Position numbers and translations under genes: made by a program
Part shown: piece after piece, positions 1 through 64,000 of the stretch
How the letters are laid out: each line of letters opens with the position of its first letter
Position numbering within the stretch: position 1 is the first letter of the stretch
The notes under the pieces: model-generated
The model's input: the letters and a program-made list of their open reading frames with translations, nothing else
Told to the model about the DNA's origin: nothing
Databases searched by the model: none
DNA from: an uncultured Candidatus Saccharibacteria bacterium
GTDB lineage: Bacteria > Patescibacteriota > CAZHWT01
DNA length: 64,000 nt
Direction of reading: 5' to 3'
NCBI GenBank assembly: GCA_964597145.1
Contig: CAZQWH010000002.1
Span: 177,232-241,231 of the forward strand

Positions 1-2
1 GT

Positions 3-85
3 GCTAATGCCGACTTCGACTCTGTGTCATTCGAGCAAATGCGTGAAGAAGAAGAAAGTACCTACAACGCTCGCGACGAATATTA
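3..85 (+). CDS. 3' end of an unidentified + strand CDS running into the window edge (frame 3 ends ...ARDEY*)
   Basis: Open frame from the window start to TAA at 83-85, followed by a hairpin at 125-158. No motif recognised. Confidence 0.25.
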
Positions 86-124
86 AAAACCCATCGGCCT
101 TAAAAGACCGCCAGTAAATTGGTA

Positions 125-158
125 AACCCTCAGCTGCGTTACAACAAGCTGAGGGTTT
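125..158. terminator. Stem-loop (aaccctcagct / agctgagggtt) between convergent genes; possible weak bidirectional terminator
   Basis: 11-bp inverted repeat seen directly; only a short T-run follows. Confidence 0.35.
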
Positions 159-225
159 AGGTAAGTTAATAAATTAATCCAATCGACACTCAAAAAGTAA
201 TTGTACACTAGGCCGATGCGCACTA

Positions 226-1116
226 TTAAATCAAATCATCTTCACCAAATGCTGATTCAATAGGTGCTGGGGCAGCAGTAGCTTCCTCAGGTGTAGCCTT
301 AGGCTTTACCGATGAGGAGGCTGGCTCAGCTGACTTAGAGGTAGTCTCGGCGCTCTTGTTTCGTGACAAGCTCGATTTGCCCTCGCTCCGACCAGCCTTC
401 TTGGGCTTATTAGTAGTTGACTTAGTTTTCGACTTAGACGAATGAGCTGGTTTAACCTCTTCAGATCTAGGCGCATTGGGCGTCGCTCCGGAGCCCGAGC
501 TCGCAGCCTCGGCAACTACTTCGGGTGCCACCACCTGTTCCGGCGCATGGGCCACCGGCATTGCTTGGGGCACCACTGGAGCTGGGCCACTCTCCTCCGC
601 CAATACTGGTTGGACTGCAGGAAGTACTGTAGAGCTTGCTTCTCCTGGATGGTGATTAACAACCTTTTCTACCGCCGCCCAACTACCTTTAGGGTGCTGC
701 TTAGGGTATTGAATAAAGACTTGGTCACCAACTTCCCCATTATAGTGCTTAATGGCTGCCGAAAGAACTTTAAACGAGCCTTCTTCAGTTAGCACTTCAT
801 ACTTGCCATCTTTTTTGACCAACACCCCGTGGGTCTTTACTCGCTCCACTTTACCAATTTGCTTATACCTCGTTTGCCCCCCATCTTTCCCCTCGATCAT
901 ACGCACTGAGTCGCCTGGGACAAGCATGGTTTTTGAAGCATAATTAGGGGGGACTTGGTGCCGTTTACCACCATCTTCAACCATAAATTCACCATCAAAT
1001 ATGCCAACCACGCCTTCCTGAGATGGGTTGCTTTGACCTATGGCCTGCTTTAAAATAACCAGCTGTTCTTCAATCGCTTGAATCGCTTGGGCAAGTTGTT
1101 GATTAGTAACGGACAT
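226..1116 (-). CDS. Hypothetical protein; structured N-terminal half (~160 aa) followed by a Pro/Ala/Ser/Lys-rich low-complexity tail ending in acidic ...FGEDDLI
   Basis: 296-aa ORF with no recognisable catalytic motif. It lies 18 bp downstream of the large ATPase gene on the same strand. Confidence 0.5.
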   Translation of the reverse strand: MSVTNQQLAQAIQAIEEQLVILKQAIGQSNPSQEGVVGIFDGEFMVEDGGKRHQVPPNYASKTMLVPGDSVRMIEGKDGGQTRYKQIGKVERVKTHGVLVKKDGKYEVLTEEGSFKVLSAAIKHYNGEVGDQVFIQYPKQHPKGSWAAVEKVVNHHPGEASSTVLPAVQPVLAEESGPAPVVPQAMPVAHAPEQVVAPEVVAEAASSGSGATPNAPRSEEVKPAHSSKSKTKSTTNKPKKAGRSEGKSSLSRNKSAETTSKSAEPASSSVKPKATPEEATAAPAPIESAFGEDDLI

Positions 1117-1134
1117 GAGTAAACTCCTTTAACC

Positions 1135-3987
1135 TTATGAATCTGATTTACTTGGATTGTGCTGCCGGGGAGGTAAAATAATTTCCCCACTTGAGCCCGA
1201 AGTGGCTATGTGGCGAATCTGAGAATACCCTACTCCACCAGGCACTCCTTGGATCACTCGTGGTGTAACCCGATGGGGTCGGCTCACTTCATCCGATGGG
1301 GATGATGCCTCAGAATTCACCACCACCTTCGAAGCAGCTCCATCATGCTTGGTTTGGTTAAGATGACCATTCGACGCAATTCGACGCTCTGTCTTGGGCC
1401 TAATAACCGTCTCCGCTGGCGCCGACTCGGCTAGTTGATCATCTACTACTGCAGGCAAATCATTGGTAGCCTCTGCGGCAATTACTCCAGTATGGCTTGC
1501 ATTGCTTACGCCACTGCCAGATAATCGCTCTTGTTCCGCCTTTTGACGCAAAGTGGTAATAATTGTGCGAGCTTCATGGGGATTATAGTTAAATTTCTTA
1601 ATATTCCACTTCGCAATCTTTTCCTCCACTTCAGTTACAGGAGTAGCATAGACCCGACGAGAATGTTCAATAATTGCTTGGCGGTGCCCCTCGTGTCGGG
1701 CAATTGGCGGTAAGGTTGCGGCGCTAAACGGACGCGATTCCATTCCGTCAATCATCAGCTTGAGATAAATATGATGCTTCTCTAAGCTAACTAAATCTTC
1801 AGCTGCAAATACTGGTGCAAACTGGCTAGCCAAAGTCGCCGCATCATTTGGACCAACCGTAAACGCAATCGTACTGCCCACGTTACCAAATACTGCCTGT
1901 CGAACTGCCTCAGGCATTTGATCTATAAACTGGTGGGTAATAATTAGGTTAAGCCGATACTTACGAGCCTCAGACAATATTTCGGCAAATGAATCGGTCG
2001 CAAAGTTTTGGAACTCATCAGCATATACGTAAAAATCTCGCCGCTGGTCTTCCGGCATATTAACCCGTGTCATCGCTGCGCTCTTGAGCCGGGCAATAAT
2101 CATAGATCCCAGTAAAGCCGAGTTATCATTACCAATCTTACCCTTCGAAAGATTAACGAGCAAAATCTTGCCTTCGTTCATGATTTCATCAATCTTAATC
2201 GTCGACTTTGATTGACCCATGATATTTCTAATGGTGGATGTCTGCAGGAACTGGCCAACTTTATTTTGAATTGGCGACACAGCTTCGGTAATCAATCGGT
2301 CATTTGAGGACATCTTGGCATATTCGACCTGCCAAAAAGCCCGGAGTTGCTCATCCTCAAGCCCGCTAACCACAAACCTACGGTAGTCCTTGTCGAGCAA
2401 TAGTCGGTTCACTCCCAGCAATGTGCTGTTGGGAGTCTCAGCTAACGTCAGGAAGCAGTTACGGAGTAAATATTCTAATCGAGGCCCCCATGAGTCAAAG
2501 GTCCGCTTAAACACATCAACCATGGCTGAAGCAGTGAGATTTTTTTGTGTCGGATCGATAAGCTCCAGCATATTCAGACTCACCGGATTTGCCGCATCGG
2601 ATGGGTCAAATAGAACGACATCCTTAACCCTCTCTTCAGGTATATTATCCAGCAACTTTTCAATCATATCCCCGTGCGGATCCATCACGGCGACACCTTC
2701 GCCAGCCAAAATATCTTGTAGCACCATATTCTCCATCAAAGTCGACTTACCTGTACCAGTTTTTCCAATCATGTACATGTGCCGACGACGATCTGCTCGA
2801 TTAATCCCAAATTTTACTTCTCGATTACGGAAAGCCGTTTTAGCAAAAACGGTATCAACATCTTGCGGCAAATCTAAAGGCGGTTCGGCCTGCTTTGCTT
2901 TACTCCAAGCAATGGTTGGCGTTTCTACCGACAGATTAGGCAAATGATAAATGGAGGCTAACTCTTCTGCATTAAGCACAAAGTAGTTCTCATCATCGCC
3001 AGGGAAAATACGCCCTTGATACTCATGAAAAATTTCTTCAGCCCGGCGCTCTACCGGAGAAGGGCGAAAGCTATTGAGGTGAGTCATAGAAAACTGCTTC
3101 AACGAAGCCATAATCGAAGCCAGCGCTTGCTGTGAACCCTGTTCGGTTTGGCTAATCGAAACAATCCGCAAGGAGGTTTCAAACCCCAGTTTGGTCATTT
3201 TATTCTCAATTGCTTTCAGCTCTAGTTCCTGGCCAGAACTAAGCTTGGGTGGCCCTTCAGGCTTCTTCTCCTCAGCCGTCGATCCAACCGCCGTCGATAA
3301 AATCCACAATGGCATCGTAATCAACTCATTAACAATACTTTTGATCACCGAAGCAATAAAATTCTCTTGCGGCTCTAAAGACTTACCACTACGAATTTTT
3401 TCCACATACTCATAACCAGCTTCTTGCCAAATATCATCGAGAGGGCGCAGCAGAATTTGCATCCAGACTTGTTCACCCGGATTTAAACGCTCTACCGAAC
3501 CAGTAATAGCAGCCAAAGGATCGACTTGAAAATCAACGAAAGTTTTAATTGGGTAGAAATACTCTTTATTCAACGTAACTTCGGCCGCGGTCACGATCGC
3601 AGTGTTAGAACTAAAGTGGTGGGCGTAATCAATTTCCACCTCAGAAATTTGAGCCGTTGGATACTGCGCGTAAATTTGACCTTCAACAAAAGTCCGGAAG
3701 TAAGTTGGCAGATAAACGTAAAACCGAATCCCATCGTTAGTCGCCACAATTTCAAAACTAAGATGCTCTTGTAGTCCTGGAGTTTTAGATAATAAGCCAT
3801 GCAAAGAGGCGAACATCATTTCGGCGGATAACGGAGTTTTGTCGTTAAGTTTTGGAACCAGAATGGACAATAAAGTGCCCGTAGCAATCTCTTGCGGCTC
3901 TTCTACTTCTTCCACTCGTCGGCCAGCCACAGTCCAGGCAACCAGGATGGTTCCAGTGACAAATAAGGCAAGTACCAGCAATAACAT
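1135..3987 (-). CDS. Membrane-anchored P-loop ATPase of the FtsK/HerA/TraD-VirD4 (DUF87/AAA_10-like) type; possible type IV secretion or conjugative-transfer ATPase
   Basis: N-terminal hydrophobic segment (LLLVLALFVTGTILVAWTVAG). Walker A is MYMIGKTGTGKST and Walker-B-like is FYVYADEFQNF. 950 aa. The sub-family is inferred. Confidence 0.55.
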   Translation of the reverse strand: MLLLVLALFVTGTILVAWTVAGRRVEEVEEPQEIATGTLLSILVPKLNDKTPLSAEMMFASLHGLLSKTPGLQEHLSFEIVATNDGIRFYVYLPTYFRTFVEGQIYAQYPTAQISEVEIDYAHHFSSNTAIVTAAEVTLNKEYFYPIKTFVDFQVDPLAAITGSVERLNPGEQVWMQILLRPLDDIWQEAGYEYVEKIRSGKSLEPQENFIASVIKSIVNELITMPLWILSTAVGSTAEEKKPEGPPKLSSGQELELKAIENKMTKLGFETSLRIVSISQTEQGSQQALASIMASLKQFSMTHLNSFRPSPVERRAEEIFHEYQGRIFPGDDENYFVLNAEELASIYHLPNLSVETPTIAWSKAKQAEPPLDLPQDVDTVFAKTAFRNREVKFGINRADRRRHMYMIGKTGTGKSTLMENMVLQDILAGEGVAVMDPHGDMIEKLLDNIPEERVKDVVLFDPSDAANPVSLNMLELIDPTQKNLTASAMVDVFKRTFDSWGPRLEYLLRNCFLTLAETPNSTLLGVNRLLLDKDYRRFVVSGLEDEQLRAFWQVEYAKMSSNDRLITEAVSPIQNKVGQFLQTSTIRNIMGQSKSTIKIDEIMNEGKILLVNLSKGKIGNDNSALLGSMIIARLKSAAMTRVNMPEDQRRDFYVYADEFQNFATDSFAEILSEARKYRLNLIITHQFIDQMPEAVRQAVFGNVGSTIAFTVGPNDAATLASQFAPVFAAEDLVSLEKHHIYLKLMIDGMESRPFSAATLPPIARHEGHRQAIIEHSRRVYATPVTEVEEKIAKWNIKKFNYNPHEARTIITTLRQKAEQERLSGSGVSNASHTGVIAAEATNDLPAVVDDQLAESAPAETVIRPKTERRIASNGHLNQTKHDGAASKVVVNSEASSPSDEVSRPHRVTPRVIQGVPGGVGYSQIRHIATSGSSGEIILPPRQHNPSKSDS

Positions 3988-4086
3988 ACAAATCCTCTTC
4001 TCCTTGGATAGCGCGCAGGTAAAAGGCTAATTTTTTGGCCGTCTGGCGCCTACAAGTGACCTAATTTTATCATACAGATCAGGGTG

Positions 4087-4115
4087 TTGACAAATCATCA
4101 CCATCATACTATAAT
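4087..4115 (+). promoter_or_regulatory. Perfect consensus sigma70 promoter: TTGACA, 17 bp spacer, TATAAT
   Basis: TTGACA at 4087-4092 and TATAAT at 4110-4115 with an exact 17-nt spacer, read directly from the sequence. Confidence 0.6.
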
Positions 4116-4121
4116 GCCTTT

Positions 4122-4246
4122 GTCTCTCTCCTTTCTTCGTTCTGCGCGAGAGATGGATAGTGTTTATTTCTTGAGAAGTAGACAGTATCCATCTCTCACT
4201 GTAGAACAAGCAAAAAGGCCGCCCAAAATCAGGCGGCTTTTTTGTT
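4122..4246 (+). ncRNA. Candidate small RNA (~125 nt) between the consensus promoter and the intrinsic terminator; contains a 12-bp stem (GAGAGATGGATA / TATCCATCTCTC)
   Basis: Promoter and Rho-independent terminator bracket a hairpin-rich segment with no credible ORF. The only ORF here, 4084..4341, runs through the terminator. Confidence 0.4.
4211..4246. terminator. Rho-independent terminator, bidirectional (A-run, GCCGCC stem, GGCGGC, T6)
   Basis: GC stem flanked by A5 and T6. It serves the putative + strand sRNA and the minus-strand gene ending at 4429. Confidence 0.6.
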
Positions 4247-4428
4247 GCCTAAAACACTTCACACCGGCGCTATCTTACTATGTATATTGTAGAAGAATAA
4301 ATACAGCTCAAACAGGGTTGCCCATGGGCCACTCTGGTTAGCCAAATTGTACTTAGTTAGGTAATGATAAACTCATTAGCCATACATAACGGCAGGATAG
4401 TTACAGGCAAATGACTAGATCCAAGTTC

Positions 4429-5436
4429 CTATTTCCCCAGTCGCGATAAAGCGTCCGTCCCAATAACGAGCTCGACATCGGCCCGCTCTCTACCTGTCTG
4501 TGGCTGAATCGTAGTCGGCACGCCAAGAAACTGGTTAATCGACCGGGTTAAACTCGTGTTGGTTTCAGCCGTAATACTAGACCCAGTTTGGGCCGTGTCA
4601 GCCGGTTCAACAGCTATCACTTCCCCACCCATATTGGCCACAAAGCGGCTAGCTAAAGCGGCCAGCCCATCCACATGAGTCGCATTTTTAACCACAATAC
4701 TAGTCGCCTCATGTCGCACTGCATCAGAAATAAATAAATTCTGGACAATCGGATCGGTTACATCTGGCACAAGCTGAAGTTTGCCATCAGTGGTTTGCTT
4801 GGCTGTTGCTGGCAACTGCACAACAGTCGACTGGCTCACGGGTAAGTCTCTAAGCAACCAAGCCAGTTGAAGTAATTGCCATTCAGACAGGTTGGTCGCT
4901 ACCGACGACGCGGAATCCAACCACAAGGGCAACCCAATCGTAGTCGACCACCAGTCGGGTGGGGTGTGCAAGCTAAAACTCTCTACTAACGATGTTTTTC
5001 TATCCACCTCTGTCACGCGCGGTTGAATAATGTATCCAGTTACCGCTAACGCCAACTGCCCTTCAATAGCTAATTGCATTTCTTTGTAATAATGGCTTTC
5101 AAGATATTGCCCAACTTCAGTCACTCCATCAGAAAGATTAAGCGGAAGTCTAAGCGCGGCAACAGTTCGCTGTTCAAAGTCGGCCTTAAGGATAGTTAAC
5201 GAATCCAGCTGAGCCGCCTGATTGGACTGTTGGGCAATTACCAGTACTGGAGATTGGGTAGATGTGGCAATAAAATCATGGCCATTAACTGCGGGCAGAG
5301 GCTCAATCTTTTGCCAAAGCTGCACCATAGTCGCCCCTAGCCAGCCAACCGTCCCCACCACTACCCCAAACACTACCAGTTTGACTAATAATCCTCCACC
5401 CTTTCTTCTCCTAGCTTTTGATCGTCGACGACTCAT
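4429..5436 (-). CDS. Membrane-anchored envelope protein, tentatively a degenerate LytR-CpsA-Psr (LCP)-like protein
   Basis: Basic N-terminus (RRRSKARRRKGGG) plus one TM helix. The LCP-like spacing (VLVIAQQSN...LDSLTILKAD...LRLPLNL) lacks the canonical Arg residues. Overlaps tgt by 4 bp. Confidence 0.3.
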   Translation of the reverse strand: MSRRRSKARRRKGGGLLVKLVVFGVVVGTVGWLGATMVQLWQKIEPLPAVNGHDFIATSTQSPVLVIAQQSNQAAQLDSLTILKADFEQRTVAALRLPLNLSDGVTEVGQYLESHYYKEMQLAIEGQLALAVTGYIIQPRVTEVDRKTSLVESFSLHTPPDWWSTTIGLPLWLDSASSVATNLSEWQLLQLAWLLRDLPVSQSTVVQLPATAKQTTDGKLQLVPDVTDPIVQNLFISDAVRHEATSIVVKNATHVDGLAALASRFVANMGGEVIAVEPADTAQTGSSITAETNTSLTRSINQFLGVPTTIQPQTGRERADVELVIGTDALSRLGK

Positions 5437-6695
5437 ACCAAATATTCCTGCTTAAGTTGTGCAAATTCGTTATTCTCTAAACTGTGTTGTATTCTTTTGG
5501 TCAACGCCACCAAAGCATAAACATTATGGTACGAAGCCAACCGGATCGCTAATAACTCTCCCGCTTTAAATAAATGATTCAGATAGGCCCGAGTATAGGT
5601 TGTACATACCCAACAATCACAGCTCGGATCTGGAGGGCTAAAATCAGACTGGTATTTTTGATTAGTAATAATCAAGCGATAGGGATTAGCCGAGCCCTCT
5701 GTCTTAGCTGTTTGAGGATGAACTACCAAAGTACCAGTCCGAGCCCAACGAGTTGGAGTAACGCAATCAAACGTATCAATTCCCTGCTCTACGCCCATAA
5801 AGATATCATCTATATCCCCTACCCCTAACAGGTGACGCGGTTTTTGCGGGTCAAGCAAGGGCGTGCTCCACTCAACTGCCTGACGCATAATAGTTTTAGA
5901 TTCACCCACCGAAACCCCGCCCACACAGTAGCCATCAAAGTCAAGGCTGTCAATGTAGCTGGCCGAGTCTCTGCGCAAATCAGGATAGGCCCCACCCTGC
6001 ACAATGCCATATAAAAACTGATGGGATTGTTTATGTTTTTGATGATAAGTCAGGCCTCGTTTAGCCCAACGATGGGTGCGTTCGGTAGCTTGCTTAGTAT
6101 ATTCCCAGGTCGAAGGGTGCGGCGGACATTCGTCGAAAGACAAAATAACATCTGCCCCTAGCTTATGCTGAATTTCCAGAGATTTTTCTGGAGTAAAACG
6201 ATGAAGATGCCCATTCAAATGGGAACGGAAAGTTACCCCCTCTTCGTCAACTCTAGCTAGTAGTTGAGGCCGGTTAAGCGTCAGACCCTCAGGCACAGCA
6301 TTAAGGGCATCAGACGCGACTTTCTTTCCCTCTTGCTTGCCTGCCCTCTCGGCTCTGGCTTTATGTTTTTCCAGTTTCCCCAACCCTAGACTAAAGACCT
6401 GAAAGCCGCCACTATCAGTAAACAGCGCCCCAGGCCAATTTTGAAATGCATGCAAACCGCCCGCCCGCGCTATAATATCCGGGCCAGGTCGCAAATATAA
6501 ATGATAAGTATTACCCAAAATCATCCGCGCGCCAATTTGCCACAGTTCAGCTTGGGATAACGATTTTACCGTACCCTGGGTTCCAACCGGTAAAAATGCT
6601 GGCGTGTCAATATCACCATGTGCGGTCCGAATGCGACCTCGACGAGCTAAAGACTTTTTATCCGATTGCAGCAAACTATAAAATGGCATGGTCAC
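5433..6695 (-). CDS. tgt: Queuine tRNA-ribosyltransferase (tRNA-guanine transglycosylase) with an internal Lys/Glu-rich insertion
   Basis: FLPVGTQGTVK and DCVTPTR motifs; zinc site CDCWVCTTYTRAYLNHL (CxCxxC...H). Confidence 0.9.
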   Translation of the reverse strand: MTMPFYSLLQSDKKSLARRGRIRTAHGDIDTPAFLPVGTQGTVKSLSQAELWQIGARMILGNTYHLYLRPGPDIIARAGGLHAFQNWPGALFTDSGGFQVFSLGLGKLEKHKARAERAGKQEGKKVASDALNAVPEGLTLNRPQLLARVDEEGVTFRSHLNGHLHRFTPEKSLEIQHKLGADVILSFDECPPHPSTWEYTKQATERTHRWAKRGLTYHQKHKQSHQFLYGIVQGGAYPDLRRDSASYIDSLDFDGYCVGGVSVGESKTIMRQAVEWSTPLLDPQKPRHLLGVGDIDDIFMGVEQGIDTFDCVTPTRWARTGTLVVHPQTAKTEGSANPYRLIITNQKYQSDFSPPDPSCDCWVCTTYTRAYLNHLFKAGELLAIRLASYHNVYALVALTKRIQHSLENNEFAQLKQEYLV

Positions 6696-8402
6696 TTATC
6701 GCCCTAAGAAGCCCTGAGCCGACAGGTATTGCAAATGCAGCAGCTTAGCTGGCTCTAACTGGCTTAAGTCGGCAAGGTGATCCTTGACAACTTGGGCCAT
6801 AGCGTTACTGCCTATAAGTTTAGGGATAATAACATACGACGCGCCTATCCGATAATAGGTTAAAGCATCACTAATAGTGCTCGCAGTCACAATAATTTGA
6901 CATCTTACGTTGTGCTCTTTCAGCTGTCGCAGCAAATGCAACGTTGCCTCATGCTGGGGAATAGTCGAAATAATCAGCTGGGCCTGGGCTATACCAGCCT
7001 GGTGCAACACTGTTTCGTCGGTCGCGTCGCCATAAATAGCTGGGTAACCATTTTCGGCTAGTACAGCAATCCGATCCGGGTCAAAATCAACCACCACCAC
7101 CTTATGTGAACCGTGCTGGAGAGCATCTACAACATCCGAACCCAGCCGATGCGCACCCATAATAATAATATGATCCCGCCATTTCTGCTGCTTAACCCGT
7201 CGCTCACGGTAGTCGGGCCTCTCAAGCAAAAGCAGGAATGGGCGAAGCTTGTGGTATATAGCGTGCTCATGTTTAACCACAATGCTTGAAACCAACATGG
7301 TAATCAGTACGGTTAGGGTAATCAGTGATCCTTGCTGAGCAGATAAATGATGATTGGCTACACCAAGGGCCCCCAGTACTAAGGAAAACTCACCAATTTG
7401 ACTCATAAGCAACGACGCAAAAAAGGCTGTATGGCGTTTATAGCCAAACCTCCCCAATAGGATAGCGGTAACCAATGGATTAAGGACAATAACCACGGCG
7501 CTTAGCACAATCGCCGGCAGTATAATTTGCAGTGGTGAAGAAATAGTAATCTGTAACCCAAGAGTAATAAAAAATAGCACGACAAAAAAATCACGCAGCG
7601 GCTTAATCCGCCCAGCTATCTGGTATTGGTAGCTCGACGAGGACAAACCTAAACCAGCCAAGAACGCCCCAATCTCAACCGAGAAGCCAAACACTTGAGC
7701 AATAGCTGCTCCAAAGATACACCAAGCAATGCTGGCCAGGAGCAGCAATTCAGATGAATCAGCAATATGGCGAAAGATTTTAGGCAAAACATGCTGGCTA
7801 AAAAACACATGTGCCGTCACCAATAATGCACCCTTGCTCAGCATCAACCCAACTTCAATTAGTCCTACCGAGCCGCCGCTACTATTGGCGCTTAAGCTTG
7901 AAAGGATAATAATCGCAATTACCGCTACAATGTCTTGAACCAAATGCAAGACCATATCTAATTTGCCATACAGCGTCTCGGTCGCATTTTTATCATTTAA
8001 GTATTTAACCGATATAACCGCCGAAGCGATAGTCATGGCCAAGGCTACATAAATCGAGGGCATAATACCCATCCCCAACCAAATAACAACACTAAAGCTA
8101 ATGGTGGCTACAATCGCAATTTGAGCCAAGGCCGTCACAATCGCGGTGCGCCCGAGTCGCGTTATGCTTTTAATATTGAGTTCTAAACCCACCAGGAACA
8201 ATAAGAAGGCTATGCCAAGTTCCGAAAAGAAGTGCAAGCTCTCGGGCTCATGGATATATTGGCTACCCAAAATCCCGACCACTATACCAGTAAAAATATA
8301 GGCAAAAAACAACGGCTGCTTAAGTTTGTGACAAATAAGGCCAACTATGGCCGCTACTAACAGTAAGCTTCCAAGCTGTAATAATAAGGATTCAGCGAAC
8401 AT
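6696..8402 (-). CDS. Monovalent cation:proton antiporter-2 (Kef-type K+ efflux) with a C-terminal TrkA-N/RCK domain
   Basis: About 12 TM helices followed by the Rossmann motif IIIMGAHRLGSDVVDAL. Confidence 0.85.
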   Translation of the reverse strand: MFAESLLLQLGSLLLVAAIVGLICHKLKQPLFFAYIFTGIVVGILGSQYIHEPESLHFFSELGIAFLLFLVGLELNIKSITRLGRTAIVTALAQIAIVATISFSVVIWLGMGIMPSIYVALAMTIASAVISVKYLNDKNATETLYGKLDMVLHLVQDIVAVIAIIILSSLSANSSGGSVGLIEVGLMLSKGALLVTAHVFFSQHVLPKIFRHIADSSELLLLASIAWCIFGAAIAQVFGFSVEIGAFLAGLGLSSSSYQYQIAGRIKPLRDFFVVLFFITLGLQITISSPLQIILPAIVLSAVVIVLNPLVTAILLGRFGYKRHTAFFASLLMSQIGEFSLVLGALGVANHHLSAQQGSLITLTVLITMLVSSIVVKHEHAIYHKLRPFLLLLERPDYRERRVKQQKWRDHIIIMGAHRLGSDVVDALQHGSHKVVVVDFDPDRIAVLAENGYPAIYGDATDETVLHQAGIAQAQLIISTIPQHEATLHLLRQLKEHNVRCQIIVTASTISDALTYYRIGASYVIIPKLIGSNAMAQVVKDHLADLSQLEPAKLLHLQYLSAQGFLGR

Positions 8403-8543
8403 GGGCTAGGCAGTGGCGCCACTTTTATATCGAGCAAGTAGCGCAATGACGATTCTATAGTAACAGGAAACCAGGCAGGTTGAAAATGGCCGCCACTCCA
8501 AATCTACCCTAAATTAATGGTATAAAACAGAGTCATAAAAATT

Positions 8544-8569
8544 TAATTATATAATATATTATATAATTA
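8544..8569. repeat. Copy 1 of the 26-bp perfect palindrome taattatataatatattatataatta (followed by a partial extra half-copy)
   Basis: Exact string match to copies at 39859-39884 and 53866-53891; it is its own reverse complement. Confidence 0.9.
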
Positions 8570-8578
8570 ATTATATAA

Positions 8579-9274
8579 TTAATTTACAGGGTTAAGTTGA
8601 TCAATAAACAATTGAAGTTCAGAGGGTAGTGGTGCGTTAAATTCCATTTTTTGCTGTGAGGTAGGATGAAAAAATCCAAGCCGAGCAGCATGCAAAAACT
8701 GCCGCATGCCGGTTGTATCTTTGCGTCGACCATATACCCGGTCGCCTACCAGCGGGTAGCCCATGGCAAAGAGATGGACTCGAGCTTGGTGGGTTCGCCC
8801 TGTATACAGCTTTAAGCGCAGCCGACTAACTGGCTCGTCGTGGTATGTATAAACCTGCTCTCGCCACATCTCAGTTTTAGCCTCTCGTCCTCCATGGTTA
8901 GCCACCACAAATTTATACCCTAGGCTGGGATGGCGCAAAATAGGTGCATCTACTAGTGCATGGGCGTCTATAAATCGCCCCCATACCAATGCCATATATT
9001 CCTTCTCCGTCAGCCGGTGTGCAAATTGACGCTGCAACTCTTTTTGAGCCACCGCCGTTTTGGCCACCACCATCACTCCCGAGGTGTCTCGGTCTAATCG
9101 GTGCACTATCCCCTGCCGCTCTAGCCCAGGAACCTCAGGGAGTAATTCATCTAGGGTTGGTTCAGTGTGAGTATGACTTTTCTGTACAATAAGCCCGGCA
9201 GGCTTATGAATAACCAGGATCTCATCGTCTTGATATAAAATTGGCGGAAAGTCGATTTTTTCAGGATTGCTCAT
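8579..9274 (-). CDS. RluA-family pseudouridine synthase
   Basis: Catalytic motif HRLDRDTSGVMVVAKT. Confidence 0.85.
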   Translation of the reverse strand: MSNPEKIDFPPILYQDDEILVIHKPAGLIVQKSHTHTEPTLDELLPEVPGLERQGIVHRLDRDTSGVMVVAKTAVAQKELQRQFAHRLTEKEYMALVWGRFIDAHALVDAPILRHPSLGYKFVVANHGGREAKTEMWREQVYTYHDEPVSRLRLKLYTGRTHQARVHLFAMGYPLVGDRVYGRRKDTTGMRQFLHAARLGFFHPTSQQKMEFNAPLPSELQLFIDQLNPVN

Positions 9275-9713
9275 GCGCTAAGAATCTACCCACTTCGGCC
9301 AACACTTGGTCTGGCGCCAGAGCCGATTTAACTAAATGGCCTACGGCTCCAAGTGCAAACCCTTCCTGGACGACCGCCTCTTGGCCCAAGTTGGTCAGCA
9401 TCACAATTTGTCCCATCTTTTTCTTACGATCTTCAGGTAACTCTTTTAACACCGTCAGCCCGTCTTTTTTGGGCAACATGATATCTAATAGGACTAAGTC
9501 GTAGGTAGTATGGTTCATTTTATCTAAAGCTACCTCACCATCATCAGCAACTTCCACCTGATATTTTTCTGCAGTCAATAAATCAACATATAAATCTTGT
9601 AAAAATTTGTCATCTTCAACAATTAAAATCGATGCCATAATCCATGCCTCCTTGTGTATGACTAAATAAAACAGTGTGTCGGCCACATTATACCAAATAT
9701 CAGGGTAACTCAC
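9261..9713 (-). CDS. Stand-alone response-regulator receiver (CheY-like) protein
   Basis: ILIVEDD...LLDIMLPKKDG...K; no output domain. Confidence 0.85.
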   Translation of the reverse strand: MSYPDIWYNVADTLFYLVIHKEAWIMASILIVEDDKFLQDLYVDLLTAEKYQVEVADDGEVALDKMNHTTYDLVLLDIMLPKKDGLTVLKELPEDRKKKMGQIVMLTNLGQEAVVQEGFALGAVGHLVKSALAPDQVLAEVGRFLAHEQS

Positions 9714-9719
9714 CTGGTG

Positions 9720-11915
9720 CTAGGCAACATTACGAAACTGTTGGGGGTGTTTAGCCATTGTAGCGGCTTGGGTTTTACTAACAGGAAGAGTAAAAAGGAA
9801 GGACGCGCCTCGGCCCTCTTGGCTTTCAATCCAAATTTTACCTTTAGATAATTTAATAATTTGCAAACATAAGTACAAACCCAACCCTGTACCCGGAATA
9901 GAAGTAGACGATTCCAATCGGGAAAACTTCTGAAAGAGCTTTTCTTGATCAGTCCGACTTATCCCCGGCCCGTTATCCAAAACCCTCACAATAACTTGCG
10001 AGCCACGATGGGTGAAATCCACCTTAATCTTGCCGCCAGGTGGTGTGAATTTTAACGCATTCCCAACCAAATTAGTCAGTACTTGGTAAATTTTAGTCGG
10101 ATCACAGTCAACTAGTGGCAAAGCTCTCGTCTTCTTCAACGTCAGTTGCTGGTTTTGCTGCACAGCGCGCTCCTGTAAGTCATCCACCACGTCTTGAGCT
10201 AATCGATTAAGATTAGTCGGTTCAATTGATAGCTCTACTCTACCCGATTCAATTCGGGAAACATCCAACGTATCGTTGACCATCGTAATTAACCGCTCGG
10301 TCGAAACGTATGCCCGGCTCATATAATCTACAAACTTAGCGTCGCGTTTTTTACCATGCATCGCCATCCACAAATATCCTTTAATCGAAGTCAACGGCGT
10401 CCGCAGCTCATGAGAAGTCACCGAGATAAACTCATCCTTAAGCTCATCCAACTGGCGTAATTTCTGGTTATTTTTTGACAACTTATCATTAGCCACCTGC
10501 AAATCCTTAGTAGCTTTTTTGACTTCGTGTTCCAGCGTAACATTAAATTCACTTATCTGTTGATAGCTCCGGGCATTATCTAAGGTTACGGCCAGCTCTG
10601 GACCAAGTATTTCTAAGAGTCTCATATCTTTATCTTGATAAAGATCCCCAGATAATTTTTCACCCAACAACAGTAATCCTTGCAGCTCATCACTAGCCAA
10701 TAAAGGGACGACAATGGTGAGTTTCATTTTATGCAGTATTTGTTTAATATCCTTATCGTTCTCTTCGTCATAGACCAAGACTTTTTTAACCTGCGCAAAC
10801 CGGTAGAGTTGTTGGCTCTGCAATCCAGACCGGTCGTCAAACCCATATGTTGCGACAGGTGTAAGTTGATCACCCTTAACCACCACAAATGCACCTCTCG
10901 AGATATGCATCGTACGTAATAATTCCTGGAGGCTCTTTTGGGTTAGATCTTCTAGTTTTAATGTGCTTGCCATAAGGTGAGTTAAACGTGAAAGTAGTTG
11001 ATTAGAATCGTATTGGGCTCTGTAGAAAATTTGATCAGTGGCTTTAATCAGGATTTCTTTTAGTGGTTGAAAAGTTATAGAGACAAATATTGCCAGGCAA
11101 GCATAAATTAAGATTTGGCTAGATTGAAATTGTCCATCAAAAAATAGGGTACTAAAGGCAAAAACCACCAAAGTATAGGCAACGATCAATATAGCAACCA
11201 GCAACGAATAGGCAACCGTTCGAGCCACCACAAGCCGTATATCAAACAAACGGTGACGAACAATTGCGTAGGTGATTGAGCTAACAAGAACTAAGGCAAG
11301 TAGCGGAGTCAAACGAACTCCTTGCCAGCTAGGTACAAGTAACGGTGTGATGCCATTATTCAGTATGGCAATACCAAAGGTTATAGTGGCCCCGAATAAA
11401 ATAAAATCTATTTGCGTTCTTTCTAACGAAGTAGAAGTTTTTTTAGCCGCGATTAATTGCCACAATGCGGCTGCCAACATACCGACAAGCAGCAGCAAAT
11501 AAGGCATATACCCCACTCCCGAATTTATACTAACAATACTTGCTTCCCGGGTAAGTGAGGCAAATACAAGGCTGGATGCCGAAAAAATCGTTCCTGGTAG
11601 CCACAATGCCGCTACAGCTACCACAAAGGTTTGCTTTTGGGGATGTTTTTTGCCAAAACATGCACTAAATAGCAGTAGCCAAAATAAAATATTAAATGCC
11701 GCAGCTGGTGCAATATGAGCCGCAAGGATGACAGAGAGCGAAGTAGTCCCCGATGAATAAATTATAAAATTAGTCACGATCCAGGTGACAATTGATAAAC
11801 AAAGTAGGAGGAAATACCTGCTCATTGCGGATTTAGGATTCCGCAAATACACTAAACCACCAAGTATGGTCATTGTGATTCCCGATAATACCAGGATGAG
11901 CAGGTAGATAATCAT
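9720..11915 (-). CDS. Sensor histidine kinase: multi-TM N-terminal sensor, GAF-like domain, HisKA, HATPase_c
   Basis: H-box SHELRTPLTSIKGY; N/G boxes LDNGPGI and GTGLGLYL; about 7 N-terminal hydrophobic helices. Confidence 0.9.
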   Translation of the reverse strand: MIIYLLILVLSGITMTILGGLVYLRNPKSAMSRYFLLLCLSIVTWIVTNFIIYSSGTTSLSVILAAHIAPAAAFNILFWLLLFSACFGKKHPQKQTFVVAVAALWLPGTIFSASSLVFASLTREASIVSINSGVGYMPYLLLLVGMLAAALWQLIAAKKTSTSLERTQIDFILFGATITFGIAILNNGITPLLVPSWQGVRLTPLLALVLVSSITYAIVRHRLFDIRLVVARTVAYSLLVAILIVAYTLVVFAFSTLFFDGQFQSSQILIYACLAIFVSITFQPLKEILIKATDQIFYRAQYDSNQLLSRLTHLMASTLKLEDLTQKSLQELLRTMHISRGAFVVVKGDQLTPVATYGFDDRSGLQSQQLYRFAQVKKVLVYDEENDKDIKQILHKMKLTIVVPLLASDELQGLLLLGEKLSGDLYQDKDMRLLEILGPELAVTLDNARSYQQISEFNVTLEHEVKKATKDLQVANDKLSKNNQKLRQLDELKDEFISVTSHELRTPLTSIKGYLWMAMHGKKRDAKFVDYMSRAYVSTERLITMVNDTLDVSRIESGRVELSIEPTNLNRLAQDVVDDLQERAVQQNQQLTLKKTRALPLVDCDPTKIYQVLTNLVGNALKFTPPGGKIKVDFTHRGSQVIVRVLDNGPGISRTDQEKLFQKFSRLESSTSIPGTGLGLYLCLQIIKLSKGKIWIESQEGRGASFLFTLPVSKTQAATMAKHPQQFRNVA

Positions 11916-12748
11916 TGTGTTGTTGTATTTGGAAAGTTGAAGACCTCATCGAGCATCAACCCTCCAAGCCCCTTGCCGTAACGAAACATGTCGGCAACAG
12001 GTGAACTGTCCAGTTTCTCTTGAAGCGTGCGAATGTCCAGAATGAACGGCACACTTCTTCCGTGCAGGTAATATTTCACGGGACCGATCGGTTCAATCCC
12101 TGGCACCATCCCGCAAAGTTTTTTGTACGTACCCTCTTCCATTATCCCGATGAGCCAACCAACCTTGTGAGCAAACACAAGATCATAGAGCGTCTTTAAT
12201 AAAGCGCCCCACACTTGCATCCCTGCTGCAAGGCCTTGGAGGATCGATTGATCTACAACAAGTGTATCAATCGACCACGTTCTCGTCCAATCCGGACAAT
12301 ACCTCTCCTCCATCGCTTCAAACGCAGACTCGCCCCATCCTTTCCGAAAGTAAAATGACGACCTTAAGTGCTCACACGTATCACCCTGGGTCCATCTCAG
12401 GGTCGCGACGGGTTGGTACCCCGCTGTAAATCTAGCGACGCGACTAAAAGCGGTTACCGACCGGGCCCGAGAAGTGAAAGGTCTCCAGGACTCTGCCCGA
12501 TCCTCATGAGAGACATGATGGACATCTTCCATCACCCATCCGTCAACAGCCTCTGCAAGTTGAGCCAATAAACCTTGTCCAGGGAGAATCCATAGATCAT
12601 AGGGCTTGGTATTGCATGGCCGCACTTTGTAGAGGATATCGCTCAACTGCACTGCCTGTTCACGAGACAGCCAGTACCCTTCCGCAATTCCGGCGGCTAC
12701 CATTCTGGCCTCCTTATACGAAGGTGATTCAATCAGCATTCTGCTCAA
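11912..12748 (-). CDS. Hypothetical Trp-rich protein (about 11 Trp in 278 aa); its stop overlaps the histidine-kinase start (ATGA)
   Basis: Long ORF; a sampled 60-bp stretch is about 57% GC against about 50% locally. No recognisable motif. Confidence 0.55.
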   Translation of the reverse strand: MSRMLIESPSYKEARMVAAGIAEGYWLSREQAVQLSDILYKVRPCNTKPYDLWILPGQGLLAQLAEAVDGWVMEDVHHVSHEDRAESWRPFTSRARSVTAFSRVARFTAGYQPVATLRWTQGDTCEHLRSSFYFRKGWGESAFEAMEERYCPDWTRTWSIDTLVVDQSILQGLAAGMQVWGALLKTLYDLVFAHKVGWLIGIMEEGTYKKLCGMVPGIEPIGPVKYYLHGRSVPFILDIRTLQEKLDSSPVADMFRYGKGLGGLMLDEVFNFPNTTTQ

Positions 12749-12928
12749 TGCAATAAATGAGTGGATGATGAGAGCAGAACAACCTTCTCTCTTGTAGGTT
12801 GCTTGTCCGTCCAGCGTGGACGTATATTACCATAATCTTGCACCAGGCTCCACTATTTTCTGACATGGAAGCATAAACAAACCAAATTGGATATAAAAAC
12901 CGTTGCAAAGTTGGAAGCCTAAGCTATC

Positions 12929-13279
12929 TTACCGTCTTCCAGATTCAAGCAACTCTTCACATTCAACATCGTAAATGGCCCATGGCATAACTTTGAGGCG
13001 GGCCTCAGCAATGGCTTTACCACAACGCTCACATTTGCCATACGATCCGTTATCTAGCTTAGCCAGGGCTTTTTGCACTCGGTTAAGCTGATTACGGTTA
13101 GCTTCAATCAAGGCTTGGATTCGGCTATGGTCTTCCGATTCTCCTGCATCGTCGTCTTCGGTATTGTTCATATCCCGAAACCCAGACTGGCTTGGGTCTT
13201 GCGCTTTTAATTCTTCAATATCGGCTTGTATTCGCTTAACTTCTTTTTCTAATTCTTTAGCCACAGACTGTGTAGACAT
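12929..13279 (-). CDS. DksA/TraR-family C4 zinc-finger transcription factor
   Basis: C-terminal CERCGKAIAEARLKVMPWAIYDVEC (CxxC-x17-C) preceded by a coiled-coil region. Confidence 0.8.
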   Translation of the reverse strand: MSTQSVAKELEKEVKRIQADIEELKAQDPSQSGFRDMNNTEDDDAGESEDHSRIQALIEANRNQLNRVQKALAKLDNGSYGKCERCGKAIAEARLKVMPWAIYDVECEELLESGRR

Positions 13280-13330
13280 GAAAACTTGCCCCCTTATGTA
13301 GTTTAAAAGCTACCCTATTGGATAGCTAAA

Positions 13331-14092
13331 TCATTTATCAGGTTCCGAATTTGTAGGTTTTTTACTAAACGCCCGAGTAAATGTTTCGTAAAAATTTTGC
13401 GAAACCCCCCGCGGAATATCTTGTAATATCGCCTGTTCAGACCGAGCCGAGATCCGCAATACCACTAGGGTAACACCTAAGACAATCCCTACAACATCTG
13501 CGATCCATTCTACACTACCACTCTGGCCTTGCCAAGCTGGAACCATGTAATACAACACCAGCAATACACCAAAAAACCCAGCCGACTGCACACCCGCCAC
13601 AATTCCCGAACGCTGAGTTTTACCATACAGCCACACTAAGCCAATGGTTAAAAGGAGTGCTCCCACCAACGCTATCACCATAGCCCAATCAAACTGCTCA
13701 ATCGTCCATCCAAGCAGTAGCGCGCTTTGAACAATCGCCAAGGCAATAAAGAGTATGTCCATCAACCGCCAATACGGATAACGAATTGAACGAATATAGC
13801 GGGTAGCCACCAACCAAATCCCAATATAGCCAACCAAGGCAACCATAGGTTTTGGATGCACCCAAAGCTGGTCTAGGCTTAAACGGCTTTCCCAAATTCG
13901 ATTGACAATTGATTGAACAATCCAACCGCCAAACCACCCTGCGGCCAATGACAATGCCAGTAGATTAAATAGTTTATCGACTCCCAGATAGTGCTGTCTG
14001 GCAAAGGTCCACACCGCATAAAATGCAGCCACTATCCCGCCAAATGCGGTGTATAAGATAGGATTAGTAATAAGAGCAATCAGCTGATTCAT
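13331..14092 (-). CDS. Integral membrane protein (6-7 TM), function unknown
   Basis: Hydrophobicity pattern only. The Lgt signature was checked and not found. Confidence 0.5.
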   Translation of the reverse strand: MNQLIALITNPILYTAFGGIVAAFYAVWTFARQHYLGVDKLFNLLALSLAAGWFGGWIVQSIVNRIWESRLSLDQLWVHPKPMVALVGYIGIWLVATRYIRSIRYPYWRLMDILFIALAIVQSALLLGWTIEQFDWAMVIALVGALLLTIGLVWLYGKTQRSGIVAGVQSAGFFGVLLVLYYMVPAWQGQSGSVEWIADVVGIVLGVTLVVLRISARSEQAILQDIPRGVSQNFYETFTRAFSKKPTNSEPDK

Positions 14093-14117
14093 AAAAGGGC
14101 AGATTTTCTCACGTTAA

Positions 14118-15392
14118 TTACAAAACGAGAAGTTGGCTCAATTTTGCTTGATCGGGTTTAGGGCTAATAATCGCTAAATTAAGCTTTGACTGGTCAAAAA
14201 TTTCTTGGGCTACAGACTGCACCTCTTCCGAGCTAACCGCATCAATTTTTTCTAAATAGTACTCAGCAGGCATTGCCCGTCCTTGCAGCAATTGCTGCTT
14301 AACCAAATACATGCTCAAACCTAACGGATCCTCCAGCGATAGTGAAAGCTTGCCGCGCAAATAACTCTTAGCCCGCTGCAATTCTTCTTCCGGCATTAAT
14401 TCATCCCGAACTTGAGCAAACTGGTCTAAGATAACTCGGATAGTCTCCTCTACTCGGCTATGGTCTAAGCCAACCTGGCAATTAAAAGTCCCGGTGTCCA
14501 GATAATGGTCAATCCCGGTATGCACGGCATACGCTAATCCACGGCGCTCACGGACTTGAGTAAATAACCGTGACGACATATTCCCTCCCAGCACCACGTT
14601 CAACAAAGCCAAGGCGTAACGACGAGGGTCCTTTAGACTAAAGGCTCGCACTCCCAGCACCAGATGAGTCTGATCGGTGTCTTTCGCCGCCGAAATAATT
14701 CCGGGGTGATCCTGTTTAACCAAAACCGGCGTAAATTCTTTAAGCGTTTGCGTTGATTGGCTAAAAAATGACTTCTGGACAAGTTGGTGGACTTTGTCAG
14801 AGTCAAACCCACCAACCACTCCCACTACCATATTATTTGGTACATACCATTGGCCCAGGTAGTCTACAAGATGCTGGCGATTAATGTTAGCTAAACTTTG
14901 CTTCGTGCCAATCACATCCCGACCTAGCGCATGCTCAGGGTATAACAGATGGTCATAAATTTCTCCAACTCGGTCACGTGGCGAATCGAGGTACATATTC
15001 ATTTCCTCTAAAATTACCCCTCGCTCCCTCTCTATCTCCTCAGCTTCGAACTTAGATTGAAACAGCATATCAGCCAGCAAATCGATGGCCAGCTCAACAT
15101 CTTTAGCCGCAGTCTTAATATAAAATCCGGTAAATTCTTTGCTAGTAAAAGCATTAAATTCACCACCCACCCCATCAACGGTTGCCGCAATATCAAGCGT
15201 GGTGGGACGTTTAGCCGTCCCTTTAAACACCATATGTTCCAAAAAATGGGAAATTCCACTTAAGTGTGATGGTTCATAGCGAGATCCAGTACCCACCATC
15301 ACCACCACAGCCACCGACGGCGACTGCTTTAGCGGCTGAAGAATCAATCGCTGTTTTAACTCTGGAGAAAACTGGCGGCTATTTTTTGGCAC
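14118..15392 (-). CDS. M16-family (pitrilysin-like) zinc peptidase
   Basis: Inverted zinc motif HFLEHMVFKGT (HxxEH). Confidence 0.85.
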   Translation of the reverse strand: MPKNSRQFSPELKQRLILQPLKQSPSVAVVVMVGTGSRYEPSHLSGISHFLEHMVFKGTAKRPTTLDIAATVDGVGGEFNAFTSKEFTGFYIKTAAKDVELAIDLLADMLFQSKFEAEEIERERGVILEEMNMYLDSPRDRVGEIYDHLLYPEHALGRDVIGTKQSLANINRQHLVDYLGQWYVPNNMVVGVVGGFDSDKVHQLVQKSFFSQSTQTLKEFTPVLVKQDHPGIISAAKDTDQTHLVLGVRAFSLKDPRRYALALLNVVLGGNMSSRLFTQVRERRGLAYAVHTGIDHYLDTGTFNCQVGLDHSRVEETIRVILDQFAQVRDELMPEEELQRAKSYLRGKLSLSLEDPLGLSMYLVKQQLLQGRAMPAEYYLEKIDAVSSEEVQSVAQEIFDQSKLNLAIISPKPDQAKLSQLLVL

Positions 15393-16254
15393 GACGACTT
15401 GCCCGTCCCTTCGTCGATCGTTTTTTACTGGAAGATTTAGCCGAACTCGGCGTTTTTACGGTTTCAGCTTTGTCTAAAGTAGCTGCATTATTATCTGCTG
15501 TCTCCGCCAACGGTGTTTCATCAGCAGTTGTGCCCGATTCCAAATTCGTCGAGACTGGCCGGGATGACCCAAAAGTCTGCTTAAGCAAACTTAATGCGGA
15601 CTGACCGGCACTGGCTAAACGAACCTTATGCTGCGTACCCAGCCCAACCGACGTTGAAAAGGCGGCCCTTTGCGCTTGTTCTAAGCGTGCCTGCTCTAGA
15701 GGGCTAGCTTTAATCTGAGCTGCTTCTTGTTCATTCTTTAACTCTTGAATCGTGGTTGGCTCAAGAGCGGTTACTGGCTTGACCATGGTTTGAGTGGTAG
15801 GTTTAGCTCCCACTTGTCCACAGTACGGACAGTAGCTCCACTCCATATCAACCAGTTTTTGACAATTAGTGCATTGCTTTTTGAGCACTGTGCCGCAATA
15901 GGGGCAATTCACAAAATCTTCTTGGGTCATATGCTCGCACATTGGGCAGATTGTGGAGGCAGCCGCGCGCAATAGCATTTCGTGCTCCATCATTTCACCA
16001 TAACTCTCCTTCATAGTTTGTTTTGGTCGGATAACCAAATAAAGCATCACTCCAACAGGACCCAAAATCGCAGTCATGGCCACCGCGGCGGCCACAATAA
16101 TTTTATCGCTCGTCCGCGTTAAAACATCCTGGCTTACCCACCAGACTAACCCTACCCAAAAGACAATAAAGCTGAGACCAATAAATAAGGCGGCGATTTT
16201 AAGAATAGTAAACAGGAGTTCGGTATCTATCATAATGTTATTTAACCCGCTCAA
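15379..16254 (-). CDS. Membrane protein with a double zinc-ribbon domain and a Ser/Lys-rich C-terminal tail
   Basis: Two TM helices; CPMCEH...CPYCG...CTNCQ...CPYCG. Confidence 0.6.
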   Translation of the reverse strand: MSGLNNIMIDTELLFTILKIAALFIGLSFIVFWVGLVWWVSQDVLTRTSDKIIVAAAVAMTAILGPVGVMLYLVIRPKQTMKESYGEMMEHEMLLRAAASTICPMCEHMTQEDFVNCPYCGTVLKKQCTNCQKLVDMEWSYCPYCGQVGAKPTTQTMVKPVTALEPTTIQELKNEQEAAQIKASPLEQARLEQAQRAAFSTSVGLGTQHKVRLASAGQSALSLLKQTFGSSRPVSTNLESGTTADETPLAETADNNAATLDKAETVKTPSSAKSSSKKRSTKGRASRRAKK

Positions 16255-16801
16255 TATAACTGCTATTAGCGGTGTTTATTTTAAGCACATCATTTACCTC
16301 TATAAACATTGGAGCTTGCACTACTAAACCGGTTTCCAGAGTTACTGGTTTGGTCACCGACCCAGTACTGTTCCCTTTCTCATTGGGCGGCGCTTGCTTT
16401 ACTTTTAATTCTACCGTCATTGGCAGGTCAATATCAATTGGCTCATCAGTGTCATCAATAACCACTAATGGTATGACTTGCCCAGACTTAATAAATTGCC
16501 GCTTGTCACCGAGCACTTCAAGCGATACTGATAATCGAGGGTTATTTTTAGACTTAAAGTAAGCTGCCTTATTATCGGCATAAATAAATTCAACATTTTC
16601 ACGATACAGCTCTACATCATCAACAGTTGCCCCGTTATTAAACGAAATTTCCCGCGAAGATCCAGTCTTCAAATTACGGGCTTTAATTTTAATCACAGCC
16701 CCACCTCGCCCCATCTTAATATGTTCATAAGACAAGGTTTGATATAGTTCGTTTTGGTAGTTAAATACACTACCATTACGTAGTTCAGTAACGCTGGCCA
16801 T
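16238..16801 (-). CDS. efp: Elongation factor P
   Basis: Full-length similarity to EF-P (KMGRGGAVIKIKARNLKTG ... VVQAPMFIEVNDVLKINTANSSYIERVK). Confidence 0.9.
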   Translation of the reverse strand: MASVTELRNGSVFNYQNELYQTLSYEHIKMGRGGAVIKIKARNLKTGSSREISFNNGATVDDVELYRENVEFIYADNKAAYFKSKNNPRLSVSLEVLGDKRQFIKSGQVIPLVVIDDTDEPIDIDLPMTVELKVKQAPPNEKGNSTGSVTKPVTLETGLVVQAPMFIEVNDVLKINTANSSYIERVK

Positions 16802-16950
16802 AGGTAGAAATCCTTTCAGGATTTTAGTCGTAAGTAGTTAGTCGTATGAGGTTAGTGAGGATTGAATAAGTGATTCGCCTGCCACACCAGACATAATGCT
16901 AAATACTTGCCACTAAATACTAGATACTAAATGCAACTATGTGTTGCATT

Positions 16951-16966
16951 TTGGTGCCGGAGAGAG
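16951..16966. repeat. 16-bp direct duplicate of the tRNA-Leu 3' end (ttggtgccggagagag), 162 bp from the tRNA copy; next to a hairpin plus T-run (cccgacttcgtcgggattttt) and the 9-bp palindrome ttataccaa/ttggtataa
   Basis: Exact match to 17113-17128 read from the sequence. Confidence 0.7.
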
Positions 16967-17113
16967 TAACCCGACTTCGTCGGGATTTTTAGTTCATGTT
17001 ATACCAATCGTTGTTGGTATAACACTCTCCTAAAAAGTGAACCTGTGGAGATTCTCACCTCTCGTCGACAGATACCAAGGCAATGCCTGCCACATACGTG
17101 CCAAACATTACCT

Positions 17114-17200
17114 TGGTGCCGGAGAGAGGACTTGAACCTCCACGCCTTTAAGGGGCAACGGATTTTGAGTCCGTCGTGTCTACCATTCCACCACTCCGGC
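17114..17200 (-). tRNA. tRNA-Leu (anticodon CAA), type II with long variable arm, CCA encoded
   Basis: Reverse complement reads GCCGGAGTGGTGGAATGGTAGACACGACGGACTCAAAATCCGTTGCCCCTTAAAGGCGTGGAGGTTCAAGTCCTCTCTCCGGCACCA: 7-bp acceptor stem, T-loop GGTTCAAGTCC, anticodon loop CTCAAAA. 87 nt. Confidence 0.85.
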
Positions 17201-17221
17201 ATACGCAAGCTTCGCTTGCAG

Positions 17222-17249
17222 TAGTTGGTAGTTAGTAGTTCGTAGTTAG
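17222..17249. repeat. Four tandem heptamers GTAGTTN (gtagttg gtagtta gtagttc gtagtta) just upstream of the tRNA-Leu 5' end
   Basis: Seen directly in the sequence; possibly promoter-proximal or a protein-binding array. Confidence 0.6.
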
Positions 17250-17402
17250 AAAATTTTCATTTCCAACAACCATAAACTATAAACCATTGACTAGCAGATC
17301 TATCCGCCAAGTCCGGCTCATTATATCTGTTGAAGGGTGTTTTGACAATACAAAATAGATCGTTGACCCAGGCTAAAACAACCCAGGTCAACGCTGCAGA
17401 AT

Positions 17403-17705
17403 CTACCACCAATCAATGGCGATGATCCGATGCAAAAGCTCTCGCGATATTCGCTGAACCTCTCGAAGTGAGTACTTACCTTCTAATCCGGGAAGTTCAG
17501 CAATCTGCTTATTCAGCTCATCGAGTGCTGCTCTCAGTGTCTTATCACCGGTATTAACTGCATCTTGGCATGTTATCACCAAGTTTTTAAGCTGATCACC
17601 TTGACCAGTCAGCGCCAGCTTGTAGAGTAGCTGTGTGGCTAGCTGCGCCTCGTCCTGCGGGAAATGTTCCATCGCAATTCGACTCACTGGTGGCGTACCC
17701 TCCAT
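17403..17705 (-). CDS. Hypothetical small protein (100 aa)
   Basis: ORF only. Confidence 0.4.
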   Translation of the reverse strand: MEGTPPVSRIAMEHFPQDEAQLATQLLYKLALTGQGDQLKNLVITCQDAVNTGDKTLRAALDELNKQIAELPGLEGKYSLREVQRISRELLHRIIAIDWW

Positions 17706-17801
17706 GGTATCTCCTTCTCACTTTACTGGCCATACATGGCCTCGACCATACCCCAATCACAGTGTTGAGGTTGGGGTATTATACCACTTAACTAGTAAAT
17801 T

Positions 17802-19256
17802 TTAAGAATTAGTGGATTGCGCACCATCGGTACGCTTCTTTTCGGTGCCATAGTAACGAGTTTGGGCGCCTTTAAAGATTAGGTCAATTTCGCCAATAGC
17901 CCCGTTACGATGCTTGGCAATAGAAAGTTTAACCGGCATAGTATCAGATGCGCCTCGGGCAGCCAGGCTATTATCTTCGCGCCACAAGAACATCACTACA
18001 TCAGCATCTTGCTCAATCGAGCCAGAATCCCGCAAATCAGAAAGCTGCGGTGGCGCCGCTTTTTCTTGAGTTCCACGCTGTTCCACATTTCGAGACAGCT
18101 GAGACAGCGCAATTACCGGACAGCGTAACTCTCGGGCAATATTCTTTAACCCCTGCGATACCTCAGAAATCTCTTGGACTCGGTTCTCCAAATTTCGCGA
18201 TTTGGCCAACTGTAGATAGTCAACCACCAATAAACGGCAGCCATGTTCCATTTGCAGCCGCCGCGCCTTAGTCCGCATTTCCATAATACTCATAGCTGGC
18301 GTGTCATCAATAAATAAAGGGGCTTCGGCCAATACCCCCATCGCATCGGTTAGCCTTTCCCAATCCTTATCGTTTAAGTTTCCGGTAGTTATTTTCCACG
18401 AGTCTATATTACTTTGGCTAGCCAATAAACGATCAACCAGCTCTTCTTTAGATGACTCTAAAGACAGAAAGCCCACCGGTAAATGCGGTCCACGCTCATC
18501 TGCGGCCACATACTGGCAAATATTCAGAGCCAAAGAAGTTTTACCTACCGAAGGACGGGCAGCCAAAATAACTAGATTACTATCTTGCAATCCAGCCAAT
18601 TTAGTATCAATATCACGAAACCCCGTTGGGATACCCCGAATTTTCCCTTTATTCTTATGCAATTCTTCAAGGCGATCAAAATTTTCGGCTAACGTATGCT
18701 GAATTGAAGAAAAATTCTTCTTTAGATTTCCTTGGGTAATATTAAATATTTCCCGCTCGGCGTTATTTAAAATTTCACCCACCGCCATCGACTGGTCAAA
18801 CGACATATCCGAAACCGCCGCCGAAGTTGCAATCAGACTACGTCGAATATAGTTTTCGCGGATAATACCCGCGTAATGCTCAACATTAGCCGCGGTTGGC
18901 ACCGCGTTAATCAAGTCGGCAATATAGCCCGATCCGCCAATTTTTTCGAGCTGGCTGGCACCTTCTAATAAGTTGGAAAGCGTAACCAGGTCAGCCGGTG
19001 TACTTTCTTGAAATAGTTGAACAATACCCCGATAAATAACCCCATGCCGACCGTCATAAAATTGCTCTGGTGTAAGCGTATCAGAAACCTTAATAATCGC
19101 GTCTTTATCGAGCAGTAACGAGCCTAATAACGCCCGCTCAGAGTCAAGATTGCGCGGTGGAACCCGAGCACCATCTTTCAACAGTTCATTAAGGTTAATG
19201 TCCATTTCCGATCGGGTAGTCTTAGAGTTTTTGTTAGCTTTGCTACTTACTGCCAT
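17802..19256 (-). CDS. dnaB: Replicative DNA helicase DnaB
   Basis: N-terminal DnaB domain; Walker A ARPSVGKTSLALNI; RecA-like C-terminal domain (VVDYLQL). Confidence 0.9.
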   Translation of the reverse strand: MAVSSKANKNSKTTRSEMDINLNELLKDGARVPPRNLDSERALLGSLLLDKDAIIKVSDTLTPEQFYDGRHGVIYRGIVQLFQESTPADLVTLSNLLEGASQLEKIGGSGYIADLINAVPTAANVEHYAGIIRENYIRRSLIATSAAVSDMSFDQSMAVGEILNNAEREIFNITQGNLKKNFSSIQHTLAENFDRLEELHKNKGKIRGIPTGFRDIDTKLAGLQDSNLVILAARPSVGKTSLALNICQYVAADERGPHLPVGFLSLESSKEELVDRLLASQSNIDSWKITTGNLNDKDWERLTDAMGVLAEAPLFIDDTPAMSIMEMRTKARRLQMEHGCRLLVVDYLQLAKSRNLENRVQEISEVSQGLKNIARELRCPVIALSQLSRNVEQRGTQEKAAPPQLSDLRDSGSIEQDADVVMFLWREDNSLAARGASDTMPVKLSIAKHRNGAIGEIDLIFKGAQTRYYGTEKKRTDGAQSTNS

Positions 19257-19307
19257 GTCGTTACGTATCTATCTAATAGGTATTTTCACAAGGTTATAGC
19301 TGAAAAA

Positions 19308-20003
19308 TTACTTTTTGGGCTCTAAAACCACTACTTTCATTTCACCGCTCAGAGCATCACGGCTGGTGATTTTTAAATTAGGTTGAGTGCTCCACTCCTC
19401 TTTGCCCAAAGCTTTCATAAACGGCTCTAACCCGTCCAACTCCTCACTTAATTGCAAATCAGAAGTCTGGTAATGCATTGGAATAACAATACGGGGCTCA
19501 AGTTGATTTACAACTTCAGCAGCCATAGCCCCATCAATCGTAAATTTTCCCCCCACCGGAATCATGAGCACGTCAATACTTGGCATGTCTTCAACTTGAT
19601 CACCAGAGAGTTTATGACCCAAATCCCCTAGATGGCAAACGGTAATAGCCTCCGCCTCAAGCGTATAGGCAGTAACACGTCCCCGCTGCTCACCCTTGGC
19701 TGCGTCATGATACAACTGGGTGCCAGTAATGGCCACCTCTTTAACCTCATACTCACCCGGGCCCTCAGCCGTAAATTGAGCATTCACCCCAGCCTGGTTA
19801 TTGTGGTCAAAATGCTCATGACTAATTAATAAGATATCGGCATCTCGTTTGCGCCACGGCAAACCGATCTTCTCATCGAATGGGTCAATAATAATAGACG
19901 CCGTCTTGGTTTGAATAAAAAATGATGAATGGCCCAACCAGCTGATTTCCATGAAACAATAACTCCTTATTATATCTAAGCCGTATCTACTCGTCTGCAC
20001 CAT
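19308..20003 (-). CDS. MBL-fold metallo-hydrolase
   Basis: HEHFDHNN (HxHxDH) motif. Confidence 0.8.
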   Translation of the reverse strand: MVQTSRYGLDIIRSYCFMEISWLGHSSFFIQTKTASIIIDPFDEKIGLPWRKRDADILLISHEHFDHNNQAGVNAQFTAEGPGEYEVKEVAITGTQLYHDAAKGEQRGRVTAYTLEAEAITVCHLGDLGHKLSGDQVEDMPSIDVLMIPVGGKFTIDGAMAAEVVNQLEPRIVIPMHYQTSDLQLSEELDGLEPFMKALGKEEWSTQPNLKITSRDALSGEMKVVVLEPKK

Positions 20004-20107
20004 TGTAGCACGATGAGTAATGAGCGTAATCAGACAGGCAGAATCCCATCCAGGCTACTTCACCTCACGCCGTTTTAGACATGCATACGTATTAAGGCAA
20101 CGGCTAA

Positions 20108-20809
20108 TTACTTACCATAGCGGCGTTGGCGACGGCCGTATTCAGCAATTGCCTCGCTAAATTCCTTAACCCCAAAGTCTGGCAGGTACAACGGTGAGAA
20201 ATAGTATTCAGCATAGGCACTCTGCCAAGGCAGCATGCCACTCGTCCGCTGCTCTCCCGATGTGCGAATAATAAGATCAGGGTCAGGAATAGACCCGGTA
20301 TCAAGAAAGGTGCTAAACATTTTCTCATCAATATCGCTACTATGAATGCCGCTATCAATCATTTTCTTCATAGCCCGAATTATTTCGTCCCTTCCCCCAT
20401 AGTCTAGTGCGATATTGAAGGTATACGCATTATTTACCTCTGTCGAGGCCTCAATTTTTTTTAAATAATTAATCAGCATTGACGGCAGCCGATCTTTACG
20501 TCCCAAGTGTCGGATGCGAATATTGCGCTGTCTAGCTTCTTTTGCTGCCCGACGTAACATAGTCATAAAAATTTTAAACAAATAATCTAATTCAGACGAC
20601 TCTCTCCCCCAATTCTCGGTCGAAAATCCCCATACCGTCATAGTGGTTATACCCATTTCTTGAGCATGTTTCGATAACTCCTGAATCCGATTCATACCCT
20701 GACGATGGCCTTCAAGGGTTAGCAAACCCCGTTCTTTGGCCCAGCGCCGATTCCCATCTGGAATAATTACAACATGTTGAGGAATATTTGGATTACCATT
20801 TATAGACAT
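20108..20809 (-). CDS. uppS: Undecaprenyl-diphosphate synthase (cis-isoprenyl transferase)
   Basis: HVVIIPDGNRRWA and FSTENWGR motifs. Confidence 0.9.
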   Translation of the reverse strand: MSINGNPNIPQHVVIIPDGNRRWAKERGLLTLEGHRQGMNRIQELSKHAQEMGITTMTVWGFSTENWGRESSELDYLFKIFMTMLRRAAKEARQRNIRIRHLGRKDRLPSMLINYLKKIEASTEVNNAYTFNIALDYGGRDEIIRAMKKMIDSGIHSSDIDEKMFSTFLDTGSIPDPDLIIRTSGEQRTSGMLPWQSAYAEYYFSPLYLPDFGVKEFSEAIAEYGRRQRRYGK

Positions 20810-20896
20810 ATAAAAAAATCTCCACCACGTATTATACGTGGTTCGAGCAAGTTACAAGCGATCCTTTTTGCAATAAACAATAAAATCGCTTACCCC

Positions 20897-20925
20897 TTGA
20901 TTGATCCCCTCTTCGGTGATATAAT
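20897..20925 (+). promoter_or_regulatory. Near-consensus sigma70 promoter (TTGATT, 17 bp, TATAAT) for the rpmE-prfA-prmC operon
   Basis: Hexamers at 20897-20902 and 20920-25; RBS GAGGAAAG ahead of ATG 20962. Confidence 0.5.
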
Positions 20926-20961
20926 CCTGTGCGTACGTAAGTGAGGAAAGATAACCAAATT

Positions 20962-21312
20962 ATGAAGCCATCTATTCACCCTAAATATTTTGAAGCCACC
21001 ATCGTCTGTGCAGGATGTAATACTACATTTAAAGCTGGCTCGACAATTGAAAACGCCCGTGTTGATATTTGCGCCAACTGCCACCCATTTTACACTGGCC
21101 AGAAGAAATTAATTGACACCGAAGGCCGAGTTGAGCGATTCGAGCGCCGTTTGTCGCAACGTAAAGCTCAGTCTAAACCTCAGAAAGCCAAGCCCTCGCT
21201 GCCAAGCTCTACTACCAAAGCAGCTTCTACCAAGCCAGCAACCTCACCTCAAGACGCTAGCCGACCCAAGAGTTTACGCGAAATGCTGCAAGAGGCGGCC
21301 AATAATAGCTAA
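20962..21312 (+). CDS. rpmE: 50S ribosomal protein L31 with a roughly 50-aa Lys/Ser/Pro-rich C-terminal extension
   Basis: MKPSIHPKY...CAGCNTTF...CANCHPFYTG. Start moved to ATG 20962 rather than the upstream GTG given by the ORF track. Confidence 0.85.
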   Translation: MKPSIHPKYFEATIVCAGCNTTFKAGSTIENARVDICANCHPFYTGQKKLIDTEGRVERFERRLSQRKAQSKPQKAKPSLPSSTTKAASTKPATSPQDASRPKSLREMLQEAANNS

Positions 21313-21321
21313 ATAATTTCC

Positions 21322-22401
21322 ATGCCCATTTCTATGTCACCGTCGCAGCTTCTCCAGAGCGAGAAGCTGCTTTCTTTTCAATCACGATTAAATGAGCTAA
21401 ATGAGCTACTAGTTCAACCCGCTATCACTCAGGATCCAGACGCCCTGAAGCGAATCGGTAAAGAGCATACCGAATTACAGCAAATTATTACGACAGCCAA
21501 CGCGCTGCGGCAAGTTTTGGACGAGCTTGAGCAAACCCACCTCTTAGTTCAAGATCCAGACATGGCTAATTTAGCTCACGATGAAGCCGAAAAATTGCAA
21601 CATAGAGTAAATATACTTTTACCTGAATTACATCAATTATTATATCCTACCGATCCTTTATTTAATCGAAGTGCCATTGTAGAAATCCGAGCTGCTGCCG
21701 GAGGTGATGAAGCTGGCCTATTTGCGGCCGAATTATATCGGATGTACTTAAATTACGCCGAATCCCGACAATGGTCGGTTCAACAACTCTCACTCCAAGA
21801 TGGCGGAATTGGCCAAATTAGAGAAGTAGTGTTTGAAGTAGAAGGTTACCAAGCCTACGGAACATTACGCTATGAATCTGGAGTACACCGTGTTCAACGC
21901 GTGCCCGAAACCGAATCTCAAGGTCGAACCCACACCTCAACCGTTACGGTTGCTGTTTTGCCTGTAGCAGAAGAGGTTGATATAGAAATTGAGGATAAAG
22001 ATTTGCGCATTGATATTTTTCATTCCGGCGGTGCAGGCGGCCAGAATGTCAATAAAGTTGCCACCGCCGTCCGCATCACCCATTTGCCAACGAACACCGT
22101 GGTGGTCTGTCAGGATGAACGCTCTCAGCTTAAAAATCGTAATAAGGCCATGGAAGTACTCCGCTCTCGCCTACTAGACACTAAAATCCAAGAGCAACAG
22201 CAAGCAATTTCCTCCGACCGTAGCAGCCAAATCGGTAGCGGGGACCGAAGTGAAAAAATTAGAACTTACAATTTTCCCCAAGACCGAATTACCGACCATC
22301 GCATTAATCAGTCATGGCATAATATCCAGACCATACTAAGTGGTAATTTGGAACCGATTACAGAAGCTTTACGAATTTCCGCTGCACCCACAACCGAGTA
22401 A
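21322..22401 (+). CDS. prfA: Peptide chain release factor 1
   Basis: GGQ motif ([11 protein letters not shown]) and RF1-type PxT tripeptide ([10 protein letters not shown]); followed by prmC. Confidence 0.9.
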
Positions 22402-22410
22402 GGCATTATC

Positions 22411-23184
22411 ATGACCATCCGAGAAGCTTTAACGGCTGCTGAGCAGCGATTGGCACACATTACTGACGCTAACCTGATTATTTATTCGTTATTATCTTAC
22501 ACTATAACCTTGTCAAAGGAAGATATTTGGGCTCATCCGGATATTTTAATTACTCAAGAGCAGTACATCCAATTTACAACATATATTGACCGGGCAGCTA
22601 AGCATGAGCCGCTTGCCTATATTACCGGAGAAAAAGAATTCTACAACCTTCCCTTTTACGTTACTCAAGATGTTCTTATTCCCCGTCCTGACAGCGAAAA
22701 TATTATAGAGGTTTCTGCCGAGTATATACATCAATCAGCCAAATTTATAACTCAACCGCCCACCATAGTGGATGTTGGCACCGGCTCGGGCTGCTTGGCC
22801 ATTATCTTAGCCACCATATTCCCGCATGCCACAATCTACGCCATAGATATATCGAGCAAGGCCCTGGAAGTGGCTAAACATAACGCTGTTCGGCATCATG
22901 TCTCTAATGTCATCTTTCTTCAAGGTTCTCTCCTAGAGCCCCTGCAGGCTGTTCAACCTCAAACCAGCCTTGATCTCATAATGGCTAATTTGCCCTACAT
23001 CTCCAATGTTGAGTTTGAACTTCTACCGCCTCACATCAAACAGTTTGAGCCTGAATTGGCACTACGCAGTGGGGCTGATCCAGATGTGCTTAATCGACAA
23101 TTAATTCGCCAATCTAAAGATTGGCTCATTGCAGGCGGCAAAGTGATCTATGAAACGACCAATGGCCAAATTGTTGAACTGTAG
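22411..23184 (+). CDS. prmC: Release-factor glutamine N5-methyltransferase (PrmC/HemK)
   Basis: SAM motif VDVGTGSGCLAI and NLPY (NPPY-type) motif. Confidence 0.85.
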   Translation: MTIREALTAAEQRLAHITDANLIIYSLLSYTITLSKEDIWAHPDILITQEQYIQFTTYIDRAAKHEPLAYITGEKEFYNLPFYVTQDVLIPRPDSENIIEVSAEYIHQSAKFITQPPTIVDVGTGSGCLAIILATIFPHATIYAIDISSKALEVAKHNAVRHHVSNVIFLQGSLLEPLQAVQPQTSLDLIMANLPYISNVEFELLPPHIKQFEPELALRSGADPDVLNRQLIRQSKDWLIAGGKVIYETTNGQIVEL

Positions 23185-23431
23185 GCTCTATAAATACCTA
23201 ATTGAAGCTGGTTGAGTTTTGTATACACATCTACCATTCGCTGCCTTCCACTCCAAGCCATATACCCTTAACTGCAGTACCTTACTCTAGCGGGCGACAC
23301 ACCACTCAGATAGCCTTAATTTAAACTGTGGAAGTGGAATACAATTGACTTATCATTAATAAAATGTTACTATAGGCTTATATGGTGACTTATGCATCAC
23401 CATTTTCGCACGTTAACTGAAAGGGACTGCA

Positions 23432-23971
23432 ATGCCCCAGGGAGAACGACGATCTGAGGCTCTGGCCATGATTTTAGCCATGGCTTGCTTTATCCTATTT
23501 ATCATGTATGTCACTTCGAGCGACACTGATAGCCAAGTCGATTCGGCATCTTCTGGCGAAGCATCAGTGAAATCCGTCTGGCTCGATGGTACCTTGGCCC
23601 CAGAGCTACAAGAATGTGACTCTTTTGGGTTTCATTTCTGGCCCGAATCTCACCAGTGGGAACTTGGAAGGGTCGTTGAACCCCACGGAAATAGTCCCTT
23701 CTCAGATACCTTTAGATGGATCTCTGATCCGGCACCGGATCCAGGCATCTATTCCATTGCCATCGAGTGCATTGGACGAGGGTTAATTTGGGAAGTCGAC
23801 CTGTTGGCTGGACAATCGGCGGAAGTATATCTATCTTTTGCGGATGAAGGCTACCAGCCGATCTTTCCGGTAGCCCGCTACACTGCCGGCGAGTTGCCGG
23901 TTAGTGCCAATGGAACGCCTGCACCCCTTCCCTGTCTTGGGTGTGATGTAGCTACCCCAGTTCTACATTGA
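23432..23971 (+). CDS. Hypothetical exported or membrane-anchored protein (N-terminal hydrophobic helix, several Cys and Trp)
   Basis: ORF followed by a strong terminator; promoter-like TTGACT-17-TACTAT at 23345-23373. Confidence 0.5.
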   Translation: MPQGERRSEALAMILAMACFILFIMYVTSSDTDSQVDSASSGEASVKSVWLDGTLAPELQECDSFGFHFWPESHQWELGRVVEPHGNSPFSDTFRWISDPAPDPGIYSIAIECIGRGLIWEVDLLAGQSAEVYLSFADEGYQPIFPVARYTAGELPVSANGTPAPLPCLGCDVATPVLH

Positions 23972-24006
23972 GTCGGGTGACACTTCTGCCCTAATACGTG
24001 CGAAAC

Positions 24007-24047
24007 GCCCCGGTCTGTAACTAATAGACCGGGGCATTTTTGTTTTA
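24007..24047 (+). terminator. Rho-independent terminator (gccccggtct / agaccggggc, then ATTTTTGTTTT)
   Basis: 10-bp GC-rich stem plus T-run, read directly. Confidence 0.75.
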
Positions 24048-24055
24048 GTGATTTC

Positions 24056-25297
24056 TTATTGGGCTGGGGCTTCGATCAGTTTGGCTGTAGTTGTTTTAGT
24101 TTCTCCATCTCGCCAGTACTCAATTTTGATGGTATCCCCGATCTTTTTACTGCGAATAACCTCAGCTAAATCCTGGTCGCCTTTCATTTCGGTGCTATCC
24201 ACTTTAATAATAATATCTTGAGACTCCAATCCCGCCTGGCTAGCTGGGCTATCGGTTGCCACCTGGCTAATATACATACCCTGGGGTACATCGTTTAAGA
24301 TGGCAGTCTGACGGCTAATCGGCTGGTAGGCTACACCTAGGTAAGGAGGCCCAATAATCCGGCCAGTCCGGTTAAACTCATCGATAATCGGCTTGGCCAC
24401 ATTAACGGGGATGGCAAAGCCAATGTTTTGGGCATTTTGCGAGACCGCGGTGTTAATCCCAATTACCTGACCAGCCGAATTAAGCAATGGACCACCCGAG
24501 TTACCTTGATTAATCGCCGCATCGGTTTGAATCACATTATCCAACTGTTCGGTTGAACCACCCAAAGCATCTCCAGCCACGATCCCTCGGCCCAAACCAG
24601 AAACCACTCCCGTGGTGACGGTGTTATTAAATTCGCCCAAAGCATTGCCAATCGCAATCACAAATTGACCAACTTGCAGCGTAGAAGAATCGCCCAATTC
24701 AAGCGGTTTTAAGCCATTAGCATTAATTTTAATAATAGCTAAGTCGTTAGTTGGATCACGATAAACTTTCTCAACTTTATATTCTTTATCATCATTGGTA
24801 ATAACGCTATATTCTAAATTATCTTCCGATACGACATGCTTATTGGTTAATATCAAACCATTTTCACTAATAATAAACCCCGTACCAATACCTTGGGATT
24901 CATCAGGATTTTGGTTAAAAATACTAAGGTCTTGTCGCTTAGCTCCAATTGATACCACCGAGGAAGAGGTTTGGTTAACCACGTCTATGACTAAGGACTC
25001 TTCTTTAACAATCTTCTGATCCGATTGGGTTATAGTTCCAGGATGCGTAATATTCTGTAAAAATTGACCAATACCGGCCGTAGATATACCCGGGGTAATT
25101 GCTCCCGAAGTGGCAATGAGTGCGCCAACAATAATTAAAGCGACAACACCAATAATCGTACGTTTGCGATCATTAATCGGCTGCGGAGAAACATAGTTGT
25201 TTGATGTGCTATCAGTAGACGCTGTTTGGCTACCTATCCGAGAGGCTTTATCCGCCTCAAGATTAGTGGGTTCTTCAGAAGATGCTCTGGCTGACAT
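24056..25297 (-). CDS. HtrA/DegP-family trypsin-like serine protease with PDZ domain; membrane-anchored
   Basis: H (TNKHVV), D, GNSGGPLLN catalytic motifs; C-terminal PDZ. Confidence 0.9.
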   Translation of the reverse strand: MSARASSEEPTNLEADKASRIGSQTASTDSTSNNYVSPQPINDRKRTIIGVVALIIVGALIATSGAITPGISTAGIGQFLQNITHPGTITQSDQKIVKEESLVIDVVNQTSSSVVSIGAKRQDLSIFNQNPDESQGIGTGFIISENGLILTNKHVVSEDNLEYSVITNDDKEYKVEKVYRDPTNDLAIIKINANGLKPLELGDSSTLQVGQFVIAIGNALGEFNNTVTTGVVSGLGRGIVAGDALGGSTEQLDNVIQTDAAINQGNSGGPLLNSAGQVIGINTAVSQNAQNIGFAIPVNVAKPIIDEFNRTGRIIGPPYLGVAYQPISRQTAILNDVPQGMYISQVATDSPASQAGLESQDIIIKVDSTEMKGDQDLAEVIRSKKIGDTIKIEYWRDGETKTTTAKLIEAPAQ

Positions 25298-25667
25298 AGT
25301 ACCTCTTTCTCTATAAAGTTTACTCCTAGACCTTATTATGATAATAGTACAGGGCTAAGAATAACCTAAGAGTAAAACAAGCACAAGTTTTTGCGATACT
25401 AGTTAATTGTAATGAGAAATTAGTTATTAAATAGTGGCTAGTCAGCAGGAAACAGAATTTAGACTTAAATACAGCGAATAATAGGTAAGTTTAATAGCGA
25501 AACAATCATGAATAAATAAAATTCAATATTCAATATTTTATATTATTTTAGTATTCGTTATTCATTTATGCACTATTTGCCGCACTAAATTCCATCTGAC
25601 CGTCAGTCAGTCTTTCACTCCCACCTCCAAACTTCCTAAGAACCAGTCACTAGTCTCGTCGAGTCAC

Positions 25668-26978
25668 TTACTCAACTTTCCCTCCAGCCGACTTCAGAGC
25701 AGCCTCTAGTTGAGGATCTTGCCCAGCCGCTCGGTCCTCATCTGTAATTTCAACTTTTTGATCAGGATCAATTCCCTCTTTATCAATATTTTTGCCATTA
25801 GGTAGAAGCCATTTAGCAATAGTAACGTGGAGGCTGGTGTTATTTGGCAATTCAACCACTTGCTGAACACTACCCTTACCAAACGAAGTCACACCAATAA
25901 TTTCTCCCCGGTCGCGAGCTTGCAATGCGCCAGAAACAATTTCTGAGGCTGAGGCCGACCCTTGGTTAACAAGTACCACTACAGGGATATCTTGCAACTT
26001 ACCTGCATGGTCAACCTTAAAATTCTGCACGTCACCCGAGGCATCTTGCTGCCCTACAATAATCCCATCTTTAAAGAATTCTGATCCAATATGAATAGCC
26101 GCTTGCAAGTAACCACCCGGATTATTGCGCAAGTCGAGAATCATCGCCTTTGCCCTATGCTGCACAATTTGGTTAACTGCTTGGTCCCATTCTTGGTCGG
26201 TCGTATCACCAAAGCGACTCAACTTAAGATAAGCCAAGTCTTCATCTTGACCCTCAGTGACCGGGTTATCCTTAAAAGCTAAATCAACGCTGGTAATAGT
26301 AATTTGTTGCCGAGTAATAGCAATTACTTCAGAGTCCTCCGCCCCCGAATGGTAGACGGTTAGTTTAACTTCGGTACCAGCTTCACCACGAATTAAATTC
26401 ACCGCCTCGGTCAAGGTCATATCCAGCGTATCCTGATCATCAATTTTGGCAATAACATCACCCGCCTGGATACCTGCCGCCTCAGCTGGAGTCCCCTTAA
26501 TTGGAGCAATCACTGACAATTGCTTATCTTTATTGTAGCCAAGTTCAGCCCCAATACCTTCATACTTTCCCGACAGTTGCGATTGAGCATCTTGATTTTG
26601 CTCAGGGTCAAAAAAAGAAGTGTAGGGATCACCCGCCGAGTTAACCATCCCCGCGATAGCCCCATACAACATATCTCGCTGATCCAACTCACTGGCCCGC
26701 AGATATTTCGTACGCATTAACTCCTGGACTTGGCCAAACAACGGGCTATCCAAAGGGCTTTCGCCATTACTTGTACTAAGTACGGTCGGCCAAGGAATAG
26801 GCCCGCTACTCCAAACAATTTGATACTTATTCCCTAAATAAAATCCACCCACAAGCACCAGTAAACACAAAACACCCACAACTATCGGTCTAATCCCTCG
26901 GGATTCTGAGGCAGTTAAGAGGGTTGGGCTAGTCGGTGTAGGCTGGTCTTCTGGTAGTAGGTTGGCAGGTCGATTCAT
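25668..26978 (-). CDS. S41-family C-terminal processing (tail-specific) peptidase
   Basis: PDZ domain plus LDLRNNPGGYL and GSASASEI catalytic Ser/Lys region. Confidence 0.85.
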   Translation of the reverse strand: MNRPANLLPEDQPTPTSPTLLTASESRGIRPIVVGVLCLLVLVGGFYLGNKYQIVWSSGPIPWPTVLSTSNGESPLDSPLFGQVQELMRTKYLRASELDQRDMLYGAIAGMVNSAGDPYTSFFDPEQNQDAQSQLSGKYEGIGAELGYNKDKQLSVIAPIKGTPAEAAGIQAGDVIAKIDDQDTLDMTLTEAVNLIRGEAGTEVKLTVYHSGAEDSEVIAITRQQITITSVDLAFKDNPVTEGQDEDLAYLKLSRFGDTTDQEWDQAVNQIVQHRAKAMILDLRNNPGGYLQAAIHIGSEFFKDGIIVGQQDASGDVQNFKVDHAGKLQDIPVVVLVNQGSASASEIVSGALQARDRGEIIGVTSFGKGSVQQVVELPNNTSLHVTIAKWLLPNGKNIDKEGIDPDQKVEITDEDRAAGQDPQLEAALKSAGGKVE

Positions 26979-26989
26979 GGATAGTCAGG

Positions 26990-28093
26990 CTATGTTGTAA
27001 CAATTTCGATATTAGTGATAGGAATTTTTATTGTATCACCCGACTGTCGTTGCAACAAGCAATGGGTTAAAACCAGTCGACTATCCTTAACTGGTTCGGG
27101 ATCAAGAATTTCTTTGACCGAAGCTATCTCCCCAACCTTGGGCGAAGAAAGTAAGCGTACAGTGTCGCCAACCTTAAGTCGCATAAACTCCTGGTTCATT
27201 TCCGCTTCCGTCTCCTCGCGAACAGCTACCGAGGGAGACAGGGGTGCAATAAGCATCTTCTCTTTAGGCACCAAAAAAATATGTTGCTCTTGGTGCTCAC
27301 TTAAAAACTCATAGGTAGATTGCTCCATGGCCATTTGCCCTAACCCCGAGGTTATAAGCATGGTGAGGCCAACATCCTCCTGGCTATTTAACTCGCCACT
27401 AATAGCCAATAAATCATGGGCCGCAATCCCTCCACAGACAATCCCCCGCACCCCAACTGCCAAAGCTCGATTAATCACATCTTTGGTTACCAGCGAACCA
27501 CCAGCAATCACGTAGCCAGCCAGCCGGGAGTCGATTAGTTGAGCCGAGATTGGTTGGTCAGGTTCGGCAATAATCCTCAGCGTACCTTCTCGCATTTTGC
27601 CAGCAGTAAATGAACCAAAGAGCAGGCTAGCACGGGTTTCAATAAAGGCACTAGCATTGGGTTGAATTTGAACTACTTTGCCGCTGGCTCCTGCTGGCAA
27701 GCGAAAAGTTACTGGGGCAAACTGCATGGTAAGTTGGCCTGTATCTTCGTTGTAATGCTGCAATATTCCATCAATCGGAGCAATAAACTGAACATGTCGC
27801 AAACCAAAGCTTTTTGGGGCTTCGGCTATAATATCGCCTTGGTAAACCCGTGACCCTATGGTGCGACGTAAGTATTTCTTCGCCTTAGCTGGCGAAACAC
27901 CAAGCAGCTCATTCAAACGGAAAATACGAAACCCGGCTGAGACCTTACTTTCACCTATAACGGTCTCCGGCTTTACCTCATCACCCAACTTAGTATAAAT
28001 GGTGCCAGATGCAGGTAACTTACGCTCCAGAACATAGGTGGTTCTCTGAACAATCCGCTGCACGCCACGAACAATAATTGGCTGGTTGCTCAC
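26990..28093 (-). CDS. Conserved hypothetical protein (367 aa), soluble; translationally coupled to the upstream ASKHA-like gene
   Basis: Start of 26990 overlaps stop of 28090..29313 by 4 bp. No motif recognised. Confidence 0.5.
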   Translation of the reverse strand: MSNQPIIVRGVQRIVQRTTYVLERKLPASGTIYTKLGDEVKPETVIGESKVSAGFRIFRLNELLGVSPAKAKKYLRRTIGSRVYQGDIIAEAPKSFGLRHVQFIAPIDGILQHYNEDTGQLTMQFAPVTFRLPAGASGKVVQIQPNASAFIETRASLLFGSFTAGKMREGTLRIIAEPDQPISAQLIDSRLAGYVIAGGSLVTKDVINRALAVGVRGIVCGGIAAHDLLAISGELNSQEDVGLTMLITSGLGQMAMEQSTYEFLSEHQEQHIFLVPKEKMLIAPLSPSVAVREETEAEMNQEFMRLKVGDTVRLLSSPKVGEIASVKEILDPEPVKDSRLVLTHCLLQRQSGDTIKIPITNIEIVTT

Positions 28094-29313
28094 AATGCTT
28101 CTCCAATAGTTCCAACTTGCTGGTGAATATTCAACTGTTTCTCCCAGGTGAGCAGTTGAATCCGGCGTTCTTTTTCGTGTTTGGCTAATTGAAGTGGTCG
28201 GGAGCGTCCATCAAAAATTAAGCCAACTTCCCCGCCAATAATTGCTTGAGGCTGGCGCGTGTCATGGCCCAAATTCGACGTACTCCCTAGTTTAATGGCC
28301 ACCTCTCCACTATCTTCGACCGGCATGGGAATACTAGCCACCTCCCCCGCTCGAATTTCTAGTGATTGCTCGGTCGATAGACCCGTATCGAGCAAGATTT
28401 TTGCCAGCTTCTGCTTCGGATCATTGCTTGTCGCCGCAAAGGAAATTGTCGTACCCAGCGAAGTTAAATTTCGATGTAAAATTGTCCGACCAATCCGGTA
28501 ATCATTAGCAGACCACTGTTCAAATGCTCCTCCGCAAGCAAACAGAATGCCGCCCGTATCAACCAGCACTTGCTGGGTCCCAGCTGGTTGTAACCCATCC
28601 AAAAAAACCGCGGCCGCTTGCTGCAATGCATCGGTTTGTGCCAGCACCGCTCCAGACAAAACCACTTGAGGTATATCCACCCAGGGGAAAGTTAAGTCTT
28701 GGGCAATTCGGTGCAAAATCAGCTTAGCCAAAGTTTGCTCTATAGCCAGCTCAGTCGCAGACAACGGTATAACATGTGAATACAAGCTTTTATTTGCAAC
28801 ATAATTCTCAATCTCTCCATCACTTGCTTCAAACGGTAGCCAGTTTTTAAAATCGGCCACGGTTGTTCTTTGCCTCAGAAAGTTCCAGCTTTCCAACCCA
28901 ACCCCATATTCAAAGCTTTCAATGGTGGTCTTACCATATTTGCCTAAGGCAACAATGGTCCGTCGCGAGCCAATATCAACCGCCACTACGGTACTTGTTG
29001 AGGACAGTCGCTTAACCACTGCCGTTAAGGCTTCTTCATGGCTTAATCGCGCAATGGAAGCAGCCGACTTAAATATGGCTACATCGGGTGGATGCCCAAC
29101 TAAAACTAAATCAAAGGTAGCCAACTTAACTTGACTATGCGCGACATCAATCAATTGGTTAATAATACTATCTAGAGTAATCTCGAGATCCATACAGGGC
29201 GCTATCACCGTCGCCTCTAGCGACTGGTGATTAAGCGACTCTGCTCGGAATAAAGCTCCTTTGGTAAACGTGGAGCCAACATCAAGCGCAATAAGGTACT
29301 GGGCAGTATTCAT
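28090..29313 (-). CDS. ASKHA-superfamily (actin/Hsp70/sugar-kinase fold) ATPase-like protein, GlmL/MutL-like or other actin-like family
   Basis: N-terminal phosphate-1-like motif IALDVGSTFTKGALF and a later Gly-rich VDTGGILFACGG. The family is uncertain. Confidence 0.4.
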   Translation of the reverse strand: MNTAQYLIALDVGSTFTKGALFRAESLNHQSLEATVIAPCMDLEITLDSIINQLIDVAHSQVKLATFDLVLVGHPPDVAIFKSAASIARLSHEEALTAVVKRLSSTSTVVAVDIGSRRTIVALGKYGKTTIESFEYGVGLESWNFLRQRTTVADFKNWLPFEASDGEIENYVANKSLYSHVIPLSATELAIEQTLAKLILHRIAQDLTFPWVDIPQVVLSGAVLAQTDALQQAAAVFLDGLQPAGTQQVLVDTGGILFACGGAFEQWSANDYRIGRTILHRNLTSLGTTISFAATSNDPKQKLAKILLDTGLSTEQSLEIRAGEVASIPMPVEDSGEVAIKLGSTSNLGHDTRQPQAIIGGEVGLIFDGRSRPLQLAKHEKERRIQLLTWEKQLNIHQQVGTIGEAL

Positions 29314-29444
29314 GCTTAGTTAATGGTAACATAACCGTTGGCTAGATTGCAGGATAGCAAGATTATAAGAGCAAATCACGCATATAGATTTATTACATGA
29401 TGTACAATCGACAATTTCCATCTACAAGAGCATCTATCCATACC

Positions 29445-29480
29445 ATCAAAAAACACCTCAACTTCATGTTGAGGTGTTTT
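29445..29480 (-). terminator. Rho-independent terminator for the rpsF-ssb-rpsR operon (aacacctcaac / gttgaggtgtt, T6 on the minus strand)
   Basis: 11-bp stem with flanking A6/T4; likely bidirectional. Confidence 0.7.
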
Positions 29481-29534
29481 GCGATTAAACTTATTACTTG
29501 CAATCTAGCAATCTTACCATTTCGCTATTCTGTT

Positions 29535-29789
29535 TTAAGCAAATAAAGCCATGGTGCGGGCCTGTTTAATAGCTGTCGAGATGGCACGTTGGTGACGGGC
29601 ACAAGTCCGCGTCTTAGACTGGGGCACAATCCGTCCTCGCTCAGAAATATAGCGGCGCAACTTAGCGGTATCTTTGTAATCCGGCTCAAATTCCTGGTTC
29701 ATACAGAAGAAGCAGTTCTTTTTACGGGTTAAGGCTGCCTTTGTCCGATTGCGGGTTGGCATTGATTTTCGTGGTGTTACAGGTGGCAT
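29535..29789 (-). CDS. rpsR: 30S ribosomal protein S18
   Basis: RKKNCFFC...DYKDTAKLRRYISERGRIVP...TRTCARHQR. Confidence 0.9.
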   Translation of the reverse strand: MPPVTPRKSMPTRNRTKAALTRKKNCFFCMNQEFEPDYKDTAKLRRYISERGRIVPQSKTRTCARHQRAISTAIKQARTMALFA

Positions 29790-29814
29790 ATATTTTTCAC
29801 ACTTTCCTTACTAC

Positions 29815-30267
29815 TTAAAACGGAATCTCATCAGGGTTAATATCTTGGTCAGCTGGTGCATTGCCTGACTTGGCTGGCTTTGAAGCCGTTGACTCACTAG
29901 CGGCATCATTCGCTTCATCCCGGCCAGCCCGGCTATCTAGAATAATCATATCTTCGGCTACAATCTCGGTCTTATACTTCTTTTCACCCTCATTCGATTC
30001 CCATGAGCGAGTCTGAAGTCGACCCTCAACATAGACCTTGCGGCCTTTAGCTAGTAATTCGCCACAAAGCTCAGCTAATTTGCTCCAAGCCACAATGTTG
30101 TGGAACTCTACTTCCTCTTGGCGCTCTTTACCATCGGTTGGCATCCAGCTGCGGTTAGTGGCTAAACCAAACGTACATACTGGCGTGCCTTGCGGGGTAT
30201 AACGCAACTCAGGATCTCGGGTTAAATTACCAATTAACTGAACTTTATTTAAGGATCGGCTAGACAT
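29815..30267 (-). CDS. ssb: Single-stranded DNA-binding protein
   Basis: OB-fold LNKVQLIGNLTRDPELRYTPQG and acidic tail ...DEIPF. Confidence 0.9.
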   Translation of the reverse strand: MSSRSLNKVQLIGNLTRDPELRYTPQGTPVCTFGLATNRSWMPTDGKERQEEVEFHNIVAWSKLAELCGELLAKGRKVYVEGRLQTRSWESNEGEKKYKTEIVAEDMIILDSRAGRDEANDAASESTASKPAKSGNAPADQDINPDEIPF

Positions 30268-30290
30268 GGAATAGTTCTCCTTTAGGCTGC

Positions 30291-30635
30291 TTATGCTTCA
30301 GCAGTGGTGTCAGCTTCTTGCTTAGCTGTGCTTTCAACGCGCTTTTTAAGGTTAGCGACAACAATCATTGAACGTAATACAGCATCTTGAATTTTCAAAC
30401 TATTTTGAATTTCAGCTGGAGCTTCAGCAGCTTCCGCCGTGAATCGCCAAACGGCATAATAACCAAAATCCTGCTTTTTAATTGGATAGGCCATTTTGCG
30501 CTTACCCCACTCGTCTAGGGCAGTAACCGTGCCTTTTTTAGCTTTAATTGTCGCTTCAATTTGCTCAATAGCGGCTTTAGTTTTGTCCTCGTCTAGACTA
30601 CCATCAACAATGGCCATCAATTCATAAACTTTCAT
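30291..30635 (-). CDS. rpsF: 30S ribosomal protein S6
   Basis: MKVYELMAIV... in the conserved rpsF-ssb-rpsR arrangement. Confidence 0.85.
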   Translation of the reverse strand: MKVYELMAIVDGSLDEDKTKAAIEQIEATIKAKKGTVTALDEWGKRKMAYPIKKQDFGYYAVWRFTAEAAEAPAEIQNSLKIQDAVLRSMIVVANLKKRVESTAKQEADTTAEA

Positions 30636-30804
30636 TACAATCCTCTTGTTGTTTAATTCTGGGGAAGTATATCATCTGTCTTCTGCTTTGGCAAGAGATG
30701 AACCGTAAAGTCAAACGTCAAAATTCAAAAGGCAAAGGTGTAACTCAAACGGTAAAGAGATTACCGCCCAAAAGCGTCATTCTAAGCGAAGCCAAGAATC
30801 TCCT

Positions 30805-31527
30805 TCAAGCCCCCCGCATTGTCGTTATAATCTGCCAAGCCTGAGTCCAATTAGCCAATTGTATGCCATAGTCCTCCAGTAATAACTTAACTTCTGGGCT
30901 AGTTAGTGTCGCCAATTCGATTTCTCGTTCTTTGGCGTACTTAGTGGATTGTACAAGATCAGCATCAGCAACCCCCGGATGACACATTATCTCATTAACA
31001 CCATCTTCAAGATTTTCGATTATGTTGCGTAATGAGCTGGGCCTAATGTTCTCCGCTCCACCCCACCTAAAGTGATTCTGGCCATAGAAGGATGTCAGCA
31101 ATTTATTACCACCCAGCCCGCGAGCGGGAATGTTGTGCTTGGCTGAGAATTCTTCGAAGATAGGTCTGAGCTTGGTATGCAGATGAATATGATGATGAGA
31201 GTCAATATGGGTGGGCATCTTACCAATCAACTTTTCAAATCGCTCAACGTGGCGCTCAAGCTCGTATAGCGCCCGTTCGTTTGATGAGAAGTACACTTTA
31301 GTATACGCGCCGAACATACTCGGCAATCCCTCGTCGGATAACTGAAAATGCAGCCCCACATCGAGATCTGGCAAGCTCTTGGCTATTTCAGCTGCCTCTT
31401 CGAGCGCCAAGCCACGCAACATCAATGATGTGCTTGTGACGATGCCTTGGGTGTGCGCTTGCAAGATCCCTTGATTGACCCCAGAGGTATAGCCAAAATC
31501 ATCGGCATTTACTACAAGTAATTTCAT
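30805..31527 (-). CDS. ChbG/YdjC-family carbohydrate deacetylase
   Basis: MKLLVVNADDFGYTSGVNQGI...HIDSHHHIH motifs. Confidence 0.8.
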   Translation of the reverse strand: MKLLVVNADDFGYTSGVNQGILQAHTQGIVTSTSLMLRGLALEEAAEIAKSLPDLDVGLHFQLSDEGLPSMFGAYTKVYFSSNERALYELERHVERFEKLIGKMPTHIDSHHHIHLHTKLRPIFEEFSAKHNIPARGLGGNKLLTSFYGQNHFRWGGAENIRPSSLRNIIENLEDGVNEIMCHPGVADADLVQSTKYAKEREIELATLTSPEVKLLLEDYGIQLANWTQAWQIITTMRGA

Positions 31528-31641
31528 AATTTTCTACCATTGAATTGCCCTTTTGCACAGGAGGTGTTTGCGTAGCTTGAATAAAGATGTAAGCAAACGC
31601 TACCGACAAGACGAAGTCTTACTTTCAACCTGAGTTATCTA

Positions 31642-32694
31642 TCACGAGTGATGGATAACTAACACATCCCCATCCTGAATGATGTAGTCCTTGCCTTCCA
31701 TATGAATCTGACCCTTGGCCCTGGCTTCGTTCCAGCCTCCGGCATTAATCAGATCTTGCCAATTAATAGCTTCGGCGCGGATAAACTTAGATTCAAAGTC
31801 GGAGTAAATTCCACCGGCGGCTTGAGGAGCCTTGGTGCCACGAGTAATAGTCCAGGCTCGGACTTCTTTTTCACCCGCAGTCAAAAAGCTCATCAGGTTT
31901 AGTATCTCATAGCCAGCTTGGATGACTTGGTCTAGTCCGCTTTGGGTTATGCCTAAGTCTTTGAGGTATTCAACCTGCTCATCTTCAGACAGTTGGCTGA
32001 GCTCGGCTTCGAGTTGGGCATTGACATGGATGTGTCCAGGCGGAAGCGGCTGTGGTTGGGCTAATTGATCCTCGTCAACATTATGGACATATATAACCGG
32101 CTTGAGACTGAGTAAATTTGTATCCTTTATTAGTGCTTTTTCATCTTCTGACAGCAATGACAGCTCAACTGTATCTCCAGCTTCGACGGCCAGGTAGGCC
32201 TTGTCGATGACTGCTTGGCGCTGGATCTCTTCTTTTGTTGCAGCGCCTTTAATGGGACGCTTAGCTTTTTCCAGGGCAGTTAAGTCAGCTAATAATAGCT
32301 CCGTAGTAATAATCTTCATATCCTCGGTCGGGTCTACCCTGCCCTCAACGTGAATAACATTATCGTCACCGAATTCACGTAAGACATGAACAATGGCATC
32401 AACTTCACGGATATGCGACAAAAATTGATTACCTAGTCCTTCTCCTTGGGCAGCATTTTTGACCAATCCAGCGATATCAACAAATTCGATAGTAGCCGGC
32501 ACCACTGAGGGTGGGTTGTAGAGCTTGGCGAGCGCATCCAACCGTTCATCAGGCACAGGCACCACACCAACATTGGGCTCAATAGTGGCAAAAGGATAGT
32601 TAGCAGAGAGGGCCTGGGATTTTTTTAGTAGTGCATTAAACAACGTGGATTTGCCAACATTAGGCAAGCCGACGATTCCGATTTTGAGGCTCAT
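31642..32694 (-). CDS. ychF: Ribosome-binding ATPase YchF (Obg-family)
   Basis: GIVGLPNVGKSTLFNAL, the DIAGLV switch, and a C-terminal TGS domain. Confidence 0.9.
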   Translation of the reverse strand: MSLKIGIVGLPNVGKSTLFNALLKKSQALSANYPFATIEPNVGVVPVPDERLDALAKLYNPPSVVPATIEFVDIAGLVKNAAQGEGLGNQFLSHIREVDAIVHVLREFGDDNVIHVEGRVDPTEDMKIITTELLLADLTALEKAKRPIKGAATKEEIQRQAVIDKAYLAVEAGDTVELSLLSEDEKALIKDTNLLSLKPVIYVHNVDEDQLAQPQPLPPGHIHVNAQLEAELSQLSEDEQVEYLKDLGITQSGLDQVIQAGYEILNLMSFLTAGEKEVRAWTITRGTKAPQAAGGIYSDFESKFIRAEAINWQDLINAGGWNEARAKGQIHMEGKDYIIQDGDVLVIHHS

Positions 32695-32879
32695 AGACTC
32701 GTATTATATCAGAAATATGGACGGGACAGCGCTACGGCCGTACCGTTAGTCAACGGCGGTGAATCTACACTACTACGATGCTGCCGTGAGCAACTTCGTG
32801 CACGAATAAGGAGAGTAGCACCCCTCTTGATCGAGCTCCAACCAAGATCCGCCAAAGAATAAAGGCGTATTGTAATTGC

Positions 32880-33707
32880 GTTCGCCGAACGGTTATCCCT
32901 TGACGTTCGACTTTATTTTTACTTTTTTTGGTTAGATTGAACTTGGTGACTGCCTCGAATTACTCAAAAGTTAGATGATCAATTTTCTTAAGATCACGTT
33001 GATAATTGGCCTGATCAAGAACAAACCTCATGTAGTCACGCGGTGATTTGAAATCCTCAAGAATACAGGATGTATTTATATTGTTAGTCGAACTGAGATT
33101 GCAGTAGTGGCGGAAAGACGACCATGGGTACTCAACAATCTCTCTATCATTACTGACTATGGATGCTGAGTATGGATTGAGATGGATGTAGCGGGAAACA
33201 TGTAGCAGTTGTTGACTTGTTTCTATATGGACGGCTTTAAATACACCTTCAAATACCGATCCTTTACGTTGGTGTTTTAAGTTGAATCGATGCGAGATGC
33301 TGCTTTGCACCATCCTCATATAATCGTATATACCATCATCAACTTCCTGCCGAACAAGCAGATGAAAATGATTTGACATAAGGCAATACGATACAAGCGA
33401 TATCCTACCCAGTGATTGTTGTCGCCTCATATCTATTGATACTCTTGAATCCAAGTTTTGAGCTAGATAGTACGATAGTCGTAGGGATTTGTCTGAGGAT
33501 AGGTAAAAATTCATTGCGCTTAGCGCCAGCTTATATTCTCTAGCACTAGTGAATATTTGTCGTCTATCAATCCCCCGATTAAAAATGTGATAGTAATTAC
33601 CCGTTATGAATGGTGGCTGCACAACGTATCCTCCTGAATGGCAGCTACATAACTGAGACTTATAGACTATAAACTATCGAACGTCAAGAGATAACCGTTC
33701 GGCGAAC
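32880..33707. mobile_element. Transposase-only unit: Y1 tyrosine-transposase (RAYT/IS200-like) gene between 31-bp inverted repeats with one mismatch (32880-32910 gttcgccgaacggttatcccttgacgttcga; 33677-33707)
   Basis: Inverted repeats read directly; each contains the hairpin GTTCG-C-CGAAC. Confidence 0.7.
32960..33622 (-). CDS. Y1 (HuH) tyrosine transposase, RAYT/IS200-like
   Basis: YHIFNRG..., HuH motif NHFHLLV, catalytic Tyr region SRYIHLNP. Confidence 0.75.
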   Translation of the reverse strand: MQPPFITGNYYHIFNRGIDRRQIFTSAREYKLALSAMNFYLSSDKSLRLSYYLAQNLDSRVSIDMRRQQSLGRISLVSYCLMSNHFHLLVRQEVDDGIYDYMRMVQSSISHRFNLKHQRKGSVFEGVFKAVHIETSQQLLHVSRYIHLNPYSASIVSNDREIVEYPWSSFRHYCNLSSTNNINTSCILEDFKSPRDYMRFVLDQANYQRDLKKIDHLTFE

Positions 33708-33885
33708 GTGGTTTCATTGAAAGTCAAAATCGCACAACTATTTAATTTCTAAGTTGTGTACATAACTTTCAAAAATTAAGCTGTCCACTATGACAGCTTA
33801 GAATTAACTCAAAGTATCTTATTAACCCCATACCCGCTCAATTTATATAAATACCTTAAAATATTAATGCCTGTTTCGTTGCTAT

Positions 33886-35466
33886 CTAGTTATCACCTAG
33901 GTAAACAATATATCCTACGTTCTTATTGCCCTTATTAGCTAATTTGAACCTCTCATAGACTTTAATTACAACCTTGCTGAGTAAATACGACTTCTGAGAC
34001 TCGACATTTCCAACTTCTTCTAGCCATTTTGGAGGCTTATTCAGAAAGGATTCCAGTAGCTCCTGATTATCTGAAAAGGCTTCTACTTTAATATCAAAAT
34101 TGCTTTTATTAGCTGGAGTTTCATCATCAACTGCAAGTGGAGAATAAATATGCAAAGTTCCAAGCTTCTCAGTATCTATTACTAGCACTTCAGTGCGCGA
34201 ACGCATATTCAATCTTGCTTCAAATACCGGAATCACCTTATTTTGATGCTTATAAATTCCTATAAAATTTGAAAGGCCTGCTTCCGGGTATAATGTTACA
34301 TCTAGCTGCCATTTCTCTGTAAATGATTCTATCTTCCCGTAGCCAAAAGTAGATCTACTTAGGACGATTAAAATTGGGTTACTACAAAGCCTTATCGCTC
34401 CATCGATTGATCCATCATACTTAATACTACTTTCGTATATTTCATTGAATAGTTGGATATTTTCACCTTGGGCAATATTTTGCCCAAAATTTTCGCCCCA
34501 GTTTACATATGATACATGCCAGTTATCAAAGAAAACTGCTTTGTCATCCACCCTTGATATACCTGCTCTAAGGACTTTCCCCTTATATTTCTTATTTGTT
34601 TCATCTTTCAATTTCTGGTAATAGTCAAAAAGTGACCTCATATAGGATGCTCTAGAAAACGCCTTCTGAACATCAATCTTGAAATCCTCTATCTTCTTTG
34701 TGCTTATTGGCTTTGACCGTTCAGTTTCCAGGATTAGCTTTTTTGCTTCGATTGCTAGGTTTTCCAAGGTTGGTATTACACTACTTCTCACTAATGACTT
34801 ATCTAAGCTCAACTCTCTAAATAATTGCTCGTCTTCTTCCATTCCAAGAGCGACTTGTTTTAAGCCTTCTATCGAGTACGTTATGTCACTTAGCTGGTCA
34901 GTATTAAAGCCAGATAAATTGAAAGTCGCATGGGGAGTTGTCACAAATGATCTCAGCATTAATACGATGAAATACTCTTTTACATAAATACCGCTTCCAT
35001 GATGTCCCTCCCAAAAATCAAAATCTCTCCTGCCCGAAATCCTTCTAAAATAGTAGTTAATAATGTCGGATAACGCTGATGGGTGTATATCGTCACTCAT
35101 CCAAATTGTATCGGAGTCAGCAGGCTGTTTGTAGTCAAGCATTAACTTTATGAACTTGTACTGCTTCTTAAATAGACAATATGCACCGACTGCAAATACT
35201 TGTGATCGTAAGTTTGTATATTTGTACAATTCCTCAGCATTGCGTGATAATTTACCTGCAACTTTAATAGCTTCCTGTTGTTTCTCCTGCAGCAAATATG
35301 GTTCGACTAGCTTTTTTAGTTCTGCAAGCTGCTTTTGCCAGTTTCTAAGCTCTTCAGCAGAATTAATAAGATTTAAGGACTTCTCTAAATCATTTGTTAC
35401 TTGCCTAATCTTTTCGTCGTCAGCCTGTTTTCCACGTCTCCTAAGATCACTACTTAGATCCCACAC
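33886..35466 (-). CDS. Hypothetical protein (526 aa), soluble, N-terminal coiled-coil; AT-rich island gene 4 of 4
   Basis: Long ORF in a roughly 32% GC region. No P-loop or known catalytic motif found by eye. Confidence 0.55.
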   Translation of the reverse strand: MWDLSSDLRRRGKQADDEKIRQVTNDLEKSLNLINSAEELRNWQKQLAELKKLVEPYLLQEKQQEAIKVAGKLSRNAEELYKYTNLRSQVFAVGAYCLFKKQYKFIKLMLDYKQPADSDTIWMSDDIHPSALSDIINYYFRRISGRRDFDFWEGHHGSGIYVKEYFIVLMLRSFVTTPHATFNLSGFNTDQLSDITYSIEGLKQVALGMEEDEQLFRELSLDKSLVRSSVIPTLENLAIEAKKLILETERSKPISTKKIEDFKIDVQKAFSRASYMRSLFDYYQKLKDETNKKYKGKVLRAGISRVDDKAVFFDNWHVSYVNWGENFGQNIAQGENIQLFNEIYESSIKYDGSIDGAIRLCSNPILIVLSRSTFGYGKIESFTEKWQLDVTLYPEAGLSNFIGIYKHQNKVIPVFEARLNMRSRTEVLVIDTEKLGTLHIYSPLAVDDETPANKSNFDIKVEAFSDNQELLESFLNKPPKWLEEVGNVESQKSYLLSKVVIKVYERFKLANKGNKNVGYIVYLGDN

Positions 35467-35540
35467 ACTTTTACTCTCAAGTGGACCGTGCCACCGTCAA
35501 TAAGAGATGATACAAAGTATATAAATAGCTTTTCCTGACC

Positions 35541-36830
35541 CTACCTAATAATTGACCTAAGATTTCCTAATAGGTATGCATCGAAGGTTGGTAGATATTC
35601 CAACCGAAACTCAGCCTCTGTCCTTCCAAACTTATCGAAAACTGTTTCGATATACCAATCAATAGCAGCAACATACATAGAAGATTTAGAATGCAGCGCC
35701 GAATCTTGAGCAATAGTACTCAACCGTCGCAATATTAGCTGAATATACAAGCCTCTGCCCTCTTGCTTGCTAAAATAAATTAGGAGCCTTATGAGGCTAT
35801 AAAGTGATTTTCTACTGATATCATCAGCTGCCTGCCCAGCATTGTACACACGAATAAATTGCTGGATTGTTGAGGTGTAGGTAATTAGATATCGATCAGG
35901 ATCATATCGTAAGCGTAGATTGGCTTCATCTGCATAGTTGATATCTTGGTCATCTGATGACAAATCGAGAGCATCATCTGAAGCATTTTCTTTGTTCGTT
36001 CGCTTCCCTGAACTCTTATGTTCCCCCATGTTATAGATTAAAAAGAAATCGTCACTTAGAATGAACGGCTCAATTTCCTCCAAGCTTCCTTCAGGTACAA
36101 CTAGCTTAGTTATACTCTCTAATTCTGGCAGACTCTCTTCTAGCAACGCCTTTAGGTTAGACCTCTCTGCTTCTGAGACAAGGATGTCACCGTAGCCCTC
36201 AATTAAATCTAAATAAACTTGCTTATTCCTTTTACGCAATGCAACTTGCAATGCTTTATTTATCTCTCGCTTTATCCTCTCCTGATCTAGCGTGTAGGTA
36301 TACAACCTATTTAAATACTGAGCGAAAGCTACCAGCCCTGCCAACAAGAGGATCAATAGCAAAAATGTGATTGCCCTTTGAACGTTCCCAGTCAAGCTAG
36401 CATCATTCAAAAATAGTCTTGATCCCAATGAGAGGCTGACAATTACCAAAAACAGCGGTATCAACCACTGCATTTGCCACTCGTTTAGCAGGCGCTTTCT
36501 AAGCACTCTGGTTCTGGCATAAGATCGCGAGACTTTATCTAGAGTTTCTATGCCAAGTGGCACCGCTATGGCAAGCACTACTCCAATAAATGCACCTAAA
36601 TCGGAGATAAATTGCAACTGTGGCCTGAATAATGCCTCCTTTAAGCCGCTTGCAAATTCTACAGTTATGAATTCAGGCCTAGCTATATCTGCTACTAGTA
36701 TCAGAAGTACTAAAAAATAGATAAGGATCGTTAGTAAAATAACAGAAACTAGTCGACCATAAAACGAAGCAATCACCCCTTTTGCGTAGCCAATAATTTT
36801 GTCAATCTCTAGCTTATTCATCTTCGTCAA
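35541..36830 (-). CDS. Hypothetical membrane protein (429 aa): about 5 N-terminal TM helices plus a roughly 230-aa cytoplasmic domain; island gene 3 of 4
   Basis: Hydrophobicity pattern; overlaps the upstream gene by 17 bp. Confidence 0.55.
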   Translation of the reverse strand: MTKMNKLEIDKIIGYAKGVIASFYGRLVSVILLTILIYFLVLLILVADIARPEFITVEFASGLKEALFRPQLQFISDLGAFIGVVLAIAVPLGIETLDKVSRSYARTRVLRKRLLNEWQMQWLIPLFLVIVSLSLGSRLFLNDASLTGNVQRAITFLLLILLLAGLVAFAQYLNRLYTYTLDQERIKREINKALQVALRKRNKQVYLDLIEGYGDILVSEAERSNLKALLEESLPELESITKLVVPEGSLEEIEPFILSDDFFLIYNMGEHKSSGKRTNKENASDDALDLSSDDQDINYADEANLRLRYDPDRYLITYTSTIQQFIRVYNAGQAADDISRKSLYSLIRLLIYFSKQEGRGLYIQLILRRLSTIAQDSALHSKSSMYVAAIDWYIETVFDKFGRTEAEFRLEYLPTFDAYLLGNLRSIIR

Positions 36831-37629
36831 CTCTGGCTTTTTCGCCCTCCAGTGGTGATGTTACATAGTCAATAAACTGATCTCCAATCTCTGTTGCAAG
36901 CGATTGGCCATATTGGAGAGGATTTCCTTTTGCAGTACTAACCGCTATGTAAAGTCCATCAAAGCTAGTTTCTTGACGCCCAGGCATGCGTGTAGCAATG
37001 TGCCCCATTTCTTCCAATGGGTATGACAATATCAGTCCATCACTCATTAAATCTCGGATATATTGGAGTTCAATATAATCCTCAATTACTATATCCGGAT
37101 GAGCCTTAAGTAGTTCAGTTTTAGGATGACCCACATGACGGGTAGTAAGGTTTCCCCAATCCCACCTAGGGGCATCATGATGAAGCTTAAGCATCCTTAT
37201 ATGTCCATACGTGAGTCGGTCAATATGGTTATAAAAAATGGCTTGCAGATCATCGTTAAGGGTTGAAGGCAATACGGTATTAACAACTGCATTCCGCAAC
37301 AAAGCTCGCTTTTCTTCAGCTGTGGTTCGCTGCGAAATACTTACAGCCTGCAATACTGCGGTTGTAAATTGCTCATTTTTTACAATATCTTCAATCGATA
37401 CTCTTCCTTGGCTTTTTAGCTCCTCTAAATCACTTAGCACTCCTTCAAGCAATACATTTGTCCGACGTTGCATAGGCGGAGTAAGATACTGCTGAAACAG
37501 TCCGCTAACAACATTGCCCGAACCAGGCAAGAGATGTAATTCAGAAAACTGGGACAATCCAGCAGATATCAATAACGCCATAAAGTCTTCTAAACTGGGC
37601 TTTGGCAATCTTTCGAGGCTATTCGACAT
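36814..37629 (-). CDS. Hypothetical soluble protein (271 aa); island gene 2 of 4
   Basis: ORF with no recognisable motif. Confidence 0.5.
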   Translation of the reverse strand: MSNSLERLPKPSLEDFMALLISAGLSQFSELHLLPGSGNVVSGLFQQYLTPPMQRRTNVLLEGVLSDLEELKSQGRVSIEDIVKNEQFTTAVLQAVSISQRTTAEEKRALLRNAVVNTVLPSTLNDDLQAIFYNHIDRLTYGHIRMLKLHHDAPRWDWGNLTTRHVGHPKTELLKAHPDIVIEDYIELQYIRDLMSDGLILSYPLEEMGHIATRMPGRQETSFDGLYIAVSTAKGNPLQYGQSLATEIGDQFIDYVTSPLEGEKARVDEDE

Positions 37630-37786
37630 AGACCCAATATACCACTGAGAATCAACTGCGATGATGGATTGCTTGGAATAGTCAATTCGCTGTTTACACA
37701 GCCTACTTAATCTTCGTCATCGATGATAAATTCTTCTGGAGTAGTACCCTTTTGAACTGTCGTAGACATTCTCAACCTCCCTTCTC

Positions 37787-38251
37787 TCACTTAAGTAAGA
37801 CCACTGCTATTACTGAAAGGATAAATAACACTGAAAGCAAGGCATAGGCGAGCTTGTTTAGACGATCAGTTGCCTCTGCATAGAAGTTAAATAGTTGAAC
37901 ACGTCGAGTCAGTTTGATGTTATACGGGCTATCACTAGTCTCCCCAGTGCTGTCACCCTTATCAATCATTTCATTCGGAGATTTTATATCCTTATATTCA
38001 TGCATCTTTATCTGATTCTCTCTAGATTTTTTAGCCGTAACTAAGCTTAAAAAATGAACCGCTAAAGTAATTATTCCTAAAACGATTCCAGCCTGCACTA
38101 AAATGTTCGTTAAATTAGAGCTGCTAGGTAATACAAAGAAGATTCCGGTGATAAAAACAGTTATCACTTGCGTTGCGAGGGTATCCAGCTGAGTTGAGCT
38201 TTCTCGATAACCTGAAATGGCGTTTTTTAACTTTTCGTTTTGGGCTTCCAT
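37787..38251 (-). CDS. Hypothetical small membrane protein (154 aa, 3 TM); island gene 1 of 4
   Basis: Hydrophobic segments at about 25-50, 55-75 and 130-152. Confidence 0.5.
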   Translation of the reverse strand: MEAQNEKLKNAISGYRESSTQLDTLATQVITVFITGIFFVLPSSSNLTNILVQAGIVLGIITLAVHFLSLVTAKKSRENQIKMHEYKDIKSPNEMIDKGDSTGETSDSPYNIKLTRRVQLFNFYAEATDRLNKLAYALLSVLFILSVIAVVLLK

Positions 38252-38663
38252 ATAACATTTATCTCCATATAGCTAATAGGCCTAAGTTGTTCTAGGCTTC
38301 TATTACTATTTTAATCTAGGCTTCGGAGAGTTTTATATGTTTATTTCAGTTAACAAAAAACTTTATTATAGTTTTGGCTTTTGTAATAACAAATTTATAC
38401 AAAAAACAATATTATATCTGGGTGCTGCGAGCGGTGGTGCAGTCGTTGTAGCTACTCGTCTTAATCGATCTAGTCTGCTCATTAAGACCTAGAGTGGACT
38501 ATTCGGCCTGCATTATCTCTAGCTGTAATTGTCCGAGTCTTGCGCGGTTTAGGGGCGATGAATTCAAATGATAACTTTAAAGTTGGGAAGCTATACCCAC
38601 CATCCCGATTTTGAGACTCATAACCAACCTATTGTAACAGAGGAAAGTAAGTTTGTTGTATAG

Positions 38664-39299
38664 TTGTACCTAATGAACGACTATATTAAAAAAACAATTA
38701 TGGCGTATGATGACACAAAAACCTATGAGAACAGTACCCGTTTACTTGTTCCAAAAGTTGAACTGAACGAGTTTGTTTCAATGCTGCCATCAGGTTTAAT
38801 GGTGTTGGACGCTGGGTGTGCATTTGGCCGGGATACAGAATTCCTAAAGGCAAAAGGCGTTACTGTACGTGGTATAGATTTATCACCAGCATTGATAGGA
38901 CGTGCAAAGGAGCTGGTTCCTGATACAGACTTTGAAGTGAAAGATATTCGTAAAACTGGTTTCACTGATGAGCAGTTTGACGGAATATGGTGCAATGCCA
39001 CATTACTGCATTTAAAAGACGAAGATATTGCAGTAGCCCTCGCAGAGTTTAAACGCATCATGAAGCCAGGCGGAGTTCTGGCTGTATCGCTTAAGAAGGG
39101 AGAAGGGACTCAGCAGTTTGTAGAAAAATTTAGCAGTAAATCGGAGCGATTCTTCAACTTTCAGACTCACGAAACGTTCCTTGAACAGTTACAACGAGTA
39201 GGACTCGAAGAGGTCAGCTGGCACTACCTAAATGAGCGTGAACGGTATGGCCAAGATAAGCGTGACCTTGACTGGCTGTACTCATTTTCCAAAAAGTAG
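38664..39299 (+). CDS. Class I SAM-dependent methyltransferase (Methyltransf_11/25-like, probably small-molecule)
   Basis: Motif I VLDAGCAFGRD, post-I acidic residue (GIDLS), motif II/III region DGIWCNATLLHL...MKPGGVL. Confidence 0.75.
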   Translation: MYLMNDYIKKTIMAYDDTKTYENSTRLLVPKVELNEFVSMLPSGLMVLDAGCAFGRDTEFLKAKGVTVRGIDLSPALIGRAKELVPDTDFEVKDIRKTGFTDEQFDGIWCNATLLHLKDEDIAVALAEFKRIMKPGGVLAVSLKKGEGTQQFVEKFSSKSERFFNFQTHETFLEQLQRVGLEEVSWHYLNERERYGQDKRDLDWLYSFSKK

Positions 39300-39858
39300 C
39301 GCTCTACCTGTTATATAAATAGCCACCTGTCTCTGTCAAGTCTTTCTACGAATTCCCTTAGGCTAATGGTTACTACCCAACGTCAATGGCCCTTTCTCAG
39401 CCAACGCACGTTCTCATGGCATGCTGCAATCGTATACTTGGTAAATATAAGCAGATAGTAGATAAACCGAAGTAATTAACTAATGGATAACGAATTGTCT
39501 AGGTTGGATGTAGGCATGAAAAATCCCGGGTTAACGTACCGGGAGCTCAGTCGAGCCTACGCTGAGTTTCCTCAGGTGCAATTCCTCGGGCCTTATTTAC
39601 CTTCAGGGGTTGTGCTAGAGGTATCCGATGATCGAGTGGTAGATACGGCAGTTGACCCTCCACCATCAAACAACACTAGAATTAGCAAGAACCATCCCCA
39701 GCTAAATTCTATGGTTGGATGCAGGTAGACAAAAACTATGTACACGAGTGCCATACGTCTCTCTCCTTATGTACAGAATCGTTGCTTTAAAACCGCTCCA
39801 AGCCGCATTATATACCACTCAGACAACATTCATAGACTTGTCATAAAATCACATATAT

Positions 39859-39884
39859 TAATTATATAATATATTATATAATTA
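39859..39884. repeat. Copy 2 of the 26-bp perfect palindrome taattatataatatattatataatta
   Basis: Exact match. Confidence 0.9.
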
Positions 39885-40238
39885 ATTGTATTTAACTCAG
39901 TATTATACTATCAACATGAAGCACGAAGGGGTTTTAAGATCTATCCACCTTTCACCTCTTTGGGTCGGCGAAGCTCACCTAATTTTAGGCCAAAGACAGC
40001 GGATGACCAAAAATCCTACCCTCCCCCAATCAATCCAAGTTAAAGCCAGGCAGAAAAGGCAGATTACCCATGGTAGCTCCTGCCATTAGATAGGTTAGAT
40101 GAGCTCATATATAACAACAGGAATCAATAAACGAGAGTCTATAGAGCAAAAGCTGGTTCAAGGTTGCGTAGCGCCAGAGAAAAGAGTAAGCAGGGTGCGG
40201 CAGTTGCCACACCCTGCAGTTTTTTGGGTCTTTCTCTC

Positions 40239-41312
40239 CTATGGTTGAGCTAGAACCATGCCATACATGACTTGTCGAGCCCGCTGCGACCAATCTCCCG
40301 AGAAATTAACTCGCTTGCCGTTAATAGTCTGTCGAAGAGCCTCACTTGGGGTAACCTCTTCTCGAGCAAACATAAGGGCAGAGTCTTGGTCGGAGAAAAT
40401 GTATATCCCTCCAGACAAAGACAGTGTGACGCCCCTTGGCCGAGCAATTACCCAGTAGAAACTGGTCTGGCGTAACACTACTCTAATCACCGCTCGATGA
40501 GCAAAGTCTTGGACACCTCCCAAGCTCACGTTGAAACCGTTATGTTGCAGAGTCTGAACTAGCTCAGATTCATACTCTGGAGCTCGCTTCAATTGGTCGG
40601 CCTCAGGTAACGGTTGATCTCGGTTGGGTGGATCTTGATGAAAGACAATCTTTAAATCAGCTTTGATCTCGTCCCACCGCCATCCAACTACTCGTCGAGT
40701 GAATTGTTCCCACTCAACCTCAAGAATGTTCCGTAAAGCCCGCGGCTCCAATCGCTTACGCGCGCGCCGACCAACTGGCCAGGTAAAGGGAATCTCAATC
40801 GTACCATCGGTTACTACGTGACGGGCATAATCGGGGCCAAAAATACCTTTAACCAGTGGCAACTGCACGGTAGACTCCAGCTTGCTCTCCTCTCTCGGCT
40901 CCTCCACGGTAGATGAAGATGAAATCAGGGCGGACGCCGCCGCCGCGGTCGGTCGAGATGGCGGGTGTGCTGTAGTTGGATAAGCCCGATTAGCCAACCA
41001 TTGTCTAACCTGACGGTAGCTCAGTGTGTCAGTACCCACCAGAACTTGAGGGTAATAAACCTCTATACCAGTCATGGTCCGGGCTTTCAAGGGTATCGGC
41101 GCTACCTCATACCATGCCCCTTCCACTTCGAACCGCAAAACCTCAATCTGTTTGGATTCACCAATCTGCATGGCTGGCCCATGGACTATATCGGGCCAAA
41201 TTAACTTATAGCCCCCAGAGATCGTATCTTTGCCTGGTTGGCTAATGTAAAAGCCGTTGGGCCCACGCATGATAGTTCGAACCTGCCGCTTGACTTGACC
41301 AATCTTGGCCAT
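40239..41312 (-). CDS. Hypothetical protein (357 aa), Trp/Arg-rich, two domains joined by an Ala/Ser linker; a sampled 60-bp stretch is about 55% GC
   Basis: Long ORF with no motif recognised. Confidence 0.5.
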   Translation of the reverse strand: MAKIGQVKRQVRTIMRGPNGFYISQPGKDTISGGYKLIWPDIVHGPAMQIGESKQIEVLRFEVEGAWYEVAPIPLKARTMTGIEVYYPQVLVGTDTLSYRQVRQWLANRAYPTTAHPPSRPTAAAASALISSSSTVEEPREESKLESTVQLPLVKGIFGPDYARHVVTDGTIEIPFTWPVGRRARKRLEPRALRNILEVEWEQFTRRVVGWRWDEIKADLKIVFHQDPPNRDQPLPEADQLKRAPEYESELVQTLQHNGFNVSLGGVQDFAHRAVIRVVLRQTSFYWVIARPRGVTLSLSGGIYIFSDQDSALMFAREEVTPSEALRQTINGKRVNFSGDWSQRARQVMYGMVLAQP

Positions 41313-41470
41313 CCCAAATGCTCCTGGCTACAACATGAGTAACGAACACTTATATTATAGTGTGACTGTCAATTAATCGATCAATACGTAATGATACTTA
41401 GGCAATTTCATAAAATTGATGGTTGCATTATGGTGTATTATTTGATTATAGTTAATAATAATATGCTTGG

Positions 41471-42394
41471 TTGATTTTAATTATTATGCCGATGCAACAT
41501 GTTAAACAAACAATTAATCATGCTAGACATACTCGTCCAGCTTGGTATCACGAGTATCACCAATGGCCACATCATAAATCTCTCCATTGGGCCACGTTCA
41601 CTATTTCTTCGGCGGTCATTTTGCTGGGGTTAGTTAATGTTGCCTATCTAATGAATCAAAATCCACCCCTGCAAGTTGCCAACGGCGCCGAAACCATTAC
41701 GACTCAGGAATTAACCTCTTCCACCCTCTCTATCGGCAGCCAACCTACCGCCTCTCTCAGCACCGCAACCGTCAATTCAACTGCATCACAAAATACAACA
41801 GGTAATTTAGGTACCGTTACCATTACCGACGACCGTGGCTCTGGCGCTGGGTGGTCGACAACCGCAACGGCTTCGCATTTTACTGCAATTAATGCCGCGG
41901 TTATGACTTCGGGTGCTAATAATACAGTTACCTCGGGCGGAAGCTACGACAACGCCAGCGGTGGCATCTACACTATTACCATCGATGGAGCTGGAGACAC
42001 TGGTGTTGCAACCTTTACCGTAAGTGGGTTAGAGACCGCCAGCACAACAGTTACAGGCACCGACATAGCTATTGGCACCCATGGGGTGACTGCTACCTTT
42101 GCTTCAGCCAGTTATGAAGTTGGCGATCAATGGACTATCCGGGTAGATATTATTCCAGTCACCGGCTTAACCATGACTCCTTCTGTCGTCACCACCATAG
42201 CCGGATCATCAACCGGTGTCACAGCGGGCAGCCAACACACATTCTCAGATACCACCGATCCGACAACTATCATGTCTGCTTCCAGCAATAACGGAATGGG
42301 TTCCTACTCCAACAACCCAGCCTTAGAATTAATTATCCCTGCTAACTCGTACGCCAACACCTACTCTGCAACTATTATAGAAACAGTAAACTAA
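41471..42394 (+). CDS. Surface protein with signal-anchor, Ser/Thr-rich region and a WxL-like C-terminal domain
   Basis: N-terminal TM; TITDDRGSGAGWSTTATASHFTA resembles the first WxL motif region. Assignment is tentative. Confidence 0.35.
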   Translation: MILIIMPMQHVKQTINHARHTRPAWYHEYHQWPHHKSLHWATFTISSAVILLGLVNVAYLMNQNPPLQVANGAETITTQELTSSTLSIGSQPTASLSTATVNSTASQNTTGNLGTVTITDDRGSGAGWSTTATASHFTAINAAVMTSGANNTVTSGGSYDNASGGIYTITIDGAGDTGVATFTVSGLETASTTVTGTDIAIGTHGVTATFASASYEVGDQWTIRVDIIPVTGLTMTPSVVTTIAGSSTGVTAGSQHTFSDTTDPTTIMSASSNNGMGSYSNNPALELIIPANSYANTYSATIIETVN

Positions 42395-42396
42395 GC

Positions 42397-44007
42397 ATGG
42401 CTTCTTCATCTTCGATTCGTACATCGATCACTCTGGGTATAACCTTGGCCGTGACAATGGTGTCTGGATTAGCAATACAACCACCTTCAGCATCGGCTGC
42501 CGAAACTGGCCGTTTGGGTGCCCACCCAACCACGTTCGATGCGACTAACCCGTACTCTCGCTCCTGGTTTATCTACTCTTTGCCGGCAGGCCAAACTAAA
42601 ACCGACTCAGTCACGGTTGTCAATCAAACCGACAGTGCTATCAACGTTAAGTTATACCCAGTTGATGCGACAACCACCCAAGATGGCACCTTTGCTCTAA
42701 GAAATGAGAATGAGCCGCGAAAAGACGTGGGTGCCTGGGTTAAACTAGCTAAATCGGAAATAACTTTAGGGCCAAAGGATCGTCAGGAAGTAGCGTTTAC
42801 CATTACTATTCCCGAGCATGCCACCATTGGGGATCATGCTGGTGGAATAATTATTCAAGAGGCAAAGCCTACGCAAAAGCAGCACGATGGCATGCACGTC
42901 AATATCGTATCTCGACTCGGAGTGCGCATATATCAAACGGTTCCCGGCGACCAACAACTCGATTTATCCATTACTTCATTTGAACAGATTAAAAACCAGG
43001 ATGGTTCCCACTTTAGATTTACGTTGAGTAACAACGGTAATGTATTTTTGGATCCAGATGGAGAAATTGATATTAAAGATTTGTGGGGTAAGACTGTTGA
43101 AACCATTAGCTTAGATAATTTGGGCACGGTTGTTCCCGGCAAGCCACTTACTACTACTGTAGCATCCTCACTCTCACAGCCTTTCTTACAGCGATACCAG
43201 GCGACACTCCAAATAAACTATAGTCCGACCAAAGCCGCGAGCAAGCAAATCTCATTCTGGTGGGTAAACTGGCCACTCGTTACGCCGCTTGGGGCAATAC
43301 TAGTCTTAGCCGGTATTGGTGGCTTAGTCGTAGTCTTTAAGCGACGACAATCACTCCTAAAAGATGCCAATCTCGAACTCGTACCTAATGAGCATTCTGT
43401 AGGTCATTGGGTAGATTTAGCCCGGCAACAAAAAGTTGAACAGCTCATTAATCGCGATAAACATCAAGTATTGGTAGCCGACAAAGAGATTGACCGCGTA
43501 TTCTTAGCCCACCACATCCGACTCATTGTGGCCAGTATTCTCGTCGGAGCTATCGGCTTTAGCGTAGTGGTGGCCATATTTTTATATAACTTTTCCGTGG
43601 TGGTTATGGGTAAGAATACCCAGCCAAATCAAACTATAGCAAAGTCAGCTCCACCAACTCCAACAGCAACAGTCCAACCATCAGCAAGCCACTCGGCCAC
43701 ACCAAGCGCTACTCCTACTCCAAATATAACGCCCATACAGAAATCATCCATTGAAATAGCCGTTTTAAATGGTAGTGGCCGGCCAGGCATAGCCACCACA
43801 GCCGCCAACGCTATTAAAGCAGCCGGCTTTACAGTTACCACTATTGGCAACGACTTTAACGCAGGACTATCCGAAACAACCATTCGTTACCCCAAAGGCC
43901 AGCACCAAGCGGCCGAGCTACTATCTGATGCGTTGCAATCTCTCTACCCATCAGTATCCCTAACAGAAATCAAGGATAATGACCAATTCACTCTAATTGT
44001 GCTCTAA
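42397..44007 (+). CDS. Cell-surface protein: signal peptide, DUF916/DUF3324-like domains (CscC-like), two TM helices, Ser/Thr/Pro linker, C-terminal LytR_C-like domain
   Basis: SWFIYSLPAGQTKTDSVTVVNQTDSAINVKLYPVDA (DUF916-like); C-terminal IEIAVLNGSGRPGIATTAANAIKAAGFTV (LytR_C-like). Starts 3 bp after the WxL-like gene. Confidence 0.4.
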   Translation: MASSSSIRTSITLGITLAVTMVSGLAIQPPSASAAETGRLGAHPTTFDATNPYSRSWFIYSLPAGQTKTDSVTVVNQTDSAINVKLYPVDATTTQDGTFALRNENEPRKDVGAWVKLAKSEITLGPKDRQEVAFTITIPEHATIGDHAGGIIIQEAKPTQKQHDGMHVNIVSRLGVRIYQTVPGDQQLDLSITSFEQIKNQDGSHFRFTLSNNGNVFLDPDGEIDIKDLWGKTVETISLDNLGTVVPGKPLTTTVASSLSQPFLQRYQATLQINYSPTKAASKQISFWWVNWPLVTPLGAILVLAGIGGLVVVFKRRQSLLKDANLELVPNEHSVGHWVDLARQQKVEQLINRDKHQVLVADKEIDRVFLAHHIRLIVASILVGAIGFSVVVAIFLYNFSVVVMGKNTQPNQTIAKSAPPTPTATVQPSASHSATPSATPTPNITPIQKSSIEIAVLNGSGRPGIATTAANAIKAAGFTVTTIGNDFNAGLSETTIRYPKGQHQAAELLSDALQSLYPSVSLTEIKDNDQFTLIVL

Positions 44008-44063
44008 TCCGCACCCGCTGTTTTTAGTCTGTAAAAGTAGAGACCGTACACACCACCACCCAT

Positions 44064-45017
44064 TTAGGCAGATTCCAATTGCATTTCATGGGCAAATTCT
44101 CGTTGTTTTTGCCTGGCTTGGACTGCCAGGTCCTCATTTTGGGCTTCAAGTAAGGTAATTTGCTGCTCAATCCACCATGGCACTACCGTCCGGTATCGAA
44201 GAATAAGTGGCACCTGGACAATGCCCATGAACAACCCTGCAACCACATGCCAGTCCTTAAAAGATCGCCTCGCTAGCTTAACCAAGACATAAGCCACCTT
44301 GCGCCACGGTCGCCGCATAACCGCTACCTGCACCTGATTACGCGCGCTCAACCTTTGCCGCTGAGCCACATTGGTGCGCGGTGCTGGATAATGGCATCCT
44401 ACTATATCTTCACAGTAGGTTAACCCCCAACCGGCCGCGGCTAAATCTATACCCAATAATTCTTCTTCACCGCTAAAATAACTAGTCCTGTTATAGCCTT
44501 GAACTGCCATAAAGGCCTTTTTTCGTACCATAATTCCGCAACCTAAAAAGCCTAAAATAGCCGGTCCAGGCATTCGAGTATAGGGGGTTAATGGACTAAT
44601 CGACTGTAAAGCCGAAATTGGATCCAACATACGTTGGTTGTTAACCACTATCTTCCCTGCAATTAAACCTAGATCAGGATACTGTTCAAAGTAGGTTACC
44701 GCCTTAACCAATGCTCCTGGTTCCCACCACGAATCATCATCGCAAAAGGCGACATAGGGTGTAGTCGTACATTGCACCCCAAGGTTGCGCCCAATCGCAT
44801 AGTGGTTTTTAGACAATGGAAGTAGCGTAACTTCGGGGTAATATTTTTTTATCAAAGTAACGGTGCCGTCCGTAGAGTGGTTATCTACGACCAAAATAGG
44901 AAATTTCTCCGGCAATTGTCGAAGGTGCTGCAACGTGCGCACCAACGATTTGGCTCGATTTCGAGTTATAATCACGACACTAATACGCTTGGTTAGGTCA
45001 ATTTCTCCTTGGCTCAT
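44064..45017 (-). CDS. Family-2 glycosyltransferase
   Basis: VVIITRNRAKSL...VVDNHSTDGT...FCDDDS (DxD). Confidence 0.8.
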   Translation of the reverse strand: MSQGEIDLTKRISVVIITRNRAKSLVRTLQHLRQLPEKFPILVVDNHSTDGTVTLIKKYYPEVTLLPLSKNHYAIGRNLGVQCTTTPYVAFCDDDSWWEPGALVKAVTYFEQYPDLGLIAGKIVVNNQRMLDPISALQSISPLTPYTRMPGPAILGFLGCGIMVRKKAFMAVQGYNRTSYFSGEEELLGIDLAAAGWGLTYCEDIVGCHYPAPRTNVAQRQRLSARNQVQVAVMRRPWRKVAYVLVKLARRSFKDWHVVAGLFMGIVQVPLILRYRTVVPWWIEQQITLLEAQNEDLAVQARQKQREFAHEMQLESA

Positions 45018-45401
45018 GTCTAAAACCTTATATATAGTTGGATAATTTTTAGTATATAGTTATTGTATTGTTTTGTCTAATTATGGGTTTAGATTGTAGT
45101 ATAAAAATGGCTAACATGCGCCAAGAAGGCTGCTTGATAAAATATATCCATTATCAATCATTCTTGCTGCTATAGTGGCGAGAAAATTAACTTAGGTTAT
45201 AAAGAATTTGATACTAATGAGAGGCTCAGACACAGCAGTTAGATAGTAGTTAGGAGACAGGAGTTCGAAAGTATTACTCCCCCTCTCCTTCGACCTCCGA
45301 TCCCCTACCTCCAACTTCCCATCTCCAATCCAAAAGAGGTTCGTCCTTAGCCGATACTTTTAAACTTTGACCTTTCCCTTATAGGTTGTTACACTGAATG
45401 C

Positions 45402-46694
45402 ATGCCTGATCAATTCATTCAAAATTATGCTGCGTTAGCCACTAATGATCAACGGCAAGTAGTACTTCAGTTAATTGAGGCTGCTTACGATGCCATCCAA
45501 CCGCACAACGTCATTGACCGTTCCGTCCAACTAAAAGGCCAAGTCCTTCATTTAGACCAAAACACTTTTGATCTATCTCAGTTCAATCGCGTCTATTTAG
45601 TTGGTTTCGGCAAAGGATCAGCTGGAATTGCCGCCAAAATTGAGGCCATTTTAGGTGATCATTTAACCCAAGGCTGGGTAATAGATGCCAGTCAGACTCA
45701 GTTAAAAAAGATTGAGTTTACTCTCGGCACTCACCCCCTCCCCTCCCAGTCCAACCTCGATTTTACCCAAAAAGTAATTACCTCACTCTCCGATTTATCA
45801 GAAACCGACCTAGTAATCGTGTTAAGTTGCGGTGGAGGTTCGGCTATGTTTGAATACCCTGTATCGCTAAATCTGGAAGGGATTATTGGCGTCAATAAAG
45901 CCTTACTGCAATCAGGGGCAAATATTTCCGAAATGAACGCGGTACGTAAGCATGTATCCCGGGTCAAAGGGGGCGGGCTAGCTAAAGCTCTCTACCCTGC
46001 CACGATTGCCAACCTCCTATTCTCTGACGTGCCCGGCAACGATCTAGCGGTCATTGCTTCTGGACCAACAGTTAAAGATCCCAGCACTATCCAAGACGCG
46101 TTGGCTGTGCTACAAAAATACAATTTAGCCGATAAGGCTGGTTTATCAGAGTCAAATTTTACCGAAACCCCAAAAGAAGACAAGTACTTTGCGAATCTGC
46201 ATAATATTTTAATTTTAAGCAACCGCACAGCCTTGGCTGCCATGCAGAAAAAAGCAGCCAATCTAGGGTATACTGCCGAAATCTTTTCCGACAAGTTCCA
46301 AAGTCAAGCCAAAGATGCTGGCAAAGCATTGCTCGAGGCTACCCAGCCAAACACTATTTTAGTAGCTGGAGGCGAAACTACGGTCCGTATTACCGGAGAG
46401 GCCGGCCAAGGCGGACGTAATCAAGAAGTAGTTCTAGGTGCACTAACTCACCTAGAACCAGGACAAGTTATTTGCTCATTCGCTTCTGATGGTTGGGATA
46501 ATACGCCCGTTGCCGGGGCTATTGGTGACCAAGAAACGATAGCGAAAAGTAAGCACCAGCATCTCGACCCTCAAGCCGCGCTAGACCAGCATAGTAGTCT
46601 TGCATTTTTTACGGCTACAGCTGATACTATACAAACAGGCAGGCTAGCCTCAAACGTGGCTGACCTGTACATCGTACTGAAGGGTAAAGGGTAA
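45402..46694 (+). CDS. Glycerate kinase (MOFRL/GckA-TtuD family)
   Basis: VYLVGFGKGSAG, VVLSCGGGSAMFE, RKHVSRVKGGGLA motifs. Confidence 0.7.
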   Translation: MPDQFIQNYAALATNDQRQVVLQLIEAAYDAIQPHNVIDRSVQLKGQVLHLDQNTFDLSQFNRVYLVGFGKGSAGIAAKIEAILGDHLTQGWVIDASQTQLKKIEFTLGTHPLPSQSNLDFTQKVITSLSDLSETDLVIVLSCGGGSAMFEYPVSLNLEGIIGVNKALLQSGANISEMNAVRKHVSRVKGGGLAKALYPATIANLLFSDVPGNDLAVIASGPTVKDPSTIQDALAVLQKYNLADKAGLSESNFTETPKEDKYFANLHNILILSNRTALAAMQKKAANLGYTAEIFSDKFQSQAKDAGKALLEATQPNTILVAGGETTVRITGEAGQGGRNQEVVLGALTHLEPGQVICSFASDGWDNTPVAGAIGDQETIAKSKHQHLDPQAALDQHSSLAFFTATADTIQTGRLASNVADLYIVLKGKG

Positions 46695-46795
46695 AGCGCA
46701 AAGTACAAAACCATAGCCAAAAAGTTAAAGCTTTTAGACTTGAGTTTTGGTTTTGAGTTTTGCCTTTTAAACTTTAAGTTAAATTTTTACTGCCC

Positions 46796-47659
46796 ATGAT
46801 CGCCGAACTCTACGAAGATAAATTACAACACCTCAATCAAAAAGCCGTCGAAGCCCGAAAACTGGTAATTACAACCCTGCTCCAAGCTGGCTCTGGACAT
46901 TCGGCCGGGCCACTTGGCATGGCTGATATTTTCACTGCACTCTACTTCCATATACTCCAACACGATCCCAAGCATCCTAACTGGCCAGATCGCGATCGGC
47001 TTCTACTATCCAACGGCCATATTTGCCCCATCTTATATGTATCTATGGCCATGAGCGGCTATTTCCCAATTGAAGAGCTAAAAACGCTACGCAAACTCGA
47101 TTCACGCCTGCAAGGTCATCCTCACCGCACCATACTACCTGGGGTGGAAAACACATCTGGACCATTAGGCGAAGGCATTGCTCAATCAGTTGGCATTGCC
47201 TTAGCTGGCAAAATGGACCGGCGCAAGTACCATGTCTATTGTGTTGCTTCCGACGGCGAACATCAGGAAGGCAATACCTGGGAGGCTTTGCAGTTGGCAG
47301 CTAAATACAAGCTAGATAATCTAACGGTCATCATTGACCGCAACAACATCCAAATAGACGGCTCAACCGAAAGCGTATTACCACTTGAACCTTTTGCCGA
47401 AAAATACCAAGCATTTGGCTGGGAAGTTTTAGATATTGACGGACATAATATGGAAGCAATTATAGACGCCTGCCGCCATGCTCAATCTATCACCGAAAAA
47501 CCGACCGTCATTATTGCCCATACCATCCCTGGTAAAGGAGTCGATTTTATGGAGCGCGACTATACCTGGCATGGTAAACCACCCAACCAAGAACAAGCCA
47601 AAGAAGCCCTAAAACAACTTCGCACCTTGAAAGGTAGAATTACTAGCGAAAGCGAGTAA
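46796..47659 (+). CDS. Transketolase, N-terminal (thiamine-diphosphate-binding) subunit
   Basis: GHSAGPLGMADIF...DRDRLLLSNGH...GPLGEGIAQSVGIA. Confidence 0.85.
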   Translation: MIAELYEDKLQHLNQKAVEARKLVITTLLQAGSGHSAGPLGMADIFTALYFHILQHDPKHPNWPDRDRLLLSNGHICPILYVSMAMSGYFPIEELKTLRKLDSRLQGHPHRTILPGVENTSGPLGEGIAQSVGIALAGKMDRRKYHVYCVASDGEHQEGNTWEALQLAAKYKLDNLTVIIDRNNIQIDGSTESVLPLEPFAEKYQAFGWEVLDIDGHNMEAIIDACRHAQSITEKPTVIIAHTIPGKGVDFMERDYTWHGKPPNQEQAKEALKQLRTLKGRITSESE

Positions 47660-47732
47660 AGAGGTTACAGCTGCCAGGTTTCTGGTTACAGCCTCTGATA
47701 CTTGACACCTGAAACCTAAAACCTAAAGCATT

Positions 47733-48728
47733 ATGTTAAATCCAGACTTACACTTAAACCAACACCTTTTTGATAAACAGGCCGAGGCCGCGCCTACTCG
47801 CAATGGGTATGGTGAAGGATTAATGGCCCTAGCTGAGTCACATCCAGAGGTGGTAGCCCTGAGCGCTGACTTAACCGAGTCAACTCGGACCGAGGCTTTT
47901 GCCAAAGCCTACCCGGATCGATTTGTTCAAGTAGGTGTAGCCGAGCAAAATATGGCCGCCGTAGCTGCTGGCCTAGCCGTCAGTGGCAAAATCCCGTTTA
48001 TTGCCTCGTATGCCACTTTTTCCCCTGGTAAAAACTGGGAAACAATCCGTACGACGGCCGTGTATAACCAAGCCAACGTCAAAATTGCCGGCCATCACTC
48101 TGGTATCATGACTGGTCCCGATGGGGCTACCCACCAGGCCACCGAAGATATCGCCATTACCCGGTGCTGGCCAGATATCACCATTTTTGTGCCCTGCGAC
48201 AGCCTGGAGGCCCAAAAAGCCACTATCGCCGCCGCCAACACAAACGGCCCGGTTTACCTACGTTTTAGCCGCGATAAAACACCAATAATGACCACCACTA
48301 AAACACCCTTTACGCCCGGTGACGTCCAAGCCTTCTGGCTCGACGATCAACCAGAGGTCACCATTTTTGCCTGTGGGTATATGCTCCACTATGCCTTGCT
48401 TGCAGCCAAAGGCCTAGAAGCCCTAAATATTAAAGTGCTCGTTGCCAATATTCCAACTATAAAGCCAGTCAACATCAAACAAGTAGTCGAATTTGCCAGC
48501 CGATCAGGCGCAGTAGTTACAGTGGAAGATCATCAGGTAATGGGCGGCTTGGGCGGCATGATAGCCGAAACACTCAGTCAACACCAGCCAATGCCTATCG
48601 AATTTATTGGTCTACAAAACACCTTTGCCGAATCGGGAGACCCAGCCGCGCTAGTCGAGAAGTATGGTATGGGAACCTCAAGTATTCAACAGGCTGTCAA
48701 ACGGGCCATGAAACGCAAGAAGGAGTAA
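47733..48728 (+). CDS. Transketolase, C-terminal (pyrimidine-binding plus C-terminal domain) subunit
   Basis: GVAEQNMAAVAAGLA...; split-tkt arrangement. Confidence 0.85.
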   Translation: MLNPDLHLNQHLFDKQAEAAPTRNGYGEGLMALAESHPEVVALSADLTESTRTEAFAKAYPDRFVQVGVAEQNMAAVAAGLAVSGKIPFIASYATFSPGKNWETIRTTAVYNQANVKIAGHHSGIMTGPDGATHQATEDIAITRCWPDITIFVPCDSLEAQKATIAAANTNGPVYLRFSRDKTPIMTTTKTPFTPGDVQAFWLDDQPEVTIFACGYMLHYALLAAKGLEALNIKVLVANIPTIKPVNIKQVVEFASRSGAVVTVEDHQVMGGLGGMIAETLSQHQPMPIEFIGLQNTFAESGDPAALVEKYGMGTSSIQQAVKRAMKRKKE

Positions 48729-48732
48729 CCGA

Positions 48733-50394
48733 ATGGATCAAGTATTAATCGATGAGCTAAAAACAATAGTCAAAGGGTCGGTCTTAACCGATGAATCGAA
48801 TCTTAAAACCTACAGTCATGATGCCAGCCTATTTGAAGTTACTCCCCAGGTCGTGGTTTGTCCCGAAGACGAAGAGGATGTCAAAGCTTTAGTCCGTTTC
48901 GTGGCTAAGCACAAACCAGATCATCCGGATTTATCTCTTACCGGCCGGGCAGCCGGTACCGACATGAGCGGAGGCTCCGTTAACGATTCAATTCTGGTAT
49001 CGTTTACCCAACATTTTAATAAAAAGCCAGAGATCGACGTGAAAAATAAAACAGCCACTTTCCAACCCGGCATGTATTATCGTGATTTTGAGAAGGCTAC
49101 ATTAAAGCATGATCTAATCTTCCCTTCATACCCCGCTTCTCGCGAGCTATGTGCCATGGGCGGCATCGTTAATAACAACTCGGGTGGAGAAAAATCGCTT
49201 AAATACGGTAAAACGGAGCGTTATATCACCGAGGTTACCTTAATCCTCCGGGATGGGAATGAATATACCTTTGGTGAAATTACTGAGTCTGAGCTTGAGA
49301 AAAAAATGAAGCAAAAAGACCTTGAGGGTGAAGTGTACCGGGAAATGTACGCCCTGATTAGTAAAAATTATGACAAAATCATGGCCGCCAAGCCCACCGT
49401 CAACAAAAACTCAGCTGGCTACTTTTTGTGGAACGTCTGGGATAAAGACAAGAAAACATTCAATCTGGCTCAAGTGATTATCGGATCTCAGGGCACCTTC
49501 GGCTTAATGACCAAAGCTACAACCCGGCTAGTTCCTACTACTTCGCACCATCACATGATGGTAATATTTCTCTATGATCTCAAAAACCTGGGCAAAATCA
49601 TTGAAACCGGCCTAGCCTTGGAGCCAGAAAGTTTTGAGGCGTACGACGATAATACTCTAAAACTAGCCCTCAAGTTCTTCCCCGAGTTTGCCAAATTAAT
49701 GGGGGCCAAAGGCTTTATAGACACAGGCTTTAAGTTTATACCCGAATTTCTCCTGGTTGCCCGCAAACATCGATTGCCTAAGATGGTCTTACAAATTGAA
49801 TTCACTGGCGATGACGAGCCAGCCATAGACGGTAAAATGGCAGAACTAGAATCACGGCTTCGTCCGCTTAACGAAACTATGCGCACCGCTATTGATGACG
49901 AAGGGTTAAAGTACTGGCTCATTCGCCGGGATAGTTTTAGTCTGTTACGCAAGAAAGTGCATAACCTACATACCGCTCCTTTTGTCGACGATTTCTCTAT
50001 TCCTCCACAGTATCTGGGTGAATTTTTGCCCAAGGTTAACAAAATGTTTAAAAAGTACCCCCACTGGATCTACACCATTGCTGGTCATGTCGGTGATGGT
50101 AACTTTCACATCATTCCCTTAATGAAAATTGAAGAAGAGCGCAATCGCAAAGCCATCCCTATCTTGAGTAAGAAGATTTATGACTTAGTGCTTAAATATG
50201 GCGGAACCATTGATAGCGAACATAACGACGGCTTAATTCGAACACCCTATTTGGAACAGCAATATGGCAAAGATATCGTCAAACTCTTCGAACAGACCAA
50301 GGATATTTTTGATCCCCAAAATATCTTTAACCCCCGCAAAAAGGTCCGCTCCAGCCTAGACTATGCCATGAGTAAAATTCGAACTAGCTGGTAG
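48733..50394 (+). CDS. FAD-linked oxidase (GlcD/D-lactate dehydrogenase-like, FAD_binding_4 plus C-terminal domain)
   Basis: PQVVVCPEDEEDVKALVRFV...LTGRAAGTDMSGGSV. Confidence 0.7.
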   Translation: MDQVLIDELKTIVKGSVLTDESNLKTYSHDASLFEVTPQVVVCPEDEEDVKALVRFVAKHKPDHPDLSLTGRAAGTDMSGGSVNDSILVSFTQHFNKKPEIDVKNKTATFQPGMYYRDFEKATLKHDLIFPSYPASRELCAMGGIVNNNSGGEKSLKYGKTERYITEVTLILRDGNEYTFGEITESELEKKMKQKDLEGEVYREMYALISKNYDKIMAAKPTVNKNSAGYFLWNVWDKDKKTFNLAQVIIGSQGTFGLMTKATTRLVPTTSHHHMMVIFLYDLKNLGKIIETGLALEPESFEAYDDNTLKLALKFFPEFAKLMGAKGFIDTGFKFIPEFLLVARKHRLPKMVLQIEFTGDDEPAIDGKMAELESRLRPLNETMRTAIDDEGLKYWLIRRDSFSLLRKKVHNLHTAPFVDDFSIPPQYLGEFLPKVNKMFKKYPHWIYTIAGHVGDGNFHIIPLMKIEEERNRKAIPILSKKIYDLVLKYGGTIDSEHNDGLIRTPYLEQQYGKDIVKLFEQTKDIFDPQNIFNPRKKVRSSLDYAMSKIRTSW

Positions 50395-50446
50395 GCATAA
50401 GCACAGATTTGGCCACTCAAAGTCTATAGATGTAAATTAACAGTAG

Positions 50447-50472
50447 ATACCTCGTTTCGGCGAGGTATTTTG
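50447..50472 (+). terminator. Rho-independent terminator (atacctcg / cgaggtat, then TTTT)
   Basis: Read directly. Confidence 0.6.
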
Positions 50473-50554
50473 CTGTCTGATCCTCGATATTTGACTAAAG
50501 AACTCGTGCTATAATACCCGCGAGCAATTCTGCTCTCAGAAGAGGGACCGAGGC

Positions 50555-51169
50555 ATGGACAGACAAAGAGTTCCATATCATGTAGAAGATCCACGGCTTC
50601 AGAGGTGGGTCGCCAAAGGCCTATGGCCAGATTGTCCTGATTGTCATGGATTGTTGGCCGCTAGAGTGGGGCCAATACCACCGCTCTTTCCCAGAGATGA
50701 CGAAGTAATTGATCCAGTGGAGATTCCGTTTCCCTGTCCTACCTGTCAGAAAAGAACGATCGAAGCGGGCTTTGAAATACCTCGGCATTTCTGGAGTCGC
50801 GGACCAAGCGTACTCTATGGCACCTGGCCAGACTGTCCGTCATGTGCAGGGGCAGGCGGAAGATGGTACAAGTCGAGCTGGGATGGCCATCGTTCAGAGC
50901 GAGACTTGGATCATTGCCGAAATTGCAGGGCCAGAACGAGAAAATTTCAACTCAGCCACCCAACTGAACTGGACCACATCTTAGAGCAGCAGGAAGAGGA
51001 GGCTCGGTCACATCTCACCAGCTGGCACCGTTTGCACCAAGAGCTAAAAGAGACTGAATCGATCCTGAAAGAACTCAACCAGAAGCACAGCAACCAGCTT
51101 CGTGAGCCCACCGAACAGCTATGGAAACAGCTACGCTCATCAAGATTGGTAGGCTCTGACTCCAGCTGA
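50555..51169 (+). CDS. Hypothetical Cys- and Trp-rich protein with four CxxC pairs (CPDCHG, CPTCQ, CPSCAG, CRNCRA): zinc-ribbon-like
   Basis: ORF with its own terminator; about 9 Trp in 204 aa. Confidence 0.5.
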   Translation: MDRQRVPYHVEDPRLQRWVAKGLWPDCPDCHGLLAARVGPIPPLFPRDDEVIDPVEIPFPCPTCQKRTIEAGFEIPRHFWSRGPSVLYGTWPDCPSCAGAGGRWYKSSWDGHRSERDLDHCRNCRARTRKFQLSHPTELDHILEQQEEEARSHLTSWHRLHQELKETESILKELNQKHSNQLREPTEQLWKQLRSSRLVGSDSS

Positions 51170-51264
51170 GCTGGAAGAAGTACAAGCCCGACGTCAAGTC
51201 GAACTTGGTGTCTTACTCTTCTAGGCAACCAACACCACTAGACTAAAGGTAATTCTCACTTATC

Positions 51265-51292
51265 AGCGCTCTGAATCTCAGGGCGCTTTTTT
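51265..51292 (+). terminator. Rho-independent terminator (gcgctctga / tcagggcgc, then T6)
   Basis: Read directly. Confidence 0.65.
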
Positions 51293-51303
51293 ATACCTCA
51301 TTT

Positions 51304-53493
51304 TTAACGTTTAAATAATTTACCAAATATACCCTTACGTGGTTGGGGTTCAGCTTCAAGCTGCGGCTCGTACCTCTGACTATCATTTTGAGGCTCTACA
51401 TGGCCTTCAGCGGCAGCTTGATCAGCGCCACCTAGATTAGTCACGTCTTCTAATGCTTGGCTGCTCTGAGCGGCTTCTGTCGCCCAGGATTGGTCGGGCG
51501 ATACTTCGTCGCTGATTGCATCCTCCGGCTGAGTCGTATTCGGCGCTAGCCCTGCTGACTTGGTCTGCTTATAAATCTGGTACAAACGCATAAATTCACT
51601 TGCGATCCGATTTTTAGCCTGCAAACGAGTCGCGTCACGTTTATGGTAATCAGAAATAGCATCCCAGAATACAGCACTGCCGGCAGCATAGCCAATCACT
51701 CCTGGAATAGTAGCGCAGGTCGTAATAGCTTCGGCAATTTGTTGGCTGTTAGCATCGTAATCAGAAATAATAATACCAACATTATCACGGCCGTCCTTAC
51801 GAATTTCCCCTATCAGCTTGCGATACACTGTTGGGTCCGTGAAGTGACCAAACATCCACACATCCGGCTCAATCCCCGCTTGGTGAAAGTCCTGAACTAT
51901 TTTAAACTGTAAACCTGGCAGAGTAGTTTTTTTGAACATCTCCTGACTGTCTTGCACTTTTTCTAGCTGGGCTTTATTTGGTCGAGTAATTATTTCCAAC
52001 AACAACTTATAGCCATGCTGGTGGCAATAATCACTTAATTGCTTTAATTTCTCTTGCTGAGCTTTACGCACTGCTAGGGTATCAGCTGGATTATAAAAAA
52101 CTAAACCTTTAACAAAAGTTGGTTTATACTTCTCAATATGGGATTGGAAATCATCAGGATAAGTAAATTCAAATGGTTGTTTACCGCTTTTTTCAACCGG
52201 TAAGATCACGGCCATATTCTCTCGGTTCGCCAAGTTAATAATTTCATGACCAAACTGTTCGTCTACCATAATTGCTGCGTCAGGCTGAGGTAGCCCCAAA
52301 GCGATAGCCTCTTTGAACGCTTCATAAACCACCATCTTATCATCAGAGAGATGCGCCGACTGTTCTGCATTGAGCGCATCCACCGGCAAATTGAAGCATT
52401 GTTTAGCTAGGGAAGTTCGGTGATCAAAGGGCAGGACGATTAATGGTTCATCGCAACCTAAGCTGACCAATAACGGATCACCTTCGGTTTCAATTTGCTG
52501 TCGGTCAAGTAGCCCTGGTTGTGCCCCAACTCTTCCTACCACCGACGCAGCATTTTTAGCTCCCCAATACATGGCAACTTGCAAAGATTTCCCAGCTAAA
52601 GCCGCCCCAATTACGCCAGTCGCAAAACTATCACCTGCTCCAGTACGTTCTACCACCGTCGCTGGAACTAAACCTTGCTCAAAACAACGGCCATCCTCGG
52701 CCCGAGCATAGGAGCCATTTTTACCATCGGTAATAACCACAATCTTCGGCCCCAAGGATGCCATTTCCTCCATCAAGGTCTGAACCGGCATTTTATCGTA
52801 GTTCTTCTTGGGTTGAGCACTTTTCAGCACGCTCTTAGCTTCTTCCAGGTTTAAAAACAAGATATGGGCATGCTTAAGAACATTCCAAAATACTTCACCT
52901 TTTTCCGACAACTGTCGCGTCCCTGGGTTAAAAGCAATTGGCACTTGATTGGCCAAAGCAAAGTCGAGCACCACTTGGTATGCTTTATCCCAGATACCGC
53001 CTAGACTGGTTAAATAAAGCAACCGAGTAGCTATACTGGCGTTAAAGTCAAACTCATGCTCATGAGCTGCATGCTGAGAAAACAGTGTCCTATCCCCCTT
53101 AAGATTCATGATGACTGATGATGAAGTGGGCTTACCTGGTGTTTGCAGAATAAGTTGAGTATTAACCTTCTCCTGAGTCAGATTTTTCAAGACTTGGTCG
53201 GCATAGAAATCATCACCCAATTCCACCATTAGGGCCACTTTATACCCCAGGCGCGATAAGCCCACCGAGACATTTTGGGCATTGCCTCCCATATGGACTT
53301 CCGAAGATTCTACCGTAATTTTTTCACCGTAACGAAAACAGAGCTCTTTAGTCTTTAAATTAAGACGCCATTTAGGGTCATTTTCAACCAGATTTAAAAA
53401 AGTATCGGCACTAGCACCGCCAACCGCTATTAGGTCAAATTGATTAGCTGGAAGTGATTGGTCTTCAGGGTTGTAGTCTGGGGCAGCATTCAT
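51304..53493 (-). CDS. PfkB-family sugar kinase fused to a roughly 280-aa C-terminal domain (long-IolC/DUF2090-like architecture) and a Gln/Glu/Pro-rich tail
   Basis: PfkB motifs (GGASADT..., RTGAGDSFATG); the C-terminal domain assignment is inferred. Confidence 0.55.
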   Translation of the reverse strand: MNAAPDYNPEDQSLPANQFDLIAVGGASADTFLNLVENDPKWRLNLKTKELCFRYGEKITVESSEVHMGGNAQNVSVGLSRLGYKVALMVELGDDFYADQVLKNLTQEKVNTQLILQTPGKPTSSSVIMNLKGDRTLFSQHAAHEHEFDFNASIATRLLYLTSLGGIWDKAYQVVLDFALANQVPIAFNPGTRQLSEKGEVFWNVLKHAHILFLNLEEAKSVLKSAQPKKNYDKMPVQTLMEEMASLGPKIVVITDGKNGSYARAEDGRCFEQGLVPATVVERTGAGDSFATGVIGAALAGKSLQVAMYWGAKNAASVVGRVGAQPGLLDRQQIETEGDPLLVSLGCDEPLIVLPFDHRTSLAKQCFNLPVDALNAEQSAHLSDDKMVVYEAFKEAIALGLPQPDAAIMVDEQFGHEIINLANRENMAVILPVEKSGKQPFEFTYPDDFQSHIEKYKPTFVKGLVFYNPADTLAVRKAQQEKLKQLSDYCHQHGYKLLLEIITRPNKAQLEKVQDSQEMFKKTTLPGLQFKIVQDFHQAGIEPDVWMFGHFTDPTVYRKLIGEIRKDGRDNVGIIISDYDANSQQIAEAITTCATIPGVIGYAAGSAVFWDAISDYHKRDATRLQAKNRIASEFMRLYQIYKQTKSAGLAPNTTQPEDAISDEVSPDQSWATEAAQSSQALEDVTNLGGADQAAAEGHVEPQNDSQRYEPQLEAEPQPRKGIFGKLFKR

Positions 53494-53865
53494 AGTATCT
53501 GTCGAAATAATATCTGATAGGTAGTAAGGTTATACTACTGTTTTTTACCATCTCTGGCAAGCTTAAGGCCCATGGCTGACAGAGTCGGGCAGCATGCGGT
53601 TCTGCAAATGTATCCGCGTGCTGCGAATTTTATTCGTCATCCCTGCAAAGATCTTCAACCTTGCAGCAAAACCTCAGTCTCAGACTCGAAGATCAAGAAC
53701 TAGAGTCGTTATAGCTAGCTCAATACCTTAATTCCTACCTTCAAGGGAATTAAACAATCATAAAATTTGTTCCACTTACGACTTACCATACAGCCCTCCG
53801 CCAGCCCATCCAATAGAATCATTACTCAGTTGCTATTGCTGATATTTTACTGAGTTAATTTAATG

Positions 53866-53891
53866 TAATTATATAATATATTATATAATTA
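53866..53891. repeat. Copy 3 of the 26-bp perfect palindrome taattatataatatattatataatta
   Basis: Exact match. Confidence 0.9.
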
Positions 53892-53897
53892 AAATTT

Positions 53898-53935
53898 AAC
53901 ACCTCGGGAGTGTTAATCCCAGTACACCATTACAG
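53898..53935 (+). repeat. Solo REP-like hairpin repeat (taacacctcgggagtgttaatcccagtacaccatta), homologous to the terminal repeats of the 58.4-59.2 kb transposase unit
   Basis: About 85% identity to 58353-58388; hairpin ACACC-tcggg-GGTGT. Confidence 0.65.
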
Positions 53936-54417
53936 CCAGATCCTCAATCACACCTACCTGGCTTTCGTCTATTGTATCTAGAAGAGCAGCCCCTTACATA
54001 TCACCACAGTTTTCTCAGGGCTAATTTACATATTGAAATAGCATTCTTATGCTCTGAAGTCAGAAGGACGCGTATTCGTTCATACCCATTTGGAATAAAT
54101 ACACCATCCCAACCAAGCATTTCAGACTTAAGGTGGCCGTCAATTATGTCCCCTATCATTCCTTCGGCTTAGCTTGAATACGTTGCCATTTTGATAAGCA
54201 CCACAGTCTTAGCAATCGTTACCCTATTCTGCTCATCATCGAACACAGTTACCGTACCTAGTGATAACCTTCAAGCGCTTTAGATTTGATTGCTTCTTCA
54301 ATGGCCCAAGTTCAAGCAGAACCAGCTTAATGTACTCCTGTTCCAAGCCAAGTAGGCGCTTTATACTCCCCTCAGCTTGTTGGTATTCGTAATGGTAAAA
54401 TGGGCTAACTTTTTTAG

Positions 54418-54930
54418 TTACTCCATTGTCGCGATTTCAACAATTTCAGCTTGATTCGTTTCAGTGTCCCACACAGCATAACTGGCTACCCCAGTTAACC
54501 AACCCCAAACCTCTCCCGGATTGAGCAGCAACGTGCCGTTTTTCAGGGTTTCTTGGAAGCGCTGATGATCGTGGCCATAGAATACCGCAGTATAGTTGCC
54601 AGAGGCAGCTACATCCTTAGCAATCTGAGGGTAATGAGTGACAAAGACTTTTTTATCCTCAAATGTGTAGACGTCAAACTCATTATCACCAAAGGTTACC
54701 CGACCTTCACTGTCTAGAGCAGCTTTAAGCATCCGGCCTCGATCTCCATCGTTATTGCCGTAAATACAGAAACAACGTAGCCCCGAACTCACCAACTGAC
54801 GCACGGTTGGCGGTGCACAAAAATCACCCAGCACTAAAGCTTGGTCTATGCCTTGCTTCTTAACTTGACTAAGTACCACATCAAGATTGGCCTTTTGGTC
54901 ATGAATGTCTGATAAAATAGCAATTTTTAT
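54418..54930 (-). CDS. YfcE-like metallophosphoesterase; probable true start at a non-canonical ATA (54930) overlapping the upstream stop (ATAA)
   Basis: LVLGDFCAP, IYGNNDGD, VFYGHDHQ motifs. The extension adds the first motif KIAILSDIHD. A GGGAG RBS precedes the ATA. The ORF-track start GTG 54879 would truncate motif I. Confidence 0.6.
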   Translation of the reverse strand: MKIAILSDIHDQKANLDVVLSQVKKQGIDQALVLGDFCAPPTVRQLVSSGLRCFCIYGNNDGDRGRMLKAALDSEGRVTFGDNEFDVYTFEDKKVFVTHYPQIAKDVAASGNYTAVFYGHDHQRFQETLKNGTLLLNPGEVWGWLTGVASYAVWDTETNQAEIVEIATME

Positions 54931-55826
54931 GAATTACTCCCTTCGTTCTTAAATAGACTAACCGCTGTATCCCACAGTTCAGGCCTCCCCTGTTGCTTAT
55001 GCCACAGCCAGTATTCATATCCCCAGAATAACACAGCCTCAGGTTGTAGCTCAATTGCCCGAATAAAACTCCGGCTAAGGTGCTGTGGACTCATGCTCGG
55101 TGGAGAGCTTACCCATTTTTGATTATGATCACGTTCCCAAGCATCTCCTTGCAATTCCGTAATCCACACCGGCTTAGGTTGACTGGCAATCCATCGTTTC
55201 AGTTGCCAATCAAAAAAGTAAGGCCCATGATAGCCAAACCATTTAGCAGGTTGGCGGTAATAAAGATCGATACCCATCACATCAGCCAGAGACATAACTT
55301 CGCCATAATCGGCTCGACGAATAATATTGTTCCCCCAAAAGTTGAGGTGAATTGGCCGTTTAGGATCGAGTTGACGGACCAAGCTAACCTCTGATGCTAA
55401 CATCGGTAGCGGAATTGCCATCTTGAGGTTGCCACCTACATCGAGTGGTTCATTTTCGACTTGCCATGCCAGAAGTGAAGATAAGCCTTTATACCGGTTA
55501 ACTACTTTGGAAATAAACTGGTGAGTTTGTTCGGTAACTTGCTCTAGGTTGCGACCAGATAGCCATTGCGGCAGATAAAACTCGGGCCAGCGCGGCGCTT
55601 TCATGCCAACGGTTAGCACAATATCAAGCTTACAAGATTGAAGATGGTCAAGGGTCTGGTCGAGCGCGTCAAAATCCCATGTATCCGGCTGAGGTTGAAT
55701 TTGGTTCCAAAGTGCTCCAACTCGAACCGTGTCGATATTCAGTTCAGATATCAAGTTAAGAGCTTGAGCCGGATTAAGACCTCGTTTAATAACTTCGTGG
55801 CCAAGGTAGGTAATACCTAGACGCAT
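54927..55826 (-). CDS. TIM-barrel glycoside hydrolase (GH5/GH113-like)
   Basis: WQVENEP (acid/base NEP) and WITELQ (nucleophile) motifs. Confidence 0.5.
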   Translation of the reverse strand: MRLGITYLGHEVIKRGLNPAQALNLISELNIDTVRVGALWNQIQPQPDTWDFDALDQTLDHLQSCKLDIVLTVGMKAPRWPEFYLPQWLSGRNLEQVTEQTHQFISKVVNRYKGLSSLLAWQVENEPLDVGGNLKMAIPLPMLASEVSLVRQLDPKRPIHLNFWGNNIIRRADYGEVMSLADVMGIDLYYRQPAKWFGYHGPYFFDWQLKRWIASQPKPVWITELQGDAWERDHNQKWVSSPPSMSPQHLSRSFIRAIELQPEAVLFWGYEYWLWHKQQGRPELWDTAVSLFKNEGSNS

Positions 55827-55832
55827 ATCCGA

Positions 55833-57317
55833 CTACACCACCTTGGTCCAGGTTGTGCCAGCTGGTCCATCTTCGACTTCTACTCCGGTCTTGGCTAACA
55901 TTCCACGCAACTCGTCGGCTAGTTTCCAATTCTTATCCTCTCGTGCCTGCTTGCGGCGCTCAAGTAGTTCTACCTCTTCGGATGTGAGCTGTACTAACTG
56001 AACATTATCAGCAGTTTGAGAATGGGTGGTCGAATGCACATTGAGTGCTACCGTTCCACTTGCTTGGACATAATCGATTAGGTTAAGACCAAAAACTACA
56101 TCAAAGTGGTTCATAGTCGATCTCTTAATATCAGAGGGTATCTTTTCATCATTAACCATTGTCCACATAACCGAAAGCGCACCAGGCATATCAAGGTCGT
56201 TATTAATCGTAGCTTGAAATAGTTGAAGGTAATTTAGGTCTGGTTGAGCTGATGCTCCGTCCCATTTACCCACTGCCCGCTTGAGGTTCTTGTATGTAGT
56301 TGCTGCTACTTGCAGCCGTTTCCAATCAAAATCCAGAACCGAACGGTAATGCGCGGTCAGACAAAAATAGCGGTAATCAAGCGGCGTAAACCCATGATCA
56401 AGAATGGTTTGAAGGCGATAAAAGTTATCCTTAGATTTAGACATTTTATCGCCTGAAATATTCAGAAACTCCCCATGTAGCCAATAATGGGCAAACTTCT
56501 TACCAGTAGCCGCCACCGATTGGGCAATTTCATTGGGATGATGAGTGCCAATATGGTCAACGCCGCCAGTATGAATATCGAACTCTTGACCTAAATATTT
56601 CATCGAAATAGCTGAACATTCAATATGCCAACCGGGGAAGCCTTCACCCCACGGACTAGGCCAATGCATAGAGTGCCGAGCATGCTCGTCAACGGTAAAT
56701 AACCACAAGGCAAAATCGGCCGGATGGCGTTTGCCTGGATCTTCATTCACCTCAGAGCGAACAGCAACCTGCTTTTGGTCGAGCTTTTGCCCAGAAAACT
56801 CCCAGTAATGAGGAAAAGTCGAAACGTCGAAGTAAATTGCCTTATCAGTAATGTAGGCTGAGTGCTTATCGAGTAATTGTTGGATCAACCGCTGCTGAGC
56901 TTCAATCTCATCGGTAGCCTTAGCAATTATAGTTGGCGGCAAAATGTTGAGCGCAGCCATATCTTTAAAAAATTGCTCCTGGTAAAACCCAGCCACTTCC
57001 CACACTGTTTTTCCCTGCTTTCGCGCCCCCTTCTCTATCTTGTCCTCACCCTCATCCGCATCTGAGGTCAGGTGCCCCACGTCAGTCACGTTCATCACCT
57101 GCTTTACCTCTAAATCATTAAATTCCAGCATCCGGCGCAAAACATCGTCAAAGATATAGGTGCGTAAGTTGCCAATATGAGCGTAGTCATAGACGGTTGG
57201 CCCGCAGGTATACAGGCCAACATGACCCGGTTGAATGGGTTTGAATAGTTCAATAGAGCGTGAAGCGGTGTTGTAGAGCTTGATAGGAGGCCTGTTGGTT
57301 CTTGTTTCTTGGTGCAT
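55833..57317 (-). CDS. cysS: Cysteinyl-tRNA synthetase
   Basis: HIGN and KMSKS motifs; zinc Cys ligands. Confidence 0.9.
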   Translation of the reverse strand: MHQETRTNRPPIKLYNTASRSIELFKPIQPGHVGLYTCGPTVYDYAHIGNLRTYIFDDVLRRMLEFNDLEVKQVMNVTDVGHLTSDADEGEDKIEKGARKQGKTVWEVAGFYQEQFFKDMAALNILPPTIIAKATDEIEAQQRLIQQLLDKHSAYITDKAIYFDVSTFPHYWEFSGQKLDQKQVAVRSEVNEDPGKRHPADFALWLFTVDEHARHSMHWPSPWGEGFPGWHIECSAISMKYLGQEFDIHTGGVDHIGTHHPNEIAQSVAATGKKFAHYWLHGEFLNISGDKMSKSKDNFYRLQTILDHGFTPLDYRYFCLTAHYRSVLDFDWKRLQVAATTYKNLKRAVGKWDGASAQPDLNYLQLFQATINNDLDMPGALSVMWTMVNDEKIPSDIKRSTMNHFDVVFGLNLIDYVQASGTVALNVHSTTHSQTADNVQLVQLTSEEVELLERRKQAREDKNWKLADELRGMLAKTGVEVEDGPAGTTWTKVV

Positions 57318-57429
57318 AGTTCAGGATTATACCCTGATAATTACCGTCTGTCATTGATAAAATTTTCACATATGTGTTATATAAGGTTAAGTTCAGACAC
57401 TTTGTCTGGAGAGTGACAGGAGTTGAGAG

Positions 57430-57750
57430 ATGCTCGTTACCATAATACAGTCCGGAGGGGTTACAGGAATAAGGTACGGACTCAGCCTAAACACGGACGA
57501 CCTGCCAGCCGAAGCTGCTGCCGAGATATACCAACTGGTTGCTGACTGCGATTTTTTCTCTTTGCCCAGGTCAATTCACTTTAACGATGGCCGAGATGGC
57601 TTCTTGTATACGGTGTCGGTGACCAGTGATGAGCAATCCCATGAGATTATATTCAACCCTTCGGCCATATCGGTTCCGGATGAGCTAAAGAGACTGATAG
57701 TGCTAGCGAGTCAACATGCTAAAATGACTCCACTGGGTTGGAGTAGATAA
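57430..57750 (+). CDS. Hypothetical small protein (106 aa)
   Basis: ORF only. Confidence 0.35.
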   Translation: MLVTIIQSGGVTGIRYGLSLNTDDLPAEAAAEIYQLVADCDFFSLPRSIHFNDGRDGFLYTVSVTSDEQSHEIIFNPSAISVPDELKRLIVLASQHAKMTPLGWSR

Positions 57751-57808
57751 AACTGGGCGGAGTGATGACACGGCTGGATTTTGGGATCATTCTCAACTCC
57801 AGCCATTT

Positions 57809-58309
57809 TTATAACTCACCGGATGTTACCACATCGGGAGTGGTTATCTCATCCAGCTTGCCAACAATTCCGCCAGCATATTGAAAGGTGTATATATCCT
57901 TACCGCCTCGAGTAATTATTTCATCACCTTGAAAACAATCGACCGTACCGCGGCCACGACAAGTGTATTGATATTCACCATAATCCCTATAGACAGACTT
58001 CCAGATACGGGTAGTATCCCAGTTGTCTAATAGAGCTTTGCGCAACATTAAATCAGCCTCTGCCTCGGTCATTTTAGTAAAATCGCCAAAGTATGACATC
58101 GACCACATCGGAGTTCCTCCAATGTATATAGTCTCAATTCCCGGAAATATCCCATTTCCAATAGTGTAAATATCTCGATACAACCAATCACCATCAACAT
58201 ACTCAAGCTGCTTTGCCCCCGCCAAAAGCGACTCAACCTTCCCCCCTCCCGAAGCATAAGTTTGCGTCCGAGCCCGTAACAAAAATGATATAAGAAGACC
58301 TTTATTCAT
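57809..58309 (-). CDS. Hypothetical protein (166 aa) with a hydrophobic N-terminus
   Basis: ORF only. Confidence 0.45.
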   Translation of the reverse strand: MNKGLLISFLLRARTQTYASGGGKVESLLAGAKQLEYVDGDWLYRDIYTIGNGIFPGIETIYIGGTPMWSMSYFGDFTKMTEAEADLMLRKALLDNWDTTRIWKSVYRDYGEYQYTCRGRGTVDCFQGDEIITRGGKDIYTFQYAGGIVGKLDEITTPDVVTSGEL

Positions 58310-58352
58310 AAATACAAGCTTATCATATTATCAAATCCCCATCAGGGATGAT

Positions 58353-59201
58353 ATTACACCTCGGGGGTGTTTATCTCAGTACACCATTTTTTATATGCTC
58401 CATCCGACTCCCGGCATTATCCAGGATAGCCTCAACTATCTACGTCTATGAACAATTTCTGATTGTTGTGAAGGGATTTTTGATAGTCCGCATTGTCAAG
58501 TACAAACTCACGGTATGACTGGGTGGTTTCAAATGAGCTCAAAATACTCCCTGAGTCCACGAGCGGACCGTCATCTTGCCTATGCACCATCGATGACATT
58601 GAAGACCACTTAAAATCACAAATATCTTCTTGATGACGAACAATTCCTGAGGTGAATGGATTTAAATGAATATAGCGAGAGGTGTGGAGAAGTTGCCGTT
58701 CTGATTCCACTTTCACTGTTCTAAAAGCGCTCTCAAATAATGGTCCTCTGCGATGGTGATAGTCGTTAAAGTATCGAACAAAACTATTTTGGAATCTACC
58801 AATAAATATACTTATACCATTCTCTGCTTCTTGTCTGAGCAAGAAATGGAAGTGGTTGGGCATAAAGCAATAACTTAGTATGCTCACCAGCACTGGAGAA
58901 TATTTTAAAGTCCTGAGCGTATGATTTTTTGAGTTGTGTGTCTGGGAAAGAAAGTGCGAAAGTCGGATCGGCGGATTTGCATACCGATAATATTCAACAG
59001 CCTTCAAGGCCCTACTGCATTCTCTCGAACTAGTAAATATAGGCTGACGCTCAATGGATCGATTGAACGTGTGATAGACGTCGCCATTATGTAAAAGCGT
59101 TTTTCGATACGGCATACCAGACCTTTCTGGGCAGCATCGTATGTTGCTTATACCAGCCAGCATGAAATGGTGTCAAGAGATAAACACCCCCGAGGTGTAA
59201 T
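58353..59201. mobile_element. Second transposase-only unit: Y1/RAYT-like gene between perfect 25-bp inverted REP-like repeats (attacacctcgggggtgtttatctc)
   Basis: 58353-58377 and its exact reverse complement at 59177-59201. Confidence 0.75.
58432..59163 (-). CDS. Y1 (HuH) tyrosine transposase, RAYT/IS200-like; diverged paralogue of 32960..33622
   Basis: YHTFNRS..., PNHFHFLL (HuH), SRYIHLNP (Tyr). Confidence 0.75.
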   Translation of the reverse strand: MLAGISNIRCCPERSGMPYRKTLLHNGDVYHTFNRSIERQPIFTSSRECSRALKAVEYYRYANPPIRLSHFLSQTHNSKNHTLRTLKYSPVLVSILSYCFMPNHFHFLLRQEAENGISIFIGRFQNSFVRYFNDYHHRRGPLFESAFRTVKVESERQLLHTSRYIHLNPFTSGIVRHQEDICDFKWSSMSSMVHRQDDGPLVDSGSILSSFETTQSYREFVLDNADYQKSLHNNQKLFIDVDS

Positions 59202-59240
59202 ATATGTATGCTAATTATTGAATAGAAAAGATTGATATCC

Positions 59241-59840
59241 TTAGAGTTCCGAACGGCCCTCTAGGGCTCTGGTGAGAGTTACTTGATCGGCATATTCTAA
59301 GTCTCCACCAACCGGCAGACCACGGGCAATTCGGGTCATCTTTACCCCTAGTGGCTTGAGCAGCTTTGCGATATATAATGCGGTTGCTTCACCTTCCATG
59401 GTCGGGTTAGTCGCCACTACCACTTCAGAGATAGATTCTGTCTTTGTCCGCTGTTCTAGCTCGGCCATTTTAATCTCATTCGGCCCAATATTATTCAACG
59501 GAGATAAAGCCGCCCCCAGTACATGGTACACACCCTTAATCACCTCGGTACTCTCTAGGGCCACCACATCCAACGGCTCCTCAACCACAAAAATGGTTGA
59601 GTGGTCACGTTGAGGATCACTACAGATTTCACAAGGCGAGCTTTCAGCAATGTTAAAGCAATGCTGACAAATGACCGTTTTATCCTTTACCTCAATGATC
59701 GCCTGGGCTAATTTCTGAGCCTCATCACGAGGAGCTCGAAGTAAATGATAGGTTAAGCGTTGGGCACTTTTTGGTCCCACCGCCGGTAGTTTTTCCAGCT
59801 CATTAATTAAATTAAGAATCGGTTTAGCAAGTTTGGGCAT
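59241..59840 (-). CDS. recR: Recombination protein RecR
   Basis: C4 zinc finger CQHCFNIAESSPCEIC plus Toprim domain. Confidence 0.9.
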   Translation of the reverse strand: MPKLAKPILNLINELEKLPAVGPKSAQRLTYHLLRAPRDEAQKLAQAIIEVKDKTVICQHCFNIAESSPCEICSDPQRDHSTIFVVEEPLDVVALESTEVIKGVYHVLGAALSPLNNIGPNEIKMAELEQRTKTESISEVVVATNPTMEGEATALYIAKLLKPLGVKMTRIARGLPVGGDLEYADQVTLTRALEGRSEL

Positions 59841-59925
59841 GAATATAGAGATCGGGTGTCAGGTTTCTGGTGTCAGAATTTTTTAAGATAACAACACATC
59901 TAAAACCTGAAACCTGTAATCTTAT

Positions 59926-60240
59926 TTAGAATCCCGGCAATCCTAAGCCCCCGCCCATGCCTTGCAGCTTCTTCATCGCCATTTTTTGAGCTTCAAACAT
60001 AGCCTGGTTAATAGCATCTTTTAAGCCAAATTCCAGCTTTTCGTGTGACTGGTTGGTCATCCATTCCGGATCAATAGCAATCGATTGAATCTTTTGATCG
60101 CCACGAATTACAATCTTAATTGCCCCACCAGCATACGTGTGCTCTAGTACTTCAGACTCTAAAGCCTTCTGCATTTGTTGCGCTTGCTTGCGCATATCGT
60201 TTAATTGGCCAACCTGCTTGGCCTTATCCATTAATCCCAT
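59926..60240 (-). CDS. ybaB: Nucleoid-associated protein YbaB/EbfC
   Basis: Family-typical 104 aa with C-terminal GMGGGLGLPGF; in dnaX-ybaB-recR order. Confidence 0.85.
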   Translation of the reverse strand: MGLMDKAKQVGQLNDMRKQAQQMQKALESEVLEHTYAGGAIKIVIRGDQKIQSIAIDPEWMTNQSHEKLEFGLKDAINQAMFEAQKMAMKKLQGMGGGLGLPGF

Positions 60241-60480
60241 AAAAACCTCCCATAAAATATATCTAAACTATTATAACTTACTTCAGTAGCGCTAGCGAGA
60301 TACAGGCTTGCGCGTTTAAGGCGCAAAGATAAAGGCCTAGCTATCCAAGAGTTAAAACTCATGATAGCCCGATGTTAACGCAGTATTCCCCCAAGCCGAA
60401 TAAGGTCAATACGTCGTTGGTGGTGTTCTGGAACAGCTTTCTGCGTTATCCCCTAACCCTTACCTTCTAATTTTTTATTT

Positions 60481-62220
60481 TTAATCGACAAATTCGCCGC
60501 CAAATATTTCGGCCGCTGTGTCGGCTAAGCTCTCTTCTTCAATTGGCGCCACATTATGTAAATCTTCCTCAGTCATCGGTTGCTTTTTGGGCCGCAGGCT
60601 TTTATCGGCTAATTCGCCTCGAATTTTAATAGGGTGGCCAAAAACAGTCTCGGCAACATCTTCAACCATCCGACGATTTTTATCTAATTCCACCTGTTTC
60701 TTATGAAAGGCATTCCAGAATTGAAGCAACAGTATTGTACCATCAAGCGATACGGGCGTACAGTGATGGCGCAACAAGGAGCCCACTGATTTGTTTTGAT
60801 TCAATACGGCAATAAGGGTTTGTTGCCAGGCCGAAGCCAAGTCGGCTGGTGGATTAGCTGGCGCTCCAGTTGGAGGCGGGGCGGATACCGGAGAATCACC
60901 CCGAGATCCAGCTTCTGCGCTCTGGTTATTGGATTTAGAATCAGATGCAGGTGCAGAGGTTGTTGTTTTATGGGCTGCGGATCCAGTTGGCTTTGAATGT
61001 TCGCTCTTTAAATCCCGATCTTTGATCTTGAGATCATAGGTAGGCGGTGTAGCCTCAGCCTGCCTGGTCACTGCCTCAACCGACCCCTGGCTTTTAACCC
61101 CCGAGCTCCCCCCTCCTATCTTCTGAGTCAATGCTAGTGACTCAAGCAAGCTTAGCTCCACTGTCAAAGCCGGATGTAGCGAAGAATGAGTTGGCTGGAC
61201 GGCCAAATTTTTAATAGCCTGGGTTAAAAATCCTGGTGTAGTTTGAGCAATTATTGTATCCATCCACGCCTGTTGTTGCTCAGATTGCTGCTTTGCTAAA
61301 TCTGTAGATTTTAGGCTATAGAACAACAAATCTCTAAGCTGATCAATGAGCCCAGCCGTTAAATAACGGACCTCTCCGCCATTGGCGGCAAAACCCTCAA
61401 TCGCTTCAATCATAGCCATTGGTTGCTGTTGCACGAGCTGCTCAATAATTTGCTGCACCACCTCTTGATTGGCTAATCCCAACTGCTGTTCAATATCCGA
61501 ACGACTAATCGCCTCTTTCGCCTTGGCCACACCTGTCTGTTGGGTACTAGTTATAACCTGGTCCAACAACATTACTCCATCGCGATATCCGCCCTCAGCC
61601 AACTGAGATAGCAACGCTAGGGCTTCTGGTTGGATAGTAACTTTTTCTTGGGTAGCAATCTGGGTAAGTAGCTGTTGTAGCTGTTCTTGGCTAGCTCCAC
61701 TAAACGCAAACCGTTGACAGCGTGAAGCGATAGTCACCGGCACTTTATGACTTTCGGTAGTACATAAGATAATTACCACATGGGCTGGAGGCTCCTCTAA
61801 AGTCTTTAACAGCGCGTTAAAAGCCTCACGGGTAAACATATGCACCTCATCTAAGATGTACACCTTGTACCGGCCAATACTCGGCACCGACTGAGCCTGC
61901 TCTACTAATTCACGAACATCATCAATACCACGATGGGAAGCAGCATCAATTTCAACCACATCTAAGAACGACCCCTGATTAATGGCAAGACAATGTGCGC
62001 ATTCATTACATGGCCGCTCAGCCACTGTATCACTCAAACAATTAACCGCTTTAGCCATAATCCGCGCCACCGAGGTCTTCCCTGTACCGCGGGGCCCCGA
62101 GAAGAGATAGGCATGGGCAATCCGCTGGGTAGCGATAGCTTGGCTCAAAATCGAAGCTACTTGTGGCTGTCCCACCAGTTCAGATAATTTTTGCGATCGA
62201 TATTTACGATATAACGTCAT
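60481..62220 (-). CDS. dnaX: DNA polymerase III subunit gamma/tau
   Basis: MTLYRKYRSQ...GPRGTGKTS; start placed at ATG 62220 (the ORF-track start 62319 adds 33 aa ahead of the conserved MTLYRKYR opening); Pro/Thr/Ser-rich linker. Confidence 0.85.
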   Translation of the reverse strand: MTLYRKYRSQKLSELVGQPQVASILSQAIATQRIAHAYLFSGPRGTGKTSVARIMAKAVNCLSDTVAERPCNECAHCLAINQGSFLDVVEIDAASHRGIDDVRELVEQAQSVPSIGRYKVYILDEVHMFTREAFNALLKTLEEPPAHVVIILCTTESHKVPVTIASRCQRFAFSGASQEQLQQLLTQIATQEKVTIQPEALALLSQLAEGGYRDGVMLLDQVITSTQQTGVAKAKEAISRSDIEQQLGLANQEVVQQIIEQLVQQQPMAMIEAIEGFAANGGEVRYLTAGLIDQLRDLLFYSLKSTDLAKQQSEQQQAWMDTIIAQTTPGFLTQAIKNLAVQPTHSSLHPALTVELSLLESLALTQKIGGGSSGVKSQGSVEAVTRQAEATPPTYDLKIKDRDLKSEHSKPTGSAAHKTTTSAPASDSKSNNQSAEAGSRGDSPVSAPPPTGAPANPPADLASAWQQTLIAVLNQNKSVGSLLRHHCTPVSLDGTILLLQFWNAFHKKQVELDKNRRMVEDVAETVFGHPIKIRGELADKSLRPKKQPMTEEDLHNVAPIEEESLADTAAEIFGGEFVD

Positions 62221-62321
62221 ATACAAGTGTAAAGTTATAAGGGATAAGGGAGAAGTTGGAGCAATAAAGGGCCAATTTGAGGGAATTTTATACTTCCCCC
62301 TTTTCCCTTCTCGCTTCACCC

Positions 62322-62978
62322 TTAAGAGTCAATTTTGACTATAGCTTTATTATACCGCTTCATTGCATGAGGCAAGCCATTAGCCAACGCTTCTTTTACC
62401 GCGTTGGCAGCCAAACAAATTGATTCTGTTGCCAACTGTTGTTCAGCCTGAGTAAAGTTTTGCAAGACATAGGTTGGCCCTGGAATTTCTCGGTTCTCTC
62501 TAGTATTAATCCCAACTCGAAACCGCCAAAAACGGTTATGACCCAACTGATCTTGAATAGAGCGAATACCATTATGGCCATTATGGCCACTTTCGGTTGC
62601 AATTTTAAGTCTACCCAAAGATAAATCAAGCTCATCATGTACAATCCATATATTCTCGGGAGCAATCTTGTAATACTGAGCTAAACGGCTCACTGCCTGC
62701 CCCGAAGCATTCATCATCGTGGTTGGCTTAGCCAAAACCACTTCCTGGTTATCAAGGCGAGTTTTTTGAATAACAGCCCGGCAGCGATCCTGATTCTGCC
62801 AGCCGGAGGAATTCGCCAGTAGGTCAACCACTCTAAAGCCGATATTGTGGCGAGTAAACTCGTATTCGGGCCCAATATTTCCTAACCCAACAATCAGCTT
62901 AGCATCTGGGGACTTATAGGGCTTTGAGGTTCGTTGTAAAAAAGGTAACTTCATTTGCTCCAGAAAATAATGCAACAA
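62322..62978 (-). CDS. pth: Peptidyl-tRNA hydrolase (true start probably the internal Met near 62954)
   Basis: LIVGLGNIGPEYEFTRHNIGF. Confidence 0.85.
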   Translation of the reverse strand: MLHYFLEQMKLPFLQRTSKPYKSPDAKLIVGLGNIGPEYEFTRHNIGFRVVDLLANSSGWQNQDRCRAVIQKTRLDNQEVVLAKPTTMMNASGQAVSRLAQYYKIAPENIWIVHDELDLSLGRLKIATESGHNGHNGIRSIQDQLGHNRFWRFRVGINTRENREIPGPTYVLQNFTQAEQQLATESICLAANAVKEALANGLPHAMKRYNKAIVKIDS

Positions 62979-63100
62979 GGAATGGTATGGTAAAGCTCAA
63001 AAGGTAGAGTTCAAAACCACAACCAAAAAGTCAAAACTAAGCATAAAAGGCTTTTACTTTTGAACTATGGTTTGCGCTTTGAGTTTTGCGCTTCTAATCC

Positions 63101-63472
63101 CTATCCGCTAAGCACTGTCAAAAATGGCGGTCCAAACAGCACCAATCCTACAATCGCGGCGATGAGGGTTGATACCAACACCGCCCCAGCCCCAATATCT
63201 TTAACCACCCCGGCTTGCTGATTATACTCAGGCGAGAGCAAGTTCGTCATCTCTTCAATTGCAGTGTTACACAACTCAGTTGCAACCACCAAACCAATTG
63301 TCAAAATCAGAATCAAGAATTGGGTCGTCGTAAAGTGTAAAAAGTAAGCCAAGACGAGCACCACCAACGCGACCAGCAGGTGGACCCAAATGTTAACCTG
63401 CGTTGATAGCGTATACTTTACCCCCTTAGCCGCATACCGGTAACTTTTTACTTGTCGTCTGGCATGTCTCAT
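63101..63472 (-). CDS. dgkA: Diacylglycerol/undecaprenol kinase (DgkA family)
   Basis: ELCNTAIEEM and VKDIGAGAV motifs; start placed at Met 63472. Confidence 0.7.
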   Translation of the reverse strand: MRHARRQVKSYRYAAKGVKYTLSTQVNIWVHLLVALVVLVLAYFLHFTTTQFLILILTIGLVVATELCNTAIEEMTNLLSPEYNQQAGVVKDIGAGAVLVSTLIAAIVGLVLFGPPFLTVLSG

Positions 63473-63521
63473 CATACCTACGTATTGTAGCATGCCCGTT
63501 GAGAACAAGAAGCGCGACCCA

Positions 63522-64000
63522 TTACGATCGCTGGGCCCGCAGAGACACTGCGCCCAAAATGATAGCCAGCACAATAAATCCAACCATCACCACTACTGCC
63601 CACGTCAAATCCGAGGTCCAATCAGAGTAACTTTTAACCTGCTCCAGGGCTTTTACCACGTAAGTAATCGGCATAATATCGGCAAAATACTGGAGCGGTT
63701 CCGCCATTTGATCTCGGCCAATAAACAAGCCGCAGGTTAAGAACTGTGGCATCACAAAGGCCGGCATAAACTGAACCGCTTGAAACTCGTTATGGGCAAA
63801 AGCGCTAAAAAACAAACCGAAAGCCATACCTAAAACACCAGATACGACTGCCACTACAACCAGCGAACTCAAACTACCAGCCAGTTGCACGTCAAACAAA
63901 TACATCGTCACCAAGCTCACCAAAACCGCTTGGACGAGGGCTAAAAGAGCGAAGGCCAACGCATAGCCTAACACAATATCCAACCGGGTAGCAGGCAAAA
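63522..64000 (-). CDS. ABC-2-type transporter permease, C-terminal part (gene continues past the window end)
   Basis: Multi-TM C-terminal segment typical of ABC-2 permeases; no start inside the window. Confidence 0.5.
   Translation of the reverse strand, partial: LPATRLDIVLGYALAFALLALVQAVLVSLVTMYLFDVQLAGSLSSLVVVAVVSGVLGMAFGLFFSAFAHNEFQAVQFMPAFVMPQFLTCGLFIGRDQMAEPLQYFADIMPITYVVKALEQVKSYSDWTSDLTWAVVVMVGFIVLAIILGAVSLRAQRS

Follow-up and report, generated by a model that had tools for sequence, protein, structure and literature searches.

The window that we analyzed, a stretch of 64 kb, contains a gap of 441 nt (positions 3988 to 4428) between two genes on the minus strand, in agreement with the gap of about 440 bp given in the sequence-only reading of this DNA. 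Both gene labels in that reading had to be revised. The gene at 1135..3987 (−), which had been called a membrane ATPase, encodes a 950-amino-acid VirD4/TraD-like protein with DUF8128, DUF87, and TrwB_AAD_bind domains, and we relabeled it a VirD4-like type IV coupling protein; its relatives in the databases are named [quoted passage not shown] The gene at 4429..5436 (−), which had been called LCP-like, encodes a product in which LytR_C is the only domain match. We refer to the two genes as the ATPase gene and the LytR_C gene.

Within the gap, at 4087 to 4115 on the plus strand, we found the promoter that had been claimed, with TTGACA at 4087..4092, a 17-nt spacer, and TATAAT at 4110..4115 (12 of 12 consensus positions). 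This is the sole perfect TTGACA-17-TATAAT in the 64 kb when both strands are searched, and none arose in 100 dinucleotide-preserving shuffles of the window. The chance expectation of about 0.01 stated earlier agrees with simple arithmetic (128,000/4^12, or about 0.008). The predicted transcription start site, G4122, is the 7th nucleotide past the −10 hexamer.

The predicted RNA runs into a bidirectional intrinsic terminator at 4209..4246 (+), identified by terminator scan and by folding, which consists of an A-tract, a GC stem (4217-4223/4232-4238), the loop CAAAAUCA, and a U-tract. The parts named in the earlier reading are present: A5 at 4212-4216, GGCCGCC at 4217-4223, loop CAAAATCA, GGCGGC at 4232-4237, and T6 at 4238-4243. 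The claim of bidirectionality also held, with a minus-strand call by the terminator scan and a 15-bp helix followed by U6 in the plus-strand fold. We read the terminator as closing the predicted RNA on the plus strand and the LytR_C transcript on the minus strand. The nearest neighbors on both sides are minus-strand genes, and the predicted transcript enters no plus-strand gene. The unit of promoter, transcribed region, and terminator is single-copy in the window, and we rejected a dispersed repeat or MITE for this reason.

The predicted RNA begins with an unpaired CU-rich tail, GUCUCUCUCCUUUCUUC, at 4122..4138 (+), in which 4122-4136 are invariant among relatives. We propose this tail as a seed and use that name for its first 15 nt, GUCUCUCUCCUUUCU. 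Next comes a hairpin at 4139..4207 (+), found by folding and by covariation, which has 30 bp in the lineage of the window and is the variable module of the RNA. The 12-bp perfect stem reported earlier is present, with arms GAGAGATGGATA at 4148-4159 and TATCCATCTCTC at 4186-4197, and is nested within this longer hairpin. We found that the 125-nt plus-strand RNA folds at −65.8 kcal/mol (z = −10.75), that none of 200 shuffles folded as well, and that the minus strand folds more weakly (−52.2 kcal/mol). In all homologues that we folded, the minimum-energy structure leaves the 5′ tail unpaired. Each homologue has one dominant fold, and no competing or antiterminator pairing was evident.

We found no sign that the segment encodes a protein. 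The plus-strand open reading frame (ORF) at 4084..4341 does run through the terminator, as had been noted. It is not the only ORF covering the segment, which is also overlapped by a 60-amino-acid ORF at 4027..4209 (−). Neither ORF has a Pfam match, and no ORF is conserved on either strand of the intergenic region across 10 lineages. We rejected plus-strand coding because the only AUG of the RNA (4152) has no Shine-Dalgarno sequence and is ACG in L019, L024, and L034. On the minus strand, neither a start codon nor a peptide is conserved downstream of AAAGGAG.

The segment also matches no described RNA family. A search of Rfam 15 with 3900-4500 of the window at E<=10 gave no family at its gathering threshold. 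The best sub-threshold matches, to Phe_leader (29.6 bits; gathering threshold, 55) and, on the minus strand, SSRC34 (28.6 bits; gathering threshold, 64), were discarded, since all such matches were driven by the terminator or the hairpin. At gathering thresholds, the whole window yielded only a tRNA, and the relatives L031, L034, L035, and L036 yielded no match. ARAGORN and Rfam placed no tRNA or tmRNA at the site. A housekeeping RNA (SRP/4.5S, 6S, tmRNA, or RNase P) was rejected on the same searches and on the dispensability of its sole internal hairpin, which is absent in L036 and is thus incompatible with the conserved catalytic or binding core of such RNAs. Two general features of trans-encoded base-pairing small RNAs (sRNAs) are present: at the sequence level, the unit has its own promoter and Rho-independent terminator, and it has a conserved accessible seed (15 nt, invariant and unpaired in every computed fold).

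We reached the contigs of relatives through homologues of the LytR_C protein (37 to 70% identity) and of the ATPase. The unit is present in nine further lineages (L019, L024, L025, L026, L031, L034, L035, L036, and L042), and in all ten lineages, which belong to one clade of the Patescibacteria (CPR), it lies between a LytR_C-like gene and a VirD4-like ATPase gene. It is kept in every relative that has this gene pair and a readable intergenic region. The earlier reading had named loss or divergence of the segment alongside retained flanking genes as the outcome that would speak against an sRNA; we saw the opposite. In L041 (1436-2375), a LytR_C relative (P0002, 69% identity) is followed by a different, oppositely oriented gene and neither the sRNA nor the ATPase, a gene order that indicates a local rearrangement in that lineage.

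The order of elements is the same throughout: promoter, 5 variable nucleotides, the invariant block TGTCTCTCTCCTTTCT, an optional hairpin, and a terminator with a conserved loop. The −35 hexamer is TTGACA in 10 of 10 lineages and the −10 hexamer TATAAT in 9 of 10; the spacer is 17 nt in 9 of 10 and 20 nt in L036. The promoter is thus a 12/12 match in 8 lineages, with L035 (TATAAG) and L036 (20-nt spacer) as the exceptions. The distance from the −10 hexamer to the invariant block TGTCTCTCTCC is exactly 5 nt in all 10. The middle hairpin has about 30 bp in five lineages and 7 to 11 bp of unrelated sequence in L026, L031, L035, and L042, and it is absent in L036, whose predicted RNA is only about 50 nt long.

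The unit is antiparallel to both neighbors in 8 of the 10 lineages. L031 and L036 carry the entire unit, promoter and terminator included, in the opposite orientation, codirectional with the LytR_C and ATPase genes. Promoter, seed, and terminator therefore stay linked on inversion, which argues that the unit is an autonomous gene. In L036, the minimal family member (2380-2465, minus strand, the same strand as both neighbors) consists of seed and terminator, and its promoter lies within the 3′-terminal codons of the LytR-like gene. Only 12 nt separate the end of its terminator from the codirectional ATPase ATG, which leaves no room for a separate promoter; because of this, the L036 ATPase probably depends on terminator read-through. 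At the other inverted locus, tandem heptamers, (AAACGTT)n and (GATTAGC)n, lie between the sRNA and ATPase genes (L031 5030-5580 and L032 1897-2412). Their copy number varies between the two samples, and the same interval holds an AT-rich palindrome, TATACGTATATGTATATGTATACGTATAC.

The unit is absent from L001-L003 and L043, whose ATPase is more distantly related and which lack LytR_C synteny. A scan of GTDB genomes with the ATPase protein gave relatives that were too distant (at most 56% identity), in which the upstream gene was a membrane-protein ORF and the element was missing. Names attached to relatives of the ATPase in reference genomes and protein databases include Saccharibacteria, Paceibacterota, Woykebacteria, CPR3, and "Patescibacteria group," which places the window in a Patescibacteria (CPR) genome. 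A metagenome scan with a pattern of the −10 hexamer plus seed returned two matches, the true member L036 and L037. We rejected L037 (969-994) as a chance match, the reverse complement of the Shine-Dalgarno/ATG junction of two overlapping ORFs (GGAAAGGAGAGAGACATG); the seed is there complementary to a real ribosome-binding site. A covariance-model match in L012 (21 bits) was due to unrelated GC hairpins, and a scan of viral contigs gave no match, in line with a unit that is not viral.

The RNA is conserved over a distance at which neutral sites are not. Compared with each relative, the window shows 20 to 37% identity at fourfold degenerate sites of the LytR_C and ATPase genes, a level that amounts to saturation. 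The RNA is 82 to 94% identical in the relatives with a long hairpin, and over its first 15 nt all 10 lineages agree completely (100%). The intergenic sequence from the terminator to the LytR_C stop codon is entirely different in length and sequence among relatives. Judged by these alignments, the RNA gene is under stronger purifying selection than its protein-coding neighbors.

Covariation, which the earlier reading had proposed as a check, is present in both stems. In a 9-sequence alignment, we found that 95.8% of cells pair, compared with 47 to 54% when the partners are slid. Changes on both sides occur in 13 pairs, and 0 of 500 shuffles matched any observed measure. RNAalifold independently recovered the two helices when given the five long forms, and the terminator helix when given all nine sequences. 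In the terminator stem, one GC pair (alignment columns 101/116) has become AU in 4 of the 9. On the question of strand, 32 G-U cells are valid solely on the plus strand, versus 4 A-C cells, and we therefore take the plus strand to be the one that folds. The 8-nt terminator loop, C(A/C)AAAUUA (4224-4231 in the window), is kept in all ten homologues even though its stem covaries; it could offer the RNA a second point of contact, either with a protein or through a kissing loop.

The conserved promoter, invariant 5′ end, covarying stems, and retention of the unit on inversion support the stand-alone sRNA gene that had been suggested. We conclude that 4087-4246 (+) is very likely an independent gene for a noncoding RNA of about 123 nt. 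By the searches above, this RNA represents a narrowly distributed family that matches no described RNA family, and its design is of a type already known.

The seed suggests what the RNA may do. The complement of GUCUCUCUCCUUUCU is AGAAAGGAGAGAGAC, which corresponds to a Shine-Dalgarno sequence with its spacer. Nine nucleotides of the seed, CUCCUUUCU, are shared with the standard 3′ tail of 16S rRNA of the Bacillus type (...CACCUCCUUUCU-3′). Over the start regions of the window, the energies with which the seed pairs correlate with those of a model anti-Shine-Dalgarno tail (r = 0.82). The RNA is a separate small transcript with the motif at its 5′ rather than its 3′ end, and the 5′ extension of the seed, GUCUCU, is not rRNA-like.

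A role as a global competitor for Shine-Dalgarno sequences is not supported. Over 51 start regions, which are the starts of the longest ORFs and of which some may be wrong, the mean pairing energy of the seed was −5.31 kcal/mol versus −5.25 kcal/mol for shuffled seeds. A Shine-Dalgarno core (GGAG, GAGG, or AGGA within 25 nt upstream) was found in just 15 of the 51, and Shine-Dalgarno usage in the window seems limited. The seed is not a general Shine-Dalgarno binder, and specific targets are therefore likelier.

The nearest such target would be the ATPase mRNA, whose Shine-Dalgarno region, AAGGAGAAGAGGA, lies at 3993..4005 (−). Pairing of the ATPase start region with nucleotides 2-12 of the sRNA has a predicted energy of −13.8 kcal/mol, the second best of the 51 start regions, and the same region scores −9.8 kcal/mol with the model anti-Shine-Dalgarno tail. 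A similar site is present in seven lineages (−13.2 to −14.6 kcal/mol; conserved form AAGGAGA(A)GAGG). In cofolds from several lineages, seed nucleotides 2-12 pair with positions −18 to −7 of the ATPase mRNA with a gain of −0.8 to −9.2 kcal/mol, lowest in L026 (−0.8 kcal/mol). The duplex is just 10 to 11 bp with a bulge. The ATPase start region of L036 has no tract complementary to the seed. ATPase homologues in lineages without the sRNA (L001-L003 and L043) have short leaders that lack the purine tract, and those of L001-L003 look nearly leaderless. The association between the sRNA and a purine-rich ATPase leader is suggestive and is confounded by phylogeny. Taken on these pairing predictions, the ATPase mRNA is a modest candidate for a target of the sRNA. 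A site in the 5′ coding region of LytR_C (5419-5390, −20.3 kcal/mol) was rejected as unconserved, since relatives gave −6.7 to −16.4 kcal/mol at shifting positions.

The layout of the RNA, in which a seed at +1 is followed by a spacer hairpin that can be lost and then by an intrinsic terminator, matches the design of trans-acting base-pairing sRNAs. We therefore favor, with moderate confidence, a trans-acting base-pairing sRNA whose 5′-terminal seed resembles an anti-Shine-Dalgarno sequence. For an sRNA that regulates just one or a few mRNAs, a 15-nt seed that stays invariant between lineages so diverged is unusual. This invariance amid drifting stems would better fit a fixed partner, protein or rRNA, than a few evolving mRNAs, and it raises the alternative that the RNA is a decoy: the CU-rich tail, perhaps together with the loop CAAAAUUA, would bind a conserved protein, for example ribosomal protein S1 or a KH/PTB-like pyrimidine binder, or mimic the 16S 3′ tail, and so titrate a factor. 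The terminator loop that is conserved while its stem covaries would suit such a partner, a consensus promoter implies the high copy number that titration needs, and no convincing conserved mRNA target emerged among those examined. However, each RNA carries one copy of the motif, whereas known sponges such as CsrB and RsmZ have many copies of theirs. Neither neighbor of the sRNA gene encodes a candidate partner protein, and base pairing through a 5′ seed in an RNA that ends in a terminator is a common bacterial design. We consider titration unlikely.

The position of the unit suggests a further alternative, in which it is a cis element of the ATPase gene, either an attenuator leader of the kind that the L036 arrangement suggests or a means of promoter occlusion, and the RNA has no function in trans. 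Wherever that flank could be read, the unit lies beside the start of the ATPase gene, and in L036 its terminator stops 12 nt short of the ATPase start codon. We also found a predicted divergent ATPase promoter at 4064..4093 (−), with TTGTCA, an 18-nt spacer, TAAAAT, and a TG at −15/−14 upstream of the −10 hexamer (10/12 match with TG). Its −35 hexamer overlaps that of the sRNA promoter by 5 bp, and both this promoter and the overlap of −35 hexamers recur in L019, L024, L025, L026, L034, and L035. Competition between promoters that overlap in this way is possible. In L042 and L031, however, the two promoters lie about 110 to 400 nt apart without overlap. Because L031, L036, and L042 are arranged differently, promoter competition is not the conserved function. 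Occlusion would also require neither an invariant transcribed sequence nor a covarying hairpin. As for attenuation, the RNA is transcribed away from the ATPase in 8 of the 10 lineages and there cannot be its leader; the two are codirectional solely in L036 and L031, and no alternative antiterminator pairing is evident. A purely cis-acting element is therefore improbable.

The ATPase mRNA has a 5′ untranslated region of about 70 nt (3988-4063, minus strand). Close to the predicted +1, it contains a block, CCACTTGTGGGCGC, that is conserved in L019, L024, L025, L026, and L034 and is a short inverted repeat (CCAC..GTGG). This repeat may be an operator.

The best site in trans is a perfect 12-nt complement, AAGGAGAGAGAC, of sRNA nucleotides 1-12 at 39768..39757 (−). 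It covers the Shine-Dalgarno sequence, 2 nt ahead of the start codon (AUG), of a 53-amino-acid ORF (39593..39754, minus strand) whose N-terminal half is hydrophobic. About 940 bp around this ORF (39300-40240) contain no long ORFs. Such a site is what a type I antitoxin would have if its seed masked the ribosome-binding site of the mRNA for a small hydrophobic toxin, for which this ORF could serve as an example. However, the ORF lies 35 kb away, and a search of a database of 5.8 billion proteins gave no homologue and no shared words. Nor is any small ORF conserved beside the sRNA on either strand in the 10 lineages, and we regard an antitoxin as very improbable. That the segment has no RNA function at all, being a promoter-like sequence and the shared LytR_C terminator with an incidental or repeat-derived palindrome between them, is hardly credible: the dispensability of the hairpin in L036 would allow it, but the conservation despite saturated neutral sites, the compensatory stem changes, the single copy of a unit that is no dispersed repeat, and the linkage of promoter, seed, and terminator even when inverted all speak against it.

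We compared the RNA with sRNAs of known mechanism. Enterobacterial sRNAs of the RybB, OmrA/B, and MicC type have a 5′-end seed, a variable body, and a Rho-independent terminator, and they repress at or near the ribosome-binding site. The present RNA shares this modular layout, with a single-stranded seed at the very 5′ end, but has no sequence or Rfam similarity to them. They use Hfq and regulated promoters (sigma-E and OmpR), whereas the present RNA has a perfect constitutive-type consensus, belongs to a Patescibacterium, and carries a CU-tract seed that resembles an anti-Shine-Dalgarno sequence.

The streptococcal csRNAs (CcnA-E), which depend on CiaR, are transcribed from the strongest promoters of that regulon (PMC3091779). 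Each contains an unpaired stretch with complementarity to both the Shine-Dalgarno sequence and the start codon, through which it is proposed to prevent the initiation of translation (PMC3091779). This stretch lies between two stem-loops, and its anti-AUG is CAU in 53 of 61 csRNAs (PMC3091779). In contrast, the seed of the present RNA is 5′ terminal and contains no CAU, CAC, or CAA. We rejected membership in the csRNAs on its misplaced seed, its plain sigma-70 promoter without the CiaR direct repeat, and the absence of an Rfam match. Firmicutes sRNAs of the RsaE/RoxS and RNAIII type use unpaired pyrimidine-rich motifs to pair with the G-rich Shine-Dalgarno regions of several mRNAs. Those motifs (CCCC/UCCC) lie in hairpin loops and in multiple copies, whereas the present RNA has one linear 15-nt tail at its 5′ end. 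Neither RsaE nor any other such family gave an Rfam match.

For the trans-acting base-pairing sRNA that we favor, we propose the following mechanism. Transcription from the consensus sigma-70 promoter would start at G4122, and the intrinsic terminator would set the RNA end near 4243. The product would have three modules: an unpaired, invariant CU-rich 5′ tail of 15 to 17 nt that acts as the seed, a dispensable spacer hairpin of variable length, and a terminator hairpin with a conserved loop. The seed would pair with purine-rich translation-initiation regions of the form AGAAAGGAGAGAGAC and so block ribosome binding on a few specific mRNAs. According to this model, the RNA probably silences mRNAs by covering their ribosome-binding sites; the targets would be the ATPase mRNA and others with AGGAGAGAGAC-like sites. 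The most economical candidate is the mRNA of the adjacent VirD4-like ATPase, whose Shine-Dalgarno region would pair with seed nucleotides 2-12. In the lineage of the window, where the −35 region is shared, the very strong sRNA promoter and the ATPase promoter may in addition compete for RNA polymerase. Only tentatively do we extend this to a first riboregulator of the Patescibacteria, in which a constitutively and very highly transcribed RNA, with an invariant 5′ end that copies the ribosomal anti-Shine-Dalgarno tail, would gate synthesis of the orphan VirD4-like coupling ATPase present throughout this radiation, through masking of its ribosome-binding site and, in most lineages, through the shared −35 region.

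The Patescibacteria, which are ultra-small and little studied, account for much of bacterial diversity, and their tiny genomes have few recognizable regulators. In a full-text literature search, we found no described sRNA regulator for this group. To our knowledge, this would be the first well-supported sRNA candidate in CPR bacteria. The anti-Shine-Dalgarno-like seed is unusual but introduces no new principle, and the 50-nt form in L036, made up of seed and terminator, would be a very compact natural sRNA scaffold. The neighboring ATPase belongs to the abundant type IV coupling protein (VirD4-like) homologues of the Patescibacteria. A survey counted 5,713 VirD4 homologues among 2,918 Patescibacteria genomes, found most of them to be encoded apart from virB4, and raised the possibility that they have been exapted for other functions (PMC12102498). 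The sRNA gene offers a testable entry point into posttranscriptional control in the Patescibacteria, and gating of the ATPase, if true, would tie such control to machinery that these epibionts may use with their hosts.

Follow-up and report, generated by a model that had tools for sequence, protein, structure and literature searches.

In the 64,000-nucleotide stretch of Candidatus Saccharibacteria DNA analysed here (the window), two genes for Y1/HuH transposase-like proteins are each enclosed by an inverted, hairpin-containing repeat of their own, and the second repeat type also occurs once on its own, apart from both (Table 1). We think it likely that each of these units is a locus of the REPtron/TIRtron type, that is, a class-2 Y1 HuH enzyme with its own cognate site inverted on each side. 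No other host-retained transposase with a family of short non-autonomous repeats has been studied as closely as the RAYT/REP pair, nearly all descriptions of which come from Proteobacteria, Cyanobacteria and Bacteroidetes. Patescibacteria (CPR) genomes are small and generally thought to be repeat-poor, and we know of no REP/RAYT system described in this lineage. In the literature, the REPtron/TIRtron arrangement is that of a gene bracketed by its own inverted repeat (PMC3333891; PMC3733652; PMC6006769).

Table 1. Features of the two units and the solo repeat (window coordinates).
Feature	Position	Strand	Remark
Type 1 repeat, 3' side of unit 1 gene	32879..32910	+	Inverted repeat with 33677-33708
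Unit 1 Y1/HuH transposase-like gene	32960..33622	-	220 aa, GTG start, AGGAGG upstream
Type 1 repeat, 5' side of unit 1 gene	33677..33708	-	Inner part holds TTGACG
Solo type 2 repeat (ACACCTCGGGAGTGTTAATCCCAGTACACCATT)	53899..53931	+	Intergenic, 3 mismatches to the 33-mer
Type 2 repeat, 3' side of unit 2 gene	58351..58388	+	Inverted repeat with 59166-59203
Unit 2 Y1/HuH transposase-like gene	58432..59115	-	227 aa from the likely start
Type 2 repeat, 5' side of unit 2 gene	59166..59203	-	Holds TTGACA

The two proteins share 40% identity across 205 aa (E 4e-55), and both reading frames are intact with the full set of catalytic residues. They score 32.6 and 26.8 bits against Pfam PF01797 Y1_Tnp (gathering score 23), a model matched by all 31 members of the family alignment. 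In this alignment the two histidines of the HuH motif (H85 and H87, in NHFH), the tyrosine Y145 (in RYIHLNP), N149 and P150 are invariant, and YIHLNP is found in both window proteins. In the unit 1 protein NHFH occupies residues 84-87, the catalytic Tyr is residue 145 within RYIHLNP, and WSS lies at 167-169. The initial annotation had described two diverged Y1/HuH genes with an HuH motif and a catalytic Tyr, and this description holds on alignment. The FQ motif reads FQNS(Y/F) in unit 2 and in the family consensus, and VQSS in unit 1. The unit 2 ORF, listed as 58432-59163 on the minus strand (ATG at 59163, 243 aa), likely starts at M17 (position 59115), judging from the family alignment and from an NCBI call of 227 aa in the same 90% cluster (P0122).

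A single-sequence phmmer search of the PDB returned noise only, and matches had to be sought with a profile of the family and a predicted structure instead. The AF2 model of the unit 1 protein (pLDDT 91.2) had as its top Foldseek match 4ER8, the E. coli TnpA-REP (E 2.2e-7, TM 0.70 on the target); matches to IS608 and ISDra2 were about a thousandfold weaker (E ~3e-4), with a Foldseek probability of 1.00 for each of the three. The top PDB match of the family profile was also 4er8, whose HMH and YIYINP align with NHFH and RYIHLNP. In the proposed comparison with IS200/IS605 TnpA and RAYTs, both fold and profile favour TnpA-REP. The tyrosine motif is Y---NP in class 2 and Y---Q in the IS200 type (PMC6006769), and neither unit contains a tnpB-sized ORF. 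These data support assigning the HuH/Y1 enzymes of both units to the RAYT type (class 2, Y---NP) and not to the IS200 type. The match to REP-associated transposases suggested at the outset is sound for the fold, the Y---NP motif and the bracketing repeats; it fails for the GT[AG]G foot tetranucleotide, which is absent from both repeat types, and for the NCBIfam model NF047646 REP_Tyr_transpos, against which the proteins score 48.2 and 48.3 bits, under the cutoff of 80.

The two repeat types have the same layout and the same linker (TTATCYC-TTGAC) with different stems. Type 1 consists of a CGTTC-gcc-GAACG hairpin followed by G, TTATCCC, TTGAC and then GTTCGA, this last segment being the 5' stem arm in a second copy. 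In type 2 an ACACC-tcggg-GGTGT hairpin is followed by TTATCTC, agtAC and ACCATT. The stems are preceded on the 5' side by cca/ttg in type 1 and by tatt in type 2. At unit 1 the single mismatch reported for a 31-bp inverted repeat is confirmed, and the repeat measures 32 bp. At unit 2 the repeats are indeed perfect, over 27 bp (58351-58377/59177-59203) instead of 25 bp, and extend to 38 bp with 3 mismatches. The solo type 2 copy most resembles the repeat on the 3' side of the unit 2 gene and sits in a 900-bp stretch without a long ORF; tblastn and a six-frame HMM search revealed no transposase or Y1 remnant beside it. Its earlier description as a repeat without a transposase is thus correct, with the coordinates mended from 53898-53935 to those of Table 1. 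Two further type 2-like matches were rejected as chance, one at 9073-9087 (inside a 231-aa ORF, the remainder of the repeat being absent) and one at 57829 (4 mismatches, within an ORF).

Could chance similarity around two ordinary IS200-family pseudo-elements account for the inverted repeats as well as for the solo copy? Hairpins as such would allow it: a 5-bp stem is present in 48% of random 120-nt windows and is alone not beyond chance, and the window repeats fold weakly as DNA (-3.8 to -5.3 kcal/mol, z-scores -0.5 to -2.4), the minimum-energy fold of type 1 being an alternative hairpin (CGAACG/CGTTCG, 12-nt loop). The repeats as a whole do not, since the type 1 31-mer has 2 matches in the window against 0.00 expected (100 shuffles) and 0 matches are expected in shuffles for type 2. 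Together with the intact, catalytically complete ORFs and the control intervals of the survey described below, the shuffles refute this explanation, which we regard as having a negligible probability. It is the inverted repetition, and the fact that it recurs in the family, that is significant here, and not hairpin energy.

The family to which the two proteins belong comprises 3393 homologues, mostly named as Patescibacteria, many of them on contigs of ~1 kb. We surveyed the flanks of 93 gene copies at 80 genome loci, using 778 random intervals from the same loci as controls. A flanking inverted repeat scoring at least 13 was found for 58 of the 93 gene copies and 13 of the control intervals (1.7%); at a score of at least 17 the counts were 42/93 and 0/778. 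Stems of at least 7 bp within 120-130 nt accompanied gene starts in 48% and gene ends in 39% of cases, compared with 6% at random. The hairpin sequences vary from locus to locus, and also between two genes of one locus, while the position of the stem is kept. Several homologue genes often lie less than 20 kb apart, and near-identical gene copies were absent from every surveyed locus.

A dispersed repeat was found with one of these homologues, from Beckwithbacteria (L015, 42% identical). Its 21-nt hairpin has at least 132 exact copies on at least 120 metagenome stretches and, among the matches listed, 16 copies flank a Y1 gene and 116 do not. The copies fall into at least 64 clusters with unrelated flanks, and 68% of those among the matches listed lie outside long open frames, as against 15% of random positions. 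Being dispersed and seldom gene-flanking, this hairpin indicates that hairpins of the family can spread like REPs. Pairs of L015-type copies 366-379 bp apart were considered as decayed units or REPIN-like doublets and dismissed, as they bracket a small unrelated membrane-protein-like ORF. In distant Patescibacteria homologues, in-frame copies of the gene's own hairpin occur within the gene, either before HuH (~residues 60-76) or directly past YIHLNP; the two window genes show no such inserts. The nearest homologues outside Patescibacteria (at most 30% identity) are of the TIRYT type, and one on a Legionella plasmid shows Bac_DnaA_C, HTH_23 and HTH_28 matches. None of the 31 family members has a tail matching these three models (E up to 1).

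The 5'-side repeats also have a promoter-like aspect. In unit 1, TTGACG (33687-33682) is followed 17 nt later by TATAAG (33664-33659); in unit 2, TTGACA (59176-59171) is followed 18 nt later by TATAAG (59152-59147). A sigma-70 consensus scan called no promoter for either window gene, because the -10 candidate TATAAG ends in G and lacks the conserved final T. Across the family loci TTGAC comes after the hairpin in 17 of the 55 repeats upstream of genes and in 2 of the 52 downstream, and it is entirely from this asymmetry that we draw the idea that the TTGAC of the upstream copy probably has a second function as the gene's -35 box. A further copy of the 5' stem arm, 5-24 nt past the hairpin, occurs in 16/107 repeats, compared with a mean of 2.6 and a maximum of 8 in 2000 permutations. 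Such a three-arm layout (arm, complement, and the first arm again past a fixed linker with the candidate -35 box) could switch between two hairpins. Rfam has no match in or near either unit, its sole match in the window being one tRNA-Leu.

These features raise the possibility that the repeats are the regulatory DNA of a domesticated gene (a -35 box plus an insulating hairpin or terminator) and not substrates of the enzyme, the solo copy being an unrelated or decayed regulatory site. The TTGAC asymmetry, the weakness of the window hairpins, and a hairpin with a T-rich tail (TTATCTCTT) that was flagged as terminator-like on the inward-reading strand all favour such a role. We nevertheless judge it very unlikely. 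The same 27-32 bp, non-palindromic parts included, are also kept 3' of the gene, a side on which it has no use for a promoter or an inward terminator, and the stems change between loci as their position stays. Moreover, the presence of the L015 hairpin at no fewer than 64 sites, unrelated and for the most part intergenic, and of homologue hairpins in frame in genes calls for a mobilising activity, and the nearest solved structure (4ER8) is that of an enzyme bound to such a hairpin.

We then considered the copy number of the system in its source population, using the window and ~23 kb of Logan contigs from the same population (~87 kb in all). These hold the flanking copies and one solo type 2 repeat, with no solo type 1 repeat; the Logan extension adds no further repeat copies. 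An exact degenerate pattern for type 2 gave 0 matches in 185,579 species genomes and the JGI metagenomes, two collections that do not include the source genome. A third Y1 gene with 53% identity comes from the same samples, and the two gene copies in the window, at 40% identity, are of low copy and low identity. Over these ~87 kb the system is low-copy, with neither repeat type showing the abundance of a REP or BIME family, and so it looks more like a TIRtron than like a REP-rich genome.

Comparison with related genomes for empty sites, as the initial annotation had envisaged, showed that both units are missing at the syntenic positions in close relatives (YchF or RecR 78-86% identical), and these relatives carry Y1 units elsewhere. 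The positions of the units are therefore not fixed among close relatives. Two contigs first taken for related strains (L090 and L091) proved to be 100% identical to the window and provide no empty-site comparison. The GC content is 0.37-0.43 at 33-40 kb, to the right of unit 1, and ~0.40-0.49, mostly 0.44-0.48, elsewhere in the window. The annotated position of unit 1 next to an AT-rich island was thus borne out, at the edge of a lower-GC, strain-variable region.

Empty syntenic sites fit movement of whole units as well as gain and loss. Each unit might accordingly be an autonomous IS-like element whose whole repeat-to-repeat segment moves, with the solo copy as a decayed end or by-product. 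The Y1 units elsewhere in the relatives, the frequent grouping of homologue genes within 20 kb, the many homologues on ~1-kb contigs and the motifs shared with Group 1 RAYTs, the most IS-like RAYT group (Bertels 2017, PMC5581495), are all in keeping with this. We consider it unlikely on several grounds: no two copies are alike, the paralogues being 40-53% identical and carrying different hairpins; near-identical gene copies are absent from all surveyed loci; solo sites of the L015-type hairpin outnumber gene-flanking ones by 116 to 16 among the matches listed; and no target duplication was seen at the repeat edges when the sequence was read directly. IS200/IS605 Y1 transposons, furthermore, have Y---Q and no terminal inverted repeats (PMC6006769).

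We therefore return to the REPtron/TIRtron reading, for which a mechanism may be proposed by analogy with E. coli TnpA-REP and IS200/IS605 TnpA. The enzyme would recognise the small hairpin in single-stranded DNA, and the tyrosine of the YIHLNP helix would cut with the help of the HuH-bound metal. Rejoining of the strand would occasionally leave the repeat, copied or moved, at another intergenic position, and the solo copy at 53899 may be the result of one such event made by the enzyme. The paralogues have co-diverged with their hairpins (CGTTC/GAACG versus ACACC/GGTGT), and the linker from hairpin to gene, TTATCYC-TTGAC, is unchanged between them. The cleavage-and-joining chemistry on the window repeats, the choice of strand and the promoter role are what we infer from these parallels.

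More tentatively, Patescibacteria may hold a phylum-wide, fast-diversifying RAYT-like clade in which each paralogue co-evolves with its own hairpin and the enzymes seed hairpins intergenically and in frame into their own genes, with a recognition logic of their own that does without the GTAG guide; we hold this broader proposal at somewhat less than even confidence. The protein clade itself is phylum-wide. We found no published description of it, and a literature search on RAYT or REPIN in Patescibacteria/CPR returned nothing relevant. Taken alone, the window shows an element of a known kind, and an ordinary one. With its family, it extends the REPtron/TIRtron arrangement to the very small genomes of host-dependent Patescibacteria, and at least one hairpin of the clade (that of L015) is a true dispersed intergenic repeat. 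The natural protein-hairpin pairs with very different stems could be used to decode how such enzymes read DNA. For annotation, the family explains many Patescibacteria genes labelled merely 'transposase', plus some assembly breaks, and the units serve as landmarks of strain-variable regions.

Among known systems, REPtrons are tnpA-REP/RAYT genes between inverted REPs (PMC2817692; PMC3333891; PMC3116915). Like the window units, they have a single Y1 HuH gene without tnpB, hairpin repeats inverted around the gene, the Y---NP motif, and several diverged paralogues that differ in repeat type. Solo copies elsewhere are also common to both, a large, mostly intergenic repeat family being found here in the homologous L015 system. 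Canonical REPs have long stems and, in subclasses 2.2, 2.4, 2.5, 2.7 and 2.8, GT[AG]G at the 5' foot of the hairpin (PMC6006769), whereas the window repeats have 5-bp stems and no such foot. REP genomes carry hundreds of copies per genome, in contrast to the one solo copy in ~87 kb. The window units further differ from REPtrons in falling below the NCBIfam cutoff and in not being kept at the syntenic sites of relatives. E. coli TnpA-REP, at 165 aa, is 55-60 residues shorter than the window protein, which has an insertion of ~45 residues past its first strand and is helical in its C-terminal tail.

IS200/IS605 elements (IS608, ISDra2) share the HuH/Tyr fold and, by analogy, recognition of small hairpins near the gene ends would be expected in the window units as well. 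However, they have sub-terminal hairpins, often tnpB, and many near-identical copies, none of which is seen here.

By their motifs, the window proteins appear closest to subclass 2.1/Group 1 RAYTs (TIRYTs) minus the HTH tail of these proteins. TIRtrons/TIRYTs (PMC3733652) correspond to TnpAY1 subclass 2.1 (PMC6006769) and to Group 1 RAYTs (PMC5581495), and subclass 2.1 is characterised by NH[YF]H, FQ substituting for the W motif, Y[IV]HLNP, an SS in the proximal part of the tail and a length of ~238 aa (PMC6006769). The window proteins (220-227 aa) have these features, an agreement of motifs and not of phylogeny. TIRYTs also resemble the window units in being enclosed by inverted repeats tens of bp long with one or few copies per genome, and in their patchy, apparently horizontally moving distribution. 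They differ in their C-terminal HTH tail, undetected in the 31 family members, and in that most of their repeats contain GGGGWSAS, a motif absent from both window repeat types on direct reading; unrelated, partly palindromic TIRs are also listed by Di Nocera et al. (PMC3733652). Subclass 2.1/Group 1 genes are described as TIR-flanked or REP-less (PMC3733652; PMC6006769; PMC5581495), and Quentin et al. reported no REP-like structures by subclass 2.1 genes (PMC6006769), whereas here the conserved repeat core is a hairpin and one homologous system has a dispersed family. Finally, REPs inserted in frame in tnpA-REP are known from TnpAY1 subclass 2.4 of Cyanobacteria/Bacteroidetes (PMC6006769), from which the distant Patescibacteria homologues differ in the insert positions given above; what they share with it is a hairpin in frame within the gene, in their case a copy of the gene's own flanking one.

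Two Y1/HuH transposase-like genes were located in the window, each lying inside its own inverted repeats (type 1 around unit 1, type 2 around unit 2), as the initial annotation had proposed. The repeats proved real, but the type 1 pair spans 32 bp and not the 31 first given, and the perfect type 2 match 27 bp and not 25; for the type 1 inverted repeat, 0 matches were expected by chance (100 shuffles). The unit 2 gene was present as described, with its start shifted from 59163 to a most likely Met17, because the NCBI call (P0122) and the start of the family alignment agree. The solo type 2 repeat was borne out as well, and no transposase remnant turned up beside it or elsewhere in the window, either by tblastn with the 31 family proteins or by a six-frame HMM search. 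A weak type 2-like match at 9073, within an ORF, was taken as chance. In four independent Logan assemblies from this population (L004, L005, L091, L216), contigs break within the 3′-side hairpin of unit 2 (about 58351-58377), a hint that the strains vary there or that the repeat makes the assembly graph branch.

Positions of the two units, the solo repeat and hairpin copies at homologous loci
Feature	Position	Strand or orientation	Remarks
Unit 1 gene	32960-33622	-	intact ORF, 220 aa; GTG start, AGGAGG upstream
Unit 1 repeats (type 1)	32879-32910 / 33677-33708	inverted	32 bp, 1 mismatch
Unit 2 gene	ORF 58432-59163	-	likely start Met17 at 59115, giving 227 aa
Unit 2 repeats (type 2)	58351-58388 / 59166-59203	inverted	27 bp perfect; 38 bp with 3 mismatches
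Solo type 2 repeat	53899-53931		within a 900-bp stretch free of ORFs
Hairpin copies, Beckwithbacteria locus L015	L015:9950-9972 and 10679-10701		flanking Y1 gene
Loci of homologues with in-frame hairpin inserts	L067:9905-10597; also L057, L058, L061 (both genes), L065, L070, L082, L085

Over 205 residues the two proteins share 40% identity, and both passed the Pfam Y1_Tnp threshold; with NCBIfam REP_Tyr_transpos each scored 48 bits, under the cutoff of 80. The HuH motif and catalytic tyrosine that had been read in them are invariant in an alignment of 31 homologues (histidines of NHFH, tyrosine of RYIHLNP). The YHxxN near the N terminus is likewise invariant, as is the SS of the WSS motif that follows the tyrosine helix, and the W of that motif is nearly so. 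Between the first strand and the HuH strand, members of the clade have some 45 additional residues. A confident AlphaFold2 model built from the family alignment (mean pLDDT 91.2) had as its top solved-structure match E. coli TnpA-REP with a REP hairpin bound (4ER8; E 2.2e-7, TM 0.70 on the target), the matches to the IS608 and ISDra2 transposases being about a thousand-fold weaker, and 4er8 was also the top PDB entry in a profile search, in which HuH and Tyr were aligned. The motif Y---NP denotes class 2, the RAYT side, and Y---Q denotes IS200 (Quentin 2018, PMC6006769). Because their tyrosine motif is Y---NP, the proteins belong to class 2 and not to IS200; checked against RAYT and IS200/IS605 enzymes, they fall on the RAYT side by motif and by best fold match.

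Both repeat types share a layout which reads, from the outside towards the gene, hairpin, linker (G)TTATCYC-TTGAC, and then the 5′ stem arm once more. Stems are 5 bp with loops of 3-5 nt (type 1 CGTTC-gcc-GAACG; type 2 ACACC-tcggg-GGTGT), and the second arm copies are GTTCGA and ACACCA, respectively. The same samples yielded a third paralogue (P0002, locus L006; 53% identical), which has the same layout with the stem CACTT-acc-AAGTG, so that across the three paralogues stem and downstream arm copy covary while the linker stays constant. Since the 5′ arm is repeated after the hairpin, two mutually exclusive hairpins result; the minimum-energy fold of type 1 is the alternative one, with the 3′ arm paired with the downstream arm copy. 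The window hairpins are weak (-3.8 to -5.3 kcal/mol, modest z-scores), and the 5-bp stem by itself is within chance expectation. Arm copies 10-12 nt past the hairpin and covarying with the stem were seen at window 32879-32910, 58356-58388 and 59166-59198, and at loci L010, L011, L013, L029 and L053.

At the family loci, 17 of 55 upstream repeats have TTGAC after the hairpin, versus 2 of 52 downstream ones. This asymmetry suggests that TTGAC is conserved as a putative -35 box of the gene, which the repeat may thus supply. In the inner part of both upstream repeats of the window, TTGAC(G/A) is followed at 17-18 nt by TATAAG (33659-33687 and 59147-59176, minus strand); a consensus scan called no promoter at the TTGAC/TATAAG of either unit. 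A purely regulatory role of the repeats would leave both the 3′-side copy and the dispersal of hairpins unexplained, and we regard it as very improbable.

Homologues number 3393 in a 90%-clustered collection, and the named ones are nearly all from Patescibacteria (Levy-, Woese-, Beckwithbacteria and others), as are the named homologues of the window's YchF; judging by these names, the host is probably itself a member of Patescibacteria. We surveyed 80 loci, holding 93 gene copies, from a scan with one genome per species. By title, 44 loci belong to Patescibacteria lineages, 3 to archaeal MAGs and 28 (among L010-L088) to TPA MAGs labelled "uncultured Gammaproteobacteria/Pseudomonadales"; these last titles look doubtful, the family being otherwise one of Patescibacteria. 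A flanking inverted repeat with a score of at least 13 was found at 58 of the 93 gene copies versus 13 of 778 size-matched intervals drawn at random from these loci, and with a score of at least 17 at 42 of 93 versus 0 of 778. For 48% of gene starts a stem of at least 7 bp lay in the 120 nt immediately upstream, and for 39% of gene ends one lay in the 120 nt that follow, compared with 6% at random. Hairpin sequence varies between loci, and also between two genes of one locus. A downstream stem-arm copy accompanied 16 of 107 repeats, which belong to 11 of the 58 elements, chiefly those of the closest relatives; when pairings were permuted (2000 trials), the mean was 2.6 and the highest count 8. 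Clade homologues with flanking hairpins were also present on archaea-binned contigs (L040 and L059, Nanoarchaeia MAGs; L047, Bathyarchaeia MAG), and the L040 hairpin core (ACACCtcgggGGTGT) is the same sequence as in window type 2. These occurrences could stem from binning errors or from transfer between CPR bacteria and DPANN archaea.

Relatives with 81-86% identical YchF keep the order YchF-S6-SSB-S18; each has a different region upstream of YchF, and a Y1 gene is found there in none of them. Beside RecR, a Y1 gene is absent in a relative with 80% identical RecR; this relative's own Y1 unit, which has a different hairpin, lies at a distance of 7.6 kb. Because these relatives have no Y1 gene at the syntenic sites, both window units are lineage-specific in position. 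The initial annotation had linked such transposases to accessory insertions, and this is supported: unit 1 lies exactly at the end of synteny, adjoining a lower-GC stretch (33-40 kb, GC 0.37-0.43) in which 33886-39300 contains four ORFs of 154-526 aa without Pfam match and one methyltransferase. In three relatives the differing regions lie upstream of the YchF promoter, itself conserved (TTCTGATATAATAC). Near the window's left end there is a gene for a 950-aa DUF87/TrwB-type ATPase (1135-3987, minus strand); beyond that end (L214:9372-10358) two population assemblies differ, one having a phage-type integrase.

Within the source population (the window and about 23 kb of further contigs), the REP-like reading of the repeats found little support: there is one type 2 solo copy, and the other copies are all flanking ones. 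Exact scans for the type 2 repeat gave 0 matches in both large collections, neither including the source genome. A Beckwithbacteria homologue (L015, complete genome CP011210; 42% identical) has a 21-nt hairpin, ATCACACACCSGGTGTGTGAT, on both sides of its gene, and at least 132 exact copies of this hairpin lie on at least 120 groundwater metagenome stretches (L092-L211), in at least 64 clusters of context with unrelated flanks. Among the matches listed, only 16 of 132 copies flank a Y1 gene, 58 are bordered on both sides by gene-free sequence of 900 bp or more, and 68% are outside long open frames versus 15% of random positions. The hairpin is literally repetitive, extragenic and palindromic. 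The Y1 genes associated with it are diverged (33-45% identity to the window protein) and number at least four, and one small dataset (Ga0075704) contains a gene-flanking pair and four solos on four contigs. In more distant Patescibacteria homologues the transposase ORF itself contains the homologue's own flanking hairpin once or twice more, in frame, at residues ~60-76 before HuH or directly after YIHLNP; the L067 insert (AGGGTCGGACCCT) encodes GSDP twice. From the dispersed copies and the in-frame inserts it follows that hairpins of this family can disperse, being mobile as short units. The main rival reading, movement of the whole unit like an insertion sequence, with which the non-conserved positions among relatives agree, is unlikely given that the paralogues are diverged with hairpins private to each, that no identical copies were seen at the loci surveyed, and that solo hairpins far outnumber gene-flanking ones in the L015-type system among the matches listed.

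The units are thus probably REPtron/TIRtron-type loci, in which a class-2 Y1 HuH enzyme would act on its cognate inverted hairpin repeats. By analogy with TnpA-REP and IS608 TnpA, the enzyme would recognise the hairpin in single-stranded DNA, and tyrosine-mediated cleavage followed by rejoining of the DNA may now and then spread the short repeat. Subclass 2.1 (Quentin 2018, PMC6006769), which is Group 1 (Bertels 2017, PMC5581495) or "TIRYT" (Di Nocera 2013, PMC3733652), resembles the window proteins in motif agreement alone (NH[YF]H, FQ, Y[IV]HLNP, SS; ~220-240 aa), and the nearest homologues outside Patescibacteria, at most 30% identical, are of this type. One of them, on a Legionella plasmid, shows a weak DnaA-C/HTH tail, whereas 0 of 31 members of the Patescibacteria clade have it. 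In their position behaviour the units are closer to the horizontally moving Group 1 RAYTs than to the vertically inherited Groups 2 and 3. Intragenic REPs were described as unique to subclass 2.4 (Quentin 2018, PMC6006769), yet in-gene hairpin copies are also found in the distant Patescibacteria homologues. We found no description of the Patescibacteria clade and its repeats in the searchable literature, and the importance of the units lies mostly in their appearing undescribed there; the kind of element, REPtron/TIRtron, is already known, and the clade adds another member to it.

What the first reader, a model, noticed from the sequence alone, without database searches (positions are those of the whole stretch)
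33708..38660. AT-rich four-gene operon of membrane and soluble proteins beside a transposase unit: candidate undescribed accessory or defence-type module
Four co-oriented minus-strand ORFs are tightly spaced (gaps of 74 and 157 bp, one 17-bp overlap). They encode a 154-aa 3-TM protein, a 271-aa soluble protein, a 429-aa protein with a multi-TM N-terminus and a cytoplasmic domain, and a 526-aa soluble protein. None carries a motif I recognise: no P-loop, nuclease or HuH motif. The region is strongly AT-shifted; a sampled 60-bp stretch is about 32% GC against about 52% in a core-gene sample. It begins directly at the right inverted repeat of the transposase unit at 32880-33707. A SAM methyltransferase is transcribed divergently on the far side. 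The composition shift, the mobile-element neighbour, the operon layout with small membrane components, and the absence of housekeeping homology together match the usual signature of horizontally acquired defence or abortive-infection islands. That resemblance is an inference, and the function is unknown.
Basis: partly seen in the sequence, partly recalled or inferred. Interest (0 to 1): 0.8.

Follow-up and report, generated by a model that had tools for sequence, protein, structure and literature searches.

The report
Broken membrane-tethered capsid-fold gene plus Abi-like gene
The "four-gene operon" is really a small imported gene island holding an orphan membrane protein, a relative of a known phage-suicide protein, and a broken copy of one large undescribed gene that is predicted to tether a virus-capsid-like domain to the inside of the cell membrane and that sits among anti-phage genes in other microbes.

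Summary
The four minus-strand ORFs, their spacing, the adjacent IS200/RAYT-type transposase with 32-nt inverted repeats, and an AT shift are all real.

They are not a conserved four-gene system.

- ORFs C (429 aa) and D (526 aa) are two pieces of one ancestral gene of about 960 aa. It is cut by an in-frame TAG and, 50 nt later, a 1-nt frameshift. Saccharibacteria homologues (977 and 1039 aa) align straight through the break.
- This family has a 4-TM anchor, an α-helical region of about 500 aa and a C-terminal domain. It matches nothing in Pfam, NCBIfam, PADLOC or PHROGs.
- The family is rare and spread patchily across phyla by horizontal transfer. It was not found in phage collections. It recurs beside restriction-modification and toxin-antitoxin genes and inside DISARM-like loci.
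- B (271 aa) belongs to a large family of solitary genes related to Abi_alpha (PF14337).
- A (154 aa, 3 TM) is an orphan.
- A and B never accompany C/D homologues elsewhere.

A defence role is inferred, not shown.

The parts
37787..38251 (-). ORF A: 154-aa orphan membrane protein. TM segments at about 24-42, 50-68 and 134-152, with a K/R-rich cytoplasmic loop.
   Evidence: ORF; TM segments. No homologue among 5.8 billion clustered proteins. Only sub-threshold hits: NCBIfam SLATT_1 at E 0.004 (17 bits against a 41-bit cut-off) and PADLOC 2TM effector at E 0.0016.
36814..37629 (-). ORF B: 271-aa soluble protein from a large family of solitary genes related to Abi_alpha (PF14337).
   Evidence: 1927 representatives at E<1e-3 and 553 at E<1e-10. 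9 of 60 relatives hit PF14337, best E 1.7e-8. phrog_26838 at 3.4e-8. 11 viral contigs and 1 phage genome carry relatives. No conserved partner gene.
36231..36830 (-). Module T of the split gene (ORF C residues 1 to ~200): 4-TM membrane anchor with the motif FISD..AF..V....PL.IE....VS..Y.
   Evidence: Homologous to the separate 150-196-aa upstream TM proteins of relatives and to the N-termini of the fused 920-1040-aa proteins. TM segments. The positive-inside pattern puts the rest of the protein in the cytoplasm (sequence reading).
35544..36230 (-). Module N of the split gene (ORF C residues ~201-429): helical domain.
   Evidence: Residues 203-428 align to residues 23-220 of the 792-aa homologue P0009, E 4e-29. 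Helical in the AF2 model of P0009.
35491..35543 (-). Lesion zone. In-frame TAG at 35541-35543, then 16 still-conserved codons (GQEKLFIYFVSSLIDG), then a 1-nt frameshift at about 35491-35493.
   Evidence: tblastn of the fused Saccharibacteria homologues runs 36773->35493 in one frame and 35490->33904 in the next. DNA read. The junction is identical in assemblies of three sequencing runs.
34615..35466 (-). ORF D residues 1 to ~284: helical region carrying the most conserved motifs of the family (AVGAYCLFKK, YKQPADSD, FWEGHHGS).
   Evidence: Alignment A1 invariant columns. Region-wise conservation 0.72 against 0.53-0.61 elsewhere. Helical in the models.
33889..34614 (-). ORF D residues ~285-526: predicted HK97-fold (capsid/encapsulin-like) domain. 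The boundaries are approximate.
33777..33800 (-). Terminator-like hairpin (9-bp stem followed by a T-run) downstream of ORF D.
   Evidence: This is a consensus match only.
38365..38392 (-). Sigma-70-like promoter match (TTGTTA-16-TATAAT, 10 of 12) upstream of ORF A.
   Evidence: This is a consensus match only, and promoter-like sites are not enriched in the region.
32879..33708 (-). Neighbouring RAYT/IS200-like Y1 transposase unit: gene at 32960-33622, 32-nt inverted repeats at both ends.

Best explanation
The region is a low-GC, horizontally acquired mini-island next to a RAYT transposase unit. It carries three unrelated accessory genes in one orientation.

(1) A is an orphan 3-TM protein.

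(2) B is a solitary-gene protein related to Abi-alpha. Abi-alpha is an abortive-infection protein that makes infected cells lyse early. By analogy, B is the most likely active anti-phage element here.

(3) C+D is one gene of an undescribed family, here broken in two by a nonsense codon and a frameshift. When intact, the protein is a cytoplasm-facing, membrane-anchored polypeptide. It has a 4-TM anchor, an α-helical solenoid of about 500 aa and a C-terminal HK97-fold domain.

My proposed mechanism for the intact family is inferred, not shown. The tethered capsid-fold domain engages phage capsid-assembly components: capsomers, scaffold or portal. It then either poisons assembly or transmits binding through the solenoid to the TM module, which permeabilises the membrane in an abortive-infection-type outcome.

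In this genome the copy is either recently inactivated or working as a two-piece version. I lean slightly towards inactivation.
For: Shown.
- Continuous alignment of 977- and 1039-aa Saccharibacteria homologues (43-45% identity) across the C/D junction. The only disruptions are a TAG and a frame change. The junction is reproduced in three run assemblies.
- The three modules T, N and Cd occur in several arrangements in 38 genomes: T|N-Cd, fully fused, and T-N|Cd.
- There are no hits in four HMM libraries or by PDB sequence search.
- The family reaches 66-85% identity across phyla and includes an archaeal copy.
- No match in 50,697 phage genomes, and none recovered from IMG/VR by the pattern-seeded scan.
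- The neighbourhoods are rich in defence genes. The gene is embedded between an Eco57I-type methylase and UvrD plus a DEAD/MZB(DUF1998) helicase in L032 and L049. It lies by SNF2 + Eco57I + TA genes in L004 and by HsdR + PDDEXK in L010. The most recurrent neighbour families are DNA methylases, EcoRV, GmrSD, ResIII and MNT nucleotidyltransferases.
- B links to Abi_alpha transitively. Its own neighbourhoods hold Eco57I/N6 methylases, Pycsar-type TIR and Mrr. Relatives occur in viral contigs.
- Abi-alpha's phenotype is taken from PMC6356687.
- A and B are absent from all C/D-family loci.
- GC is 38.7% against 45.4±0.8%.
Against: - No experiment bears on function. The defence role of the C+D family rests on guilt by association in roughly a third of the loci. 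Other loci, such as L007, are flanked by housekeeping genes, and no background control was run.
- The HK97 fold is a prediction from a 29-sequence alignment. Both models used nearly the same alignment.
- The best-conserved stretch of the family is not the capsid-like domain. It is a motif cluster in the helical region (K/Y/C/K, D.D, GHHG), which the capsid-engagement model does not explain.
- B itself does not reach any Pfam threshold.
- The copy in this window is disrupted, so nothing about its activity here can be assumed.
Confidence: 0.66

Rival explanations
1. One reading: A, B, C and D form one co-functional four-gene defence or abortive-infection system. The small membrane proteins would act as effectors and the soluble proteins as sensors.
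For: The genes are co-oriented and tightly spaced. There is a single promoter-like site upstream and a terminator-like hairpin downstream. The whole tract has a uniformly low GC.
Against: - No homologue of A or B lies within ±8 kb of any of the 38 C/D-family loci.
- B-family genes have no conserved neighbour in 46 metagenomic loci, and none resembles A.
- The C/D family needs no partner beyond its own TM module.
- C and D are one broken gene.
Confidence: 0.05
2. The C/D break is a functional gene fission. The T-N protein and the Cd protein assemble into the same complex as the fused protein, and the module is active in this organism.
For: - The family naturally exists as two polypeptides (T | N-Cd) in most genomes.
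- An independent lineage (L011 = L020, Spirochaetota) is split by a frameshift within the same ~20 codons, which form a domain linker.
- Both halves are free of further stops over 429 and 526 codons.
- A GTG with a weak GAGAG upstream is available for D.
Against: - There are two lesions 50 nt apart, and 16 conserved codons are stranded untranslated between them.
- There is no tidy stop-start overlap like the natural T|N-Cd junctions.
- Other relatives are broken at arbitrary positions (L017, L045, L049), as expected for decaying genes.
- Intact flanking halves are also what a very recent inactivation would leave.
Confidence: 0.4
3. The C/D family is not an immune protein. It is a domesticated capsid that builds a membrane-attached shell or lattice, an encapsulin-like compartment or scaffold with a housekeeping or metabolic role.
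For: - The top structural matches are encapsulins (7bcv, 2e0z, 9i8e, 7k5w).
- A few Family 3 encapsulins carry TM extensions (PMC8346489).
- Some loci are flanked only by housekeeping genes (L007).
Against: - No conserved cargo or partner gene.
- Sporadic, HGT-driven distribution with frequent disruption.
- Recurrent placement inside RM/DISARM/TA clusters.
- A ~700-aa N-terminal extension on every subunit fits poorly with a closed shell.
Confidence: 0.15
4. The HK97 resemblance is a modelling artefact or a convergent α/β arrangement. The family would then be simply an uncharacterised membrane protein.
For: - Sequence identity to capsid proteins is only 8-15%.
- Foldseek TM-scores are moderate, 0.35-0.48.
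- No capsid or encapsulin HMM is hit.
- The model rests on 29 sequences.
Against: - pLDDT is 87-88 and pTM 0.76-0.83.
- A second algorithm on a different library again returns only capsid proteins.
- The order of secondary-structure elements matches the fold: β-hairpin, long helix, then a mixed β/α core.
Confidence: 0.1

Closest known systems
Abi-alpha (EF2833 of Enterococcus faecalis V583 prophage 6; Pfam PF14337 Abi_alpha, formerly DUF4393)
   Same: ORF B is a soluble, mostly helical protein of 271 aa; Abi-alpha is 272 aa. It is encoded as a solitary gene with no fixed partner. Its family occurs in prophages and viral contigs and in defence-rich neighbourhoods. 9 of 60 close relatives of B match PF14337 (PMC6356687).
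   Different: B itself does not match PF14337 even at E<=1. The family is not in PADLOC. The host is probably a CPR bacterium rather than a Firmicute. No phenotype is known.
Encapsulin shell proteins (e.g. Linocin-M18 7bcv, T. maritima 7k5w), including the Family 3 encapsulins of Mesorhizobium with a C-terminal 4-5-TM extension (PMC8346489)
   Different: Here the TM helices are N-terminal and are separated from the capsid-fold domain by ~500 aa of helical solenoid. There is no cargo or biosynthetic operon. There is no sequence match to Linocin_M18 or Phage_capsid. The genomic context is defence or mobile elements. Shell assembly is untested.
Ccm of SaPIbov5, a capsid-protein homologue that co-assembles with the helper-phage capsid protein and redirects assembly (PMC8569155)
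   Same: It is a precedent for a non-phage element using an HK97-fold homologue to interfere with phage capsid assembly. This is the mechanism I propose for the intact C/D family.
   Different: Ccm is a close sequence homologue of its helper's capsid protein. It is soluble, it is encoded by a phage satellite, and it serves the satellite's own packaging. The family here has no detectable sequence similarity to any phage protein and is membrane-anchored.
Capsid-sensing immune proteins: Avs7/8/10, CapRel and Lit (PMC13581612)
   Same: The major capsid protein is a proven trigger of bacterial immunity, so a capsid-directed sensor in a defence island is plausible.
   Different: Those sensors wrap or recognise the capsid protein with TPR or other domains. 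None is itself built on the capsid fold, and none has this TM-solenoid architecture.
DISARM (class 1) loci
   Same: In L004, L032 and L049 the C/D-type gene lies between the Eco57I-type methylase and the helicase/DUF1998 genes that characterise DISARM-like systems.
   Different: It is an occasional embedded passenger, not a core component. Most family members, including the window copy, have no DISARM genes nearby.

Membership tests
Abi_alpha (PF14337) - applied to ORF B | Significant match to the PF14337 profile | tested here: inconclusive
   B itself has no hit at E<=1. 9 of 60 proteins that match B at E 1e-23 to 1e-14 do hit PF14337, best 1.7e-8. The relationship is therefore transitive. 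No profile-profile test was available.
Abi_alpha (PF14337) - applied to ORF B | Single-gene system: a soluble protein of about 270 aa with no obligatory partner | tested here: met
   B is 271 aa with no TM segment. 46 family loci show no conserved neighbour. Abi-alpha is 272 aa and acts alone (PMC6356687).
Abi_alpha (PF14337) - applied to ORF B | Abortive-infection phenotype (premature lysis of infected cells) | not testable with these tools
   Needs phage challenge of a host expressing B.
HK97-fold shell proteins (phage major capsid proteins, encapsulins) - applied to the C-terminal domain of D | HK97 fold | tested here: met
HK97-fold shell proteins (phage major capsid proteins, encapsulins) - applied to the C-terminal domain of D | Sequence membership in a capsid or encapsulin family (e.g. 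Phage_capsid, Linocin_M18) | tested here: not met
   No such Pfam, NCBIfam or PHROG hit for D or for any of 29 homologues. The PDB profile search gives E 1.6 at best. There is no tblastn hit in phage genomes.
HK97-fold shell proteins (phage major capsid proteins, encapsulins) - applied to the C-terminal domain of D | Genomic partners: portal, terminase and protease for viruses, or a cargo enzyme for encapsulins | tested here: not met
   No conserved neighbour across 35 loci, and no virion or cargo families among the recurrent neighbour families.
HK97-fold shell proteins (phage major capsid proteins, encapsulins) - applied to the C-terminal domain of D | Self-assembly into capsomers or closed shells | not testable with these tools
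   Needs multimer modelling or biochemistry.
SLATT / 2TM pore-forming effectors - applied to ORF A | Match to a SLATT profile above its cut-off | tested here: not met
   NF033634 SLATT_1 scores 17 bits against a 41-bit cut-off, E 0.004. PADLOC 2TM effector E 0.0016. This is a lead only.
Catalogued anti-phage systems (PADLOC-DB v2.0.0) - applied to A, B, C and D | Match to any system component model | tested here: not met
   No significant hit for any of the four proteins, nor for 60 B relatives.
   A and B homologues are absent from all 38 loci encoding C/D relatives. A is absent from the neighbourhoods of B-family loci.
RAYT / IS200-like Y1 transposase unit (the neighbour) | Y1_Tnp domain with HUH and Tyr motifs, flanked by inverted REP-like repeats | tested here: met
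   Pfam Y1_Tnp 9.6e-8; NCBIfam REP_Tyr_transpos 1e-12, which is below its equivalog cut-off. 32-nt inverted repeats.

The most novel reading that the evidence does not exclude
The C/D family would represent a new class of prokaryotic immunity built on an exapted capsid. An HK97-fold domain is held at the inner face of the membrane by a 4-TM anchor and a long solenoid. It co-assembles with or senses incoming phage capsid-assembly intermediates, and it either poisons head assembly or opens the membrane. The family appears with two different helical middle regions on the same capsid-like domain. It has spread by HGT across bacteria and into archaea.
Probability: 0.3. Interest if true: 0.9.

Novelty: categorically new. 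Interest (0 to 1): 0.64.

Why it matters
Outside viruses and their satellites, the HK97 capsid fold is known mainly from encapsulins. A membrane-tethered, solenoid-linked HK97-fold protein that travels by HGT and lodges in RM, TA and DISARM-like clusters would be a further independent exaptation of a viral capsid by cells. It could be the first immune protein built from the very fold it may target.

The question is directly testable, because intact copies exist in cultured strains:
- Pseudanabaena galeata CCNP1313 plasmid pPg_05
- Anabaena lutea FACHB-196
- A. catenula FACHB-362
- Trichormus sp. NMC-1
- Catalinimonas sp. 4WD22

For annotation practice, the case shows two things. A tidy 'operon' of unknowns can be a patchwork of unrelated cargo. 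And two adjacent ORFs can be one broken gene.

The 'categorically new' label applies only to the C+D family. B is a new, distant member of a known kind, and A is an orphan. The copy in this window is disrupted, which limits what this particular locus can do.

Tried and rejected
- Pfam, NCBIfam, PHROGs and PADLOC scans of all four proteins gave only sub-threshold noise for A, C and D.
- A Pfam scan of 29 D homologues gave nothing consistent: DUF3037 and KH_SLS1_2 at E>0.004.
- A PDB sequence-profile search with the C/D family gave E 1.6 at best. The hits happened to be capsid proteins, but in a different region, so I did not use them. The same search with the B family found nothing.
- The word-indexed homology search found no relatives for A and only two for B. 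The exhaustive HMMER search was needed to find B's family.
- A PADLOC scan of B relatives found nothing.
- I looked for a conserved partner gene by all-against-all clustering of neighbours. None was found for the C/D family or the B family.
- I looked for strain variants lacking the island through exact look-up of the flanking YchF. All nine contigs show the same arrangement.
- A Pfam scan of the N-terminal two-thirds of the sister family (~1050 aa) for an effector domain found nothing.
- The afdb50 fold library was unavailable.
- The metagenome scan with the 60-sequence B alignment failed because no stretch was conserved enough. It was repeated with 17 sequences.
- Literature searches for a membrane-anchored or defence-associated HK97-fold protein found no description. 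The library lacks most subscription papers.
- I considered reading the TAG as a recoded codon. I set this aside because a frameshift follows 50 nt later and all other ORFs of the window read normally with table 11.
- I considered the methyltransferase as part of an RM pair. I rejected this because it is a small-molecule-type class I enzyme (Methyltransf_11/25, DVU_1556 family).

Full report
**1. Checking the observation**

The four minus-strand ORFs exist exactly as described:
- A, 154 aa, 37787-38251
- B, 271 aa, 36814-37629
- C, 429 aa, 35541-36830
- D, 526 aa, 33886-35466

The gaps are 157 and 74 bp, and B and C overlap by 17 bp. Hydropathy gives three TM segments in A, four in the first ~170 residues of C, and none in B or D.

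The gene at 32960-33622 is an IS200/RAYT-type Y1 transposase. It is bracketed by 32-nt inverted repeats at 32879-32910 and 33677-33708, 97% complementary, and these are the only two copies in the window. A class-I SAM methyltransferase is transcribed divergently at 38664-39299.

The AT shift is real but smaller than stated. The region is 38.7% GC. In 191 equal-sized windows elsewhere the mean is 45.4% (sd 0.8, minimum 43.5%) (profile).

One promoter-like site lies upstream of A and one terminator-like hairpin follows D. These are consensus matches only.

**2. C and D are one broken gene**

Homologues of D are mostly 780-810 aa. Their first ~220 residues align to residues 203-428 of C, with E 4e-29. 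The small TM proteins encoded just upstream of those homologues align to the N-terminal TM half of C.

Across 38 genomes the family consists of three modules: T (TM), N and Cd. They are arranged in several ways:
- T | N-Cd, two overlapping genes. This is the commonest form.
- One fused protein of about 880-1040 aa. It occurs in Brachyspira, six cyanobacteria, two Saccharibacteria, a Nitrospirales MAG and a Salinispira MAG.
- T-N | Cd.

The two Saccharibacteria proteins (977 and 1039 aa, 43-45% identical) are the closest relatives. They align without interruption over window 36773->35493 in C's frame and 35490->33904 in D's frame.

Residue by residue, L036 reads ...FIIDDNYKTLFAAFVSYLVDGLHEPYRSNTVWELGH. 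It lines up with the window's ...SIIR\*GQEKLFIYFVSSLIDG followed by HGPLESKSVWDLS in the next frame.

So the gene carries an in-frame TAG (35541-35543) and a 1-nt frameshift about 50 nt downstream. Sixteen recognisably conserved codons are stranded between the two lesions. The 161-nt junction is identical in assemblies from three separate sequencing runs, so this is not a one-off assembly error.

Whether the result is a pseudogene or a tolerated fission cannot be decided here.
- For fission: the family already works as two polypeptides elsewhere. A Spirochaetota copy (L011/L020) is frameshifted within the same ~20 codons.
- For decay: there are two lesions, no tidy stop-start junction, and only a weak start context for D. 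Relatives are broken at arbitrary other places (L017, L045, L049).

**3. What the C+D family is**

It matches no model in Pfam, NCBIfam, PHROGs or PADLOC. It matches no solved structure by sequence.

Sequence identity to these is 8-15%, so the link is by fold only. The two models share essentially one alignment and are not fully independent.

The K/R distribution around the four TM helices of C follows the positive-inside rule. The loop after TM2 and the segment after TM4 are strongly basic. This places the solenoid and the capsid-like domain in the cytoplasm (read from the sequence).

The most conserved 100 residues of the family are not in the capsid-like domain. They lie in the helical region and carry the motifs AIGAYCLFK, WEYKQPPDSDA and FWEGHHGS. 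No explanation so far accounts for these motifs.

A sister family of 1016-1094-aa proteins has 3-4 N-terminal TM helices and an unrelated middle region. Its C-terminal domain is the same capsid-like domain, 33-62% identical to the Brachyspira copy. It has no Pfam domain. The capsid-like domain therefore behaves as a portable module that always sits on a membrane anchor.

**4. Distribution and context of the C+D family**

Among one genome for each of 185,579 species, 38 carry a relative. They include several CPR lineages, Gammaproteobacteria, Spirochaetota, Bacteroidota, Thermodesulfobacteriota, Actinomycetota, Clostridia, Cyanobacteria, Nitrospirales, Zixibacteria, Planctomycetes and one Bathyarchaeia MAG. 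Identities of 66-85% between phyla point to recent horizontal transfer.

No match was found in 50,697 phage genomes, and the pattern-seeded scan of IMG/VR viral contigs recovered none. There is one plasmid copy, an intact 1021-aa 'hypothetical protein' on pPg_05 of the cultured Pseudanabaena galeata CCNP1313. It lies next to PIN-domain and mobilisation genes.

No neighbour is conserved beyond the family's own TM module. The neighbours that recur are defence genes:
- In L004 the pair sits between an SNF2 helicase plus Eco57I-type methylase and two toxin-antitoxin pairs.
- In L032 and L049 it sits between an Eco57I-type methylase and a UvrD helicase plus a 1780-aa DEAD-helicase/MZB(DUF1998) protein. 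That is a DISARM-like set. GmrSD or a kinase/AAA protein lies alongside.
- In L010 it follows a primase-bearing element next to HsdR and a PDDEXK protein.

In Pfam tallies of 172 neighbouring ORFs, the families seen more than once are dominated by DNA methylases (N6_N4, Eco57I, D12, EcoRI-type), EcoRV, GmrSD, ResIII, MNT-type nucleotidyltransferases and serine recombinases.

Other loci, such as L007, are flanked by housekeeping genes. I ran no background control. The defence association is therefore suggestive, not quantified.

**5. B and A**

B has only two relatives in the word-indexed search. The exhaustive HMMER search finds 1927 representatives at E<1e-3, mostly 225-270 aa. Nine of 60 of these hit Pfam Abi_alpha (PF14337), best E 1.7e-8. 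B also hits phrog_26838 at 3.4e-8.

Abi-alpha is the 272-aa single-gene abortive-infection protein of E. faecalis prophage 6. It causes premature lysis of infected cells (PMC6356687).

B-family genes in 46 metagenomic loci have no fixed partner. They recur beside Eco57I/N6 methylases, Pycsar-type TIR proteins and Mrr. They occur in 11 viral contigs and one Pseudomonas phage.

B is thus best read as a distant member of, or sister to, the Abi_alpha family. Membership by the Pfam model itself is not met.

A has no detectable homologue anywhere. It has only sub-threshold resemblance to SLATT/2TM effectors and holins. It may or may not work with B, and nothing here tests that.

**6. Are the four a unit?**

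No. tblastn of A and B against all loci that encode C/D relatives finds them only in this same genome. A-like proteins are absent from B-family neighbourhoods. All nine contigs of this population that carry the flanking YchF show the same arrangement, so no strain lacking the island was seen.

**7. Most likely mechanism**

Shown:
- an imported low-GC tract beside a transposase unit;
- three unrelated cargo genes;
- one of them related to a proven single-gene Abi;
- one of them a disrupted member of a novel TM-solenoid-HK97-fold family.

Inferred:
- B is the likeliest active anti-phage function in this locus.
- The intact C/D family acts in phage exclusion. It presents a capsid-fold domain at the cytoplasmic face of the membrane, where it engages capsid-assembly intermediates. 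SaPIbov5 Ccm is a precedent for a capsid homologue interfering with assembly (PMC8569155). Avs7/8/10, CapRel and Lit show that the capsid protein is a common immune trigger (PMC13581612).
- The TM module would act as anchor or effector.

Alternatives are a membrane-attached encapsulin-like structure and a modelling artefact. I consider both less likely (see the rival explanations).

**8. Novelty and verdict**

I found no description of such a protein in four HMM libraries, in the PDB, or in the searchable literature. The nearest thing is a handful of Family 3 encapsulins with a C-terminal MFS-like extension (PMC8346489).

The 'four-gene module' is wrong.

The locus itself is modest: a patchwork island with its largest gene broken. 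It nevertheless leads to a gene family that is unusual and experimentally tractable.

Noticed in passing
window 32879-33708: A RAYT/IS200-like Y1 transposase gene lies exactly between two 32-nt inverted repeats. Only these two copies of the repeat occur in the 64-kb window, so there is no sign of a dispersed REP family here.
   Followed up: partly
window 40239-41312 (-): A 357-aa ORF has the highest GC in the window (51.5%). It has no hit in Pfam, NCBIfam, PHROGs or PADLOC. It lies just beyond the low-GC tract.
   Followed up: partly
window 41471-42394 (+): A 307-aa Thr/Ser/Ala-rich protein has an N-terminal hydrophobic segment. It looks like a surface or pilin-like protein.
   Followed up: no
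L028 3046-6204; L030 1588-4749; L031 5961-9245; L035 5811-9047; L040 5894-9088; L043 5595-8849; L047 456-3506: A sister family of 1016-1094-aa proteins has 3-4 N-terminal TM helices and an unrelated middle region. Its C-terminal domain is the same HK97-like domain, 33-62% identical to the Brachyspira copy. In L030, L031 and L035 it directly follows an EcoRI-type adenine methylase.
   Followed up: partly
L032 2-18073; L049 1192-17588: These are DISARM-like loci. They hold an Eco57I-type methylase, a UvrD helicase and a 1780-aa fused DEAD-helicase + MZB(DUF1998) protein. Extra embedded genes are GmrSD in L049 and a Ser/Thr kinase with AAA_35 in L032. The capsid-fold gene sits in the middle.
   Followed up: partly
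L011/L020 6850-9620 (7575-10345 in L020); L017 8016-10223; L045 1275-4359; L049 6965-9998: Several relatives are split or truncated. The Spirochaetota copy (L011/L020) is frameshifted within the same ~20 codons as the window copy. The others are broken elsewhere.
   Followed up: partly
L012-L016, L023: Family members are 66-85% identical between a Harrisonbacteria MAG, a gammaproteobacterium, Brachyspira, Owenweeksia and Thermodesulfobacteriales. A 40%-identical copy occurs in a Bathyarchaeia MAG. This points to recent inter-phylum and inter-domain transfer.
   Followed up: no
window 34900-35250 (D residues ~75-170): The most conserved stretch of the family carries the motifs AYCLFK, KQPxDSD and FWEGHHGS. 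It lies in loops and helices of the solenoid, not in the capsid-like domain. It could be a binding or catalytic site, and it remains unexplained.
   Followed up: partly
window 38337-38492 (+): The public gene calls place a 51-aa ORF in the intergenic space between the methyltransferase and ORF A. It overlaps the promoter-like site for A.
   Followed up: no

Follow-up and report, generated by a model that had tools for sequence, protein, structure and literature searches.

The window, by which we mean the whole stretch of 64,000 nt analysed here, is a core chromosomal segment of a Saccharibacteria (TM7)-like genome with ≈45% G+C. It carries the core genes dnaB, prfA, S6-ssb-S18, ychF, cysS, recR, ybaB, dnaX, and pth, and a tRNA scan of the window gave one match, a tRNA-Leu at 17114. 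The same organism was found in more than 10 Logan assemblies, and samples of the SRR118438xx series are rich in it. Two loci of the window encode RAYT-like Y1 transposases, a solo REP-like repeat lies elsewhere, and three intergenic regions contain the 26-mer TAATTATATAATATATTATATAATTA, which equals its own reverse complement (Table 1).

Copies 1 and 3 of the palindrome lie between tandem genes, and copy 2 is in a convergent-type setting. Copy 1 is 10 nt past the stop codon of a gene for an RluA-type pseudouridine synthase and 142 nt upstream of the start of the Kef antiporter gene (8402). The window's two largest stretches of lineage-specific non-coding DNA hold copies 2 and 3. The Metallophos-PfkB spacer that holds copy 3 contains a fragment of a Ham1/RdgB gene, the solo REP-like repeat, the palindrome, and ≈370 nt of further DNA. 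An earlier note on this DNA had reported three exact 26-bp palindromes, all intergenic and far more numerous than chance allows, with copy 1 ≈140 bp upstream of Kef and carrying an extra half-copy, and with copy 3 at 7 bp from the solo repeat. Each of these descriptions holds: the matches are exact at all three positions, the half-copy abuts copy 1, and copy 3 is ≈7 nt from the hairpin stem of the solo repeat and 2 nt from the repeat itself. No match arose in 100 dinucleotide-preserving shuffles, even with 3 mismatches allowed, against three matches observed. A scan of the window that allowed up to 7 mismatches found no other copy, only the overlapping half-copy at copy 1. The 26-mer can be read as two TTATATAA boxes at a 12-nt period, and as three such boxes at copy 1, owing to the half-copy.

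Table 1. Positions in the window of the palindrome copies, their arms, and the REP/RAYT-like loci
Feature	Position	Strand	Details
Copy 1, arm	8519..8543	-	AATTTTTATGACTCTGTTTTATACC (minus strand); box ATGACTCTGT at 8527-8536
Copy 1, palindrome	8544..8569	- (orientation from arm)	26 nt; perfect over 28 nt at 8543-8570
Copy 1, extra half-copy	8570..8581		12 nt, ATTATATAATTA; abuts copy 1
RAYT-like locus 2	32879..33708	-	Gene 32960-33622; inverted 32-nt repeats 32879-32910 and 33677-33708
Copy 2, palindrome	39859..39884	+	Perfect over 30 nt at 39857-39886
Copy 2, arm	39885..39909	+	ATTGTATTTAACTCAGTATTATACT; box TTAACTCAGT at 39892-39901
Copy 2, downstream		+	Past box: -10-like TATTAT and TATACT, then ATG at 39916
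Copy 3, arm	53841..53865	-	CATTAAATTAACTCAGTAAAATATC (minus strand); box at 53849-53858, then -10-like TAAAAT
Copy 3, palindrome	53866..53891	-	26-mer
Solo REP-like repeat	53894..53931	+	38 nt; GC hairpin and box TAATCCCAGTAC; back-to-back with copy 3
RAYT-like Y1 transposase locus 1	58351..59203	-	Gene 58432-59163; inverted 39-nt REP-like repeats 58351-58389 and 59165-59203

The palindrome is not an assembly artefact, a possibility that the earlier note had raised against itself, because independent assemblies carry it. Three independent Logan assemblies (L026-L028) span copy 3 with identical sequence. At copies 1 and 2, contigs from more than 10 samples stop in or near the palindrome, at copy 1 from both sides. 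The adjacency of RluA and Kef across copy 1 is supported by synteny in four relatives, and the join across copy 2 is without independent support from its left side.

Outside this organism, an exact scan of metagenomes with the 26-mer found 11 contigs, 8 of which are unrelated and very AT-rich or eukaryote-like. A viral scan matched only two giant-virus contigs with unrelated flanks, one of them a duplicate of one of these 8 contigs. The exact 26-mer gave 0 matches in one genome per GTDB species, and BLAST searches of phages and plasmids with the element returned nothing relevant. The bare 26-mer can thus arise independently in AT-rich DNA, and it takes the palindrome together with its flank to establish that copies are homologous.

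The palindrome is part of an oriented repeat with a one-sided arm

Alignment of the copies revealed homology on one flank only, a 25-nt arm, such that palindrome and arm form a repeat of ≈51 nt. The previous description of a perfect palindrome was correct, but it missed this asymmetry. Oriented by the arm, copies 1 and 3 are on the minus strand and copy 2 is on the plus strand. When six copies were placed in register, mean pairwise identity was 57% in the arm versus 34% in the opposite flank, and the arm identity was reached by 0 of 5000 shuffles. Four arm columns are invariant in the six copies (T9, C12, C14, and G16). They fall within a box, TTAWCYCWGT, that occupies arm positions 8-17 and starts 7 nt from the palindrome, and no indels occur between palindrome and box in the six copies. 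The box reads TTAACTCAGTA in copies 2 and 3, TTATCTCTGTT in the metagenome contigs L002 and L009, and TTAACCCAGA in contig L010, and its CT dinucleotide is kept in five of six arms. Past the box, a TAWWAT-like hexamer is found at arm positions 17-23. The palindrome itself is 26-32 nt long across the family.

In the right orientation, a profile of palindrome plus arm scored ≈42 bits; in the wrong orientation it reached 21-26 bits, and unrelated AT-rich matches scored only 13-21 bits. An nhmmer profile search of all loci examined found neither solo arms nor degenerate copies. In a relative, the RluA-Kef spacer contains a weak inverted arm-like match (E = 23).

The palindrome core is constrained much more strongly than the arm, because copies 1-3 within this genome show 0 differences in 26 palindrome positions while their arms differ by 32-36%; among the six compared copies, three came from an exact-match search, and palindrome identity in that set is partly an effect of ascertainment.

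Distribution of the repeat within and outside the lineage

Contig L046, which matches the final 5.6 kb of the window at 100% identity and runs 2.65 kb further, contains a fourth copy at its positions 1002-1027, corresponding to ≈65.63 kb in window coordinates, or 1.6 kb past the window. This copy reads TT-ATTATATAATATATTATATAAT-AC, with the 22-nt core exact and only the outer 2+2 nt altered. The arm of this copy is degenerate and displaced by 4 nt, so that 13 nt separate the end of the core from the start of the box, versus 9 nt in the six other copies. Copy 4 is located 60 nt upstream of a 129-aa gene with a Shine-Dalgarno sequence, and several contigs break at it. The density of the repeat is thus three exact copies and one diverged copy in ≈66 kb.

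Contigs L002, L009, and L010, all from one metagenome, carry the palindrome with its one-sided arm at sites that are not orthologous to those of the window. The repeat is therefore present in a second Saccharibacteria lineage, as judged by the DgkA of L009, which is 65% identical to that of the window. No palindrome occurs near the dgkA gene of the window itself. In L055, whose DgkA is 74% identical to that of L009, YbeY and DgkA are adjacent with a 127-nt spacer that has no palindrome, and in L009 the same interval contains an insertion of ≈690 nt made up of a 157-aa gene, the arm, and the palindrome, which sits at the edge of the insertion. The palindromes of L002, L009, and copy 4 are in promoter or divergent regions, and L010 resembles copy 2 in its convergent-type setting. 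Contig L006 contains a tandem near-copy of the palindrome.

The earlier note had proposed conservation in related genomes as a check, and at the orthologous Kef and PfkB sites the palindrome is not conserved. The spacer between RluA and Kef is free of it in L022/L023 (Kef 89% identical), L024 (75%), L025 (68%), and L013 (60%), although these four Kef relatives retain the RluA-Kef gene order. Likewise, the palindrome is absent upstream of PfkB in a relative with a 78% identical PfkB (L030-L033), where the Metallophos-PfkB spacer is 85 nt long versus 925 nt in the window. A promoter-like TGnTACTAT ≈60 nt before the Kef ATG is common to the window and the relatives and is separate from the palindrome, and a proximal promoter-like TAGTATAAC before PfkB is likewise shared with the relative and apart from the palindrome. 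No copies were found in ≈55 kb of the relatives' sequence, an outcome with a chance of ≈0.04 at the density of the window. The family is patchy and lineage-specific, because the orthologous spacers of relatives are without the palindrome, and it occurs in variable DNA.

Compared to the closest relative, copy 1 corresponds to a net gap of 38 nt, equal to the palindrome plus the half-copy, in an AT-rich and diverged spacer for which alternative alignments are equally good. The flanks of the copies are AT-only, with a tendency to AAAT/AAATT on the left, and their symmetric AT/TA extensions are not separable from a longer palindrome. Because of these AT-only flanks and because the spacers of the relatives are too diverged, the comparison gives no clean empty/filled junction or target duplication. 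Within the sampled population, neither a presence/absence polymorphism nor an empty site was seen.

RAYT-like genes and resemblance to REP elements

The two RAYT-like genes of the window are paralogous (40% identical). Both match Y1_Tnp above the cut-off and match NCBIfam REP_Tyr_transpos with 48 bits, which is below the 80-bit cut-off of that family. The repeats of locus 1 consist of a GC hairpin followed by TTATCTCAGTAC or TTATCTCTTGAC, and those of locus 2 combine another GC hairpin with the same box (TTATCCCTTGAC / TTATCTCTTGAC). The solo REP-like repeat is 87% identical to the left repeat of locus 1 (58351-58388). In all five REP-like repeats, a box similar to that of the palindrome arm lies directly 3' of the hairpin. 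In palindrome arms and REP-like repeats alike, the box shares strand and side relative to the hairpin and shows the same CTC/CCC alternation; its position differs, at the foot of the hairpin in the REP-like repeats versus 7 nt off in the palindrome repeat. The resemblance is short and was spotted after the fact, and our rough estimate that such a match would fall right beside a REP hairpin by chance, 0.004-0.03, is likewise post hoc. The loose pattern TTAWCYCWG has 12 matches in the window versus 4.7 expected, and the arm profile scored only 3.2 bits (E = 83) against a RAYT repeat.

RAYT-associated REPs include perfect palindromes, with a conserved tag by the hairpin and cleavage at a CT located 5' or 3' of the hairpin (PMC8266576; PMC3733652). 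Like the REPs of REP/RAYT REPtrons, including the perfect-palindrome REPs of group 3 (PMC8266576, PMC3733652), the element described here is a small palindromic intergenic repeat present in several copies, with a conserved unpaired motif at a fixed position by the hairpin, a CT dinucleotide within that motif, and a patchy, lineage-specific distribution. Moreover, it coexists with two RAYT-like genes whose repeats have a similar box, and one of its copies is back-to-back with a solo REP. This architecture, in which a conserved unpaired motif with a CT stands at a set distance from a hairpin, is that of the substrates of RAYT and IS200/IS605 transposases. By contrast, the stem here is AT-only, loop-less, and 26-32 nt long, whereas REP stems are GC-rich and 5-15 bp long. 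The REP tag, GTAG or CGTC, is unpaired and directly beside the palindrome (PMC3733652, PMC8266576); the palindrome repeat has no GTAG or CGTC, its box is 7 nt away, and the RAYT-flanking repeats of the window are also without the canonical tag. REPs are 20-40 bp long, and a cognate RAYT gene has its REP on both sides in inverted orientation; no RAYT or other transposase gene in the window is flanked by the palindrome, both RAYT-like genes being flanked by GC hairpins. REPs mostly lie downstream of ORFs, between genes in tandem or convergent order, and several copies of the palindrome are in promoter regions and not downstream of genes. We therefore set the palindrome repeat apart from REPs proper, since the data examined showed neither a GTAG tag nor a RAYT gene that the repeat flanks. 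The previous suggestion of a target associated with the REP/RAYT system is borne out in part, by the common box and by the position of copy 3 against the solo REP.

Our preferred interpretation, held tentatively and at slightly less than even confidence, is that the palindrome is the core of a non-autonomous repeat of REP/MITE-like kind, which an enzyme of HUH/RAYT type probably processes as a hairpin, and that the repeat may supply an outward promoter. Copies are acquired in intergenic DNA by individual lineages. In single-stranded form, the palindrome would fold into a hairpin to which an HUH/Y1 enzyme of the RAYT (TnpA-REP) type would bind, and this enzyme would cut at the CT-containing box at its fixed distance 3' of the hairpin. 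The putative enzyme may be one of the two RAYT-like paralogues of the window or a third one from another part of the genome. We propose that the constancy of palindrome and box reflects their recognition by a protein, most plausibly of HUH/RAYT type and acting on the folded single strand; the rest of the arm drifts. As a by-product, the -10-like hexamer that the arm brings 16-18 nt from the palindrome may allow inserted copies to fire transcription outward. Against this interpretation stand the lack, in the window, of a transposase gene flanked by the palindrome, the short and post hoc box resemblance, the atypical stem, the missing canonical tag, and the failure to see a clean junction or a polymorphism.

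The Correia elements of Neisseria are bacterial MITEs of 100-150 bp with outward promoters, 26-bp terminal inverted repeats, and a TA duplication. Like them, the repeat is short, non-autonomous, and intergenic, is present or absent at orthologous sites, and has -10-like sequences directed toward its neighbours. It differs in that the whole element is ≈51 nt long, its inverted halves abut, and no duplication or parent IS is demonstrable.

Alternative explanations and wider meaning

The main rival explanation, which we regard as possible, although unlikely, is that the repeat is a portable operator-plus-promoter module, in which the palindrome binds a dimeric protein or acts as an AT-rich UP-like element and the gene downstream of the arm is driven or regulated by it. 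The centre of the palindrome would then lie ≈42 nt upstream of the predicted start, in the position of a class II activator or of a repressor that overlaps the -35 region. Class II activator and repressor operators of the CRP/FNR type are centred near -41.5, and the repeat resembles these operators and UP elements in placing an AT-rich palindrome of 22-26 bp where a -35 element would be. A -10-like hexamer is found 16-18 nt from the palindrome in four of the seven copies (TATTAT, TAAAAT, TATAAT, and TAAAAT). A TGn accompanies the hexamer in three copies, and L002 (TGtTATAAT) and L009 (TGtTAAAAT) have a full extended -10, which is the type of the native promoters of these genomes (TGnTACTAT for Kef and TGcTACAAT for dgkA). 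Five of the seven copies face a same-strand gene start at a distance of 60-373 nt (Kef, PfkB, the 129-aa gene, DUF1801, and the 157-aa gene), and in the other two, copy 2 and that of L010, an ATGAAG lies at exactly 31 nt, a position compatible with a leaderless start; the ORFs that begin there are short and mutually unrelated. An exact palindrome with drifting arms over two lineages is also what a conserved protein-DNA contact would be expected to leave. However, a -35 element is missing, the last six bases of the palindrome being TAATTA; the hexamers are poor in copies 1 and 4 and in L010, the spacing in copy 4 is off by 4 nt, and copy 2 and L010 face the 3' end of a convergent gene. The operators of one regulator normally vary, whereas the copies here are identical and 64 kb of sequence contained 0 near-matches. 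There are no A- or T-tracts of the UP type, the downstream genes have unrelated functions, no candidate regulator gene was found beside any copy, and promoter logic does not account for the invariant C12, C14, and G16. The data do not support a conserved operator for Kef and PfkB, because close relatives lack the palindrome at the orthologous promoters and both genes have their own conserved proximal promoters separate from it; what they do support is a dispersed, lineage-specific repeat. Of the two regulatory roles suggested previously, that of an operator is thus not supported for these genes; that of a promoter or UP-like element is favoured by the hexamers and by the five copies that face gene starts, and against it, the conserved promoters of Kef and PfkB are elsewhere, nearer to the genes.

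Three further readings take the palindrome as a recombination site, as part of a mobile unit of another kind, or as a structure. We consider it improbable that the repeat is a minimal IS-derived MITE, whose 13-nt halves would be the abutted terminal inverted repeats of an unseen IS, or a pair of half-sites at which a tyrosine or serine recombinase inserts cassettes. The inverted halves are perfect with nothing between them, as such an origin would suggest, and the number of half-copies varies (the extra 12 nt at copy 1 and the tandem arrangement in L006). Consistent with this reading, the palindrome of L009 borders a one-gene insertion, and copies 2 and 3 are in the lineage-specific stretches described above. 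Divided as 12-2-12, the 26 nt resemble a hix-type site; divided as 11-4-11, they are dif-like except for the centre. But the half-site occurs outside the copies neither in the window nor in any of the loci examined, and a full-length IS is therefore absent from the window. A MITE should have an inverted partner for its arm, and this arm is one-sided; relatives have the same gene order across copies 1 and 3, with no sign that DNA between copies was inverted or deleted. None of the copies adjoins a gene for a transposase, recombinase, or regulator, the nearest integrase being ≈8 kb outside the window. Xer-type sites have a 6-nt centre and occur once per replicon, whereas the centre of the palindrome between its TTATA/TATAA arms is 4 nt. 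Still less readily would we accept that the palindrome is the recognition core of an undescribed CPR mobile unit, either as an HUH substrate that has an AT-only palindrome of 26-32 bp in place of a GC hairpin or as a cassette-junction site, for which the insertion edge in L009 and the lineage-specific small ORFs that adjoin copies 2 to 4 would speak. To our knowledge, attC-like logic is not known in Saccharibacteria; if the cassette-junction reading were true, accessory genes would be delivered with a ready-made operator and promoter. Least of all do we favour a purely structural or transcript-level role without mobility, as a bidirectional intrinsic terminator or a cruciform, which we judge very improbable. 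Copy 1 does lie 10 nt behind a stop codon, and the palindrome often has A-rich sequence before it and T-rich sequence after it. The predicted hairpin is weak, however (-5.2 kcal/mol as RNA and -4.7 kcal/mol as DNA), and with flanks it is not clearly above shuffles; genes here use canonical GC-rich terminators, for example at 40217-40190, and L002, L009, and copy 4 are not behind genes. Moreover, a structural role leaves the conserved arm and the lineage-specific distribution unexplained.

Several known identities were rejected for the palindrome. An intrinsic terminator has a stable G+C-rich stem with a U-tract behind it, and this identity is rejected on the weak AT-only stem and on the GC-rich terminators elsewhere in the window. 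A dif site is 11-6-11 and single per replicon, and this identity is ruled out by the 4-nt centre and by four copies in 66 kb. Sites of the hix type are 12-2-12 pairs around an invertible segment with an invertase gene; unchanged synteny and the lack of an invertase gene nearby rule them out. The centromere palindrome parS is conserved in sequence and position among relatives, and it is ruled out because the palindrome is absent from the ≈55 kb of relatives' sequence, including the orthologous sites, and had 0 matches in the one-per-species GTDB scan. Rfam searches, at gathering threshold and, around copies 2 and 3, at permissive thresholds, returned no RNA family, and no tRNA overlaps the palindrome.

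A literature search on this motif, and on repeats or promoters in Saccharibacteria and Patescibacteria, turned up no relevant paper. The genomes of Saccharibacteria and other CPR bacteria are tiny and packed, and their mobile DNA and regulatory signals are almost uncharted. The combination in one genome of a dispersed repeat with an invariant palindrome, a box at a fixed offset, and RAYT-like genes offers a system for studying the spread of short repeats in reduced genomes, and for asking whether such a repeat seeds promoters or marks spots where lineage-specific DNA builds up. In addition, the repeat marks points at which Saccharibacteria MAG assemblies fragment, since many short-read contigs end at or near the palindrome.

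A diverged fourth copy and a separate palindrome outside the window

A fourth copy of the 26-nt AT-only palindrome was found beyond the right end of the window, on the overlapping contig L046. Its outer bases are altered and its 22-nt core is exact; a 129-aa gene, for which no family match was found, starts 60 nt downstream, and several short-read contigs end at this site. A separate palindrome on contig L017 sits between a tyrosine integrase gene and a 261-aa gene, and its halves resemble TTTAGC...GCTAAA sites of the KorB/ParB type.

Positions of the additional features
Feature	Sequence	Positions	Strand	Remarks
Diverged palindrome copy 4	L046	1002-1027		~1.6 kb past the window's right end
24-nt perfect palindrome TCATTTTAGCTATAGCTAAAATGA	L017	8561-8584		left of the window, outside it
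Canonical terminator hairpins	window	29450-29480; 40190-40217		
RAYT-like (Y1/HUH) gene with own inverted REP-like repeats	window	32879-33708		
Paralogous RAYT-like (Y1/HUH) gene with own inverted REP-like repeats	window	58351-59203		
Low-GC stretch	window	33886-38251		GC 0.38-0.41 versus ~0.45
Hydrophobic ORF, 53 aa	window	39593-39754	minus	
PfkB sugar kinase-DUF2090 fusion, 729 aa	window	51304-53493		
ORF with Ham1/RdgB match, 52 aa	window	54001-54159	minus	possibly extends to ~54346

Promoter-like and terminator sequences

The REP-like repeats of the two RAYT-like genes have different hairpins and share the box TTATCYC(TTG/AG). The upstream repeat of the gene at 32960-33622 contributes a -35-like hexamer, TTGACG, separated by 17 nt from a downstream TATAAG; GGAGG and the GTG start come next. 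A conserved TGcTACAAT occurs upstream of dgkA both in L009 (2029-2054), from a second Saccharibacteria lineage that carries the palindrome, and in its relative L055 (2089-2114), which lacks the palindrome at dgkA. Just 6 nt separate this motif from the dgkA ATG in both contigs, which suggests that dgkA mRNA is leaderless in these Saccharibacteria. The canonical hairpins, such as AAAACACCTCAACTTCATGTTGAGGTGTTTT with an A-tract on one side and a T-tract on the other, show that the genome of the window employs ordinary intrinsic terminators that are in part bidirectional.

Surroundings of palindrome copies 2 and 3

The low-GC stretch, possibly an acquired island, lies between a RAYT-like gene and, at its other end, a methyltransferase gene and palindrome copy 2. 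It contains four successive minus-strand ORFs of 526, 429, 271, and 154 aa, none of which matched a Pfam family. Some 105 nt from copy 2, across the palindrome from the arm (its oriented flank), is the hydrophobic ORF, preceded by a strong Shine-Dalgarno sequence (AAGGAG) and an extended -10 element (TGgTATATAAT); this ORF may encode a small membrane protein that has escaped annotation.

The spacer containing palindrome copy 3 is 925 nt long in the window, compared to only 85 nt in the closest relative. Within it, the 52-aa ORF aligns with Ham1/RdgB over the C-terminal end alone (Pfam positions 135-183 of 186) and has the appearance of a decayed gene. The PfkB-DUF2090 fusion protein has a long, acidic, Q-rich, low-complexity tail, and of the 8000 candidates scored from a collection of 5.8 billion proteins, only 6 were homologues with E <= 1e-80.
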